Shown one piece after another: positions 1-64,000 of a stretch of 64,000 nucleotides of DNA. This DNA is from the human T2T-CHM13v2.0 reference genome, Homo sapiens. The notes below the pieces were generated by a model. It had not been told where the DNA came from, made no database searches, and worked only from the letters and a program-made list of their open reading frames with translations. Positions within the stretch are counted from its first letter, which is position 1; every line of letters begins with the position of its first letter. A program made the position numbers and the translations under genes. The DNA is taken from assembly GCF_009914755.1 (NCBI RefSeq), contig NC_060925.1, one strand, 5' to 3'.

Positions 1-289
1 AGGCTGTAGAGAACTAACTGAGGTGGGTATATTTAGACAGGCCTTCTCTGACCAGCCTCCTATAGTGAAATCTCCAACCCCTCCTGTGCAGGAGCAGACC
101 CACCAGCTAGGGCCATCTAGGCATGGTCTTATTTTTAAGCAGCCTTTCTCTCTGCTTCCCAGAATAGCCGACTTTCATCTCAGGTTCCAGCTTTCTGGGA
201 GCCTTCTCTTTGCTCTTTGATCTCTACCTGCAGCCTAGCACAGACGAAGATAATGATAACAATAAGTCATGCACACATACCACTTACTA

Positions 290-410
290 TGGGCGGGACA
301 CTGTTCTAAGCACTTTTACAAATTGTAATTCATTGACTCTTCATAACAACTTCATGAAAAAGACACGATTATTAATCTCCATGTTACAGATGAGGAGACA
401 GAAGCCCACA
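290..410. mobile_element. MIR fragment
   Basis: MIR-like core 'attattaatctccatgttacagatgaggagacagaagccca'. Confidence 0.6.
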
Positions 411-791
411 CAAAAATAAAGATAGATTGCATTCGTAGACCCCTTTTACTTTTTTAGATTACTTTCATGTGCATTTTTTTCATAGGTTGGTCACAAAATA
501 TATTTTCATATTTTGCTCCTTGGAAAGTTGATTGAGCAAGTTATTTTCTCTTTATAGAGAGACAGAAAGCTCACATTCTACTTACTAGGGGGAATGGATA
601 ACATAAAATATTTAGAATACATGTATGTATTCTAAAAAATGTATGATACATTTTCTACAATTACTGGAATTATTATATAATTAGAAAAGAAATAATACTT
701 AAAAATATAGTATGGCAAGTTTGATGATAGACGTCAAGGCATGAAGATCTTTGGAAACACCAAAGAAGTTACTGTAGAAAGCAGGGGATGC

Positions 792-1206
<415 letters not shown>

Positions 1207-1383
1207 TCAGGATAATGGTATAGTCTGCGTGAGAATTACTTGCTTTATAGATCATCCATGGCTTCGTTTTCCCACTAAGTAATTTCCTACCACTGTAAGT
1301 TCAGCTAATTCAGCTTTTCCACCCAGTTTCCTGAGTCTGCAGGTCCCAAGAACATGTGTTTACTTCTTTTCCACCCTTCTCAG

Positions 1384-1564
1384 AATGTGAGCCCATCGAG
1401 GCCATTGCCAAGTTTGACTACGTGGGCCGGACAGCCCGAGAGCTATCCTTTAAGAAGGGAGCATCCCTGCTGCTTTACCAGCGGGCTTCCGACGACTGGT
1501 GGGAAGGCCGGCACAATGGCATCGACGGACTCATCCCCCATCAGTACATCGTGGTCCAAGACAC
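1384..1564 (+). CDS. SRGAP2: SRGAP2 coding exon, SH3 domain ([26 protein letters not shown]...DDWWEG...[13 protein letters not shown])
   Basis: cttctcag| acceptor and AC|gtacgt donor; SH3 motifs (AKFDY, ELSF, WW, GLIP); ends in phase 2. Confidence 0.96.
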
Positions 1565-3061
1565 GTACGTTGGGCCCATGGCATCTTTGGGGGTGGTCCC
1601 CAGCTGCTCTATGGGAGTGAGACTTCATTTCTGGAGCCATAGGACTATGAGGGAGGCCAACCCCTGGGGGGTCCAGTGCAGTCCTGAGGCTCACACAGTT
1701 CCTTGAAGAGCACCCCCCCCACCCCCCGCCCCACTCCCTGCACTCAGTGGAGAATTTTTTTAAATCTCTCCACTATCTGTGCCCCCTGCAAATCACCCCC
1801 TAATCCAGTCATTTTAGAAACCTGCCAGCCAGCCAGCACTCATCCATATTTATACCTGATGAGTGATAACAAGGGGTTTTTATTTGACCACCTATATTTC
1901 TTTTCTCGAAAGATCAGGCTGGGAAAACATTTTTGTTACTCTCTTTTTTTTTTAAACAACTATGCTCACCCCAACCTGTTGAGCCACTCTTCCACTTGCA
2001 AATTAAAATGACTGGTTTTCTAGGAGAAATCCGGCTTAAGCAGCCTTATGGAAGTGACCTAGTTCATTTAACCGAGATGAGGTTGATATAGGGTAAGATG
2101 GGGGAAGGAGGGAAAAGGATGTCAAGGAACAAAGGAAACCTGAACTGGTCCCAGAGAGATCTCATCTGATAGGCTGTTGGTTGATTCTCACACTTTGAAG
2201 CAGTTGTCCCGTGGGCCCACCCAAGCCTGCCCCCTGTCCGTTTGCCCTGTCTCTGTCCCCAGCTCCCCTCCCTTGGATACGATGCTGTCAGTGTTTTTAG
2301 TCCTTCCCTTAATATTATTTTTTAAAGGTTGATATCCTGAGTGAGTCTGCACCCTCCCAGCCTCTTCCCGGCTCGTTCTGCAGGGAAATCCTCCCTCTGT
2401 TGATAGCATCGCAAACCTGGTGGCAATCTGTGCGTGGACAGGACCCTCCCAAATTTAGCATTATGACTTCACCACAGGATCAAGAGAAGATGAATTGTGG
2501 GGGAGAAGGGGCTTTCTTTGTCATCAGTAGCCAGAGGGGCCAGGAGAGCAGTGGAGAGACCTGGGACCGGCTTGGATGCTCTGAGCGGGGCTAGAGGCGC
2601 TACGACAGTGTGTGGCGGTGTCCTGCCACGACGCCGCCGTCTCCAGAGCCACCACACAGTTGACTGTCCTTACCCGGCAGTGCTCAGGACCTCAGCCGAT
2701 AAACCACAACCTGGACTTGCCGCCTCCTTCTCCAGGAGGCCGCCCCAGCACGGCCTCCCCAGGAAGCAGCATGGGGTAGAAGGCAGATGCCTCGAATCCA
2801 GGTGTCCCCTAGCCACGCTTTCCTGAGGAGCTGAGGAGCCCGCAGAACTCAGCGGATTATTTATTTTTATTTAAACGACCCTTCAAAGGCCCTTAGGTTT
2901 CCTTGCCTCTGCTCACAGAACTAGTCCAGCCAGGTGTCGCTGCTGCCTCAGAGCTGTGTGGGGTCGCGTGTATGTCGGGGGGCCATCTTGCCGATTTAAC
3001 GCTGCTTTTTGTGTTGTTGTTGTTTTCCCTCCTCCCTGCCTGCCTGCCCCTTCTCCCCCAG

Positions 3062-3208
3062 CGAGGACGGTGTCGTGGAGAGGTCCAGCCCCAAGTCTGA
3101 GATTGAGGTCATTTCTGAGCCACCTGAAGAAAAGGTGACAGCCAGAGCGGGGGCCAGCTGTCCCAGTGGGGGTCATGTAGCCGATATTTATCTTGCAAAC
3201 ATCAACAA
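3062..3208 (+). CDS. SRGAP2: SRGAP2 coding exon (EDGVVERSSPKSEIEVISEPPEEK...YLANIN)
   Basis: Long pyrimidine tract ending ccccag|; AA|gtaagc donor; 147 nt, phase 2-2, in frame with both neighbours. Confidence 0.94.
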
Positions 3209-3975
3209 GTAAGCTCTGCTTTTCATTTTCTGCTCCCCTGAATGACTTGCAACACCCAGCCTCACCCTCTGGCCTAACCCCCATCTCCATTCCTGTGCTG
3301 CACGTAGGGCTCCCAGCTCCCCCAGCCTAACAGTTTGCATGTGGTCATTGCTGCTGCAAGGCGGACAGGGCTGAGGATGCTGCTACAAGCCTCGGGGCAG
3401 GTCCAGGTCTCCAGCTAGCTGCCCTCGTGCTGTGGAAGGGTGCTTTACTGTGTGTTCCCGCAGTGTCTGTCCACCCAGACCTTTGTGGCAGTCTTACAGC
3501 TAAAACTTTGACCAAAGCTTTGGTCACTTTATGCAACCTGGTTTTGTACTGTTTCTCAGAGGTGCCTTCTTTTTTCCAATCCATACTCAAATAATAGTCT
3601 TTGATGTCTGTCTTCCTTGACCCGTGTTCGTGCAAAGATTCAGAGTCTGTGTGTGGCTTCTACTAGGCTGATGTTACACCAGGTGGGTTTATTGAGATAT
3701 CATGTGTCTGTTCCTCCCCCTGTCCTGCATTCACTCCTGTGGAGGAAAGGAGGCCACGATGTCCCTAAGGAAAGCTTTGTCCTGAGCTCTTCATTCATTG
3801 GCTAACCCCTAGCTCCCTTTTCTTCTGCCCTTTCACACCAGGAGAAATAATTTTCCATTTTGTTCCTATTGCTTTGGCCTTTTGTATTATTCTACCCCCT
3901 TAGTCCCTTTGCAGATCCCCACTCCTGCTCAGCAGGCTCTTACCTCTGACCCCCAGCTTTCATTGTGGCTGTTAG

Positions 3976-4216
3976 CAACATCCTGGGGTTTAAACTCCAC
4001 CCACGCCCGATCTGGCTGTCTAGAGGGATTCTACGCCTGCGTGCTGCCGCCTCCCCAAGAGGCATTCAGGTTATTGGAGAACTAATCTCATCTCAAGGGG
4101 CCAGACACCAAGTCCCAAAGCCTACAGACCTCTTTCCGCCAGGCCCTGAAACCTGGCCCCGTGCCAGCAGGATGACAAGCCCCAGGGCGCTCCTGATGAA
4201 TATGGATTGGAGATGA
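3976..4216 (+). CDS. SRGAP2: Candidate SRGAP2 alternative last exon (80 new C-terminal residues)
   Basis: ctctgac branch point and ttag| acceptor; in frame after the phase-2 donor at 3208; stop at 4214-4216; AATAAA at 4315-4320. Confidence 0.45.
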
Positions 4217-6554
4217 TGTACAGTTTTTATTCCCCTCTGGCTTTTGAGGAATGAAATGATTTGCACTTTGAAAACCTGTTAACCGTAGCCTCTGGACACT
4301 GAGACTGGAAGGAGAATAAAGGATGCTTGTTGTTTTTAAACTATACCAGGTTTCCCAGATCTCTTGGCTTTTTTCCACCCAGACGGTAGCAGGGGGAGTG
4401 GTTGGGGCACGTGGCTCTTTTCCATCTCTTTCACCCTCAAGTTAGTAAAGTCGTTTATTCAGATCACTTACTCAGTGTAGTTATAATTTAATTCAGACCA
4501 GTTAAAAAAAAGTTGAGAAGTTTCTGTTTCCCTCCAGCACACTGCCCTGCTGGGAGGGCAAGCCAATATCAAGTAACTGTGGGCTAATCACATTTTTTTC
4601 CTTATTTACAATTCTGTGTTAAATTGTAACCCTACAATCAAAAGGTCGTGATCCTATAATTAACTCAGAAACCAAGGCGGGGTTGGTGGAGGAAGAGTTA
4701 GATAATTAGTTAAGTACATATTTTTAAGCCATCATATATTTGATGCCATTTGTGCATAGAAATTGTAGAGAGTAATAACTGAAATGGTAAACAGAAGAAG
4801 AAAAAAAAAGAGTATCTGTAGACAGTTAAGGTGGTTCCCTTGAACTCCTTGTTTGCTGGTGTCAGGAGTCTTGGGATGGGGTTCTTGGAGGACAAGCCTC
4901 ATCACCTGGTGGGTGGGTGAGCGGTGGCCCCGGGGCATGTCTGGCCCTTAGAAGTGAGTCGGCCTTTGAGTCTTACCTCCTGCCCCCCACGCCACTCCTC
5001 CTCCCAAATTCCTTGAGTTTCCCGAGTGCCCAGGTTCTCTTTCGCCCCTGGGCGCTCACGCCTGCTGTCTCCTCACCTGGTCACCTCCTCATCTCCCTTC
5101 AAGACTCAGTCCGAAGACTTAGCTCTTTGGGGAAGCCATTCTGACATCCCTGACTTCCCCAGGCTGAGTGAGGTGCCCTTATGCTGCATTCCAAAGACAC
5201 TTTGAATACCTTTTGGTACTCACGCTTCACTCAGATCCCCCACCAGATTGAGCTCCTTGAACCCAGGAACTATATCTTCCTTTTCTTTACATCCCCAGGG
5301 CCTAGCCTGGGACATGGCACACCACAGCCACCCCATAAATCTGTCTTCTCAGCAGTTTCAGCCCATGAGTCAGCTATCCTCAAGCAGAAAAAGGAAATCA
5401 GCAAAGAGCTATTAGGGTGTGGCACTTCCATTTAATTCTACACATTTATTAAGTATCTACTGTTGTGCCAAGCACTGCTGGTGTTTATTCAGAGATAAAA
5501 AAGACGAGGTCCCTGATCTCAGAGCTCACAGTCTGGCAAGGTAAAGACCCTATGGACAGGTAACTGACAGGTAGCATCAGATGCTCTGAAGGTACAGAGG
5601 AGGGAGGGGTCCATTCTTCCTGCAACTGGAGTTAGTGGTGCAGTGGTGCCAGTGCAGTTGGAGTTAGTGGTGCCAGGGAAATCCTTGCAGAGAGGGGGTT
5701 CATTTCAGCAGGGCCTTAGAAGACTCTGAGAACATCCTTTTTCCACTCGAGAGCGGCTGAGTCACAAGCCTAAAACTGCCGAGTGGACAGACTCACGGAG
5801 TGACTGATACATGCCAGGTCCTGGGCCAGGCCCTGCAGGCAGAAAGATGAGGAAGACCTCAGCAGTGAACAGGACTAGGACTGGCTTAGAGCACTGTCCC
5901 CACCTCACAGACCAGCTCCTTATCTTCAGAGTCTAACCCCTTCCCTCCTTCCACCTCAACTCCTGCCTCAGCCCCCATCTCTCTTAGATTCAAGATCAGA
6001 GCTGTTCAGCAGCCATCCAAATCAGAAGTTTCATTGCCTCTTAGATTAGACCTTTTCAGATCTGATTCCAAGACAAAATGAAATTATCCAGCAGCAGGCA
6101 ACACCCATGTAACTGGGATTCTGCCAAGCCATTTTGTCTGAGAGCCCTAAGTGGTCTGAAACAAATTCGCCCAGATCCAGGGTTCAGCCCAGTGCTGGGT
6201 GACTTGGGAGTCATGTAGAGGTATTTCCACACTAAGAAAACGCACAAACTGGGCCCCAACTCTGCAGTGTTGCTGCCTCTTGAAAACTATTCTGCTCCAT
6301 GCCTACAGAATAAGCAACAACAGCCTCTTGCCAGAGCCCAAAACAGTTACAGTCTTTTTGGAAAAAGAGACATGCTAAAATTTAGAAAAGTTAACTATCC
6401 TCTTACCAGCAATCTTGACCTCTTTGGTGATGGTGAGACTTCTTCTCCTAGCTGGGGCCTTAGGTTTCTGTTCATGGCAGGTCACAGAAGGGGCCTTTCC
6501 ATGAATCTCTTTCCCATTAGAAACCTTCGCTTAATCAGACATTTTTTCTGACAG

Positions 6555-6593
6555 CAACTTACATCTTGACAACACAAAGCCCGTGACCACCAA
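6555..6593 (+). CDS. SRGAP2: Candidate 39-nt in-frame SRGAP2 microexon (NNLHLDNTKPVTT)
   Basis: ttttttctgacag| acceptor, CAA|gtaagt donor, phase 2-2, no stop codon. Confidence 0.6.
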
Positions 6594-6806
6594 GTAAGTA
6601 TCCATTTCTCCTTCACCCAGCTTGGGGGTGGCAAGGGAATGAAGACATGGAGAATGCAAGAGAAGATGAAGCCGAGGAGAGAACGAGTTCTGTGTCCCTC
6701 TCCTTCCGAAGTCCCTGGGTGCCAACATCTGCCCCCTCCCACTTATCCTAGCTTCCTTGGAGCCAGGGCTCCCTGATCACACTGCCCTTTCTGTTTGTGA
6801 TTGAAG

Positions 6807-7131
6807 GCAAAGGAAGCGTCCAGAATCTGGGAGCATCCGGAAAACTTTTCGGAGTGACAGCCATGGGCTGAGCAGTTCCCTGACTGACTCCTCCTCCCCA
6901 GGGGTGGGGGCTAGCTGCCGCCCATCCTCCCAGCCCATCATGAGCCAGAGCCTCCCCAAAGAAGGGCCAGATAAGTGTTCCATCAGTGGGCACGGGAGCC
7001 TCAACTCCATCAGCCGCCACTCATCCCTGAAGAATCGGCTGGATAGTCCACAGATCCGGAAGACTGCCACAGCGGGAAGGTCAAAAAGCTTCAATAACCA
7101 TCGGCCCATGGACCCTGAGGTCATTGCTCAG
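6807..7131 (+). CDS. SRGAP2: SRGAP2 penultimate coding exon (QRKRPESGSIRK...TAGRSKSFNNHRPMDPEVIAQ)
   Basis: ttgaag| acceptor, CAG|gtaact donor; 325 nt, phase 2 to 0, open frame. Confidence 0.94.
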
Positions 7132-9219
7132 GTAACTGTGGGCTCCTGGACAGACAGCATGAGTCTACATTCATCACTACCACTTAGTGCCACCCACCTA
7201 ATTATGACAGGACTTGAAACAGAATGATTATTTTGTATGTGATATACTGAGTATATGTCCACTCTGGACATGTGGACCCAATAAGACAGCTTAATAAGTG
7301 GTCTGCCTGTCCCTCTCTCCCCAGGAAGAACCTAAAGACAGAATAAAAGAAGCCTAGCTTCTTGCTCATACACTGGCTATTAGGAAGGCTGTTGTAATTT
7401 TTAAAGCCGGTATTAAGAGTATTTTGAAAGCCCAAGTTTTGAGTCTAAAGACCTTGGTAGACTTTAGTGAAACTGCCCGACTGTTGAGGATCAGGTGTAA
7501 TCCTGGCCACATGTTTATATTGCTGTGCCCATCACCATCATCCCGATTCCTAAGGCTAGTCTCTGGTACCGAATGGGTAGATGATCAATTAAGAACCTGC
7601 ACCTGGTTTTAAAGACCTAAAAAATACTCTGGCTGCAGAGAGCTCTGGTAACCAAAAGGATTTGCAGCCCAAGCCTCCAGAGGCTATGGAGATGAGCTCC
7701 CTGGTTGCAGGGTCTTCCTTCTGTGTATGCACCGCACTGATGACTCTCTGTTTTCCATGAAATATTAGAGATCCAACCCCACCTCTAAAAATCCGACTAC
7801 CGGGGCCACTCCAAGCAGTTCACTCAGACGTCTCTCCCAACTATATAATTTTCATTAGACCAGGTAGGAACTAAGGGCTTATTGTTGCCTTCTTATCTCA
7901 ACTGAGTTGAGATTCTCCTTACCCCATCTTCCAGGGGGTGATAGAGGCTGGGCATGGTCTCTCTTGGCTTAATTGTGGTTCTCTGCTTACGGAGATGTAC
8001 CTGGCAAGCCCAGTATTGAGCTACAGGCCTGAGATGTCTTGCTTTGCTAGCCTTCTATTCTGTGCCTCTATTTAAGCTCTTGGCTGCAATCTGCCTTGCG
8101 CTACGGGAATCCTCCCAGCTCCCTCCTTGGCCAGGTGTTAATAGGAATGTCAGGAAAGGTAGACAGCTGGGACAGACTAGCTGTAGAGTGCGACTGAGGA
8201 GGGAGATGGAGTTCTTCCTGAGCATTTTAAAGGTTTGAGAATGTCATAGGGATGAGTGAAACTGAATCACTGTGAACAGAAAGCATGCATCGGTCTGTAC
8301 GACAAAGAAACCTTAACCAAAGGCCTTCGCTTGGAATGTGTAAAATCTTTCCATGTGAACCTAATCCCAAGAAGAAATCCTGTGGTAGTTTGGGGGTGCC
8401 AGACACAGGTTTATGGGGAGGGAGCGGGGAGCTGGGAAGTCTCACTGGAAGGCAGCTGGCTTGCATACAAAGGTTCTTTGGTTCTGCCTTGAGTCCCTGG
8501 GCTAGGACTGCTGTTGGCTAAAGATCTAGAGTGTTCCATTGATTTGCAGGCAATTGATTCACCTATGTGGGCTTTGGCTCCCCTTCCTGGTCATTCTTTG
8601 GTCCGCTTGGTGGTGATGGCTGGAAGGAAATGGTTTCAAATTGGACACTGCCCTGAGTTGGGGAGGAGGGGCGGGGGGAGGCGTATTGGGCTCCTGAAAC
8701 TTTCCTCAGCCCCTGAGGAGGAAGGACTAACCCTCTTCACCTTTGGCCTTGAAGTCCAAGAGAATAAAGATCATACATCATCTCTACCACTTTTTAAAAA
8801 AGTGTTTATTATGTACAATTTCAAACCTACCCAAAAGCAGACAGAACTGGATAACAAATCCCCATGTACTCATCACCAAACTCCTGGCCATTCTTACTTT
8901 GTCCGTGTTTCTCTTCCCCACTAGATTATATGTCACTTCGTCGATAAGTATTTCAATATCTATCTCTAAAACCTAGGGTCTCTAAAAAAATATCAATTAC
9001 TTTTTCTAAAGGAAAAAAAAAATCTCATGACAGTGAAAATCCCTCCGTCCCCCTTTCCCTACTTCCTGAGCATTCATATGTTCAAAGATTTAGGCCAAGT
9101 ACAATAATCTGGACATCTTACGGTCATTTTCTTCATGCCTTGGCCTGTGTTGTTGAAACCGGCTCCTTGGGGAATTCTCCCCTCATTTGCCTCACCTCCT
9201 CCTTTTTCCTGTTTTGCAG

Positions 9220-9603
9220 GATATTGAGGCAACAATGAACTCGGCCCTGAATGAGCTACGGGAACTAGAACGGCAGAGCAGTGTCAAACACACCCCTGAC
9301 GTGGTTCTGGACACCTTGGAGCCCCTCAAAACCTCCCCAGTGGTGGCCCCCACGTCAGAGCCCTCCAGCCCTCTGCACACCCAGCTCCTCAAGGACCCCG
9401 AGCCCGCCTTCCAGCGCAGCGCCAGTACTGCTGGGGACATCGCCTGCGCCTTCCGGCCTGTCAAGTCTGTCAAGATGGCTGCCCCGGTCAAACCACCAGC
9501 CACACGGCCCAAGCCCACTGTCTTCCCCAAAACAAATGCCACTAGCCCTGGTGTCAACTCATCAACTTCCCCACAGTCTACTGACAAGTCTTGTACTGTC
9601 TGA
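9220..9603 (+). CDS. SRGAP2: SRGAP2 last coding exon (DIEATMNSALNELRELERQ...TDKSCTV*)
   Basis: ttttgcag| acceptor; srGAP-family C-terminal coiled coil; TGA at 9601-9603. The truncated SRGAP2B/C/D duplicates lack these exons, so this is the full-length gene. Confidence 0.96.
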   Translation, partial: DIEATMNSALNELRELERQSSVKHTPDVVLDTLEPLKTSPVVAPTSEPSSPLHTQLLKDPEPAFQRSASTAGDIACAFRPVKSVKMAAPVKPPATRPKPTVFPKTNATSPGVNSSTSPQSTDKSCTV

Positions 9604-10042
9604 GGGATAATAATTTAATTGTTCTAGACAAGGGGACTATAGGGACTGACTGTTATTAAAATCTTCCTATTTAACTAGCTTGGGGACTTCAGTTGAAAAT
9701 TAGGTTCTAAGTTGTTCTTGCAGGAATTAGCCTCCCCGTCTCCCAAAACCTTGAGAATGAAGCCCTTGGTATCGCCTCTCCCTTCCCACTGCCCTCTGCT
9801 TCCCCCAGTCGTCGTAATTCAGCCAGCTGCAGTCCGTACCGTTCTTAGGTTAGCCAGAGACAGGTTTTCATTATCAGGTCACTGTGAAATCTGGTAAGGC
9901 AGTCCTGAGGACATGGGCTCAAGTCTCAGTCCCCTCAGACCACGGTGATGCCTTGACCAGATGGTTGGCTACTGCCATCCAGCTTTCAGTGGCATCTTGT
10001 TTTGGGAACTGATTATAGAGAATCATATATAGTCCAGTCTTC

Positions 10043-10106
10043 ATTTTACATACACACACATATTTTACACACACACACATTTTACACACACACACACACA
10101 CACACA
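10043..10106 (+). repeat. Compound ATTTT(AC)n microsatellite in the SRGAP2 3'UTR
   Basis: Three ATTTT(AC)n blocks. Confidence 0.9.
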
Positions 10107-12587
10107 TATGTTTTTCTAGTCTCTGGCATGTGTAGCCTCTCCTGGTCATAGACCAGTCTCTTTGTAAGTTATTGTGGCAGTTCACACAGTAGCCACCAGG
10201 GGTCTCTGTTTCCATTACAAACTTTGTTCTGTCTGGGCCAGAGAACCTAGCCTTTGAAATCTCTCCATCATATGAAACATAACGGGATGGGACAATCCCG
10301 TAACCTGTTTGGGGTTGGGGGCTTTCTCTCTGTGTTCTTTCCATTGATGTGAATTGGTCATTGGTGTTTGCTCTTGCCTCTCCTCCATCCCCTAGAAGTA
10401 CACCCCCGTCTTATTAAGGAGCTTTTAAAGTTTTTCTGAATGTATAGACATTTCTCGGGTTCCTACCTTTGTCTCTGATGGACCATTTTCCATTTAAGAC
10501 ATTTTCCTGTATAAGACAGTTTTATAGCTGGTTCCTTTTAGGGTAAAGAGTCTTAAGAGAGTTTTATTGTGTCTATGGCAGGTTTGGGAAAGGTAAGAAA
10601 TGGGTCCTTTTTCCTCCTAATGTTTTTGGCACTTAAAACATAAAATTCATTATCCTATTAAAAAATTAAATTCAGCTTTGCTAATCCAGAAATTGTTCCC
10701 AAATGAAAACTTGTTTTAAGTCCACCCCTTAGTTTCCTTATTTTACAAGGTCTCTCTTCAGGGACCAACAGGGGCTTAGAGAGCCTTAGTTAGATTAAAG
10801 GGAGACCCTACCTCTTAAAACCAGTTTTCATTTATGCAAACAAGGACAATTAAGGGAACCCTGACCCCACAGGCTCTCAAGTCTTCCCAAGGCCAGAATC
10901 GAAAGAAAATTAAAATTTGAATGCTGAATATTCTGGCTCTACTCTGGCCTTTTTTCTGGTTCCCTTCCAAAATGCACAAATCATACCCTTGTCTGCTCCA
11001 ATTCAGTCTCCAAACCTGGTGCCTGTGCTCCTGGCCCCCCTAGCATCATGCTATCCCAGGAGTATCAGGACCAGACACATCCACAGCCAGGCTCATGGGT
11101 CTCAGACAGCAACTTGAGTTAAAGCTGAAACTCATCCTTCTTCTCTGTGTTTTCTGGTTTAAAAGCTGCACTTATATTTTAGCCTTATTATTTTCTGTAG
11201 TTCCGGAGAGATGGTGGGTTGCCATTCTGGTAGGAAAATCTGAGTTTTCTTATCTTTGACCTAGAAGAGATTCTTTTTGGACCAACCTGCGAAATTGGTA
11301 GTTAGGTCTATGGAAAGTGGTAGGATTTTTTTTTTTTAATCCTGTGCAAAGGAAAAGAGGTGCTTTGTGGGAAATCACTAATGAGAAGGCTAACCTGCAG
11401 CACCAGAGAAACCTTTCCAAGTGCTAGGCAGGAGAACTGAAGAACTCTTTCAGTGAAGTGAGTCAGCCTAGAAGAGGCAACCCACAGTCTTGATTTTTGT
11501 TGCTGTTTCCTGACCTGTTCTTGCCTGTCACCTGGGCCTACACAGGTCCCGAGCCAACGGGGCTTTCATACCCAAGGATCTGTTTCCTTGCTGAAAATGA
11601 AACCCTATCTTTCACTTTACATTCCTTTCAATCCAACTGATCAAAACTGGTACCCACACTTGCCCTTTCTCCCTCTCTCCAGCACACTCCCCTCTAAGAA
11701 AGTAAAAGCAAAGCCTTCTTAATGGCAACACTTTGGGCCTGTTCTGTTGCTCCTGCCTTATTTCTCTTTCAACCCTGTACATGACTCGTGTTCACCATCC
11801 CCTTGATCAGTGTCCATCCGCGCTAATTTGCATCATGAACTGAACAGTGTGTGAGTGGTCACCTACTAAACCCAGCTCTGGGGGCAGAGCTGTCTTCCCC
11901 ATCTCTGGTGCTCCTAACACCTGTGAGATGGTCCTGTCGAGAGGACTAGGAACCGATAGGAGGAGAGTCCTTCTCGGCAGAGCTCACTGCAAACAACTGG
12001 AATTGAGGTTGCACACTGTGATTTTTACACCGAAAAGCCAAAAGGAGCTGGCCATCCAGGGCCTAGGGAGACCAGCCTTCCTCAGCTATGCTTGCCGAAA
12101 CCAGCATGATGCTTCAAAGAGCCCTGCTCCACCCCTCATGGCATGGATCCTTTTCCTGGTGTGGACTCTGAAGGGTCAGTCTTCGGGGAAGAGAGGTGGG
12201 GTGGGGCTACTAGCATCCCAATTTAGAAAATAGAGGAGTTTGTAGCCAGCAGCCTGTAAACTGGAAACACTGGTCTCAGCCAACCTCCTCAGGGCGCCCT
12301 GGCTTCTCCCCAAGGAGATGAGGAGCGGTGATGCCAGCACCGGGATGCGCAGAGCACTGGAAGGGCTGGTGCAGATCTACTTCCCATGCAGAAGAGAAGT
12401 CACATCTTCCAGGGAATCGCAATGTTGTGGCGTCTGACTTGTATGTCACATTTGTGTAAAATGGTATATTCTTTAAAATAGTGTTGATAACTGGAATATT
12501 GTATGTATGCTTGGAGATGCTTTGTGTGAACCTAAGACTGTCACTCAACAGATGTTGGATTGGGGAAAATCCAAAGCACAACTTCAA

Positions 12588-12593
12588 AATAAA
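12588..12593 (+). terminator. SRGAP2 distal polyadenylation signal
   Basis: AATAAA, with TGTA motifs upstream and a T-rich stretch after it. Confidence 0.75.
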
Positions 12594-13924
12594 ATACATT
12601 TTTAGGTTTCGATGCTGCAGTTCATATCCCTTCTGTCCTCTCTGAAATCTCTGATTCAGGACTCCAGCTGCCCAGGAGGGATTTTGATTCGTCTGTGCTA
12701 ACAGAGCCCTGCCTGGCAACAGAGAGAGCAACGAGATGACCTTACAGCCAGCCACCTTCTCCCTCCCCACCAAGGCACAGCACACTTGCATTTAGAATGG
12801 GAGGTTTTTCCCCCAGCATTTCCATTTAGCCTGTGTGTGGATTCTCATAGGTTTTGTAGAGAGTCTTCCCGCTCACCATTGGACTGCCTGTTGCCATGAG
12901 AACCGTTTCCTTCACAGAATCCACCTTCCTTGTTTTCAATAAGGACTGTTCTCATTTCTATCTCTAGTCAGATTTCCTCACTTCAGGGAGTGGGGCCTAA
13001 GAAGTTGCTTAGAAACTTGGCAAGCTACAACCAAGGGTGACTAGAGATTCTCTTTCTTCCACAACCAAAGCCCTGAGTCATTCTGCCCTTGACAGCCCTC
13101 TGCCTCTGGGAGAAAAGCTGACCAATATGCTTGTGCTGTTGGTGGGAGTGGGGGATACAGGTGATGTTTTCTCTCCTACAGATTGTGAGTCTAGCAGAGC
13201 TTAAGTTCAAGGGTGAAGTTATTTCAAGGTAACAACTTCAAACAAATCCTAGAGCCCCTAGGGCCAACACTTATTTTTAACAGGCTTGTTCTAATAAAAG
13301 ATGCCCCTGGGGATGGATCACATCTCTCCAAGTGGGTACCCTGTGTTCAGTGGTAATGCAAGGAATCCTACCCCCAGCTCTAGACAGAACACTTTACAAC
13401 CCCTTCTTAGGTTTATCATCCCTATCCGTTATTCATATATCTTCTATTCAGCTCTGCTATGCCCTTCCAGCCTACTGTCTCTTCCCTTCCCCTGTTTTCA
13501 TGGAACAGCTACATCTTGAGCTTCTCTTGCTGGGCCCTTGGCCTTGGGTAAGTCAAGGCCAAGGCTGCTGTGCCACTCTGTGGTAGGAATGAGTTCTCCC
13601 TGACTGCAGGGAGAATGGGGATGGCCAGGAGCACCCCATAATAGCTGCGACATGGAGCCAGTTTGTAGGCTGTGAGCAGGGGACCAAAGAGCCCCTTTTC
13701 AGAGGGTCCTGAGGCAAAGGCAGGCTATGCTTTTTAGGTCCTCTTTATCCATATATGGTTCTTTTTATCTCATATGTCCTGATGGGGGCTGGATGGAAAC
13801 TAGTGGCAATGAACACTGTCAAAACACAAGTCCATTCCTTCCAGATAGAAACCAAAAATGGAGACCAGATGTATGTGAATTTAGGAAACAGTCTTTTAAG
13901 ACTATCTAACCTAAATGTTTATAT

Positions 13925-14120
13925 CAAACTTGTCCAACCCGCAGCCCAGGATGGCTTTGAATGTGGCCCAACACAAATTCATAAACTTTCTTAAAATATT
14001 GAGTTTTTTTGCAATTTTTTTTTAGTTCATCAGCTATCATTAGTGTTAGTGTATTTTATGTGTGGCCCAAGACAATTCTTCCAATGTGGCCCAGAGAAGC
14101 CAAAAGATTGGAATCCCCTG
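13925..14120 (-). mobile_element. MER30 (hAT-Charlie non-autonomous DNA transposon)
   Basis: Matches the recalled MER30 consensus in reverse complement; 8-bp TSD gtttatat/atttatat; the GC-rich subterminal hairpin is deleted. Confidence 0.85.
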
Positions 14121-14169
14121 ATTTATATTCATAGGTATATGACGTTTCCTTTTACTCAGGAGTTAGCAA

Positions 14170-15540
14170 CCTTGGCATATTATATATACTAAAGACAGTC
14201 ATTTAGTCAATCAACATTAAGCTTCTCTCTGTACAAGCACTGTCATATGGTACTGAACAGAAAAAAAAAACAGCTAATGGAGCTTTCTAATGAGGAAGGA
14301 CAGATAAAGAAGCAAAATGAGTATTACCCTGAAAATGAAACTAATAAGATAGGAGTTGTTCAGGAAATGAAGTATTCTGCTTGATCTGGCAAGGCTGATA
14401 TGACTGGTAGACATCTAAGTGGAAATATCAGGTAGACCCTTGGATGTATGAATTTGGAGTTCTGGGGGTAGATAATACCTGAAAACGTATTAGGAGCTAT
14501 TACATTATAGATGTATTCAAACAGAGATTCCCAGGAAGAGCGTGGAGATGGAAAAAAGAGAAGGTCCCGATCATTAGAAATGCAGCAGAGGGGGAGGGCG
14601 CAGTGGCTCACACCTATAATCCAGCACTTTGGGAGTCCAAGGCGGTGGATCACCTGAGGTCGAGAATTCGGTACCAGCCTGACCAACATGGAGAAACCCC
14701 GCCTCTACTAAAAATACAAAAAAAAAAAAAAGTATCTGGGCGTGGTGGCACATGCATGTAATCCCAGCTACTCAGGAGGTTGAGGCAGGAGAATCGCTTG
14801 AACTCGGGAGGTGGAGGTTGCAGTGAGCCAAGATCACGCCATTGCCCCCCAGCCTGGGCAACAAGAGTGAAACTGTCTCAAAAAAAAGAAAGAAAAGAAA
14901 AAAAAAAAGAAATGCATCAGAGGAAGGGGGCCAGCAAAGAAGGCAGAATGAGCAAGTGGCAATGAGGTAGATGGCTGGGAAAGCACAGGGTCACAGACAG
15001 CAGGAGAGGACAATGCTTCAACAAAGCAGGGAATCTGCTGTTGAATGCCAATGGGGTAAGGTGAGGCTGGCATAGAAAGGGAATCATTGGACAAGAGCAT
15101 TTTCAGCAGAGGGGGAATGAGTCCAACTGGAGTGGGTTAGGTGGCAAATGGGAAGGGAAGAGGCAGTAACTTGACAACTCGTTGAATGGGGAGCATCGAG
15201 AGACAAGGGTAAGATGGGCAGTGCAGAGGTGCATTTGTTGGTGGGGTGGGCAGGATGCAGTAGAACGGGAAGAATGAATGTGCAGGAGAGGAGAGGGTGA
15301 GCTGCAGGGTACAAGCGGGAGGGTTGGCCATGGCCACTAGAAGAGGCTCAAGAAGAGGCACTTCCTGCTGTCGCGTGGGAGGGAAGGCAGGTGAGTACAG
15401 ACACAGGGCAGGCAGTGGATGTGGGGGAGGAAATGAGGGGGCTCCCTTCTGATTGCTTCTTTTATCTAAGCGAAGTTTAAGGCAAGGTCCTTAGCTGACA
15501 GTGTAGGAGGGAACAGTGCAGAGGAGGTTTGAAGAGTGAA
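14170..15540. mobile_element. Degenerate L2 LINE interrupted by an Alu (boundaries approximate)
   Basis: Purine-rich L2-like segments on both sides of the Alu. Confidence 0.45.
14592..14908 (+). mobile_element. Alu (AluSp-like)
   Basis: 'cctgaccaacatggagaaacccc' and 'gggcaacaagagtgaaact'; TSD agaaatgca(g/t)cagag. Confidence 0.93.
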
Positions 15541-16867
15541 GACAATGAGAGAAACACTTGCTTTTCCTCGAAGAGAGACGACGCTGGCACCGGCGCCGAT
15601 TTCCTTCAGTGGCCTGGATGCTGCCTCACAGCTTGTCCCACTGCTTGGGGCCATAGCAGCAAGATTGGCTGCAGTGTTTGTCCCTCCTTCTGCACTCAAA
15701 GCTCCTAGCCAGAGCTGACCCCTGAAGGTGACAAAGAGCTGGGCTCTGAGACCTCGTCCCTCAGCCCTTTGCCCTTGTGACTGAGCACAGCAAATACGTA
15801 TGGCCTGGCAATGCCCCCCAGCCTCTTCCATATGCACCCCAACCAGCACCCGAGTCCTTTCCCCTCCCCTTTAAGGCACTGGGCCGGTGAGTCAGTTGTG
15901 AAAAACTGGCTCAGGCCCCTTAGAGGTGGAAAAAGAAATTAATATCTTTTCAGAGCAGACCAGGTGCCAGGAGCTTCATCTCATTTTACTTTCAAACCAG
16001 CCCTATGAGAAACGTCGAGTGACGTGCTAGGGTCATCCACAGTAGGTGGTAAAATCTGAACTCAAACCTCCATGGCAATGGAGCTAGCCCCTGCCCTTCT
16101 TACTATACTTTCAGCCTCTTTGTAGAAGTCACATGAGATTTTCTTTCTGACAGCTGCTGTCAAGGGCCGCCCTCTTCCACCTCTGGTCCTTGCACTACCC
16201 TTGGATTGCCACTTCTATTTCTAGGACTCCTCAGAGCCACTTGGGAACACGTGGTGGGGACTCTTACAGACTTCCTCTTCCCTTCTGGAGCCCGCCAGCC
16301 CCCTGCACCTTCTCGGATGCAACCGGCTGTGCTGCCCGGCTGGGGCACAGGCAAGACATTGCTTCACTGTGTCCACACAGAGGATGTGACCTCACAGAGG
16401 ATGCGCAAGGAAACTTGATCTGTCACGGCACATGGCTCCAGGCCACCTCTACCTCTCTCCCTTTTCACAGCCTCAGTCCGGCTCTTCTCATGCTTCTGTG
16501 CCTCTGCACATGTGCCCACAGCCTGGAATTCCATTCCCCCAGCCCCCTCTCCTCTGCCCAACTCCCCTTTTCCTAAAGTCTGGCCAAGCAACCCTTCTGG
16601 AAAGCCCTTCTTGATCACCTTCCTCCCCGCTGCGCGTCTGCCACTCATAGCATCTGCCATGCCATCCTGGACCTCCAGGCTCCTGATGGGATGCCCACCT
16701 TTACGTCCTCAGCACACAGTGCCTGCCTCATAGCAGGTGCTAGACACATGGTAGTTTCCTTTGAATGTGCTAAATATGCTGGGAAAGAGATTGACGGAGA
16801 GAGGAAAGTAAGAGTGCTGGTGAGGACCCAGCAGGTTCATCAGGGAAAAAAGTGGGTAAACATTACG

Positions 16868-17135
16868 GATTGTCTAAGTTATGTAGCAAACCTCGGTGCC
16901 CTAAAGCAACAAAGGCTGATTTCTCACCAAAGCCAATGTCCCTTGTGGACCAGCAGGGGAACTCTGCTCAGGACAGTCACTCAAGGACCCAGACTAACAG
17001 AATCACACTGCCAGAAAGCAGAGTTCTGGGAGGGTCTTGCATCAGGAAATAAATGCTTTGGTGGGGAACTCACATGCTCCCCCTATCACAAAGTAACTAG
17101 GATGTGCAGTTCTCCCATGTGCCAGGCAGGCAGAA
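16868..17135. mobile_element. MLT1-like MaLR LTR fragment
   Basis: Resembles old MLT1 LTRs ('aaagcaacaaaggctgatttctcac', 'gtcactcaaggacccagact'). Confidence 0.45.
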
Positions 17136-17149
17136 ACCTGGGAAGACTA

Positions 17150-17601
17150 GGCTGGGTGCAGTGGCTCACGCCTGTAATCCCGGCACTTTGGGAGACTGAG
17201 GCAGGTGGATCAGGAGGTTGGGAGATCTAGACCAACCTGCTCAATCCACCTCACCAACCACACAGTGAAACCCCATCTCTACTAAAAATACAAAAAATTA
17301 GCCACTGGCTCACGCCTGTAATCCCGGCACTTTGGGAGGCTGAGGCAGGTGGATCAGGAGGTTGGGAGATCAAGACCAACCTGTTCAATCCACCTCACCA
17401 ACCACACAGTGAAACCCCATCTCTACTAAAAATACAAAAAGTTAGCCGGGCATGGTGGTGCATGCCTGTAGTCCCAGATACTTGGGAGGCTGAGGCAGAA
17501 GAATCACTTGAACCCAGGAGGTGGAGGTTGCAGTGAGCTAACATCATGCCACTGCTCTCCAGCCTGGGTGACAGAGTGAGACTCCATCTCAAAAAAAAAA
17601 A
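17150..17601 (+). mobile_element. Trimeric Alu (left arm duplicated in tandem)
   Basis: 144-nt period duplication 17162-17303 / 17306-17447; a single TSD pair ctgggaagact. Confidence 0.92.
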
Positions 17602-17815
17602 GCAAGCTGGGAAGACTGGGTGGAACATGAGGATCTCAGGCACTCAGGCACATTCCTCCTGGTCCTGATGTGAGAAGTTGCAGCAACTCCTCCAGCTGGA
17701 GGTGTTATGGGGAGTTCTCTTTATCTGAGCACTAGGCAGTTCTCAGCTCTGCTCCTGTTCTAGTGTCACTGTGGGAGGGGTGGGGCTGGCGGAGGAAACC
17801 ACCAGGTGTGGCCAT

Positions 17816-17856
17816 GGGAAAGTCCCTCCAACATTCTATAGAAACATGGAATTTCC
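17816..17856. promoter_or_regulatory. Pair of NF-kB sites ~0.8 kb upstream of IKBKE
   Basis: GGGAAAGTCCC (GGGACTTTCCC on the - strand) and TGGAATTTCC. Confidence 0.6.
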
Positions 17857-18589
17857 TGGTTTTAACCATTTCATATCCAACTGCCATCTCTGAGCTGACC
17901 AGAGCAGGACAGACCCCTCCAGCCTCCTAGGACATTTGATGCGGGGCATCGAGTCCTGGCTGGGAAGTTGGCACCTGGGTGCCAGCCCCAGCAGTCTCTG
18001 AAGAGCATGGGTAAATTACTGAAGTGTGTGGGCCTCCATGCCTTCAATGCCTTTCTGTAAAATGCTTTCCAAGCTCCCAAACAATTCCAAATATATCCAT
18101 GTCATCCAATCAACCCACAGAGTAGCTGTTACTCTGCGGGTGAGTGAGCTGGCTGGGAGGGGCTGCATGCTGTGTGCTCAGGTCACACTGGAAGGCATCA
18201 GCTGGGTCCCCGCGCTTGCTCTCGGACCTCTGCAGGCCTCCTGGGAAGGTGACTCAGATCCAACTTCTAGGACTGGATCGGCATAGCTCCCACACTTCCT
18301 TGGGGTTCCTGGGTGTGGGAGCATGGACTTCCCAGGCAGCTTTCCACTTAGTTAACTTGCCCAACCTGCTCTGTTGACTCTGGGAAGAGCCCTGAACTTC
18401 CCTGCTCCAGTGAACTGTGGGAGATGCCAAAACAGCACCCAGCTGCCCATCAAGATTACCAGAAGGGCCCCAGTTCCTGGCTTCTCTGTGGCTCACACTC
18501 TGGTCCTATTGCCTACCCTTGGGAACTCAGAGCATCCTCTTTCTCTTTTCTGCTGAGCTGGTGGCTGCACCGAGTTGCCTCTGTCTCTT

Positions 18590-18640
18590 TAAGAGAGAAA
18601 GAGAGAGCGAGAGACGGAAATCAGGAAGTGCGAGAGAGCT
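18590..18640 (+). promoter_or_regulatory. IKBKE: IKBKE core promoter, TATA-less, tandem ETS motifs
   Basis: GA-rich run, CGGAAA and CAGGAAGTG (18622-18630) just before exon 1. Confidence 0.6.
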
Positions 18641-18877
18641 GAGAGCCAGGACTCAGTGCTGAGCTTGGTGTCCCACCGCCACAAGGAGGCAGGGAAGAAA
18701 CCCACTAGTCCCAGCTCCTGGGGTGGCACAGACATTGCAACTGGCCCTGCCTGTGGGTCCTAGGGGCCCTTGGCTACCAGGAGGCTAAGAACACTGCTCA
18801 TGAATGACAGTGAGCCCTGAAAGCTCTGGGGGTGTCACCCAGTCCCACAAGCCTGCATCCCCTGCAGTGGAGATGGG
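18632..18877 (+). other. IKBKE: IKBKE exon 1 (5'UTR; start approximate)
   Basis: GGG|gtgagt donor; matches the recalled mRNA leader. Confidence 0.8.
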
Positions 18878-19334
18878 GTGAGTGTGCAGCGTGTGGAGGG
18901 GGGTGGGGGTGGAATGAGGGGCCAGACAAGGGGCAGCTGCAGGGCAGCTCAGCCGGGTGCAGGGGTGTGGGCTTGTTGGCAGCGGTGCTCTCACATAGAG
19001 CGTTGTGTGTGGCATGGAGGTGAGCCACCACGGGCCAACCACAAGCCCTCCCTGGGCTCTGCTTACCAACACCCAAAGCCAGCGATCAGCACCCAGCGCC
19101 TGCCCTCACCTTTCCCGGGGTCTTTCTCCCTGGCCGGAGTCTCAGGAGTAGGAGACGCTGGGAAAGGCTCCCTGAACAGTTTGGGAATAGAGCTGGAAAC
19201 CCCCAGCCCAGCCCTGTGGGGGAAGGTGACAAACAGGAAAGGGTTAAAGGGCTAGGGCCGGCGGCCTTTGATGGAGGCTGAGAAGCAACTGCACTGAGGG
19301 GCGCCTCTCATCCGCCCTCCTCTTTCCGGTGTAG

Positions 19335-19424
19335 CTCAGCTCCTGGACGTGCCACAGACAGAAAGCATAACATACACTCGCCAGGAAGAGCCTTTGCCTG
19401 ACTCAGGGCAGCTCAGAGTGTGGG
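19335..19424 (+). other. IKBKE: IKBKE exon 2 (5'UTR, 90 nt)
   Basis: gtgtag| acceptor and GGG|gtaagt donor. Confidence 0.85.
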
Positions 19425-20142
19425 GTAAGTGCACTTGGCCACAGCAGAGCCCTGAGGAGGGAGGGGAGGGGAGAGGTGGGTGGGTGGTGTCTCACATGCT
19501 TCACTGTCCACTGCTCATTCATCCAACCACTGGCTGAGGGCCACTGAGCCCTTCTTTGCACCAGGTGCTTGGGGTGGTGGGGGGAGGATCTGCAGAGCGT
19601 GCAGAGTTAAGCCAGATGTGCCACAACCAGAGCTCCCGGGCACAGAATCCAGGGGCACACCGCTTGTCTGGGGGTCTGCGCTTTGCACCTCACTGCCTAT
19701 TATCCCAGAGTCCTGAGCTGTTCCTTGCCCCAGTATCAGAGCCCTTGGCCTTGATTTCAGCCTGCTGTGCTCCAACCCCAGCCCCAGCCCCCAGACCTGC
19801 TGGCTGCCTCCAGCCTCAGCGGGGAAAACCAGACCCACTCATTCATGCTGAGCTACTGTGTTGTCTTCAGGAAGCCTCTCAGTACCTCAGTTGCTTCTGT
19901 GTAATGTCCGCTCCTACCTGATCTGAAACTAGGAGTTGACCACCGATCTCTTCAAGGGGCCTCTGGCTCAATGAAATGACATTATCAAGGATTTGCATTT
20001 TTAAAAAAGATTACACAGAGAAAAAGTTCAGAGCGAAGGAACATAGGATTCCAGGCATGGCAACCCTCAGTTTGAGAACCTGTAAGATGTTAGAACACGA
20101 AGATGCCTTTTCTAGTCTAGCGTTATTTAAAAGTATTTAAGT

Positions 20143-20459
20143 GGCCAGGCATGGTGGCTCACACCTGTAATCCCAGCAATTTTTTGGGGAAGCCCATGTG
20201 GCCGGATTGCCTGAGCTCAGGAGTTCAAGACCAGCCTGGGCAACATGGCAAAAACCCATCTCTACTAAAAATACAAAAGACAGCCAGGTGTGGTGGTGCA
20301 CACCTATGGTCCTAAGCTCCTCAGGAGGCTGAGTTGGGAGGATTGCTTGAGCCCAGGGGGTGGAGGTTGCAGTGAGTCATGATTGTACCACTGCACCCCA
20401 GCCTGGATGACAGAGTGAGACCTTACGTCAAAATAAAAAAAAGAAAAAGGAAAAAGAAA
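20143..20459 (+). mobile_element. Alu (J/S type)
   Basis: Dimeric Alu; TSD aaagtatttaa. Confidence 0.92.
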
Positions 20460-20706
20460 GTATTTAAAGGATGGTGGCCCTTCTAATGCTTCTGTCCCCA
20501 GGTATCCCAAAAAGGCCAGCACTGGCCTTATTTTTCAAAGAGAAATTGAGTTTAACTTCTGAGGATACACTTTCTGGTACTAATTGCTTTAGGAGAACTA
20601 GGCTTTGGGGAAAAGATGAGGACAAAGATGGGAAACAGAGTTGTAGGGGGTTTCAGATTCTCCCAATGGCTGAATGATGAATTTTGCCTCCCCTATACCC
20701 TGCTCT

Positions 20707-20791
20707 CACACACACACCCACACCCTTCTCCCCAACGCCCTACACACATACACACACACACACTCTCTCACACACACACACACACACACAC
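20707..20791. repeat. Interrupted (CA)n
   Basis: Read directly from sequence. Confidence 0.85.
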
Positions 20792-21406
20792 TCTGAAGCA
20801 GCCCCATCTCTCTTGGAGCAGTACTGGCCCGGCTGTCAGCTCACAGCAGCAGGAAGTGGTGGGCCTGGCAGGCAGGCCAGCGGGGGCTGGGGGAGTGGCT
20901 CTGGACTCATGTTGCAATCCTGGAGATTTGTGGTGGTGTGGGAGATGCTCCCTGACCCTGGGCCCTTCCTCCTATACTGTTTCTGTTTCCTGGGACAATC
21001 TCAAGCCTGGATGCCAAAACCCCAGAATCTTCAGTGCTGGGGAGAGGTGGTAGAGACAAGAGGTTTGTCTCTGCAGAATGACCTGCCTCAGGAGGGGCTT
21101 CAAGGGAACTTGGGGAGCCAGGACAGGCAGCAGGTGGAACAGGTGCTGGCTGTGGGCTGAGGGCTCAGTGGGGGCCCTCTTGTTGTGCTGTGCGTCCTTT
21201 TGGGGAAGTTACTTAACCTTTCTGTGCTTCACACTTCCCCCGCTCCCTTGCTTGTGGAATGGACACATGGAGCCCTTCTTAGGGTAGCCTTGGGGCACAG
21301 TTACAGGTCAGGCCACCAGCGGCCACCCTGTGCCAGGAATGGAATCCTGGGCCCCCAGCATGCTCTTTCTCTAGGCAGAAGGTGACCAGCCAGCTCAGGG
21401 CAGGAG

Positions 21407-21493
21407 ATGCAGAGCACAGCCAATTACCTGTGGCACACAGATGACCTGCTGGGGCAGGGGGCCACTGCCAGTGTGTACAAGGCCCGCAACAAG
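21407..21493 (+). CDS. IKBKE: IKBKE exon 3 coding part (MQSTANYLWHTDDLLGQGATASVYKARNK); the exon starts at 21375
   Basis: Start codon; kinase Gly-rich loop GQGATA; AAG|gtagga donor. Confidence 0.97.
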
Positions 21494-21860
21494 GTAGGAA
21501 GCAACCCTGGCCAGGCCCTGTCCAGCCCAGCCTTGGCCCCCTCATGCCTCAGAAGCTGGCCCAGTCAGCCCCCAGTGGGCATTGAGGGTGGTGGGACAGG
21601 GACCTCTGGATGTTGTGTAGCACACTCATACTGTGGGTTTGAGCAGAGGCATAGGGAGCTGAAAACGGCTCCTTGAGAGGATGCCTCTGTCGGGCACGAG
21701 TTGGAGCAAGAGAACTGTGAAGTAACAAGGCAAACATCCGAGGAAGGTAACAGCAAATGGAATCTAGGAATAGCAGAGTGGGGAATTAGGCCTTGTTTGG
21801 ATTTATCCTGCGAGAATGTATGAGATGATATCCACTCTGTCTTATTCAAGAGTGGTAGCC

Positions 21861-22163
21861 GGCCGGGCACGGTGGCTTATGCCTGTAATCCCAGCACTTT
21901 GGGAGGCCGAGGTGGGCAGATCACGAGGTCAGGAGATCGAGACCATCCTGGTCAAGATGGTGAAACCCTGTCTCTACTAAAAATACAAAAATTAGCTGGG
22001 CATGGTGGCGTGCACCTGTAATCCCAGCTACTCAGGAGGCTGAGGCAGAGAATCGCTTGAACCTGGGAGGCAGAGGTTGCAGTGAGCTGAGATCTTGACA
22101 CTGCACTCCAGCCTGGGTGACAGAGCGAGGCTCCGTCTCAAAAAAAAAAAAAAAAAAAAAAAA
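21861..22163 (+). mobile_element. Alu (S type)
   Basis: Dimeric Alu with A tail. Confidence 0.95.
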
Positions 22164-22509
22164 GAATTGGAGCCATACAGACCAGGTTCCAATCCCTTCC
22201 CTGCTGCTAACCCCAGGGAGTGTTAGCTGCCCTGTGATGATTGTCAATAGCAATTGTAATAATGACAACAAGCCATCCCCTGCAGGAGATCAGAGTGTCA
22301 GGATCTTGTCACCTCCCAGTGCTGGACTCTCTACCCCTTGAGAGGGAAAGGCGGTGCGGATGGGAGCCCCCATCCAACCAGGCTAATCTCTGGGGTTGGG
22401 CTGGCCGGAGAGGCTGAATGGAGGCCCAGGAGAGGGTGGCTGCTCCCCTGTGGGAGTGGGACATGTGCTAATCCCATGCTGTCTCCCACTGCTCCCTCCC
22501 CAATGGCAG

Positions 22510-22650
22510 AAATCCGGAGAGCTGGTTGCTGTGAAGGTCTTCAACACTACCAGCTACCTGCGGCCCCGCGAGGTGCAGGTGAGGGAGTTTGAGGTCCTGC
22601 GGAAGCTGAACCACCAGAACATCGTCAAGCTCTTTGCGGTGGAGGAGACG
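22510..22650 (+). CDS. IKBKE: IKBKE exon 4 ([11 protein letters not shown]...FAVEET)
   Basis: VAVK catalytic lysine; ag/gt boundaries; 141 nt. Confidence 0.97.
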
Positions 22651-22981
22651 GTAGGTCCGGTGCTTGGTCAGAGAATGGTCTTGTCCTTGACCCTTATGGT
22701 CTGGGGAGAATCAGGCCACATGATAACAGAGATTTGGTCCCATGCTCATCAGCAGGTCAGAGACAGCAGGCAAATTGCAGAAGGGAGCAAAGGGGGCAAG
22801 GGGGTGGGGGCGGTGCACTGGAAAGGAACGATGGACAGAATCAGTACCTAAGCAGAGGGCTTCCTGGAATAACTGACTTTGGATTCCAGTGTGCGGGATC
22901 AGTGTGAGGCCAAGGAGGGAAGGCCAGGCCAGAAGCTGGGACCTGGAGAATGGGGGCTCTGGGCTCCAGGCTGAGCCACTT

Positions 22982-23043
22982 CTTCCTGGTGGGTGGGGAG
23001 GAGAAGTGCCGTCCTCATGAGCCCCTCTCTGTCCCACCCATAG
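22982..23043 (+). ncRNA. MIR6769B: MIR6769B, 5'-tailed mirtron hairpin
   Basis: 5p arm TGGTGGGTGGGGAGGAGAAGTGC (22987-23009) pairs with 3p arm CCCTCTCTGTCCCACCCATAG, which ends at the intron-4 acceptor; mature sequences recalled from memory. Confidence 0.85.
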
Positions 23044-23173
23044 GGCGGAAGCCGGCAGAAGGTACTGGTGATGGAGTACTGCTCCAGTGGGAGCCTGCTG
23101 AGTGTGCTGGAGAGCCCTGAGAATGCCTTTGGGCTGCCTGAGGATGAGTTCCTGGTGGTGCTGCGCTGTGTGG
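23044..23173 (+). CDS. IKBKE: IKBKE exon 5 ([18 protein letters not shown]...LRCV)
   Basis: Kinase hinge MEYC; tag| acceptor and G|gtgagc donor. Confidence 0.97.
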
Positions 23174-23304
23174 GTGAGCCCCTCCCTGTCCCTGCCTCCA
23201 CCCTCAGACCAGCAGCAGGCCTGGGACAGATGCTGACAGGACTCAGGTGTCTGACTCCTGCTAATCATTCCATTTAAAATTCCAACTTAAAAATTAAACC
23301 TAAA

Positions 23305-24066
<762 letters not shown>

Positions 24067-24359
24067 GAACACCTAATCAAAAGAAGTAATACAAAGAGGG
24101 GTGCTGCCCTTGAGGACACAGAGCCACCACCCATCTTGGTTTCCTAGAGAATCCAGATGGTACCTCCATACCCTAGTGTCCTTGAGATGCCCCCTAAGCC
24201 CCATGCACGTCTCTGTCCTTCTGCCTGTCCCATGGCTCTGTCAGCCCATGGGAACTCCTGTCTCTCTGGATGCAAGGACAGCCTTCCCACCAAGATGAGC
24301 CTCAGACACTAGACTGTCCCCGACCAGAGCCAGCTAGTGGCCTCCCCGTCTGTCCCCAG

Positions 24360-24541
24360 TGGCCGGCATGAACCACCTGCGGGAGAACGGCATTGTGCAT
24401 CGCGACATCAAGCCGGGGAACATCATGCGCCTCGTAGGGGAGGAGGGGCAGAGCATCTACAAGCTGACAGACTTCGGCGCTGCCCGGGAGCTGGATGATG
24501 ATGAGAAGTTCGTCTCGGTCTATGGGACTGAGGAGTACCTG
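24360..24541 (+). CDS. IKBKE: IKBKE exon 6 ([11 protein letters not shown], activation loop [11 protein letters not shown])
   Basis: Catalytic loop and DFG motif; frame consistent. Confidence 0.98.
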
Positions 24542-24856
24542 GTGGGTGAGCTGCTCGAGACCCGCTGCCCTATGCTGAGGGCTCCCCTTGCCTTGTGAGC
24601 CCCCCAGAGCCCCCATGAGGGGGTGTGGCCCACCTCCTGCTTCCACAGGAGTTATGTCTCTCCCCTGTACCCCAACCAGAAGAATGCATTCTGTTCTCTA
24701 AGATGGAAAAGGTGAGGCTGACACCCATTTTTAAGATGACAAAGAAGGATTTGAACAGTTCTGTTTTCACCTGCAGGCGGTGAAAGGGGGTCTGACAGGT
24801 CTCAGGCCCTTGCCAGCCCTCCGGCTCCATGGCCTCATTCTGGTTCTCTCCGGCAG

Positions 24857-25017
24857 CATCCCGACATGTATGAGCGGGCGGTGCTTCGAAAGCCCCAGCA
24901 AAAAGCGTTCGGGGTGACTGTGGATCTCTGGAGCATTGGAGTGACCTTGTACCATGCAGCCACTGGCAGCCTGCCCTTCATCCCCTTTGGTGGGCCACGG
25001 CGGAACAAGGAGATCAT
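24857..25017 (+). CDS. IKBKE: IKBKE exon 7 ([12 protein letters not shown]...NKEIM)
   Basis: DLWSIG kinase subdomain IX; AT|gtacgg donor. Confidence 0.96.
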
Positions 25018-25928
25018 GTACGGTGGGCCACAGGGCAGGGAATGGGGCGGACTGGCAGTCCCCTGGCCCTTCCCCCACCGGTCCTTGCTGTGTCTTCTGG
25101 TCCCCTCACACTCCATGGCCCTCCTCTGGTCCACCCCCCAACCCAGGCTCTTTGTAGATCTTTTTTTGTTAATGGGATCAAACAAGCAGCTGAGCTCTGC
25201 CCAGGGCTGATGGGAGTCTGTGAATATGCTCTATGTTAGTTCGGTGCTTCACTCTAGCCCTCTGCTCCCTTACTGCTCTCCTCGTCTCAACCGAAGCTCA
25301 AAGAGTGCCTTGCCTAAGGTGGAAGAGCTCACCAGGGGCAAAGGTGGCAGCTTCCTGTTCCCAGGTCCAAGGTCTTTCCATGGTTTTGTGCCATCGGACA
25401 GGGAAGTAGCAAGTGGCTGGAGACAGTAGCGGCTCCCTCTGAGTGCACAGCCCAGAGCAGAGGAGATGTCAGCTGGCTTAGTGGGAAGGTTGCTGCACCC
25501 ACCTCAGCCCCGGGGTCCAGCTGTGTGGAACCTATATCAGGCCCGCAAAAGGGGCAGAAGACCAGCATGGATGGGGGTTGTCAGGGAAGGCTGGACTCTG
25601 AAGGGAAAGAAAGAGGAGAGGATACTGGGGCCATGCATAGCATGGGCAAAGGTGTGGAGGAGGCTGGCCAGGCTGAGGGAAGTGTAGCAGGGGGGAGAGG
25701 CAGTGGACAGGGCAAAGGTGTCTCTACCTGAAGCAAAGGGCTCCAGGAGGAGTGCTGAGGCAAGGCGCTCTCACAGCTGAGAGCCAGGTTTCTCACACTC
25801 CATCTGTCAGGCTACTTTGGGGTAGCTGGGTGACTTGAACCTGTGCTCCGAGCCCTTTGTGCTGAGTGTGTCGTTGCCCGGCAATGTGATAGCTGGGGAT
25901 CCCGCTGACCTGGCCTTCCTCCCCGCAG

Positions 25929-26039
25929 GTACCGGATCACCACAGAGAAGCCGGCTGGGGCCATTGCAGGTGCCCAGAGGCGGGAGAACGGGCCCCTGGA
26001 GTGGAGCTACACCCTCCCCATCACCTGCCAGCTGTCACT
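25929..26039 (+). CDS. IKBKE: IKBKE exon 8 (YRITTEKPAG...TCQLSL)
   Basis: cgcag| acceptor, CT|gtgagt donor; 111 nt. Confidence 0.95.
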
Positions 26040-26339
26040 GTGAGTGGGACCCTGCTGGGGGGTGATGCTGGAGTCTGAGCTGGGTGTCACTTCTCTCTGC
26101 TAAGTCAAGACTTCTGAGGCCTGTTCCAGCAGGTTCCGGGCATGCTGCAGGCTTGGGCACACCACTTTCCCATCTGGTTGCTGGAATGAGTTCTTCCAGC
26201 TCTTCCTCCCCAACCCACCCTGCCCCACCATCTTGGTCCTAGCTCTTCAGGATATTCTCTTAGAACGCTCCTATTGCCTGCTTAAGGAGGATAGGTCTGG
26301 GCCCCCACCCCTGACAGTCTCCATGTCCTGGGAGGGCAG

Positions 26340-26519
26340 GGGGCTGCAGAGCCAGCTGGTGCCCATCCTGGCCAACATCCTGGAGGTGGAGCAGGCCAAG
26401 TGCTGGGGCTTCGACCAGTTCTTTGCGGAGACCAGTGACATCCTGCAGCGAGTTGTCGTCCATGTCTTCTCCCTGTCCCAGGCAGTCCTGCACCACATCT
26501 ATATCCATGCCCACAACAC
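26340..26519 (+). CDS. IKBKE: IKBKE exon 9 ([15 protein letters not shown]...HAHNT)
   Basis: End of kinase domain and start of ubiquitin-like domain; AC|gtaagt donor; purine-rich acceptor. Confidence 0.95.
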
Positions 26520-27122
26520 GTAAGTGGGGGCGAGGGAGGGAAGCGGTGAGAACCTTCTCTACCCAAGCAGCAGTGCATGTCCAAAGCAGCATCTCCCACA
26601 GTACGTTCTGAGGAGTGTGTACATAGGAACGCTTCCAGGTCCAAACGTAGTTGGGAAAAGACTAGTTCTACAAAGTTAAAGCTAAACAGGTTTTCTTGCA
26701 TGTACTTCAGAGAGTCAGTACCTTTTCTAATGCTAATATGCATTATACATCTGAGAAGTGTGTGCGTGGTGTATGTTGGCTGTACATTTCGTAAAGGTAC
26801 TGCTCATAGTACCCTTGATTCCTGGATAATTTTATAGAACTAGGTAAATTTTAATGGCAGTGTGACAGGAAGAGGTGCAGAGGCAAAGGCTGGGTATTAG
26901 GACTCCTGGGACCTGTTCCCACTCTGTCTCCATCACTATAAGATGTGAACTCTCCCCTTGGTCTCTCCACCCTTGATGACAGAGAAAACCACCCCCGTCC
27001 CTCCCTCTGCAAAACAGAGCCCTGTCTATGGGCAACGCTTAGCTGGGGCTTAGGTCACCCTAGCCCCCTGCCTTGCCTACTGACACCCCCTGCCCTCTGC
27101 TCCCCACCACGGCTGTGTCTAG

Positions 27123-27313
27123 GATAGCCATTTTCCAGGAGGCCGTGCACAAGCAGACCAGTGTGGCCCCCCGACACCAGGAGTACCTCTTTGAGGGTCA
27201 CCTCTGTGTCCTCGAGCCCAGCGTCTCAGCACAGCACATCGCCCACACGACGGCAAGCAGCCCCCTGACCCTCTTCAGCACAGCCATCCCTAAGGGGCTG
27301 GCCTTCAGGGACC
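27123..27313 (+). CDS. IKBKE: IKBKE exon 10 (IAIFQEAVHKQT...LAFRD), ubiquitin-like domain
   Basis: ctag| acceptor, C|gtgagt donor; frame consistent. Confidence 0.95.
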
Positions 27314-28049
27314 GTGAGTAGAGCCACCTGGGCTGGATCTTTCTCCTCCCCACATTTTCCTCTGAGACAGGAGTTTGCAATCCAGGCCATTGGTTACTTT
27401 TCTTTGTGGGTGTTTCTTTGGGGCCACAGGGAGCAGGAGGCAGATGTGGGTTCTAATTCTGCAGACGCCTCTGAGATGCCACATGACGTGGGCTGGTGGC
27501 TTGACCTCCCTGGGGCTTACTGGCATCCTCAGAGCTGTGGAAAGAGCTCCAGTGGAAACAGGGAGATCTGGATTTAATGCACTTTCCATAATCTCTGATT
27601 TGTGGGGAAGCCTCAGGCAGTTTGTGTTGGAAGAAGCCCAAGTCTGAGCTCCTGGAAAGAAGGGAAGGGGGTCGGGGTCCAGAGCTTGGGCCTCTCTCCA
27701 AACTCTAGCAAAAATGTCCTTTCTTCTCACTTGAACAGTGCAAGTTTTATCCTCTTTCTCTGAGGCTAGGAAGGGGTATTCACCTCAAAACCTGTGGACA
27801 AGAGGGTGATTTAGTCCATTTTCAGCTCTTGGACATGAGGAGGTAGTTCTCAAAAGTGGCCGCAAGGTGGCAGTGAGGGATCACAACTTTAAGTGTGGCT
27901 AAGGCTGGCAAGGTGGGAGGCTCAGGGTGAGTTGTGAAGCCTGAGGTGGGAGATTGGCAGTGAGGGGTGAGTGTGAGCTGGAAATAATGAAAGATAAGCC
28001 GACCCAGCACCATACAGGCAGGCCCCTCAGACAGGGTCTTTGTCTGCAG

Positions 28050-28114
28050 CTGCTCTGGACGTCCCCAAGTTCGTCCCCAAAGTGGACCTGCAGGCGGATT
28101 ACAACACTGCCAAG
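28050..28114 (+). CDS. IKBKE: IKBKE exon 11 (PALDVPKFVPKVDLQADYNTAK)
   Basis: ctgcag| acceptor, AAG|gtgagg donor. Confidence 0.95.
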
Positions 28115-28201
28115 GTGAGGGGCAACCCCCAGGTGGCAGGGAGGGGCATGACCCAAGGGTAGGAGGTGTGGGACCTGGCCCTGTGCATCTCTGTGTTTCA
28201 G

Positions 28202-28293
28202 GGCGTGTTGGGCGCCGGCTACCAGGCCCTGCGGCTGGCACGGGCCCTGCTGGATGGGCAGGAGCTAATGTTTCGGGGGCTGCACTGGGTCAT
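28202..28293 (+). CDS. IKBKE: IKBKE exon 12 (GVLGAGYQALRLARALLDGQELMFRGLHWV)
   Basis: tttcag| acceptor, AT|gtgagt donor; 87-nt upstream intron. Confidence 0.95.
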
Positions 28294-28308
28294 GTGAGTA
28301 ATCATGAG

Positions 28309-28545
28309 GGCTGGGCACAGAGGGGGAGGCGGGCAGGAGAGGGAGGCGGACAGGAGGGGGAGTGGGCAGGAAGGGGAGATGGGTGGGGGGTGGGCAGGAA
28401 GTGGAGGTGAGCAGGAGGAGGGGGTGGGCAGGAGAGGGAGGTGGGCAGAGAGGGGGAGGCGGGCTGGAGGGGGAGGCGGGCTGTAGGTGGAGGCAGGCCG
28501 GAGGGGGAGGCAGGCCAGAGGGGGAGGCCGGCAGGAGGTGGAGGC
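28309..28545 (+). repeat. G/A-rich degenerate repeat (GGGCAGGAGAGGGAGG-like), G-quadruplex prone
   Basis: Many G3-G6 runs filling most of IKBKE intron 12. Confidence 0.85.
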
Positions 28546-28626
28546 CAGTATCCTGGGATGCTGTCTGCATGCACGGTGCTGAGTCCCCCGATCAAGGCAG
28601 CTCTGACTCAGTCTCCCCTTGGACAG

Positions 28627-28713
28627 GGAGGTGCTCCAGGCCACATGCAGACGGACTCTGGAAGTGGCAAGGACATCCCTCCTCTACCTCAGCAGCAGCC
28701 TGGGAACTGAGAG
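28627..28713 (+). CDS. IKBKE: IKBKE exon 13 (EVLQATCRRTLEVARTSLLYLSSSLGTE)
   Basis: gacag| acceptor, AG|gtgggt donor. Confidence 0.94.
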
Positions 28714-29935
28714 GTGGGTGTTCGCCTCAGGCCAGCTGGGACCTCTCAGCCCTGCCTTGTCTGCTCCTCACCCTAGATACTTCCAACAATGCACCTCTTC
28801 TCCCCAAGCCAGGGCTACTGCCTTCCCTGCCCTCCTAGAATAGAGGGCACCCGCACCCTATCCCTTATCCCCACCTCACCAAATAACTGCAATGGCTCCC
28901 CCAAAACCCAGTCCCTCACCTGCAGGGGAAGGGGCCCATGGGGGCACAGACTCTCCAGGTACCAAGGTGGCCTCCCTATCCCAAGAAGGGGCTTGTGTCC
29001 TGCCAAGTCCTTCTCTGAATGATTTAGAGTGCTCACCCTATGCCAAGTGCCAGCAGAACTCTAGGGGGAGGACACACACCCACGCACAGTTCCTGGATGT
29101 GACCGGGGATGGAGATCCAGGTGGTCTCATTCTCCATGCCTCATCTCCTGCTTTCTCTGAGTCTTCAACTTATCCTTGCCTTCCTTGGGTTCCCTGCCCC
29201 AATCTTTGGAACCCCACTCCCTCCACTCCCTTGTCTTGGGCTAATAAGGGGGGATGGGTTGGAAAAAGAGAGAGACCGGGCAGGAGGAAGCCAAGTGGAA
29301 GGGTCTGGAGATGGGGAATGTGGGAAGACTTCACTGGCCAGAGCACGATTGAGAAGTAGGCACAGCACCCCAAATCCTGGAAGGCACGAGGCCATGGTAC
29401 GGGTGAGAGTGGGAGCTCTGCAGCCTAGGGATGCCACTGGTGACAGGAGTCTTTGGGAACAGAAGATCAGAGACTGCCCATATGCCTGAAGGCCCCCTCC
29501 TCCCGCCACCCCCAGCCCTTGTCCTCAGGGAGCTCCAGGGAGTTTCCCAGCTGTGGGCTGACTCATGCAGCCCCGCGTGCCTCCTGCTTCGCAGCAGCAA
29601 CTCAGTTGATGGGGCAGCTGGGAGGTGGAGGAGCAGGGAGGAGGAAGAGGAGCATCTCCAGATAACAGGGATGGAGTCTCCATCCAGACTGAGCCCCTCT
29701 CAAATGGTGACAGAGAGTAGGGTTCAGTCAGCAGAACTGCAAGTGAATCTCCTTTGAGCAGAGCTCTGTCCAGGGCACAGAGGGGGCTCCAGGGGTAGAT
29801 GTGGCATCCTGTCATTCAGAGAGGCCCATGCTTCCTCCGGAGCAGCTAGCCCTTCCTGGACATGTGAGGGCTGATGGGATTGTTGGGTAAGAGGAGACCT
29901 GAGATGGGTAGAGGCAACCACGGAGGCCTTCCTGA

Positions 29936-30252
<317 letters not shown>

Positions 30253-32109
30253 TAGGATGAGGCTTTTAAGGCCAGAAAGAAGAAGAATACCTCAGGCAGG
30301 AAGGTCTGCGCAGAGACAGAGAAGAAAAGGGCCCTGTTCGGGGGAAAGGAGGGGATGCTGGGGAGGCTTACTGAAGCCACAGTCATGATGGCAGATAGCC
30401 CAGAGCTAAGCCAGAGGCGGACAGAGGTGGAGGTGAGGAGGGGAGGAAAGAAGGCATAGAGGCCCTGAAGGAGTCCAGCTAGAGAGAGGTTGGACCCCAA
30501 TAAAACAACCAGTAGAGAGCCATTGTAGATTCTTGACCTGGAAAGATGTGTTTGGGAAAGCTTTTTGGGTGTCTGTCTGCCCACTTGCCCTGGATGGACA
30601 GGCATGGTGGGGAATGGCACGCTGGCCTGGGTCTGGCGTCCTGGCATCCTGGTGTCCGCTGGCTGCTGTTCCCCTGTTCTGGCTCTGCAGCCTCCTCCAA
30701 GGTGGCCTCCGTGGTGTGTCTAGAGAGCTGGGGTCAGGCAAGTGCCTGCTTTGAAGCCTATTTCAGCCTCCCATCAAGGAGGAGGATGGTGAGCAAAAAC
30801 AGTTGTGAGCAGGGAGCCAGAGGGCCAGGTGCAGCCTCTTCTCTTAGTCTGGGTGTGGCTCCAGCCCATTGTCACCTTCCCCTACCTGGGCCTCTGTGTC
30901 CTCATTTTCAAAATGAGAGGGTTGCATGATCTCTGCGGCCTCCCAGCTCCCACATGTTGCAAGCCCATTCTTGCCTGAACATCCCCAGACCTGTAGGTTC
31001 TCCTAAGGGCTGAAGACACTAGCTCCACCCGCAGTGGAACCAGGTATTTTCATGAGCTGAATGTCACACTGGAGGAACCCAGCACCTCATGCCAAGTGGC
31101 CCACCTTTGCCCATCCTGGTGACTCACCTCTCCCCCAGTGTGCATATCCTGCCTCAGGTTCCCCAGGACAGGTCCTTTGGTAGAGCAACCTTGCCTTTGT
31201 CCCAAAGCTCCCTGGCCCTCCTGGGCAGCTGCTGCCATCCACAGGCACTGCTCAGGCAGCCAGGACGGGCTTTGGGAATCCTAGGGCTTCCCCCAGCCCC
31301 GCCACCAGGCAAGACATTCCAGGCAAGACTTCATCTCCAAGGTCCCTTTTGATCCCTATGAATATCTTATTGTGTCGCAGGAAGGAAATTTGTCTCCTCG
31401 TTTTATAGATGAAGAGCCTGAGGCCTGGAGAGCTAAAGGACTAACCCAAGGTCATGCAGATAGCAAATGCCAGGACTAGGACTCGAACCCATGTCTCCTG
31501 ACTCCCTGTGGAGATGTATTGGGTCCAGCCTCACCCTCTTCTGCCGTCAAATTTCCCATGCCTTAAAATCCATTTGTGCACTCAGTAACGCCTTCAGCAT
31601 CCGTGCACTGACGGACTACCATGTGCCGAACACGTTGCTAGGCACGAGACGTACGAGGAGCAAAGCGACGGCACCCCTGTCTTCAAGGAGCCTGCAGTTC
31701 ATTCCTGATTCTCTCTTTGCTCAGCTCCCCTCTCCTTCCCTGCTCCTCCATTCCCAAGCCAAAATACACAGCATACTTTTTAAAAATCATGATTGTTACT
31801 AAAATGTATATACTAATGGTAGAAAGTTAGAAAACAGAGATAAGCAAAAATAAGAAAATTAAAATCCCATAACCTACTATCTAGAGACAGGTTATCACAC
31901 CTTAGGAGTACACATCCTTCTAGATATTTTTCTACTATGAGTAAACATTAACCAACATGAAATGATAGTGTATTTGCTGTTTTATAACCTGTTTTGGGGA
32001 TCACATCTGCTGACCCACCTTCTGGACTCATCTAGAGCTTCCCCTTGAAGTTGTTTGTCTTGTCCTTCTTTCTCAGCATTTCCTGTAAACTGGGAAGTTT
32101 TAAAAATTT

Positions 32110-32566
<457 letters not shown>

Positions 32567-33160
32567 TGATTCCTCTGCTGTACCGTTACATTGTCCCTGT
32601 AGAAGAAAGAAGCAGAGTGGTGTGACCTCGTCACCGTGCAAATGCCCACCCCATTATCAACCATCATTGCTTGTAAGGCTATGCCCCAGAGAACGATTTC
32701 ACTGGGCAGCAAGATGATAATGTTCTAACTTCTGATATATCATTGCCTAGTAGTCTACAAAATATAGCTTTTCCCTCATCAGAAAGCTATTGGTTATCAA
32801 GAAATACAGTTTCTACTGGACAGGAACTTAATTCTTTCCCTTTAGTTACAAAGTTTCCTGGTAAGGAGATCATTAATAGCAGCCTTGCATCATGGGCCCG
32901 TGAATTTTCATAGACTCAAGGTGTTACAATCTGTCTCAACCTTTATTATTTGCAATACTCAACAATGTCACAACTTGGGTAAGCAGGGCCCTCGTCAGGA
33001 TGGCGCCTCTGTCCCAAACACAAAACTTCCCAGAGACCCGGAGAGCCACCAAGGCTGTCCCACAGATGCTATGCCCAGCATGTGCCAACAGAGCTCTCTG
33101 CCTCCCACCTTGGCTGCTCCTAAGCCCCCAAATGTGGCCTTTCTCTTTGCTTCCCTCAAG

Positions 33161-33236
33161 GTTCAGCAGCGTGGCTGGAACGCCTGAGATCCAGGAACTG
33201 AAGGCGGCTGCAGAACTGAGGTCCAGGCTGCGGACT
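33161..33236 (+). CDS. IKBKE: IKBKE exon 14 (FSSVAGTPEIQELKAAAELRSRLRT)
   Basis: ctcaag| acceptor, ACT|gtgagt donor. Confidence 0.94.
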
Positions 33237-33357
33237 GTGAGTGAGGCTGGAGGGCAAGGGCTTAGCAGGATCAGAGCTGGGGGCCCGTGTTCCAGCCAGC
33301 CTGCCCACCAGTGCCCAGGCTGAAGACCCCACGGGGGTCTGCCTTTGTGCCCCACAG

Positions 33358-33470
33358 CTAGCGGAGGTCCTCTCCAGATGCTCCCAAAATATCACGGAGA
33401 CCCAGGAGAGCCTGAGCAGCCTGAACCGGGAGCTGGTGAAGAGCCGGGATCAGGTACATGAGGACAGAAG
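33358..33470 (+). CDS. IKBKE: IKBKE exon 15 (LAEVLSRCSQNITET...HEDR)
   Basis: cacag| acceptor, AG|gtctgt donor. Confidence 0.93.
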
Positions 33471-34445
33471 GTCTGTGGGATTTTCCTTCTTTGTGGGGTG
33501 GGAGTGGGGGAGTGGGCAGCTCCAAAGGTCCAGTAACCTTTAGCCTTTTAGACGTCAGCTTGCATTCCCCTTTCTCTTGGCAAGGGTGCTAGGGCATGGG
33601 GGAGTAGAGGGAGATCCAGCAATAAACAAGAACCCCCCGACTGCCCCAGACACCAGCCAGGAGGAGAAAAGGATCTGGGGTCCTGCACCCATCTTGGAGT
33701 TTGAGGAATGCCTCGGGAATCTTAGCAGGTGCTATAATTCTGAATAAAAGAAGACTTTAGTTCCCTTTCTCTGTGTCAGGCCCTTGGGTAGGTCCTCTCA
33801 CGTACAGCATCTCGTTGAATCCTGAAAACAATAATGATGCTATGATAATGCCCTTTTTATAGAACCTCAGTCAGTGAGGTTAACTTACCCTGAGTCACAG
33901 CCAGTAAATGACAAATGACAGAGGTGGCTTCAGGTCGGGTCTGTCCACCTCCAAAGCCTATGTTCTTGGCCTATGCCAGGCAGGGGTTTACAACCTTTAA
34001 GGCACCACTCTCCCTTTTAACAGACATAAAAATACCCCCCTCCCCCAGGCCCCAGCTGACTGTGGGGAGCCGCTGCCTACCTTGCCGCTTCTGACCAGGG
34101 GATGGGTGGTACCCAGCGCGGACCTCCTCCCCATTCTCTGCTGGTGCCTACTGTAATCTGGGCCTATCCCCATCCATCATCCCATGCCCTCAATTCTAAA
34201 TTCAAACAGCTCTGAACACCACAGGAGTTTTTCTTAACTGTTTTGGCCATAAAACCTGACCTAAATCGAATGAGGCTCTTTATAGAATTTATCCCACTTA
34301 CGGTGAATGTTCTTGTGGTTCTTTGGAGATGTGAATGTGTTTGATTAGGAGTTGATGCCCTGCTCGGGCCATTCCACAATACACTGTGTGGGTACCAAAT
34401 TGCCTTTCTGATATCAGAAGACGATTCTCAATTCAGAGCACATTT

Positions 34446-35208
34446 GGCCCCGTCCTTTTGGATGAAGGCTGCAGATCTGAGGCCCCGTCCTTTTGGATGA
34501 AGGCTGCAGATCTGAGGCCCTGTCCTTTTGGATGAAGGCTGCAGATCTGAGGCCCTGTCCTTTTGGATGAAGGCTGAGGATCGAGGTCCTGTCCTTTTGG
34601 ATGAAGGCTGCGGATCCCAGGCCCTGTCTTTTGGATGAAGGCTGTGGATCGAGGCCCCATCCTTTTGGATGAAGGCTGAGGATCAAGGCCCCATCCTTTT
34701 GGATGAAGGCTGCAGATCTGAGGCCCTGTCCTTTTGGATGAAGGCTGAGGATCCCAGGCCCTGTCTTTTGGATGAAGGCTGAGGATCGAGGCCCCATCCT
34801 TTTGGATGAAGGCTGCAGATCCCAGGCTCTGTCTTTTGGATGAAGGCTGTGGATCTGAGCCCTGTCCTTTTGGATGAAGGCTGAGGATCGAGGTCCCATC
34901 CTTTTGGATGAAGGCTGCGGATCCCAGGCCCTGTCTTTTGGATGAAGGCTGTGGATCCCAGGCCCTGTCTTTTGGATGAAGGCTGTGGATCGAGGCCCCG
35001 TCCTTTTGGATGAAGGCTGAGGATCAAGGCCTCATCCTTTTGGATGAAGGCTGCAGATCTGAGGCCCTGTCCTTTTGGATGAAGGCTGAGGATCAAGGCC
35101 CCATCCATTTGGATGAAGGCTGCAGATCTGAGCCCTGTCCTTTTGGATGAAGGCTGTGGATCCCAGGCCTTGTCTTTTGGATGAAGGCTGTGGATCTGAG
35201 GCCTGTCC
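34446..35208. repeat. Minisatellite, 22 copies of ~34-35 bp (consensus GGCCCTGTCCTTTTGGATGAAGGCTGnnGATCnnA), in IKBKE intron 15
   Basis: 22 copies of the invariant GGATGAAGGCTG core counted. Confidence 0.97.
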
Positions 35209-36077
35209 CAGCCACTTCATCTTCCACCCTCATGTTCCTGGCGGGGCAGGCTCCTTCGGCTGGCAGAGCCCTGGAACAAGCCTGTGCTCTGTTCAGAGTC
35301 AAGCTCCAGAAATAGCAGAGATGGGGTCACTTGGAGGTGCTGCAGGGAGGAAGTGGAGCTACATAGGCCTGTGGGTGAGGAAGAACTTTTCCCAGACACT
35401 CCCGACTTCTCAAACAAAGTGTTTGTTTCCAGCCTGAAAAGGGGAAGGAAGAAATAATAATGACCTTCAACCCCAGAACAAGAAAGTCCTCGGGAGATCA
35501 TCTCCCCAGTTCCTCCGCCTCCGGGCAGGACCGAGGCCTGTTGATTCATTCTTGTTTTCAATAAGGATTATTGATTCATTATTTATGTTAAGTTTCTGCT
35601 GTGTGCCACACATTGGGTAAACCAAGAAGCTATATTCTTCTGCTTTTTCCAGTTGACCAGAGAGAGATTTTAGCTCCCCTCTATCCCCAGCTGTCACTGC
35701 CAGACACGCTCTTAGGTTTCAGGGGCCTAGGCTCCTTCCCAGGGCCTAGTCTCACAACTTCTCAGGTAGTAAAGGCCACGTTCCTGTTGCCCGTCCTGCT
35801 TGGCTTCCTGTCTCTCTTATCTCCTACTTAACTCATGCTGCGAGTGCATGTGTGTGAGAGAGGAAGAATAAGCCATGAGAACGAGAGACGGCTGGCTGAC
35901 TGTACGGGGTCTCAAATAAGCCTAGAGACGGGACAGCCACCTCCACTCCCAGACTGATCCCCCAAAACTGTGGCTGTGAGGCTCCTCCCCTATTCCACTG
36001 CCACCCTTCCCCTCCCTCCCTCTTTCCTCTGTGCTATTAGATTCTTCCAACACCTGGTCCCTGTCTCCTGCCCACAG

Positions 36078-36154
36078 CATCCAGCAGATTCAGTGCTGTT
36101 TGGACAAGATGAACTTCATCTACAAACAGTTCAAGAAGTCTAGGATGAGGCCAG
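36078..36154 (+). CDS. IKBKE: IKBKE exon 16 (IQQIQCCLDKMNFIYKQFKKSRMRP)
   Basis: cacag| acceptor, G|gtgagc donor. Confidence 0.95.
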
Positions 36155-36936
36155 GTGAGCCCGGGGAGGGCAGATGCCCCTTCTCTCTCCTCTGTCTCCC
36201 TTCTTTCGCCTTTCTTCCTTTTCACTGGTGCTACCAGTGGCCACTAACCTCCAGCTAAGTGGCCGCTAACCTCCAGCTGGTGGTTCTTGGAGGCCCACTA
36301 AGCGGATGGTTCTGTGCAGCTGCTCTAGGGGCAAGGCCCCTGTCTGCAAGCTGCCTGCAGGCCAGTGGGGGACATGAAACCTTTACATGCCTGCCTGTTG
36401 CCACATGAGAGACTTGGATCACATGGTTGGGGGATCCAGTGGGCCGGGACCTGGGTGCTGTAGGAGAGGTGGTCCTGGAAAGAGATCTCGCACCTTGGCA
36501 GGGCACTTTAAAGTATAGAATGTCACTATCCGTTGTGTCCTTGGGACACTGAGACAGTCAGGTTTTCCAGAAAAGGGGGGGTCAGGAGAAGTCCCATTTT
36601 GAGTCACTGGGTCAGGCATTTTGGCTGCTTGATCCATTAATCCTCACAAGGATGCTGTGGCAGGGGCAGCCCATTTACAGGCTCGGGGGTGGGAAGCTGC
36701 TTGTCCAAAGTGACTGCCATTGTGGGGTAGTGCAAGGGTGGGACCCAGGGAGGGCTGGTGAGGGGGTTGGAGGGAGCCTGCGGAGGCTCCAGTTGACTCC
36801 TCAGGTTGGGGAACTAACACACCAGGAACCAAACCTCCCCCTCCTCTCCCAGGCCCCAAGCATTTCCTAATCTGTAGGCTGAAGGTCTTGGGCTTTATTG
36901 CCAAATTCTCTTCTCTCCTTGGGATTATCTAAAAAC

Positions 36937-37165
36937 CACTGTCCAATAGAAATATAATGCCAGACACGTATGTAATTCTAAGTCTTCTAGTAGCCAATTT
37001 TTAAAAAGTAGAAAGAAACAAGTGAAATTAATTTTAATGTGTTATTCAACCCAATATATCCAGTGTCATTTTAGCGTGTAATCAATATAAACAAAATCAC
37101 TAAGGAAATACCTTATATTCTTTTTGTGTTATCTTCAAAATCCCACGTGTATATATACACATAAA
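36937..37165 (+). mobile_element. MER33 (hAT-Charlie) fragment
   Basis: 'ctgtccaatagaaatataatgc...ttctagtagcca...gtgaaattaattttaat' matches the recalled consensus. Confidence 0.75.
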
Positions 37166-37222
37166 TATATAACTTATTTCCTTAGCAATTCTGTTTATAT
37201 TGATTACATGCTAATATATATA

Positions 37223-37455
<233 letters not shown>

Positions 37456-37493
37456 TAACATTTATAACACATCTCTATTGGGAAACTAAATTT

Positions 37494-37499
37494 TATATA

Positions 37500-37575
<76 letters not shown>

Positions 37576-37581
37576 TACATG
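37494..37581. repeat. Compound (GT)13(AT)13(AC)6 alternating purine-pyrimidine tract
   Basis: 88 uninterrupted alternating bases. Confidence 0.95.
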
Positions 37582-37890
37582 GAGCTGTGTGCAGTGGCTC
37601 ATGTCTGTAATCTCAGCACTTTGGAAAACTGAAGCGGGAGGATCACTTGGGCCCAGGAGTTCAAGACCAGCCTGGGCAACATAGCAAGACCCCGTCTCTA
37701 CAAAAAATAAACAAAACTAGCTGGACGTGGGCATGCGCCTGTAGTCCTAACTACTTGGGAGGCTGAGGTGGGAGGATCACCTGAGCCTGGGAGCTGGGAG
37801 TTCGAGACTGCAGTGAGCTAAGATCACACCACTGCAGCACTCCAGCCAGGGCAAGAGCGAGACCCTGTCTCAAACAACAACAATAACAAA
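37581..37890 (+). mobile_element. AluJ
   Basis: Dimeric Alu with (CAA)n tail. Confidence 0.9.
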
Positions 37891-38980
37891 ACCTCTAGGC
37901 ATCATTACCCTCCCCATTTTATAGATGAGAAAACCAAGACACAGAAAGGTTAAGTAGCCCAAGTAATCTAGGTCCAGCTGCTTTTAACTATCCCATTTTA
38001 CAGCCTCAAAGGAGTTTTACTTCTATTGGTCTTTAAGAGTCCTTTAATAAAATTAAAAATGAACCCCTAACTGTTAAAACCCAGCGTGTTGAAAGATACC
38101 ATTTTTTAAAATGCCCGGTGGTCTTCAGGCTCTCTCGCATGAGCCTCACGGGACTCCCAAGTGGCACCTGTGATGGATAAGGAGACAGGCTCAGCGAAGT
38201 GAAATCACTCGCCTAGTGCCGCCTGCCAACAGGAGGAAGGGCTGAGGTTTGTCCCAGGTCTCTCGGACTGCACACATGCTCTTAGCTGGCCGAGTGCAGG
38301 GCCCAGGAGGGGGACTCTGCTATGAGAGGAGTGGGATGGGGAGGCCCTCGAAGTGAACCGCCATCATCATTTCATCTTGGGGCTGCCGCCACCCTGGAGG
38401 CCCATTCCTGCGAAGACCAGGAGGGGGCAGCATCTCCCTAGTGCATGAGCCTTAGGGCCCTTCAGGAGGCAGCCAAGGCCATGAAAGCTTCAGCCTTTCT
38501 GGCAAAAGTGGCTGGGCAGAGCGGGGAGGTAGAAGGTGGTGGCCTGATTTCTCCAGCTCGTTGCAGGTAGCGCCCATGAACATTCAGGGATGGGACCACC
38601 CAGCTGCAGGCATCAGTCACTCTGGGAGGGTGCTGGATAAGGGGCTATGGTTGACCGAGCCTCCTTCTAAGCCCACTTCATCCACCAACTCCCACCTGAA
38701 GCATCCCCCACGTCCCCACCCCGGCCCTGCACTGCAGGCTGCCTTCCCCTGGGGCCCTCACACAATTTCCCCATGGCTTCTTGAGGCCCTGGCTTTGTCC
38801 TAATCAGCTATTCCGGTGCTAGCTTCACTCCTCTGCCCCTCCTGCTCCGCTGGGCGGTGAGTTCCCGTGAAGCAGCACAGGCTGGGCCGTCTTCATCTTT
38901 TAACTGTCTCTCGACCTTTGCTGCACACTGTTTCGTTGACTGATTGAATAGGTGACATCTGTTCTGTCTGTTTCCTCCAG

Positions 38981-39020
38981 GGCTTGGCTACAACGAGGAG
39001 CAGATTCACAAGCTGGATAA
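38981..39020 (+). CDS. IKBKE: IKBKE exon 17 (GLGYNEEQIHKLDK)
   Basis: YNEEQIHK motif shared with TBK1; ctccag| acceptor, AA|gtgagt donor. Confidence 0.95.
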
Positions 39021-39809
39021 GTGAGTGGCCTGTCCTCCGGCAGGTGGGTGGGCAGGAGGGTGGGTGTCCTCAGGGCAGAGCGATTCTCAACGCCAGAGGA
39101 GAGGCAGTGAAGGGCCCTGTCCCGGACTGCAGCTGAGCAGAGTTGGGGATAACAGGTTATCTGGGGCCAGGGGAGGGAGTATGCATAGCTTAGTTGGAGG
39201 GAGACTTCTCAGATGCAATCTTGATGTAACTGGATGTACTTCTGGTATGGACAAGACTGTTTGCAGGCTTTTTTTTTCTCTAGTTGTCCTCACTGATGCA
39301 CCACTTACCACTTCCTGCTTCTGCCCTCTGCCTGAACCTTCCCTGCCTCCCCCCGCTCCTCTGTCTCCCATGTTTCCCGGACACACTCACGTCCAGGAGG
39401 CCCTCCCTGATTTAATGGTTATCTGGGAACTCACTCCCCCAGTTCTACAAGCACCCCGACCCCTTTTTGTCTCACACACACACGCACTCACACACCTTCT
39501 TTCCACGGCTGCCTCACTTTCCCTTCCCTTTCCTGAGGACTAAGCTTGAGCACATGTGTGTTCCCTGAGGACCCCCTGTGTGTCTCCCACGTCTCCCTGT
39601 TGATGTGGGCTTTGCTGGCCACTGCAACCTTCACAATCCAAGTGTGTGACCGTCCTTCCTCCTTTCCCAGAGACATAGCCCTGCTGTGGACGCAGGGCTT
39701 GGGCACTTACGACAAGGTGGTGACGGAGACTGACGGAGACTGAGGGATGGTGGGCTTGTGCATAGTGGTTCTGGCAGCTCATCTGCACCTTGGTTCTCTG
39801 TCGTTCTAG

Positions 39810-39911
39810 GGTGAATTTCAGTCATTTAGCCAAAAGACTCCTGCAGGTGTTCCAGGAGGAGTGCGTGCAGAAGTATCAAGCGTCCTTAGTCACACACGGC
39901 AAGAGGATGAG
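39810..39911 (+). CDS. IKBKE: IKBKE exon 18 (VNFSHLAKRLLQVFQEECVQKYQASLVTHGKRM)
   Basis: ttctag| acceptor, AG|gtaaca donor. Confidence 0.95.
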
Positions 39912-41184
39912 GTAACAGCCCCTCCTGAGCTCCTGGAGCCCAGGGCCTGGCCTGGCCCTTCTAGGCTTCAGAGGACCCAGGGCTTTGTGGAGCCCTGAGG
40001 CAGAGGGAGGAGTGAGTGAAGGGGTGTGAGCAGAGGAGTGGTTTTCTGTCCCTGGGTGGACCAGGCAGTTGGCTGGGAGATTTCTGTAGCTCAGCTTATT
40101 TACTCCTACAACACCTGCCCTATACAGTAGATATCATCACCCTATTTCCTAGGTGAGGAAACTGAGGCTCTGAGAACAGGTCTCCTCTGCACATCACATG
40201 GCTAGTAAGTGGCAGACCCAAGACTCGTATGTGGCTCTGCCTGCCTCTACAATCTAGATTCTTCAGGGCTTTTGAGGGGTAAAATCAAATCAAATCTGGA
40301 TTCTTTCTACCGTTCCACCTGGTTATATTGAGAAGTCTCCTTTAGGAGAACACTAGGTGCCCCTGGGATAAGGACAGTGGCAGTGGCCCTTAAGTAGAAC
40401 CTTCTGTCACACTGTCCCCTTCAGGAGTTTTGGGTTCCGCCTTCTCAGATCAGGCCCACTCTCCATCCCCTGCCTGTGTGAACACTGGCCCCTCCTGAGA
40501 AGAGAGGACAATTTCCCACGTGCTACCACATTCTGAGGCCTGTAGGACCTCACCTTGTTATGGGGCTGAGACCTTGGCACTCACCCGTCCTCATATCAGA
40601 ATACCAATGCCTGCTTCTTCTACTCCAACCCACCACACATTCTGGTGTAATTGCTCTGGAGCAGGGCTTGGATGTCAGTGTAGTACAGCTTCTCCAGGTG
40701 ATTCTAATGTGTGGCGAGGGCTGAGCTCCAACCCCTGATTTAACAGCTCTGGGCCTTGGGGAAAATGTTCCTGTTCCTTCACTCCACTTAGAGATAGAAG
40801 AGAATTCACACTGGAAATGAGAGCGTGGGCAGTTCCCCACACTGAGAGCCCTGGTGTGGGCTATCCTCTGCCTCTCTGCAGCCTGACTGGTGCCACGCTC
40901 ACCATAGGTGGCATGCGTCACCCAGCCCCAGCCACATGCATGTTGTTGGTGCTCCACACTACGGCTCTGAAGGGGGCCTCCCAGCCTCAGCCAGCTGTGT
41001 GCTTCTGCATTATTGCAGTGGGGCGGGCAAGCGTGGAGGGCACAGCTGGCAGGGCAGAGGCAGCGAGGGAGGCAAATACCCGGGACCCACCTGTGTCCAT
41101 GTGTGGATCCGATGGCAGCTAGGCGAGCCCTGGGGAATGGGCTGAGTCCTGCTCTAATTCTAAGTCTCTGTGTGTTCTCTTGAG

Positions 41185-41281
41185 GGTGGTGCACGAGACC
41201 AGGAACCACCTGCGCCTGGTTGGCTGTTCTGTGGCTGCCTGTAACACAGAAGCCCAGGGGGTCCAGGAGAGTCTCAGCAAG
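41185..41281 (+). CDS. IKBKE: IKBKE exon 19 (VVHETRNHLRLVGCSVAACNTEAQGVQESLSK)
   Basis: Uncommon GAG acceptor (tcttgag|); AAG|gtgggc donor; frame consistent. Confidence 0.92.
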
Positions 41282-41427
41282 GTGGGCATGGCAGAAGGAT
41301 TCTAGGTGCTCTGGGGATGCAGGCTGGGGCGCTTGTTACCCATGTCTTCCCCTCCTCCAGCACTCCCCCTACCCAGCCACACATAAGCTGGCTACTAATT
41401 GCTGACCAAAGTATGGCTTCCCTGCAG

Positions 41428-41540
41428 CTCCTGGAAGAGCTATCTCACCAGCTCCTTCAGGACCGAGCAAAGGGGGCTCAGGCCTCGCCGCCTCCCATAG
41501 CTCCTTACCCCAGCCCTACACGAAAGGACCTGCTTCTCCA
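41428..41540 (+). CDS. IKBKE: IKBKE exon 20 (LLEELSHQLLQDRAKG...KDLLL)
   Basis: ctgcag| acceptor, CA|gtaagt donor. Confidence 0.95.
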
Positions 41541-41667
41541 GTAAGTGCTGGGGAGAAAGCGGGTGTGTATCTGTGTGGAAGGGGGTTGCAGGGAGCAGAG
41601 TATGCTGAGGTTAGAGCCTGAGGGGTTTGGCGTCATGCCAGGCCTAGGAGGCAAGATTAAAGAGACT

Positions 41668-42049
<382 letters not shown>

Positions 42050-42081
42050 TCAGCCGCCTCTCCTGCCTCTGCCTTGGGCAG

Positions 42082-42153
42082 CATGCAAGAGCTCTGCGAG
42101 GGGATGAAGCTGCTGGCATCTGACCTCCTGGACAACAACCGCATCATCGAACG
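42082..42153 (+). CDS. IKBKE: IKBKE exon 21 ([24 protein letters not shown]), C-terminal coiled coil
   Basis: ggcag| acceptor, CG|gtaagg donor; 72 nt, symmetric phase 2-2. Confidence 0.95.
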
Positions 42154-42751
42154 GTAAGGAGCTTTCACCTTGTGTAGGTCAGGGCCGGGTCTTCAAGCTA
42201 CCCTTGCCTGGGGGTGGTGAAGAGTCCCCAAGCCTGCCCATGCAGGTTTGATGACACGTGTCCATTTTCGAAGAAGCCCTGTTGAAGCTTAGGCATTTTC
42301 CACAAATGAGTTGACATCCTCAGGAGGTGTAGGGTTCACTTACAGCCTTTAAAATGTGAGCCTCCATGCTGTCAGGGAGATGGGGGCCTGGAGGCATGGG
42401 GTTTGTGCCTGTGTCCAGCTCTGCACTCCATATGTACTCTGTGCTCAAGCTGCCCCAGATGCCTCCTTGAATCACAGCCATCCTCAGGATAGGTGCTGTT
42501 TTCATCCCCATGTGCTACCCCAGGAAGCCACAGCGCAGACACCTTGGATACGATGCCCAAGGCCGGTGTTTCTCTGGCCTTGTGGGGCTCCCGTCCCTCC
42601 TGCCAATGCTCATGGGCCAGCCCGGGGCTGCAGGATCATCTCCTGATTTGACTCCCCTCCTTGGGGTGCTGAGGGGTCATGAGAGGTTGGTGTGGGAACG
42701 CAACAGGGCTCCGACTCTGAGATTGAGATTTTGCATACCAGTAAAAGTTCT

Positions 42752-43133
<382 letters not shown>

Positions 43134-43964
43134 TAAGCACATTTGAAGTAAAAAAAAAAAAAAAAAAAAGCCCTGTCATCTAGTAACCCTACTTTATAAA
43201 ACACATTTTACCACCAAAGAGAGATAACCTCAGGATAAAGGATGGTCCTTGCTTGCCCTGAAGGCCAGCGGCCCTGTTTATATACATGTACACACGTGCA
43301 CGCATCTCCCACTCCTGCCTGTCATCCTCGTGTCTGTCATTTTCCTGTCTGAGAACCAATGGCAGGGTAGAGTCAGCAGAGGTTCCTACAGGATTTCAAT
43401 CCTGACCCTGCTTTTTACCAACTGCGTGACCCTGGGAGGTGTGTTCAGCTTTGAGCTTCAGTTCCCTCCCCTGTGAAACAGGAGTAATAATTTCTACCTC
43501 ATGGTGTTGACATAGGGATTTAAAAAAATGAGATATGCAAGGTGCTTGCGCATAGGGGGGTGTGGAGGGAAGGGCTCACTAAATGTTACTTCTTCCCCAG
43601 AGGCCACTCCAGTCTCACACTAGAATTGGGGCCAGGAGGTAGGGAAACCAGGAGCAGAGCTTGTGGTTTGTCCCCAGAGTTTCAGAGGGTCCTTGGGTAA
43701 GGGAGGAATCTCCTCCCTGTCCTGTTCCAGCAAGAGAACTCATCCTCTTAAACACCCACAAAGAGGACATTTGACAGCTTCTTGGAAGGATTTTCCAAAA
43801 CAGCCCTCTTGGTCAGGAAGTTCTAATTTTAGTGCCAACAAAAATTGCTCTTGCTGTGATATGTCATCTATTTGCAGATAGCTCAAAACTTTATTTTAGT
43901 GAATTTTCACTTCCTTATTCAGAGCTGTAGCCAAAGAGCCAAATGAATCCATTTAAACTCCTTT

Positions 43965-44122
43965 CCCCTCCTAAACCTTGGCTACACACTGGAATCACCA
44001 GGGGAGCTTTTAAACGTACAAATGCCTGGGTCTTGCCCCAGAGACTCTGGGTACAGCTTGTGGTTAGGATTTGCATGAGCTTTCCAAGTGATTCCAACAT
44101 ATAGTCAGAGGCGAGAGCCAGT
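43965..44122. mobile_element. MER5-like fragment
   Basis: 'gaatcaccaggggagcttttaaa...ccaagtgattccaa'. Confidence 0.6.
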
Positions 44123-44274
44123 GGGTTCTTGTCGGGGAGTGAGGGTGCTACAAGGGGAGAGCTGAGGACTTGAATGGCTCAGTGTTCTTGAAAGCTAATT
44201 GTGCTGGGCCCTGGAGTGTGGTCTGCAGGCCTCTCCAACAGGTGGGCACTGCTAGCCTGTACCTTTTCTTGTAG

Positions 44275-44308
44275 GCTAAATAGAGTCCCAGCACTTCCTG
44301 ATGTCTGA
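44275..44308 (+). CDS. IKBKE: IKBKE exon 22 coding part (RLNRVPALPDV*)
   Basis: ttgtag| acceptor; the spliced CDS totals 2151 nt = 716 aa, the known IKK-epsilon length. Confidence 0.96.
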
Positions 44309-45027
44309 GCTCCATGGGGCACATGAGGCATCCTGAAGCATTAGAATGATTCCAACACTGCTCTTCTGCACCATGAGACCAACCCAGGGCAAGATCCCAT
44401 CCCATCACATCAGCCTACCTCCCTCCTGGCTGCTGGCCAGGATGTCGCCAGCATTACCTTCCACTGCCTTTCTCCCTGGGAAGCAGCACAGCTGAGACTG
44501 GGCACCAGGCCACCTCTGTTGGGACCCACAGGAAAGAGTGTGGCAGCAACTGCCTGGCTGACCTTTCTATCTTCTCTAGGCTCAGGTACTGCTCCTCCAT
44601 GCCCATGGCTGGGCCGTGGGGAGAAGAAGCTCTCATACGCCTTCCCACTCCCTCTGGTTTATAGGACTTCACTCCCTAGCCAACAGGAGAGGAGGCCTCC
44701 TGGGGTTTCCCCAGGGCAGTAGGTCAAACGACCTCATCACAGTCTTCCTTCCTCTTCAAGCGTTTCATGTTGAACACAGCTCTCTCCGCTCCCTTGTGAT
44801 TTCTGAGGGTCACCACTGCCAGCCTCAGGCAACATAGAGAGCCTCCTGTTCTTTCTATGCTTGGTCTGACTGAGCCTAAAGTTGAGAAAATGGGTGGCCA
44901 AGGCCAGTGCCAGTGTCTTGGGGCCCCTTTGGCTCTCCCTCACTCTCTGAGGCTCCAGCTGGTCCTGGGACATGCAGCCAGGACTGTGAGTCTGGGCAGG
45001 TCCAAGGCCTGCACCTTCAAGAAGTGG

Positions 45028-45033
45028 AATAAA
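45028..45033 (+). terminator. IKBKE polyadenylation signal (3'UTR 44309 to ~45053)
   Basis: AATAAA followed by GT/T-rich sequence. Confidence 0.85.
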
Positions 45034-46271
45034 TGTGGCCTTTGCTTCTGTTTCTGGTGGCTCTCCCTGGGCTGTGTCTGCAAGGCAGGGCTCTCAGCTG
45101 GGTGTGCTTGGCAACCAAGTGGGGTCTGGGCGGGGATCTGTGAGAAGTGCTGGGAAATGGGGGTGGGAATTGGTCATGTCCTGATTTCTGCCTTTCCCCT
45201 AAATGGGCCCTAATTTCAAGGAAGAACCCAAGGGGTGCCTTCCCATTCCTTCCATTCTCTTGCCCCCGCATCATTTGGAAAGCTGTGTGAGGGGCCTGGA
45301 ACTTAGGGAGAAAGGTATTCTTCTTTTTTTTTTTCCTTCAAACCCACCATCTAAGTGGCTACTGCTTTTTTCCCATCTCCACAGCTATTCAAAACCTAGG
45401 CTATGTCCTAAATAGTGGGTTTGAATAGTATTATGGGTTATTTTAAGCATTCCTTCATTTTGTCTAGAATCTAGAGTGGTGCCTGGGCAAGGCATTCTGA
45501 CTTTTGCAAACTGCTTGCAAATTTACCTCCAGCCTTCCCATAAACCAGAGCTGGACTACCCACCTACCTGGGTGGGTGAAGGAAGGGGAAGGGGAAATGC
45601 AGTAAGGTAGCCCCAGTAGGAGAGAGAGACGAGTGGGAAGCCCCACTGTGTGCTTCGAAGCGTGAAGACAGCATTATGCTTGACTGGAAATAACCCCAGA
45701 GATCCTTCCTGTCCATCTTCATGGGAGCCCCCACATCCTGAGGCCACTCTACTCACCTGGTAGGGCCAGAAATGGGGAAGGGTGAGTCCTGGAGGCTTCT
45801 GTCCTCTGTGGTGCTTCTCTGTGCAAAGACCAGCACTCTAAAGGCCTGGGGGAAGGTGGCTGGAGGTTGTTTCCTTGCATCAGGTCCAAGTGGCTTTGTG
45901 TTTGTTATTTGGGCCTCAAGCCCGTGGAGTCACTTAAGCCCAGGGGTTCAAGTCCTGGGGCCTCAGAGACCAGCTGCCGCCTTGATGTTCCTGGGTACTA
46001 GACCACCTCTCGTCCACTCTGCTGGCCTGAATTTCTGGCCAACACTTCCAGCCCATGAGTGGCCCTTCAGGGAAGTCCCACAATGGGTTTTCCCTGGCAG
46101 CAACAGCTTGCAAAACCCCATGTGCTTGGTGGAGCTCAGTGAAGGAGCCAGGGGATCCCTGAATGCCAAATACAGATTTTTGGGAGATGATATGATCCAG
46201 GCTGTATGATCTCATGAGCAAAGCCTATGAGATGTGGCGGACAAACTCACTCAAAGGCTTCAGTTCAGTTG

Positions 46272-46766
<495 letters not shown>

Positions 46767-47435
46767 TGAAGACCTCTTTAATGTACCTCTCCATTCTCTG
46801 CAGTGATTCCTAACATAACACTTAAAATGAAAAGAGCCCATTCAGTTCACCAGACATGATCTGAGCCCTTACAGTGTACCAGGCCCACGGGATGCTGGAA
46901 CTACAGAGGTGACTAAGCCACCTTTCTGGCTCATGGGGAGCTCACCTCTATGGGGGAAGACAGGTATGCCACAGATAGCTTCCCATCATGGAGGAGGTGC
47001 TATGCTAGGAATGCAAACATCCAGTGTGGTCCTGAGTCACCATCCTCACAGGGGAGGGTGCTTAGGTCAGGCTGGGAAACTTCCTAAGTGTCAGGGAGTG
47101 ACTGAGAACAGGTGAATCCAAAGTGGTCTTAGCAGGTGAGCAGGTGATACCTAGCAAAGAAGGTGTGGGAGGCATTCCTGGCCGTGGGAGCAGCAGTGGC
47201 ACAGGCATGGGAAGAGCTACTAGTATTTCTATATGACTGGAGAGTAGGTTAAAGTAGGATGCTGGTATTGTGGAAAGGGAGGAGCCAGTCCAAAAGGTCC
47301 TTGCAGGCCACACTGAGGAACTTGGACTTTACCCCAGAGGACCACAGAGAGGTTTTAGGTCAAGTCCAACTGGTATTTTAAAGATACTACTCCTCGGTGC
47401 CCGTGTGGTGAGTGGAAAGTTGTGGGTAGGAATAG

Positions 47436-47855
<420 letters not shown>

Positions 47856-48562
47856 TGAGCCCCTGCACAGGGTAGGTAGAGGAAACAAGTTCTTGTCTCG
47901 TATGGGCTGAGTCGGGGGCTCAGATCAGTCACAGATATCTGGGAAGATTCCATGTGGCATTCAGATTCATGGCTAGCAGCCTCTTAAAACAGGCTGATCC
48001 AAGCTAAAAGGGGGCCTAACTGGAAGGATGAGGGGGCCTGTCCCAGGAACCCAGGCAAGAAGTACAGTCAGTTCTGGAGGGCAGGGCGCTACAGGGCTAT
48101 ATCTCTCTTTCTCTCCCAGAATCCACACAGTTTCCTCTCTTGAGACTGGTGTCCTGGTTTCAAAACACATATTCTGGGATCCCACTCAGCTCCTGAATCC
48201 AATCCGTAAGGGTGTGGCTCAGGAATCTGTATTATTGATGAGCTTCCCTGGTGATTCTCACACCAGCTCAGGTTTGAGAACACTGAGGCAGAGTTTACAA
48301 AGATCCTGCAGAGGGCATGTGAATGGCCCAACAGAGGCCAATTGGCAGTGCGTGGTACACTGGACCAGGCACCCCACTCCACACCCACCCTGAGAGCTGA
48401 GGCCAGGGCAGCCAGTCTAAGGACAGGATGGATCTCAACCATGGCCAGGCCACCCTCCTACTGGAACCACCGTTTGCTTTCATGGAGCCACCTTGCTTCA
48501 GTATCCTCACAGGATTGCTGCAACTGGTCATTTTGGGTTCACTTCCAAACTGCTTCAAAGAT

Positions 48563-48873
48563 TTTTATTTATGTTTATATATTTATTTTTTTTTAAGACA
48601 GAGTCTCGCTCTGTTGCCCAGCTGGAGTGCAGTGGTGCGATCTTGGCTCACTGCAACCTCTGACTCCCTGGTTCAAGTCATTCTCCTGCCTCAGCCTCCC
48701 AAGTAGCTGGTACTACAGGCATGCACCACCACGCCCAGCTAATTTTTGTATTTTTAGTAGAGACAGGGTTTCACCACGTTGGCCAGCATGGTCTCGATCT
48801 CCCGATCTCCTGATCCGCCCACCTCAGCCTCCGAAAGTGCTGGGATTACAGGCATAAGCCACCGTGCCCGGCC
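48563..48873 (-). mobile_element. Alu (S type)
   Basis: Reverse-complement dimeric Alu. Confidence 0.92.
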
Positions 48874-48877
48874 TATA

Positions 48878-48880
48878 TTT

Positions 48881-48923
<43 letters not shown>

Positions 48924-49218
48924 TTATTTATTTATTTGAGACAGAGTGTCACTCTGTCCCCCAGGCTGGAGTTCCGTGGCGTGATCTCGGCTGACTGCAA
49001 CCACCTCCCAGGTTCAAGCCATTCTCCTGCCTCAGCCTCCCGAGTAGCTGGGTCTACAGGTGCCCACTACTATGCCTGGCTAATTTTTGTATTTTTAGTA
49101 GAGATGGGGTTTTCACCATGTTTGGCCAGGCTGGTCTCAAACTTCTGACCTCAGGTGATCTCTCTGCCTCGGCCTCCCAAAGCGCTGGGATTATAGGCGT
49201 GAGTCACCGCGCCCAGCC
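48878..49218 (-). mobile_element. Alu (S type) with a (TTTA)n tail, adjacent to the previous Alu
   Basis: Reverse-complement dimeric Alu; TTTA STR 48880-48937. Confidence 0.92.
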
Positions 49219-49804
49219 ATGCTTGGATGATTTTTTCAAGGGTGGAATTCTGGCTTCTTTTCCCCGATCTCACAAAGGATCCTTAATCAGGCAACCCCAA
49301 TGGGAAGTGTTAAGGAATAGCCAGGCTGACCTGAAGTAGCTTCAGTTTCTGTTCCTTGGAAGCTCAGAATGACTGCGGCTGGAGCAGTGTGGCTCCCTTC
49401 CCTTCATTCTTCAGCGGAGACAGAGGAGGAGGGGTGAGATAAGAGGTGGGAGTGAGAAAGGAGAGAGGGAGGGGGAGATGAAGAGGGATGGAGAGGGAGA
49501 TAGTGGATGAGCAGGGCACAGGGAGAGGAAGCAGAAAGGAGAGGCAAGACAGGGAGACACAGAGCACAGAGGAGGAGACAGGTGGGGGCTGGGGTGGGGC
49601 AGGGAGAGCCTGTGAGGTCACCCAGGCCACCCTGCTCTCGCTGGTCTGTTGTAACCCAGTCCATGGCTTCCTGCCACTGCAGTGGGCCCAGGGCTGGCTT
49701 AGTGCTGGAATGCAAGTGGCTGTGGCTTGGAGCCTCCCCTCTGGCTGAGGGAAAAAAATTGCTGACAAATCTGCTTGGAATATCTGAGTTTTTCCAACGC
49801 GGAA

Positions 49805-49809
<5 letters not shown>

Positions 49810-49861
<52 letters not shown>
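49810..49861. repeat. (AC)26 microsatellite
   Basis: Read directly from sequence. Confidence 0.95.
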
Positions 49862-49863
<2 letters not shown>

Positions 49864-50789
49864 CAGTCTTATCATAAGCCTGGCAGAGCAGCTCAGGATG
49901 GAAAAATTTCATAATTGAGATGGATGGAGGAGGTGCCACTAAAACTGGTGGAAAACAAGCCCCACCTGCCCCCACTCTACGTGATGACACCTTTCCAGGA
50001 GCCCTCAGATCCCTCCCTGCTTTTGTCCCCCCTTGATCTGCCCTTCTTGTCCCCAAGTACTGTCAAGGACCTAGGAGATCCCCTTGGGAGCACTGGAGTT
50101 TGGTGACATACAGAAAGCCCATTCCACCAAGAGTCGAGATGGTGCCCCACCAGCCCTCAACCCTGGCCAGCTACAAACATCTGGAGGCAGGAAATTCACC
50201 CAGTGACCAGAATCTTGGAGGAGGTACATGAGTCTTAAATGGAGCTCCCAATACTACTCCAACTTCTACCCAGCCCCAGCAGGTCCTCGGGGACCCTCCA
50301 TGCTCCCCAAACCAAACGATTCCTCCATCTCTCCATCTCTGGGTGCAGGAGGCGTGGCTTGAAGAGACGTTAAGAAAAAAAATCCTGGAATAGGTACAGG
50401 TTAATGGGCATCTCCAGTTAGCCCTGCACAGTGGGATCAGAAAGACCACTAAGACCCAAGCAAGGGAGGCAAACATGTACAAACTGAGCTGCAACTCATG
50501 TTAGGATAATCTGAACTTCAAAGGCACAATGGGCTTCTTGTGAGATCCCAGGGAAGGAGCCATGAGTGAGGTCTGGGTGACTGTGAAGGCTCTGGAGGAC
50601 CTGGCGTTTGGACTAGACCTTGGGAGTGGAGCAGGGTTTCCACAGGGAGAGGAAACTGGGGAAAGATTTTGCTGATCCTTCAAGCTGCACCTACAAAGTG
50701 AGATCAGAGATTCTGAGCCCTGCCCTTTCTACCACACCAGCTGGGCAGGACAAAGGCAAATTCATGGATCTGAGTGGATATGAGTCCAG

Positions 50790-50945
50790 ACTGTGATACC
50801 TGTTTGGGCCAGTCACATGACTTCTCTGAGCCTTGATTTTCTCACCTGTAAAACAGGAATGCCAGCCATTTCACAGAGTTGCCATGAAGATGAAATCATT
50901 CAAGCCAAAAGTGCCTGCCGCATAATAGATGCTCAATGTATGTTT
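50790..50945. mobile_element. MIR
   Basis: 'gtcacatgacttctctgagccttgattttctcacctgtaaaacaggaat'. Confidence 0.7.
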
Positions 50946-51419
50946 CTTGAGCAGATACATGTAACTTATGGCACTTTACAAGGGATTTCTCTCACAAACA
51001 CATTTTGATCCTCCAACAACATTTTGTCATGGTCCCTGCTCTCAGTCTAGTAATGTAAAATATTACTGACCCCCATCACACATTGCAAGCAGCACTCACT
51101 TCTTTGGAAAGCTGAGCTCTGCATGCAACATGCTGCCCAAGAAGGAAAGGAAGCAGCACTGGAGACCTGTGTTTCGTAGCTAACCAAGATAAGGGCATTT
51201 TTTTCCAAATGTCTGTGGAGGGGGTCACACCATTTTAACTATTTACTGCTGTAACCCCATTTTTAAAGTGTAGTCTGTGAGCCATCTGAATCAAAGTCTC
51301 TTGCAAAATCCCGGCCAAAATCCAGACATACTGAATCAGAGGGTCAGGTCCCAGAATAGGCATTTTGAACAAACTCAGGTTCATAAAGCTTGAAAAGTTT
51401 TTGGGGCTGTTGTGCCTGT

Positions 51420-51750
51420 TGTTCTCTTAGTCTGGGACACTCTTGTCCAGATTGACAAAGGGCTTGCTTCATTCAGATCTGCTTAAATGTCTGCTCCTCA
51501 GAAAGGTCTTTCCTGACTACTCAATCTAATAGAGTAGCCTCTATCACCTTCATCCCCTTAATGTGCTTGATTTTTCATCAAAGTGCTTACAACCTGATAT
51601 CATATTACTCTTGTGTCTGTTTATTGTCTGGCTCTTTCACTAAATGCAAGCTTCATGAACATATCCATTTCACTGTTGTACCTTTAGTGCCTAGAACAGT
51701 GCTTGATACATAGTGGATATCAGAGAATTACTCATTAAATGAATGAATAA
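51420..51750. mobile_element. L2 3' fragment
   Basis: Ends in the L2-type tail 'gtgcctagaacagtgcttgatacatagtgg...aaatgaatgaataa'. Confidence 0.7.
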
Positions 51751-51764
51751 CTGCTCTATGCCCT

Positions 51765-52130
51765 TGAAGATTGCACTGGCCATTAGCGCTGATTGCCAAA
51801 TATTTCCAGCCCTTTCCCCTTCTGAGCACAAGGTAGAATTTTACATCTGCTCCTGTTTGTAGAGTGGGGTCATATGACTAGTTCTGGCCAATAAGCTGTG
51901 AGCAAAAGTGACTGGAGCTTTTAAATGCTGATGTGGGATCCTCCAGGCTCTCTCAATCTCCCTTTGGCACAGTGACTGGCAATATTAGACATGGTGAGTC
52001 TGATGAGAAGAGAGCACCTGCCAACCTGCAAAAGGCATGTAATGTGAGCGAGAAAGGAGTCTGTTATTTCAGGGCACTCAGCTGTGGAGCTTATTACTAC
52101 AGCATAACCTAACTTGTCCTGACTCTTACA
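51765..52130. mobile_element. MLT1-like MaLR LTR
   Basis: 'atgactagttctggccaataagctgtgagcaaaagtgac' and terminal 'ttactacagcataacctaacttgtcctgact'. Confidence 0.65.
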
Positions 52131-52727
52131 GTGATTCCATGTAGACAGTTGTGCAACTGTCAGAATCCCTGGGAGTTCCCTGAAAGCTTCGGGGATTTCA
52201 GGCGACTTCAGACGCCTCAAAGTCAAACAAAACCAAAAATGTCCCCTTCAGGAAGTCAGGCCATGTTCTGTCCTTCCGTTTTCCTTCTTACTAGGGAACT
52301 TGGGGAGGGAGGCTGGGCGGCAGCAGTTAAACAACTCACCCAATGGGAAAACCAGCACGCTCTGGGACCACCTCTGAAGTGATCTCACACCCTGACCACA
52401 CACTCTAAACTCACTGTCATAATCCTTCCCCTTGGTCAAAAATAAAAGCAGCACACCCACTCTGCTGGGAGTGAGTCACAAACAGAAAAAAGTCAATGGG
52501 TCTGAGCCAAGAGGATCTACTAACAAGGGGAAAGATCTCCCAGTGGAGGTGTTTCAGCGGATGCTGCGGTCTTACCCTTGTAGCCTGGATGACCAGACAG
52601 ATCAAAAAAAATGTTAAAGTCCAGGCATCTGACACTACCCCAGCAATGTCCTGAGCTTATAATGAGACTAGAGTTTCTTTAGCACTTCTTCCCTGGGGAA
52701 GAAGGAATACTCTGCTGTTCATGTGGG

Positions 52728-52760
52728 GTGTGTGTGTCTGTGTGTGTGTGTGTGTGTGTG
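52728..52760. repeat. (TG)n
   Basis: Read directly from sequence. Confidence 0.9.
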
Positions 52761-53771
52761 CATGGGAGCAAGAAAGAAGTCTATGTGTGTGTCGTGGGTT
52801 GGTGGGGAAATGCTATTTCAAGGAAGAAGGGGACTGGGCTGGGAAAACTGGCATCAGAGGAGACATGCCCCAGCCAGGGAGCCTCACATTGAGGTTAAGA
52901 AGGGCAACTGCCCGCCCCAACTCTAATTTCTTGGCTCAAGGAGATGAACTTTAAGATAAACTTTATGATAAATTTTTTGATTGGTTACATGGAGTTATAT
53001 GATTAATATCTCCATTTTCATCTCTTTTCCCACCCCAGAAGCCAAATATAGGGCTCTGGCCCTGCACAATCTCCTCCCACATTCATGCTAAGAGCAGCCA
53101 CTGCCACTCCACCAAATCAGAGCTGCAGGAGGAAAACAAAAACTAGAGCATTTTTCTGTACAGCCCAGACAACTGGGGAAGAGTTTTATGCCTGATGGTT
53201 TCAGATAGCCCTCAGTTTCCCGTGGCCAGAGATGACGCTCCTCCTCATGAGTCTCTCTATCCAGGAAATCTGGGCTGGGCTGCCCAAACCATGCTTTGAG
53301 GCTGCAGGGAAGGACAGAGATGGAGACTGTTAGCAATTATTTCACAAATGGCTTTTCAAAGCCGATCTTCCAGGGATGCACTTGTTGTCAGATCCCTGCT
53401 GCTTCTTGCCCCACCAGGCTGTCACTCAGAGCTCAAGCTGTTTCCATGCCCAGGACCTCACCCACCCACTGCACTCCAGGAAGGGGATGAGTCTCAAGTG
53501 TGTGGAGATGGGTAACAGAGTGTGGACACAGCAAATATTTATATGGAATACAGATTTCTGCAACAACCCCAAGAGAACTGCTTGCAGAAAAAGTGGGAGA
53601 TTAAAATAAGAGACCACAAGGGCAAATTGTATTTTCCCTTTTACACCTTCAGCAGAAAGTATTCAGGAATAGCCCTCATTGGGCTTTTATCTGTCAGGTC
53701 CACTGAAGTACACTTGTCCTGGGGAGAAGGAACAGAGAAGCCCATTCTCAGAATCACCACCTCAGACCTAG

Positions 53772-53955
53772 AGCAATGGTTTTCCAAGTTGGGTCCCTGG
53801 ATCAATAGCATCAACACCTGGGAACTTGCTCAAAATGAGCCATCTCAAACCCCAGCCCCAGACCTATAGATTCTGAAACTTTGGGGATGAAGCCCAATAA
53901 TCTTAACAAGCCCTCCAGATGACTGTGATGCATACCAAGGTTTGAAAACCACTGA
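53772..53955. mobile_element. MER5A
   Basis: Terminal inverted repeats caatggttttccaa / tttgaaaaccactg with MER5A-like body. Confidence 0.75.
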
Positions 53956-54653
53956 TGTAGCAAAAGCAAGGTTAGGAGAGGGAAGAGGAAAGGTAGAGGA
54001 GGGGTGGGGCAGAGGCGGTGGCCTGTGGCTTACACCCCTCATCGGAGCTCCTCTGTTTGGTAGCACTGTGGGGTTGACTGTCCCATGGGTCATTCCTCAG
54101 AAACCACCTCATAGGGTGAGCTCCCGCCTCTGGTGAGCCCCCAGAGCCCCAGGAACCTCTCTTCTGCTACAGATTTGGGAGGCAGAGGACTATGATTACC
54201 GTGAGGGAGAAGCCATGGAGCAAAGCTGGCTGGGAATTCCCTGGCCACTGGACTCTGGAAATCTTAGGAATTACCTAAAAATTACCTCCAAGGGAAAAAC
54301 AAAAAGCAAAAGTGAAGATTCCCCTACGAAGCACTAGGGGGAGACCCATCTCTGGCCTGGGAAGAGAAGGGAGAGACCAGGTCCAGAAGAATTTAGACTA
54401 TTCTTCTAAAAAATGACCACCGCTAGACGGACCAAACCGAACCTGTGTTTTAAGAGGAAAGCTGTGATCACTGAGTCATAATGACGGAGCTGGAGAGTGC
54501 CACGTTAACAACCACCTGTCTCCCCACCTCCAGCCCAATGTACAGTTAACAATACTGGGGCTAGAGAGGGCCAGGGCCCAGGCCCAGGTTCAGAGATCCA
54601 GGAGTCCTCCTTATCCATAAGATGGGCCTGTTTCCATGGGCAAAGGTGCCTGT

Positions 54654-54770
54654 CAGGAACAACTACATAATTTGTGGGAACCAGTGCAAAAAGAAAACGC
54701 CTGGCCCTTTGTTCAAAAAGTAAGACTTTCAAGATGGTGACCGCAGAGCGTTAAACCAGACAAGGGTCCA
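54654..54770 (-). mobile_element. MER45A-like fragment
   Basis: 'ctacataatttgtgggaaccagtgcaaaaagaaaac...ttgttcaaaaa' matches the recalled consensus. Confidence 0.6.
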
Positions 54771-55039
54771 TGAAGGCTTGAAGCAAGCCTTCACGGGGGA
54801 AAGTGCCGGGAGAAAGGAGATCTCTCTTTGGGTCCCATGAGTGAACCATCCATACCAGGTTCCACTTAGGGCATTTAGGGGAACTGGTATCTCCACAGTA
54901 ATTACTAGAGCAGCTCTGGGGAACGGAGGGTTGGCTAAGGAAGAAAAGCTCCCCCAACCCTTGGGGCGAGGGAGCGTTCTCTCAATGGAGCCCCCCCAAC
55001 TCCCCTCCACCCCCCACCAGTCTTCCAGGAAAGAGGAAT

Positions 55040-56300
55040 ACCCTACCCGGCAGGGCTGCGAAGGAAGGGGAAATCCAACCAGAGCGAAAGTCGCACGCGG
55101 ACAGCTCTGCCAGCCCTTGGAGGCATCCGGCGGTCACCCACGGGACAAAGCGCGGCTGCGGGAGCGCGCGCGGGGCATTCCGGACCCGCGTCGAGCTCCG
55201 CTCTAGAGGGGGCGGCGGGCGGCGACAAGCCGGAGAGAGGAAGGGCCAAGGAGCACGGCCCTCCTGTCGGCACCATCAGCGGGAGAGTGGCGAGCGGACG
55301 CCTAGACGGAGGGGCCCTACTCAGACCCCATCGAGCCAGTTCCCAAGCTTTTCCCTCCGACCTGCTCCCTCCCGGGGCGCGTGAGGGTGCGGGTCGGGGG
55401 TGAACCTGGTGTTGGGGAAAGTGATTGGCAAGGGAAAGAGGCAGGGCTGAAGGCCTAGGGCCCCCCGCAGAAATGCGCCCTCTGAGCTGTACTGTACAGA
55501 GGCGCTCCTCTGCGGAATCCTGCAGCTGCTCCAGGTGAAGACGCCCCCAAATCCACACTCGCGCAGACGTCGCCTGGCACGGACCCTACCCCCTTCGGTC
55601 CGTCGGCGGTTCTCTTGGGTCGTCCTTCCTGCCACTCCGACTCTCCCCGCCCCCGCCCCGCCCAGCAGGCTGCGGTTCCTTTAAAGGCGCGCTGGTGTGG
55701 GGCGGCCCCTTCTCTCGGGGCTGGCTCGGGAGTAGCGCAGTCGCCAAAGCCGCCGCTGCCAAAGCTGCCGCCACTAGCCGGGCATGGCCATGGCGTCCCC
55801 GGCCATCGGGCAGCGCCCGTACCCGCTACTCTTGGACCCCGAGCCGCCGCGCTATCTACAGAGCCTGAGCGGCCCCGAGCTACCGCCGCCGCCCCCCGAC
55901 CGGTCCTCGCGCCTCTGTGTCCCGGCGCCCCTCTCCACTGCGCCCGGGGCGCGCGAGGGGCGCAGCGCCCGGAGGGCTGCCCGGGGGAACCTGGAGCCCC
56001 CGCCCCGGGCCTCCCGACCCGCTCGCCCGCTCCGGCCTGGTCTGCAGCAGAGACTGCGGCGGCGGCCTGGAGCGCCCCGACCCCGCGACGTGCGGAGCAT
56101 CTTCGAGCAGCCGCAGGATCCCAGAGTCCCGGCGGAGCGAGGCGAGGGGCACTGCTTCGCCGAGTTGGTGCTGCCGGGCGGCCCCGGCTGGTGTGACCTG
56201 TGCGGACGAGAGGTGCTGCGGCAGGCGCTGCGCTGCACTAGTAAGTGTGAAGGCAGGGGAGGGGCGTGCGGGGAGACCGCAGTCTGGGGGCGAAGGACTG
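55040..56300. promoter_or_regulatory. RASSF5: CpG island / RASSF5 (NORE1A) promoter
   Basis: High GC and CpG density; tandem GC boxes 55645-55663; TATA-like CCTTTAAAGG 55678-55687. Confidence 0.9.
55784..56240 (+). CDS. RASSF5: RASSF5 isoform A (NORE1A) exon 1: Pro-rich N-terminus and start of the C1 zinc finger (HCF...WCDLCG...LRCT)
   Basis: MAMASPAIGQRPYPLLLDPEPPRY...; A|gtaagt donor in phase 1; later exons lie beyond the window. Confidence 0.96.
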
Positions 56301-56502
56301 GGAGGGCCCTGGGGCAGGGAGAGAGGGGCCATTACACTCTTTGGCTCCAGGGGAGCCCCGAACATAAGGAGATAACAACCCCTGGGGACAGTCCGCTCCT
56401 TAGTTCCCTGCCCGGTATCCTTTAGTGCCTGCCCACTACCTAGGTATGGTTATGCGGTAGTTAACAGATACCTGTCTCCTGACAGGTGCGTGCCTTGGCC
56501 CT

Positions 56503-56503
<1 letters not shown>

Positions 56504-56538
<35 letters not shown>
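56504..56538. repeat. (CA)n
   Basis: Read directly from sequence. Confidence 0.9.
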
Positions 56539-56540
<2 letters not shown>

Positions 56541-58454
56541 GCACACAGGTTGTGGGGGGTGGGTGGGTGATGGCCTCGGCGGCCTCTGTCATCTCCCTGT
56601 GCACCCTCATGGTTTTGTTGTGAGTTCTTGGGAGTGGGTTGTGAGACTGCTGTTGAGATGACCGTTTGACCCTTGCTTATTAGGGTTACTGACAAAACGC
56701 TTGTTTGTCCGCCCATGGTACAGGCTCAGACCTCTCCTCCAGGGGGACGTATTGGGACAGGGAGGAGACCTTGTTAGATTTTGGATAAAGGCAGGCTGTG
56801 AGGCTGAAGAGAGCCTGAAGTCACCCTGAACCCGTGCCCCCTCCTGCCTTTCACCTCTGGCCCCTCAAACCTTTGGACTCTGCTCCAATGTTTGGCTGTG
56901 CCCTGCCTCCTCCCCTTCCTCCTCCTGGGTTCCTGCCCTAGTCGTCATGCTCTAACATTACTCAGCTCCTGACAGGGTCCCTTCCTCTCCACAGCCCTCA
57001 GGCCCCTCCAGTCACCTCCTGAGCCAGGCGCTTCTCAAAGCCAGAAAACACTGGGCCCCCAGTGTATAGATTTTCTGAGCCAATCTTCAGTCTCCTTGGG
57101 GGTTTATTATTTTTCTCCTCCTACAGTTAGGGGTGTGTATGCCTTTAATAGGTGTCCACCCTCCACCCCCACCCCGGCATTTGCTCTTGCGTGTTTATCA
57201 GAGGATATCCACAGCCATGTGTTCATGTGTTTACATGGATATTTCAAATATCTGAAGCCCAAAGCACAGACAATGGCACAGCCTCTAACAAGCATCTCTG
57301 GAAATGGATTGTGGTTTGCATCTTTCAGCAAAGGCCCTTCCCCTATGGCAGCAGCCTCACGTCTCCCATCCAACTGCAGCGTTGGACAGCAGCAGTGATT
57401 TCCACATCAGGAAAACCCTACCCTTTTTCTGCCTGCAGTCTGCAGCGGAGGCTGTTCAATGTGCTGCCCGCTGCAGCTGGCTGCAGGGAAATAGAACTCA
57501 GACACTAAGCCTGGGTCAAGTGGAAGGGAAAGATTGGAAGGGCAAGTGGGTGCTGCTCTTTCCTCCACCAGAACCCCCAGTTCAGGTGCTAATTAAGAAG
57601 GAAGGAGTAAAGGTTTGTAGAGGTACATGTTGTGGGTAGAGGGGCTGCTGTCCCTTGGTAAATGCCTTTGACTACAGTAGAATCAAATGCAACTTATCCT
57701 TGGATGTGTTGGCAGCTTTTGCACTTTCAAGATTCCCTTACTGCATCCAACAACCCTACACACAGGGAGAGAGGCAGGAGCCTCACTGAAATGGGTTTTA
57801 TCATAGCTGGAATCCCAGGAAATCTGCTTCGTTGGCATTCTAGTTTGTAGTTAGACTTTGGGGGACTGTATCACTTGTTGAAGATTTTGCACATAGTTTT
57901 GTGATTTTCTTTTTTTTTTTTGGTTTGGTGATAATGGTGCGTTTGTGTGTATTTGCGTGTGCCTGTGTGTGATACTCCATGACTAAATGAATTGATCCTT
58001 ACGTCACATCAGAATTGTCGATCTCCTTTGATTAAGTCATACGTCGTTTCTAGTGGCAGGAAGATCTAGGCCCCCGGGCAGTACCTCTGACTTTGTGTGT
58101 GACTTGGTGAGGTCTTTTTACTTTCCTGGGCGCTCATGGTCCCCCACAGAGTTGGTTTAATGCTAACGATGTCTGAACACTGGAGAGAAAGCAAAACTGG
58201 AATCGAGGGGCTACAGAAAGGAGTCTCTGTTTGTCATGATTAATATTTAACTAATTGTGAACCTATGGCTGGATGGCAAAAGTTGAGAAATGTTCTGATG
58301 TGCAGATGAGGGCTGGCAGGTGGAGACACAGCAGGCCAAACTCGCTGAGCATCTTTCTTTAAGTTGAAGGTCTGATTCCATGGTGAGGTTGCTTTGTTTT
58401 ATCTTCATTTTGAAAAGCAAGTGTCAGAAATAGGACTTTAAAAAAAATCATACT

Positions 58455-58695
58455 ATGCAGTAGTTAAGAGTACAGACTGGAACCAGAGCCCTGGGTTTGA
58501 ATCCTGACTACCACTTAGTCCCCACGTGAGTCCTGGACATCTCTGTGTTCTGCTTCTTTGTTTAAAAAAAATAGGATAATGATATTACCTACTTCATCAT
58601 GTTAATCTGAGAATTAAATGGATTAATATACATAAGGCACTCAGAACAGGGCCTAGCAAAATGCAATACGAATGTTTAATTCGATATGATTGTTA
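58455..58695. mobile_element. MIR
   Basis: 'gtagttaagagtacagactggaaccagagccctgggtttgaatcctgac...gagaattaaatggattaatatacataaggcactcagaacagggcct'. Confidence 0.75.
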
Positions 58696-61600
58696 TTGTC
58701 CCCTCCCATCTAACAGCTGTAACAACTAGTCTGGGCTTGTGACACCTCCTAGGATTACCTTTCGAAGCAGTGAGTACAATTTGCGAACTCTGCCTGGTTG
58801 CTGAGCTAAGTGGGGAAGTGACTGCCATAGACATCCCAGAAAATTTGGGTATTAGGTGTCCTCTAGAAATGCCACTCCTACCTGATGTCCTGCTGTGGCT
58901 GAGGAGACCCTTCTTTGCCTGGCATAGGGGCCACGAAGCCATTGGCTCCTTGTCTTTGTGTTTCTTGCACCCAGCAGAGTGCCAGGCCCAGAGCAGGGTC
59001 TCACTATGTGGTGAGTGATGAAAGTGATGGCTTGTTTGTGCTATTAAATATCCCAGCCCTTGGAAACAAGCAGGAGGGCAGTGGGTATGTGAGTGACATC
59101 TGTCTGCCCAGGAGACTGACACTGGGTGGGAACCATGTTGGCAGAAGGGCACTTTAGTAAGGAAAGCATTTTGGAAAACACTCTTCCCACTGTCTGCCTT
59201 TTTAGCAAAAGTTCATCTAACCTAAGCTTACCCCACTTCAAGGTCTGTAACCAACCTCTGGTTAATGCTGGATTTGTGAACAGGGAAGTTCAGAGTTAAT
59301 ATTAATTTCTAGGATTAAAGAACTCCTAGTTGTGAGATAGAGAAGGAAATCCAGTGGGGATCTGTGGAAAGGCAGAGAGAGAACGAAAGGTCCTGTGAGC
59401 CCATGTGTGTGTTTTGGGGTAGGGGTGATGGTGATGGCGAGAATGCATTTCTAGCATTCTAGGAGGGAATGGTCAACAGCAAATAACCAGAGAAACTCAC
59501 TGGCTGCCCTTTGGCTTTATTCTCAGGGACTTCCCCTTACAGATGACGTCCCTTAGTGTTCCTTCTGTAGAAGGCGCATGGAGGTGGCCTTTTACCTTTC
59601 ATCTCATTTTGGTGGCTGCGTAAGCCATCCTGGACCAGGGGATGGTCTGGCACTTGGAGAAACCTAAGCCTGACTCAAACCCTCCTGGAGATGCTTAGAC
59701 ACACCTTGGCCATTGTCAGTGAATGCCACCTGTCTGCTCCTGGAGTCGGAGTCTCTCTCCAGAGGGGGCGTTATTCAGAGCTGTGAAGTGTTAAGTGATT
59801 GGAATTACATGGTTGAAAGGGAGGCCAACTAACCTCCCCACTCTGTGATAGATTTTAATGATGTGACTACAAGGCCCTGCCATGCAGCCCTCGGGGAAGG
59901 GCACCGGGACTATTCTTATTAAGAATGGCTGATATCTCCCTGGGCCTCTAGTCTGGTCTCTCTAGTCTTGTTGCTACGCTATTGGCTGGGTTCAGCTCCA
60001 CTTTCTGCACTTTCTGCACAGCTGGAACCGCCTGCGTGACAGCCCCCGATCCTGCAGACCCATCCCCCGCTTGTGGGTTCTTTGTGAAAAAGGCTCCTGG
60101 GACATTGGCATTGATTCTTTCTGTAGCAGAGAAAGGTCTTCATTTCAGGCCTCTCAGAAATCATCCTGTGTTGTTCTGGCGGCTTCTGTATTTATTTACC
60201 TTGGGCACTTGGAAGGTATTTGCGCACCCAGCAGCACTGAGTGTGTAGCGTGTGTTTTCCTTGATTTAGCCCCGTGTTTGGCTTTAGAGTTTAAGAAAAT
60301 GAAGCACAGAAATGGAAATTTTGTTGTTAAAGATTGTGAGAATCCCCCACTCCCAAGCCCTCTCCTACCCCTGGCTCTAACTGGGATCTTCTTCTTGGGC
60401 AAGGTCCTGTTGGAGGATGTGTGCGTTAGGGGCCAGGGAAAGGACCTGGAATGCTTTCAAAGAGGCCTTCTGAGCTCCCCACGCTGCAGCCCGTTTTTCC
60501 TCTCCTCCCTGCTTCCTGTCTTATCAAAAGATGAAAGTGAAAGGATTAAATGTGCGCTTAATTTTCCCCACTATTCATCAGAGCATGAAATTTTCTGATT
60601 ATGGAGTGTGGGGGGCTTGAATCCCAGGTACAGTCAAAAATGATTAATGCCACTTGTCTGCCAGCCTAATTAGACTTGGTAATGAACGTGTGTGTTTGCC
60701 TGCTGATCCTGCGGAGTTATTAGGTGGAAGTGAATTGACATCTCCCCGCAGCACTGAGGGTTTGGTCTGATATCCTCTCTCTTCTCCCCAATTCTACCGG
60801 CGAGCCAGCCTGTGCCAAGCCTGGCAGGTAGTCCCTGAGTGACAAAGAAAAGACAGCCCCCAGCCCAGTCCCAAGGGCCCTGCCTCGGTGGGAGAGTGAA
60901 TTTATCCTGTCAGGGAGCTACCTCCTGTGAAGTGTGAGCAGGTCAGGGGCCAGAGGCTCAGGGGAAGCTGCCGCAAGGCCGAACCCAGGTCTGAGAATGG
61001 GCATAAGAAGAATTCTTTGCATGTCAGTAGTGCCTTTTCTCTGAAGAGCCCAAAGTGTTTTCATGCCCGCTGCTACATTCATGCTCAAAATAGTTTCATG
61101 AGGTCAGAATACAGGGATACAGGGATGCTTAGCTCAGCTGAAAGGGAATTACCTGGCCAGGAGTCACCTGCTGGCTTTGCCAGGGACAGTGGTAAAGTTA
61201 GAACCTCTCGGGCGGGCCTCATTCTGACAGGTCTTCAAGGCTTTGGTGCTGTCTCAGGCCCTCAAGCCATTTCCCCCGCTTTGGGCTTCAGAGTCAGCAC
61301 CTCTGTGTGAGAGGCTGCTACCTGAGGTGGGATGGCCATGGGTGGGTCCCAGCTCCTGCACCCCAGTGTTCTCCCACAGGGTTCTCTCTGGCTCCCACAC
61401 CCACCCCTCATTCCTCAGTTTCCCCATGGAGGGCAGCTGCTGGCATTCTTGCTCTGCCCAGGCTTACTATGAAGGCTGCTGAGGAACCTGTAAACACATC
61501 TCTGGCCTCACCAGAGGCCCTTCCTGTTCGCATTCCTCAGATGGCAAGGTGAGTATTCTTGGGTGGGTGAGTATTTGTGGGTGTGCAAAGCATGCAAGCT

Positions 61601-64000
61601 CCCCACCCCCAGCCCTTCTGAGGGAACCATGTTCCTGGGGCTCAGTCAGCACCAGCTGGTATGATTTCCTTCTCACAAGCTTGCAGACCTGGGTCTGTGC
61701 TGGTGGCAGGATGCTTTCTGCCTCCCTGCAGGGTCTCGCTCTGTCTCTGCTGACTCTGGGCACCTGCCCCTCCCGCAGGGCTCTGTTCTGACTCTCCATG
61801 GCTGGGTGGGGAAGGGCTGGCGGCAGCTGGGAAGGCCGGGCCTGACTGGGGAGATGGTTTTGCATTTAGTCATTTTCAGTTTTTTTCCAAGACTTTTGGC
61901 AAGCCTTTCTCCACATGTTCCGGGCTGGATCTCAGGGTCGGAAGGGGAACAGAGCCAGTTTTGGGGCTTAGGGGAAACAGCGAGGAGGCTGAGGTGATGA
62001 CGTTAGACCAGGCAGAAGGCTGGGTTCCCTGGGGGCACTGGTTTAAGTGGAATAAAGTCGGGGCTTGGGAGCAGTCATGGGTTGCCCCACCCCAAGGTCA
62101 AGACTATCTTGAGTCACACCTGGGGAAGTGACTTTTGAGTTTTTTCTGAAGCACTCATAACTATGCTGAGGAGACTTGGGCAGAGCCTGGTAGACCCCAA
62201 GAACTCTCCATGGTGTGGTCTTTGGCTGAAGTGGCCCACAAGGCCATGCCGGGCCTGTTCTAGCATGCCTGTGGTTCCTAGAGTACACAAAGGTTTGTGA
62301 GAGATGTACCCATTGGGAAATCTTTGAGGTTTGATTCTCTTTTTTTACCCTTTTTGGAGAGGAAGGAGGAAGGGCAGTGGGGTCCCTCCTGGCATCATAG
62401 CATGTGTCCAGCCTCCCAGGGGAGAATGCCCCACTTTGGCTGAGGAGTCTGGTGACCCCTGGGAATTGTAGCAGGTTCTAGATTTTCTTTCGGATTTTCC
62501 TACCTATAACTACTGCCCTGGCCCCATTTGAGGGCATGGGGCAGAGGGATCGGGGGGAATGCAAGATGTGCATGCTGAGGGTCTATAAGAGGGGTGGTGT
62601 TGGAAAGAGTAGTCTGTTCATTTTTGTGTGGCACTGAGCAGGTGAGTGGATGGCTGAGTATGACACTTACCTGTGACAGGTTTATTCTTCAGTGGAGGGC
62701 CTATGTGCCACCTTCTGCTCCCCATTCCTGTTTTTTGAACAAACATATTTCCAGGGTGGGGCAGGTCTTATTTAGACATCTGCAACGGCCATTGGCTGGG
62801 GCTGCTAGAAAATTAAAACTTGGCTTACATAGACCTTTAAGAAATCAGACTCCAGGTTCATGAAAGTCAGGCCAAAAAGAAGAGTGATGTTCTTATTTTT
62901 TTAAAATCCTTTTATGTTTTGTTTCTACTGGATGCTAGAGCTGGAAAAGAATTATCATTGTGTTTGCTGAAGATACAAGCTGGCATTCTGTGAACCTGCT
63001 AGGATGAGTATATTCACATGGAATAGGAAGAGTTGAGAATGGCAAAGAAACTGTGGGAGCAGAAATAACTTTTGTTGCACTTGGCTATCACTAAGGCCGT
63101 TTGATGTGCACTGCCTCTGTCAGGATTGCAATTCTGTTTCGTCGGTAGAACTGATGTAATCAGGGCCATCTCATAGATGAGGAAACACAGCATTCAGGGA
63201 AGTCAAATGACTTCGCTAAGATAACCCAGATCATTAATAGCAAAGCCAGCACCAGAACCCAGCATGGCATTTTGCCTTAGGCTAATATCATTGATCACGC
63301 AAGTTAGTTGAGTTTACTTATCCATCTGCTGCCCTTCTGCTGGTGAATGCTGAAATGTCCAAAAAAGGAGGTACAGGAAAAAAAGGGAGGTGAGCCCTAT
63401 ACAAGCTAGAGAATCAGCCAGGGCTGGGTAATTGAGAGTTGGCTCCACTTAAGCCAATTTTCAACAATCAGTTTCTAAATTGATTGTCACCATGTGCAAA
63501 TCATGAGATCTTTAGAAAAAGGGTGAAGTTTTTCCAAATCCTAAGATGAAAGAAATAAGTGTGTCTCTCCCCGCTCCCACCTCACCCCGTAGGTGTTCAG
63601 GGTGTGTAGGGGGTGGGCCTGGAAATGCAGGTGGAGGATCTTTTTCTGTTCCAGTCCTCCTTCTTGCCATGGCCCAGCTCTCAGAGTTCATGACACAGCA
63701 CTAGTCAGGAACCAAAGTGAAATTAACAGACTGGATCCTAGAGGGGACAGCTAGGGTGAAGAAGACATGGATAGGGACTGGACAATAATCTGAAGCTGCC
63801 TAATGGACCTCTGGCTCTAATCTCAGGCAGTGATGTGGCCCCATGAGAAAAAATACATCTGGGGAAACCTCCCACCCCCAAGCCAGCTCTGACTCTCTAT
63901 ATTTCTCCAGGTTCATCTCTTATTTGGGAACAGGTACCATTGCTTACTTTTCTTGCTGATTTGCAGGAGGCTGTTTTTTCTATCCAAGTTGAATGGAAGT

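What the first reader, a model, noticed from the sequence alone, without database searches (positions are those of the whole stretch)
3944..4340. Complete candidate alternative last exon of SRGAP2 with its own poly(A) signal
Seen, in the right order: branch ctctgAc (3944-3950), pyrimidine-rich stretch and ttag| (3975), an in-frame continuation N-NILGFKLHPRPIWLSRGILRLRAAASPRG...LLMNMDWR* (stop 4214-4216, with exon-like CpG retention), AATAAA at 4315-4320 and a GT/T-rich tract at 4325-4337. Inference: an NMD-resistant isoform replacing the last ~236 residues with 80 new ones and swapping the 3-kb 3'UTR for ~120 nt.
Basis: partly seen in the sequence, partly recalled or inferred. Interest (0 to 1): 0.7.

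Follow-up and report, generated by a model that had tools for sequence, protein, structure and literature searches.

The report
Known SRGAP2 alternative last exon

Summary
The exon and its poly(A) site are real but not new. RefSeq already lists terminal exons 3957-4343 and 2328-4343. Two published supplementary tables list a 3' end in this intron, with usage 0.48 in naive B cells and 0.21 in germinal-centre B cells.

The 80-residue tail would then lie in the 3'UTR.

NCBI models for red deer and water buffalo carry exactly the 3208>3976-type junction and the same tail. Models for macaque, green monkey and a flying fox enter the same frame at the equivalent of 4024. No human protein record carries the tail.

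Conservation looks nucleotide-level, not protein-level. The stretch after the stop is as conserved as the ORF, and one species keeps the central block despite frameshifts on both sides.

Verdict: a known, ordinary intronic-polyadenylation isoform. Whether humans use 3976 remains open.

The parts
3062..3208 (+). SRGAP2 coding exon upstream of the alternative last exon. It ends with two bases of a codon (AA|) and its donor is GT at 3209-3210.
   Evidence: Hub table. On the window's own donor matrix the donor CAA|GTAAGC scores 8.6, against 2.0-9.7 for the 25 annotated donors scored leave-one-out.
3210..3212 (+). TAA stop reached at once if the donor is not spliced, giving ...ANINK*. This is the reading for the composite terminal exon 2328-4343.
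   Evidence: 7 of 120 listed database proteins end ...ANINK. RefSeq exon 2328-4343 (hub) is preceded by an AG at 2326-2327.
3939..3950 (+). The second also holds TGA 3948-3950, which ends the lemur-type tail ...SYL*.
   Evidence: for the sequence; for the tail. The branch-point consensus is recalled, not tested.
3955..3956 (+). AG acceptor of the human RefSeq terminal exon (exon starts at 3957).
   Evidence: Hub table. Matrix score 10.5, above 99.1% of the 5101 AGs in the window.
3973..3975 (+). TAG stop of the RefSeq-type reading (N-FHCGC*).
   Evidence: Matrix score 6.7, above 95.9% of AGs. The same junction is modelled in deer and water buffalo.
4022..4023 (+). AG matching the acceptor of the macaque, green monkey and flying-fox models (exon start 4024, tail K-GILRLR...).
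   Evidence: for the tails; for the sequence. Matrix score 2.25 in human.
3977..4216 (+). The 79-codon open frame plus TGA. It is coding only if acceptor 3976 or 4024 is used; otherwise it is 3'UTR.
   Evidence: No Pfam family. 58-68 residues identical to five named mammals.
4067..4141 (+). Most conserved block, 25 codons (QVIGELISSQGARHQVPKPTDLFPP).
   Evidence: Invariant in the 4 sequences of alignment A1. In the 9-sequence alignment it carries 4 distinct single replacements, one of them shared by macaque and green monkey. It is kept in P0123 although the frame shifts on both sides.
4315..4320 (+). AATAAA poly(A) signal, the only AATAAA or ATTAAA on the + strand of intron 3209-6806.
4343..4343 (+). 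Annotated 3' end (cleavage), 23 nt after the hexamer.
   Evidence: Hub table. 3'-end data place a site in this intron.
4349..4376 (+). GU/U-rich stretch downstream of the cleavage site (GGTTT ... TTGGCTTTTTTCC), the likely downstream element.
   Evidence: for the sequence. The role is inferred.

Best explanation
Window 3957-4343 is a genuine, conserved and already annotated alternative last exon of SRGAP2, in other words an intronic polyadenylation isoform. The donor at 3208 either splices into this exon or is left unspliced (composite exon 2328-4343). The transcript is then cleaved about 23 nt after AATAAA 4315-4320. Either way the mRNA encodes an SRGAP2 that keeps the F-BAR, RhoGAP and SH3 domains. 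It lacks the last 236 residues and the 3-kb 3'UTR, and its stop lies in the last exon, so nonsense-mediated decay should not apply.

The exon has several usable acceptors, at the human equivalents of 3904, 3957, 3976 and 4024. Different species' models pick different ones and so get three different C-termini. What looks selected is the truncation plus a conserved nucleotide block, not a particular peptide tail.

Shown: the motifs, the frames, the annotation, a 3' end in this intron, and conservation. Inferred: that 3957 is the main human acceptor, and that the peptide tail is not under selection.
For: Annotation: the hub table lists RefSeq exons 3957-4343 and 2328-4343.

Frames: 3208>3957 gives N-FHCGC* and 3208>3976 gives N plus 79 aa.

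Acceptor strength: 3957 scores 10.5 and 3976 scores 6.7 on a matrix built from the window's 25 annotated acceptors.

3' ends:
- Singh et al. 2018 (PMC5928244), supplementary file 4, sheet GCB.VS.NB_LowIpA, lists an SRGAP2 peak at chr1:206629434-206629505 (+), with usage 0.48 in naive B cells and 0.21 in germinal-centre B cells.
- Its RetainedCDR of 0.7611990569 equals (2969-709)/2969. That fits only intron 3209-6806; the neighbouring introns would give 0.7117 or 0.8707.
- PMC10286830, supplementary file 3, lists SRGAP2 PAS chr1:206629505:+ as 'IPA'.
- 4315 is the only AATAAA or ATTAAA in that intron.

Conservation: 7 named non-human species have models ending in this exon.

Against protein-level selection:
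- The 21 'codons' after the stop are 19/21 identical between human and P0121, while the tail is 87% identical.
- P0123 keeps the central block but is frameshifted on both sides.
- Replacements include L>P four times, R>C and G>D.
- Random substitution that produces about 11 amino-acid differences still leaves the frame open in 59% of 5000 trials.
- The tail matches no Pfam family.

Domains kept: FCH 31-114, RhoGAP 505-652 and SH3 734-784 in the 915-aa deer model.
Against: I could read no RNA-seq junction data, so the relative use of 3957, 3976 and 4024 in human is not measured. The frame and its stop are kept in all five named species and in human. With the CTGAC branch point (A at 3949), the AG at 3955-3956 is only 6-7 nt away and the AG at 3974-3975 is 25-26 nt away, a geometry that favours 3976 (spacing rule recalled, not tested). 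No DNA of other mammals could be fetched, so no synonymous/non-synonymous test was possible. Linking hg19 206629505 to window 4343 at base level rests on a recalled gene-end coordinate and is off by about 9 nt. The assignment to the intron does not depend on that.
Confidence: 0.8

Rival explanations
1. The 3208>3976 junction (or 3208>4024, same frame) is used at an appreciable level and yields an SRGAP2 of about 915 aa (or 899 aa) with a conserved 80- (or 64-) residue C-terminal tail that is itself functional.
For: Identical junction and tail in the Cervus elaphus X6 and Bubalus kerabau X4 models (915 aa). Same frame entered at the 4024 equivalent in Macaca mulatta X5/X6, Chlorocebus sabaeus X5 and Pteropus medius X5. 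No indel over the 79 codons in 8 of 9 aligned sequences. Identity to human is 68/79 and 67/79 (deer, buffalo) and 61/63, 59/63 and 58/63 (macaque, green monkey, flying fox). Acceptor 3976 scores above 10 of the 25 annotated acceptors.
Against: The junction is not among the exons of the 19 human RefSeq transcripts in the hub table. 0 of 9 proteins with the tail are human, and there are none at 43-139 aa. A stronger AG lies 19 nt upstream. The post-stop stretch is as conserved as the ORF, and one species is frameshifted around the block. The tail has no Pfam family. None of the four tail peptides searched occurs in the papers' main texts (supplements were not searched).
Confidence: 0.3
2. The conserved thing is a cis-regulatory DNA or RNA element (about 4067-4141, plus the exon's 3'UTR). 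It might control use of the intronic poly(A) site or act as an enhancer. All the peptide tails are by-products.
For: The central block is the best conserved part and survives frameshifts on both sides in P0123. Conservation continues past the stop codon (19/21). Species differ in acceptor and therefore in tail.
Against: No known RNA family matches 3200-4800; the best Rfam hit has E = 0.91. A 5'-splice-site-like CAG|GTTATT at 4067-4075 scores only 1.9. The RefSeq enhancer mark in the hub table (2861-3532) does not cover it. No function was tested.
Confidence: 0.35
3. A chance ORF beside a cryptic, functionless poly(A) site (transcriptional noise).
For: Each sequence feature taken alone is within chance.
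Against: Usage is 0.48 in naive B cells. The exon is annotated in human and modelled in 7 named non-human species of three orders. About 86% amino-acid identity between human and deer with no indel is far above what neutral intron DNA would keep (the neutral rate is recalled).
Confidence: 0.03

Closest known systems
Human RefSeq SRGAP2 terminal exons 3957-4343 and 2328-4343 (hub table, RS_2025_08)
   Same: Same exon body, same AATAAA, same 3' end at 4343, same upstream exon.
   Different: I did not see the transcript accessions or their support level.
NCBI models SRGAP2 isoform X6 (Cervus elaphus, P0128) and X4 (Bubalus kerabau, P0129), 915 aa
   Same: 68/79 and 67/79 residues are identical to the human translation.
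   Different: Other species; predicted models whose transcript support I could not see.
NCBI models SRGAP2 X5/X6 (Macaca mulatta), X5 (Chlorocebus sabaeus), X5 (Pteropus medius), 898-899 aa
   Same: Same reading frame and same stop.
   Different: They enter at the equivalent of human 4024 (tail K-GILRLR..., 64 residues), an AG that scores only 2.25 in human.
NCBI models SRGAP2 X5 (Microcebus murinus, P0049) and X11/X12 (Myotis lucifugus, P0112/P0116)
   Same: Same terminal exon region. The Myotis tails end ...PSFHCGC, the same last residues as the human RefSeq-type tail.
   Different: For P0049 and P0116 the acceptor is at the equivalent of human 3904; for P0112 it is further upstream.
Intronic polyadenylation (IpA) isoforms as catalogued by Singh et al. 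2018, Nat Commun 9:1716
   Same: The SRGAP2 site is a row in that paper's supplementary data, labelled intron.utr3. It loses C-terminal coding sequence as that class does.
   Different: Nothing in kind; it is one member of the class.

Membership tests
Alternative last exon / intronic polyadenylation isoform | A 3' splice site inside an intron, joined to the constitutive upstream donor (or the donor left unspliced for the composite form). | tested here: met
   RefSeq exons 3957-4343 and 2328-4343 (hub table). Acceptor 3957 scores 10.5, above 99.1% of 5101 AGs. An AG precedes 2328. I saw no junction reads myself.
Alternative last exon / intronic polyadenylation isoform | A poly(A) signal hexamer with a cleavage site 10-30 nt downstream and a U/GU-rich downstream element. 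| tested here: met
   AATAAA 4315-4320, annotated end 4343 (23 nt), U-rich 4349-4376. It is the only AATAAA or ATTAAA in the intron.
Alternative last exon / intronic polyadenylation isoform | Observed mRNA 3' ends at the site. | tested here: met
   PMC5928244 supplementary file 4 gives a peak chr1:206629434-206629505 whose RetainedCDR fits only this intron. PMC10286830 supplementary file 3 gives PAS chr1:206629505:+ 'IPA'. Taken from the papers' tables, not from raw reads.
Alternative last exon / intronic polyadenylation isoform | An in-frame stop inside the terminal exon, which makes the mRNA insensitive to nonsense-mediated decay. | tested here: met
   TAG 3973-3975 (from 3957), TGA 4214-4216 (from 3976 or 4024), TAA 3210-3212 (read-through).
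Protein-coding sequence under selection on the peptide (the 80-residue tail) | The frame is open and the stop is kept across species. | tested here: inconclusive
   Kept in 5 named species. P0121 lost the stop and P0123 is frameshifted. The named cases were found because they are annotated as coding. Simulation: at this divergence the frame stays open by chance in about 59% of trials.
Protein-coding sequence under selection on the peptide (the 80-residue tail) | Conservation that is specific to the frame: an excess of synonymous changes, and a drop in conservation after the stop. | tested here: not met
   The post-stop stretch is 19/21 identical between human and P0121, against 87% for the tail. 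One comparison only. A dN/dS test was not possible because no DNA of other mammals could be fetched (one search gave only chance prokaryote hits).
Protein-coding sequence under selection on the peptide (the 80-residue tail) | A known domain, or peptide evidence. | tested here: not met
   0 Pfam families at E up to 1. The four tail peptides occur in 0 main texts. Proteome data were not searched.

The most novel reading that the evidence does not exclude
Placental mammals, humans included, make a second truncated SRGAP2 through acceptors 3976 or 4024, which are missing from human RefSeq. Its 64-80-residue tail carries a conserved motif (about QVIGELISSQGARHQVPKPTDLFPP) that acts as a new interaction or localisation module in place of the normal C-terminal region. 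Choosing among four acceptors in one terminal exon would then switch the protein between three different C-termini.
Probability: 0.15. Interest if true: 0.5.

Novelty: already known. Interest (0 to 1): 0.22.

Why it matters
SRGAP2 is studied closely for neuronal migration and synapse maturation, and for its human-specific truncated paralogs. This isoform keeps F-BAR, RhoGAP and SH3 but drops the last 236 residues and the 3-kb 3'UTR. It makes up about half of the gene's 3' ends in naive B cells. It could therefore matter for how SRGAP2 dosage, localisation and regulation are read in expression data.

As a finding it is ordinary, because the exon and the site are already in RefSeq and in published poly(A) tables. 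The one open point of modest interest is which of several acceptors humans use, and so which C-terminus the short protein carries. Other mammals' models disagree on this.

Tried and rejected
1. DNA of other mammals for a synonymous/non-synonymous test. The test was not done.

2. Rfam on 3200-4800. The only hit at E up to 1 was MIAT_exon5_3 at 10.4 bits against a gathering score of 90. Rejected.

3. A 5' splice site inside the exon that would make it a cassette exon. The best GT sites within 3957-4343 score 1.3-2.7, against 2.0-9.7 for annotated donors. Rejected.

4. Paper searches.
- 'SRGAP2' with 'intronic polyadenylation': 0 papers.
- 'SRGAP2' with 'alternative polyadenylation': 12 listed. 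I read passages of two, PMC6169893 and PMC7430845, and found nothing on this exon.
- 'Srgap2' with 'alternative last exon': 1 unrelated paper.
- Five peptide words: 3 papers, all hits for 'fhcgc' inside unrelated words.
- 'srGAP2' with 'C-terminal region', 'SH3' and 'isoform': 12 listed. Passages of one review gave only the domain plan.

5. Supplements.
- InPACT (PMC10960005) held rows for SRGAP2C only.
- The supplement of PMC10227441 was too large to read, so its GTEx-based table may hold this site unseen.
- PMC11541570 has SRGAP2/Srgap2 rows with IPA ratios, but the rows I saw do not say which site they mean. Not used as evidence.

7. ORF length, CpG retention and hexamer count as evidence on their own. 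All are within chance.
Full report
**Observation.** The upstream SRGAP2 exon 3062-3208 ends two bases into a codon. Joining it to 3976 gives N followed by 79 residues (NILGF...MDWR) and a stop. The numbers also hold. The two downstream coding exons carry 709 coding bases, the new 3'UTR 4217-4343 is 127 nt, and the normal one is about 3 kb.

**Is it more than chance?** On sequence alone, no.
- A frame stays open for at least 79 codons after 133 of 2220 intronic AGs in the window, and after 5 of 281 in this intron.
- The same 1.4 kb holds open frames of 137, 117, 104 and 90 aa in non-coding sequence.
- CpG observed/expected is 0.42 against an intron median of 0.23, but 13% of 108 intron tiles reach that value.
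- AATAAA occurs 17 times on the + strand of the 64 kb.

The case rests on outside evidence.

**The exon and its poly(A) site are real and already known.**
- The hub's RefSeq table lists two exons of other SRGAP2 transcripts that end at 4343, 23 nt after the hexamer: 3957-4343 and 2328-4343. The second is preceded by an AG. It runs through exon 3062-3208 and the unspliced donor, where the frame stops at once (...ANINK*, TAA 3210-3212). 7 of 120 listed database proteins end that way.
- The supplementary data of Singh et al. 2018 (PMC5928244, file 4, sheet GCB.VS.NB_LowIpA; I read that row, the file list and passages of the main text) list an SRGAP2 intronic 3'-seq peak at chr1:206629434-206629505 (+), labelled intron.utr3. 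Usage is 0.48 in naive B cells and 0.21 in germinal-centre B cells, adjusted P 0.044.
- The paper defines retained coding region as the coding bases up to the exon upstream of the peak. The tabulated 0.7611990569 of 2969 equals (2969-709)/2969. That fits only intron 3209-6806; the neighbouring introns would give 0.7117 or 0.8707.
- 4315 is the only AATAAA or ATTAAA on the + strand of that intron.
- A second paper's supplement (PMC10286830, file 3) lists SRGAP2 PAS chr1:206629505:+ as 'IPA'. Its methods say sites came from polyA_DB.
- By a gene-end coordinate that I recall for hg19, position 4343 would map about 9 nt from 206629505. The base-level link is therefore approximate. The intron-level link does not depend on it.

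**The acceptor.** The human RefSeq exon starts at 3957, behind the AG at 3955-3956, not at 3976. The short human protein would then be about 841 aa (835 residues up to ...ANIN, by the numbering of the 915-aa deer model, plus 6). The 79-codon frame would lie in a 368-nt 3'UTR.

I built a weight matrix from the window's 25 annotated acceptors. On it 3957 scores 10.5, above 99.1% of 5101 AGs and above 18 of the 25 annotated acceptors scored leave-one-out. Acceptor 3976 scores 6.7, above 95.9% of AGs and 10 of 25. Other AGs nearby score 8.9 (3936), 7.1 (3915), 2.25 (4024) and -0.4 (3904).

Its CTGAC branch motif (A at 3949) is 6-7 nt from the 3956 AG and 25-26 nt from the 3975 AG. By the usual spacing rule (recalled, not tested) that motif would serve 3976. 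The 3957 acceptor would need CTTAC (A at 3942) or a motif further upstream.

**Other species.** I searched the upstream exon's 48 residues against the 5.8-billion-protein library, at longer lengths. That gave 739 hits, of which 120 were listed. After ...ANIN these 120 split as follows:
- 77 continue with the normal next exon.
- 33 continue with the annotated 13-residue cassette.
- 7 end in K (read-through).
- 3 end in this alternative exon: Microcebus murinus X5 (N-PSADSRSCPAGSYL*), and Myotis lucifugus X12 and X11 (both ending ...PSFHCGC*).

The lemur and Myotis X12 tails correspond to an acceptor at human 3904. The bat tails end with the same residues as the human RefSeq-type tail.

Searching the 79-residue tail itself changed my first view.
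- Among 1.84 billion cluster representatives, 7 proteins matched. Three were strong: unnamed ORFs of 145-173 aa.
- In the 5.8-billion library at longer lengths, 9 proteins matched.
- Cervus elaphus X6 and Bubalus kerabau X4, both 915 aa, read ...ANIN|N-NILGF...NMDWR.
- Macaca mulatta X5/X6, Chlorocebus sabaeus X5 and Pteropus medius X5 (898-899 aa) read ...ANIN|K-GILRLR...NMDWR (NMDWK in Pteropus). That is the same frame entered at the equivalent of human 4024.
- None of the 9 is human. At 43-139 aa there were no hits at all.

Models of 7 named non-human species in three orders (primates, artiodactyls, bats), and human RefSeq, thus end in this exon, but through at least four acceptors and with three different C-termini.

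**Is the tail selected as a peptide?** Identity to the human translation is 68/79 (deer), 67/79 (buffalo), 61/63 (macaque), 59/63 (green monkey) and 58/63 (flying fox). There is no indel in 8 of 9 aligned sequences. That is far more than neutral intron DNA would keep over such distances (rate recalled), so the stretch is constrained. The constraint does not look frame-specific, for these reasons:
- In P0121 the stop is replaced by W. The next 21 'codons', untranslated under every model, are 19/21 identical to human, against 87% for the tail.
- P0123 keeps the central block, but upstream and downstream of it follows what is a different frame in human.
- The replacements include L>P four times, R>C and G>D.
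- Random substitution of the human ORF to about 11 amino-acid differences leaves the frame open in 59% of 5000 trials, and keeps both the frame and the stop in 50%. An intact ORF is therefore expected from the low divergence alone.
- The tail matches no Pfam family at E up to 1.
- The four tail peptides I searched occur in no main text of the paper library (supplements and proteome repositories were not searched).

The best conserved part is 4067-4141. It is invariant in the 4 sequences of alignment A1 and carries four distinct single replacements among the nine sequences. It has no Rfam match, and I cannot say what it does.

**Mechanism.** When this site is used, the mRNA ends about 23 nt after AATAAA 4315-4320, and the protein stops in the last exon. 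It keeps FCH/F-BAR, RhoGAP and SH3 (residues 31-114, 505-652 and 734-784 in the deer model). It loses the last 236 residues and the long 3'UTR. This is the ordinary behaviour of an intronic-polyadenylation isoform as described by Singh et al.. I infer, but have not shown, that the selected outcome is the truncation and the UTR swap rather than any one tail.

**What stays open.** I had no RNA-seq junction counts and no DNA from other mammals. The share of 3976 or 4024 use in human, and a proper codon-level conservation test, are the decisive missing pieces. The supplement of PMC10227441 (GTEx-based intronic poly(A) sites) could not be read. The SRGAP2 rows in PMC11541570 do not name the site in the rows I saw.

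**Verdict.** The feature is already known, so interest is low.

Noticed in passing
The same bases serve as splice signals in one reading and as stop codons in another.
   Followed up: partly
   Followed up: no
window 4067-4141: A 25-codon block is invariant in the 4 sequences of alignment A1 and is kept in P0123, whose frame shifts on both sides. It has no Rfam match and its function is unknown. It begins at a weak 5'-splice-site-like CAG|GTTATT (score 1.9).
   Followed up: partly
window 3209-3212 and 2328-4343: If the donor after 3208 is not used, the frame stops after one more residue (...ANINK*). 7 of 120 listed database proteins end so. RefSeq exon 2328-4343, with an AG before 2328, is the matching composite terminal exon using the same poly(A) site.
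   Followed up: partly
window 6555-6593: The annotated 39-nt cassette exon shows up as a 13-residue insert after ...ANIN in 33 of the 120 listed mammalian SRGAP2 proteins. The insert varies between species far more than the flanking exon, which is 100% identical in nearly all listed proteins.
   Followed up: no
outside the window (hg19 chr1:206583152, +): The same macrophage study's supplementary file 4 lists a second SRGAP2 'IPA' site further upstream in the gene.
   Followed up: no

What the first reader, a model, noticed from the sequence alone, without database searches (positions are those of the whole stretch)
6529..6599. 39-nt in-frame microexon in SRGAP2, invisible to the ORF track
Seen: branch-like cttaAt (~6534), acceptor ttttttctgacag| (6554), exon CAACTTACATCTTGACAACACAAAGCCCGTGACCACCAA (6555-6593) and a consensus donor CAA|gtaagt, 213 nt upstream of the next exon. 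It is phase 2-2 and stop-free, changing ...LANIN-K-QRKR to ...LANIN-NNLHLDNTKPVTT-K-QRKR (+13 aa). Strong sites, length 3n and an open frame together are unlikely by chance. Established: short tissue-regulated exons often remodel interaction surfaces of cytoskeletal GTPase regulators. It is absent from the canonical protein as I recall it.
Basis: partly seen in the sequence, partly recalled or inferred. Interest (0 to 1): 0.8.

Follow-up and report, generated by a model that had tools for sequence, protein, structure and literature searches.

The report
Known 39-base alternative exon of SRGAP2
This is a real, in-frame 39-base alternative exon of human SRGAP2 that adds 13 amino acids to the protein's flexible tail; it is already in the gene annotation of human and many other placental mammals, so it is genuine but not new.

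Summary
Window 6555-6593 is a 39-nt segment with acceptor ttttttctgacAG| and donor |GTAAGT. It lies 213 nt upstream of SRGAP2 exon 22 and is open only in the frame the flanking exons require. Inclusion turns ...LANIN-KQRKR... into ...LANIN-NNLHLDNTKPVTT-KQRKR....

It is not new. The hub's RefSeq table already lists 6555-6593 as an exon of other SRGAP2 transcripts. The window's conceptual translation with the exon is identical to the C-terminus of database proteins of 1084, 1083 and 986 aa.

A 13-aa insert (14 aa in bats) sits at this junction in 120 of 120 proteins listed by a targeted search. These come from about 50 genera in nine placental orders. No rodent, afrotherian, marsupial or non-mammal appears among them.

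The 15 residues on each side are almost invariant in 35 aligned sequences, while the insert varies but keeps N-x-L-x-L-x-N-x-x-P. It lies about 50 residues after the SH3 domain, outside the structured core.

Sequence signals alone are only moderately improbable (about 0.06-0.14 expected per intron). It shows none of the neural microexon hallmarks I checked. Tissue pattern and function are untested, and eight literature searches found no description of it.

The parts
3062..3208 (+). SRGAP2 exon 21 (constitutive). It ends ...AAC ATC AAC AA|gtaagc and supplies the first two bases of the split codon.
   Evidence: hub annotation table (NM_015326.5).
6530..6554 (+). 3' splice-site region of the alternative exon. 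It holds a branch-like TTAAT (A at 6534), the pyrimidine run TTTTTTCT (6542-6549) and the CAG acceptor ending at 6554.
   Evidence: 9 of 10 pyrimidines in the best 10-nt window and no AG in -14..-3.
6555..6593 (+). 39-nt in-frame cassette exon (phase 2-2) encoding (N)NLHLDNTKPVTT. It inserts 13 aa after N835 of the 1071-aa protein. The exon is A/C-rich (29 of 39 bases).
   Evidence: listed as an exon of other transcripts in the hub's RefSeq table.
6594..6806 (+). Short 213-nt downstream intron. It has a consensus donor GTAAGT, G-runs/GGUGG at +31 to +44, and ends in an unusual AAG acceptor before exon 22.
6807..7131 (+). SRGAP2 exon 22 (constitutive). It begins G CAA AGG AAG CGT, giving (K)QRKRPESGSIRKTF, which is invariant in 35 aligned placental sequences.

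Best explanation
Window 6555-6593 is a genuine, already annotated alternative cassette exon in intron 21 of human SRGAP2.

When the spliceosome uses its CAG acceptor and GTAAGT donor, 39 nt are added in frame. The protein gains 13 residues (NNLHLDNTKPVTT) after N835. The site is about 50 residues C-terminal to the SH3 domain and directly in front of the invariant basic stretch KQRKRPES. No frameshift or stop results, so the product is a full-length isoform: 1084/1083 aa, or 986 aa when combined with the alternative terminal exon at 7769-7862.

Shown here: the sequence anatomy, the frame, identity with database isoforms, and presence of a homologous insert at the same junction in nine placental orders.

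Inferred: the exon is included only in some tissues or at low level, because several primate annotation sets lack it and the selected transcript skips it. Also inferred: it acts by changing the local properties of the tail next to the basic cluster (spacing, or a short linear motif with conserved N-x-L-x-L-x-N-x-x-P) rather than by altering a folded domain.
For: Anatomy and frame.

Annotation: the hub table lists 6555-6593 among exons of other RefSeq transcripts.

Identity with database isoforms: the 357-aa translation of window exons 20, 21, the microexon, 22 and 23 equals the C-terminus of P0057 (1084 aa) and P0054 (1083 aa). With terminal exon 7769-7862 it equals the C-terminus of P0011 (986 aa).

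Conservation: one search used exon 22 as query. Of its 120 listed proteins, 40 carry an insert, 76 have none, and 4 did not match my pattern. One search used the junction region of P0057 as query, and 120 of 120 listed proteins carry an insert. Over all 203 stored proteins, 93 have 13 aa and 30 have 14 aa; all 14-aa forms are from bats. The insert-bearing proteins are named for Primates, Lagomorpha, Artiodactyla including whales, Carnivora, Perissodactyla, Pholidota, Eulipotyphla, Chiroptera and Pilosa.

Pattern (35 sequences): N 35/35; L 32 plus F 3; L 34 plus V 1; N 32; P 33.

Position: the SH3 domain is residues 734-784 and the insert 836-848 of P0057. The published structured construct ends at residue 799 (PMC5435084, passages read). 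The tail is 68% S/T/P/G/N/Q/D/E/K/R.

Uniqueness: the segment occurs once in the genome.
Against: No RNA-seq or cDNA evidence could be inspected here. The mammalian records are mostly automatic models (isoform X numbers), which could propagate a weak splice event.

The insert evolves much faster than its flanks, which are 35/35 identical at 29 of 30 flanking positions.

Several annotation sets with X1 = 1071 aa lack the insert. These include primates (Pongo pygmaeus, Nomascus, Macaca nemestrina, Piliocolobus) and all listed rodents.

The species seen are by construction those in which an in-frame isoform was annotated, so frame conservation is partly ascertained.

Eight literature searches found no paper describing the exon. 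Supplementary tables of splicing studies are not searched by that tool and were not seen.
Confidence: 0.9

Rival explanations
1. Splicing noise. A fortuitous pseudo-exon with good splice sites is included at low level and has been picked up by automatic annotation pipelines. The 13-aa isoform has no selected function.
For: Under strict criteria similar 3n open candidates occur at about 0.06-0.14 per 3.6 kb, so one per intron by chance is not absurd. The insert is far more variable than its invariant flanks. It is missing from the selected transcript and from several primate and all listed rodent model sets. No literature on it was found.
Against: An insert of the same length at the same junction is annotated in about 50 genera of nine placental orders. 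Five positions are kept in at least 32 of 35 sequences. Human against the laurasiatherian majority form differs at 4 of 13 residues, all conservative (N/T, D/E, T/S, V/T). A neutral 39-nt intron segment would be expected to pick up stops or frameshifts over that span; that expectation is inference, not computed.
Confidence: 0.1
2. A neural, SRRM4/RBFOX-type microexon, switched on in neurons like the classical microexon programme.
For: SRGAP2 is a neuronal cytoskeletal regulator (reviews seen). The exon is short, in frame, and lies in a non-domain region. By my recollection, these are typical traits of neural microexons.
Against: At 39 nt it is longer than the 3-27 nt class (definition recalled). 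There is no UGC within 180 nt upstream of the acceptor, and no GCAUG in 200 nt upstream, the exon, or the 213-nt downstream intron. The motif meanings are recalled, not taken from a tool. The search for SRGAP2 with 'microexon' gave 3 papers, all general reviews going by their titles and abstract openings in the listing; their texts were not opened. Sequence conservation of the insert is low, unlike the high conservation I recall for neural microexons.
Confidence: 0.1

Closest known systems
Annotated SRGAP2 isoforms X1/X2 (1084/1083 aa) and the 986-aa form, in human and other placental mammals
   Same: Same exon, same junction, same 13-aa insert. The window's translation is letter-for-letter the C-terminus of P0057, P0054 and P0011.
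   Different: Nothing differs; this is the same object. The selected transcript NM_015326.5 (1071 aa) skips it.
Neural microexon programme (SRRM4-dependent, 3-27 nt exons; recalled from Irimia et al. 2014, not read here)
   Same: A short, in-frame cassette exon in a signalling/cytoskeletal gene that alters a region outside the folded domains.
   Different: It is 39 nt long. The upstream UGC and GCAUG motifs are absent. The insert sequence is poorly conserved compared with its flanks. Tissue pattern is unknown.
Other alternative events of the same gene tail: the alternative terminal exon 7769-7862/7863, and the one-residue (Q) difference between the 1071- and 1070-aa forms
   Same: They combine freely with the 13-aa insert in the models: 1084/1083 and 986 aa against 1071/1070 and 973/972 aa.
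   Different: The terminal exon replaces the last about 130 residues with a 29-residue end (RSNPTS...YNFH). The Q difference lies in the F-BAR region outside the window.

Membership tests
Alternative cassette exon of a protein-coding gene | Bounded by AG acceptor and GT donor with a usable pyrimidine tract and branch point | tested here: met
   CAG| at 6552-6554, |GTAAGT at 6594-6599, 9 of 10 pyrimidines, TTAAT 20 nt upstream.
Alternative cassette exon of a protein-coding gene | Length and phase keep the reading frame, with no stop | tested here: met
   39 nt, phase 2-2, one open frame through the joined exons. The other two frames of the exon have a stop.
Alternative cassette exon of a protein-coding gene | Transcripts both with and without the exon exist | tested here: inconclusive
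   The hub's RefSeq table lists it for other transcripts, and protein records with and without it exist. Reads or cDNAs themselves could not be inspected with these tools.
Alternative cassette exon of a protein-coding gene | Orthologous exon present in other species | tested here: met
   120 of 120 listed proteins from nine placental orders carry a 13- or 14-aa insert at the same junction. Not seen in rodents or outside placentals.
Neural (SRRM4-type) microexon | Length 3-27 nt (definition recalled) | tested here: not met
   39 nt.
Neural (SRRM4-type) microexon | UGC-containing enhancer close upstream of the acceptor, and/or GCAUG nearby (recalled) | tested here: not met
   the nearest upstream UGC is at -182; no GCAUG in 200 nt upstream, the exon, or the 213-nt downstream intron.
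Neural (SRRM4-type) microexon | Neuron-specific inclusion | not testable with these tools

The most novel reading that the evidence does not exclude
The exon is a placental innovation, possibly lost or silent in rodents, which would explain why mouse work never met it. Its inclusion would build a short linear motif across the exon 21/microexon junction. The sequence L-A-N-I-N-N-N-L-H-L fits a hydrophobic Phi-xx-Phi-xxx-Phi-x-Phi pattern of the kind recognised by the nuclear export receptor (class definition recalled). It sits directly before the invariant basic cluster KQRKR. The isoform could therefore differ in nucleo-cytoplasmic distribution, or in access to the neighbouring basophilic-kinase-like site RKRPES.

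One search shows that inclusion creates the single extra match to that pattern; it is one of only two pattern hits in the 295-residue tail. One search shows the four hydrophobic positions are hydrophobic in 35 of 35 sequences. Two of those 35 rows carry an extra residue that shifts the spacing. The 14-aa bat forms (30 of 123 insert-bearing proteins) likewise break the spacing, which counts against the idea.
Probability: 0.06. Interest if true: 0.5.

Novelty: already known. Interest (0 to 1): 0.2.

Why it matters
SRGAP2 is heavily studied because of its human-specific truncated copies. Nearly all functional work uses the 1071-aa form or mouse Srgap2. A conserved 13-aa tail insert that is annotated in most placental orders, but not seen in rodent models here, is a reminder that an isoform may have been overlooked experimentally. 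As a sequence finding it adds nothing to existing annotation. Its value would come only from expression and functional data.

Tried and rejected
1. Structure prediction of the 294-aa chimpanzee partial protein P0001 with the 35-row alignment A1. Mean pLDDT was 37 and even the SH3 domain was not folded, so the low confidence at the insert says nothing about disorder. I did not use it.

2. Representative-library search with A1. The 50% clusters merge SRGAP paralogues, and the top representative P0204 is only 61.5% identical. In one search the junction segment (P0057 residues 796-890) matched 10 of the 150 representatives. Four of them align across the junction (P0225, P0264, P0262, P0286) and all four lack an insert. 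P0274 ends at the junction. P0320, P0339 and P0330 align only from the KQRKR stretch onward. The P0221 and P0284 matches are weak (E 0.001 and 0.35). These are arbitrary isoforms or fragments without names, so this is weak evidence about non-placentals.

3. 'Shorter' protein search for partial cDNA-derived proteins with the insert. Only P0001 (insert) and P0105 (no insert) were returned.

4. Transposon origin. A self-BLAST of 6350-6810 against the window gave only two trivial short hits. No repeat library is available, so this stays open.

5. Paralogue check. SRGAP1's homologous exon was found at C12:64106745. The 1.45 kb upstream held one 3n candidate, and it contains a stop. SRGAP3 was not recovered at E <= 10.

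6. Rfam scan of 5500-7600 gave 0 matches. RNA folding of 6500-6650 gave z = -0.54. There is no structured RNA.

7. My recollection that a C-terminal extension of the SH3 domain contributes to Robo1 binding was not borne out. The passages read in PMC5435084 attribute the 'two components' to SH3 plus the RhoGAP/F-BARx surface.

Full report
**What is there.** I read window 6400-7200 and 3000-3300.
- The branch-like cttaat is at 6530-6535 (TTAAT with its A at 6534).
- A T-rich tract ends in ctgacAG at 6554.
- The 39-nt segment is 6555-6593.
- The consensus donor GTAAGT is at 6594-6599.
- A 213-nt intron (6594-6806) runs up to SRGAP2 exon 22.

Exon 21 ends with two bases of a codon (…AAC AA|) and exon 22 starts with the third (|G CAA AGG). 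I joined the annotated exons by coordinate with and without 6555-6593. Both versions give a single open frame, and they differ only by NNLHLDNTKPVTT inserted between …ADIYLANIN and KQRKRPES…. The other two frames of the 39-mer each carry a stop.

**Is it more than chance?** I scanned both strands of the window (128 kb) for segments at least as good by simple rules. The rules were a GTAAGT donor, a YAG acceptor, at least 8 of 10 pyrimidines, no AG in -14..-3, length 9-60 nt and 3n, and open in phase 2.
- Five segments pass.
- One is this exon and two are the 3' ends of true IKBKE exons.
- Two are unexplained (10152-10163 and 13509-13547).
- That gives about 0.06-0.14 expected per 3.6-kb intron.
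- With looser rules (GTRAG donor, at least 8 of 10 pyrimidines) the expectation rises to 0.6.

**Independent support.** The hub's RefSeq table lists 6555-6593 as an exon of other SRGAP2 transcripts.

A protein search with exon 22 as query listed 120 proteins. My pattern match at the junction gave:

| Result at the junction | Proteins |
|---|---|
| Carry an insert | 40 |
| No insert (includes the human 1071- and 1070-aa records P0046, P0036) | 76 |
| Did not match my pattern | 4 |

A second search used residues 822-862 of the 1084-aa protein P0057. All 120 of its 120 listed proteins carry an insert.

The window's own 357-aa translation with the exon is letter-for-letter the C-terminus of P0057 and P0054. 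With the alternative terminal exon 7769-7862 it is the C-terminus of the 986-aa P0011. These three entries are named for gorilla. However, they are also recorded on a contig of 248,956,422 bases, which I recall as the length of GRCh38 chromosome 1. The human models are therefore probably collapsed into them; this is inference.

The DNA segment occurs once in the genome.

**Breadth.** The insert-bearing records come from about 50 genera:
- apes, Old and New World monkeys, tarsier and lemur;
- rabbit and hare;
- ruminants, pigs, camelids and whales;
- mustelids, a canid, a bear and a seal;
- horse, pangolin, hedgehog, many bats, and one xenarthran (Tamandua).

Of the 123 insert-bearing proteins stored, 93 have 13 residues. 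The other 30, all from bats, have 14. In several bat species both lengths are annotated, which looks like a tandem acceptor. In rabbit and hare the split codon after the insert reads E instead of K.

No rodent, afrotherian, marsupial or non-mammal is among the insert-bearing records. The rodents listed have only insert-free forms (Marmota, Ictidomys, Castor, Dipodomys, Phodopus, Ctenodactylus, Sciurus). In the four where isoform X1 is listed, X1 is 1071 aa.

This is not proof of absence, for two reasons:
- Some primate sets also have X1 = 1071 (Pongo pygmaeus, Nomascus, Macaca nemestrina, Piliocolobus).
- Only the best 120 of 209 hits were shown.

That uneven annotation within primates itself suggests restricted or low-level inclusion.

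**Constraint.** I aligned 35 insert-bearing proteins.
- The 15 residues before the insert are 35/35 identical.
- The 15 residues after it are 35/35 identical except for the lysine of the split codon (32/35).
- The insert varies at most positions but keeps a pattern.

| Kept position | Count in 35 sequences |
|---|---|
| N | 35 |
| L | 32 (plus F 3) |
| L | 34 (plus V 1) |
| N | 32 |
| P | 33 |

The insert therefore evolves much faster than the constitutive sequence around it, while retaining N-x-L-x-L-x-N-x-x-P. The sample contains only species in which an in-frame model exists, so frame conservation is partly ascertained.

**Where it sits in the protein.**
- Pfam places the SH3 domain at 734-784 of P0057, and the insert is at 836-848.
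- Passages of PMC5435084 show that the structurally characterised F-BARx-RhoGAP-SH3 construct ends at residue 799. They also show that Robo1 binding was assigned to SH3 plus the RhoGAP/F-BARx surface.
- The insert therefore lies in the C-terminal tail. That tail is 68% polar, charged, glycine or proline residues.
- An AlphaFold2 run failed overall (mean pLDDT 37, SH3 not folded) and is not used.

**How it probably works.**
- *Shown:* an in-frame cassette exon with a strong donor and a very short downstream intron. It yields a full-length isoform with 13 extra residues directly before the invariant basic stretch KQRKRPES.
- *Inferred:* inclusion is regulated or minor. The effect is local to the tail, either through spacing or through a short linear motif.
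- *Speculative lead:* inclusion creates a L-xx-I-xxx-L-x-L hydrophobic pattern across the junction. As I recall the classes, this resembles a nuclear-export-type motif. The 14-aa bat forms break the spacing, such patterns are common, and no paper on an SRGAP2 localisation signal turned up.

**Regulation.** I found no GCAUG. There is no UGC within 180 nt upstream of the acceptor. G-runs and GGUGG lie at +31 to +44 in the downstream intron. The motif meanings are recalled. Nothing points to the classical neural microexon programme, and at 39 nt the exon is outside its usual size range. There is no Rfam match and no unusual RNA fold (z = -0.54).

**Paralogues.** SRGAP1's homologous exon was found on contig 12. 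The 1.45 kb upstream of it holds no comparable exon. SRGAP3 was not recovered. The representative-library search gave four unnamed representatives that align across the junction, and all four lack an insert. This is weak evidence.

**Literature.** Eight full-text searches found no description of this exon. I read passages in PMC6169893, PMC4734150, PMC4664170, PMC7785817 and PMC5435084. Supplementary tables of splicing studies are not searched and were not seen, so the exon may be listed there.

**Verdict.** The exon is already annotated in human and many placentals, so it is known. What is open is its tissue pattern, its status in rodents, and what the 13 residues do.

Noticed in passing
window 7769-7863: An alternative terminal coding exon (94/95 nt, acceptor tattag|, donor |gtagga) encodes RSNPTSKNPTTGATPSSSLRRLSQLYNFH followed by a stop. 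It gives the 973/972-aa isoforms and, together with the 39-nt exon, the 986-aa one.
   Followed up: partly
window 6790-6807: The constitutive exon 22 has an AAG acceptor (gtgattgaag|G), with A at -3. This looks weaker than the CAG acceptor of the alternative exon 213 nt upstream.
   Followed up: no
proteins P0046 and P0036 (outside the window): The 1071- and 1070-aa forms differ by a single Q near residue 287 in the F-BAR region (…LIDQCCDL… against …LIDCCDL…). This is probably a tandem acceptor.
   Followed up: no
bat proteins, e.g. P0167-P0171 against P0181-P0197: Bats carry both 13-aa (NTFHLENSKPTAT) and 14-aa (NSTFHLENSKPTAT) versions of the insert within one species. This suggests two acceptors 3 nt apart. 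The human acceptor has no second AG in register.
   Followed up: partly
window 6536-6552: A small inverted repeat, tcaga-cattttt-tctga, could pair across the pyrimidine tract of the alternative exon. Folding of 6500-6650 is not better than shuffles (z = -0.54).
   Followed up: partly
window 10152-10163 and 13509-13547: These are two other segments that pass the strict pseudo-exon filter (GTAAGT donor, good acceptor, 3n, open). One lies in the SRGAP2 3' UTR and one downstream of the gene. They were used only as chance controls.
   Followed up: no
L003 (G000:C12:64105245-64108505): The SRGAP1 exon homologous to SRGAP2 exon 22 begins (x)QRKRGEPPPP, so the basic QRKR start is shared between the paralogues. 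No similar short exon lies within 1.45 kb upstream.
   Followed up: partly
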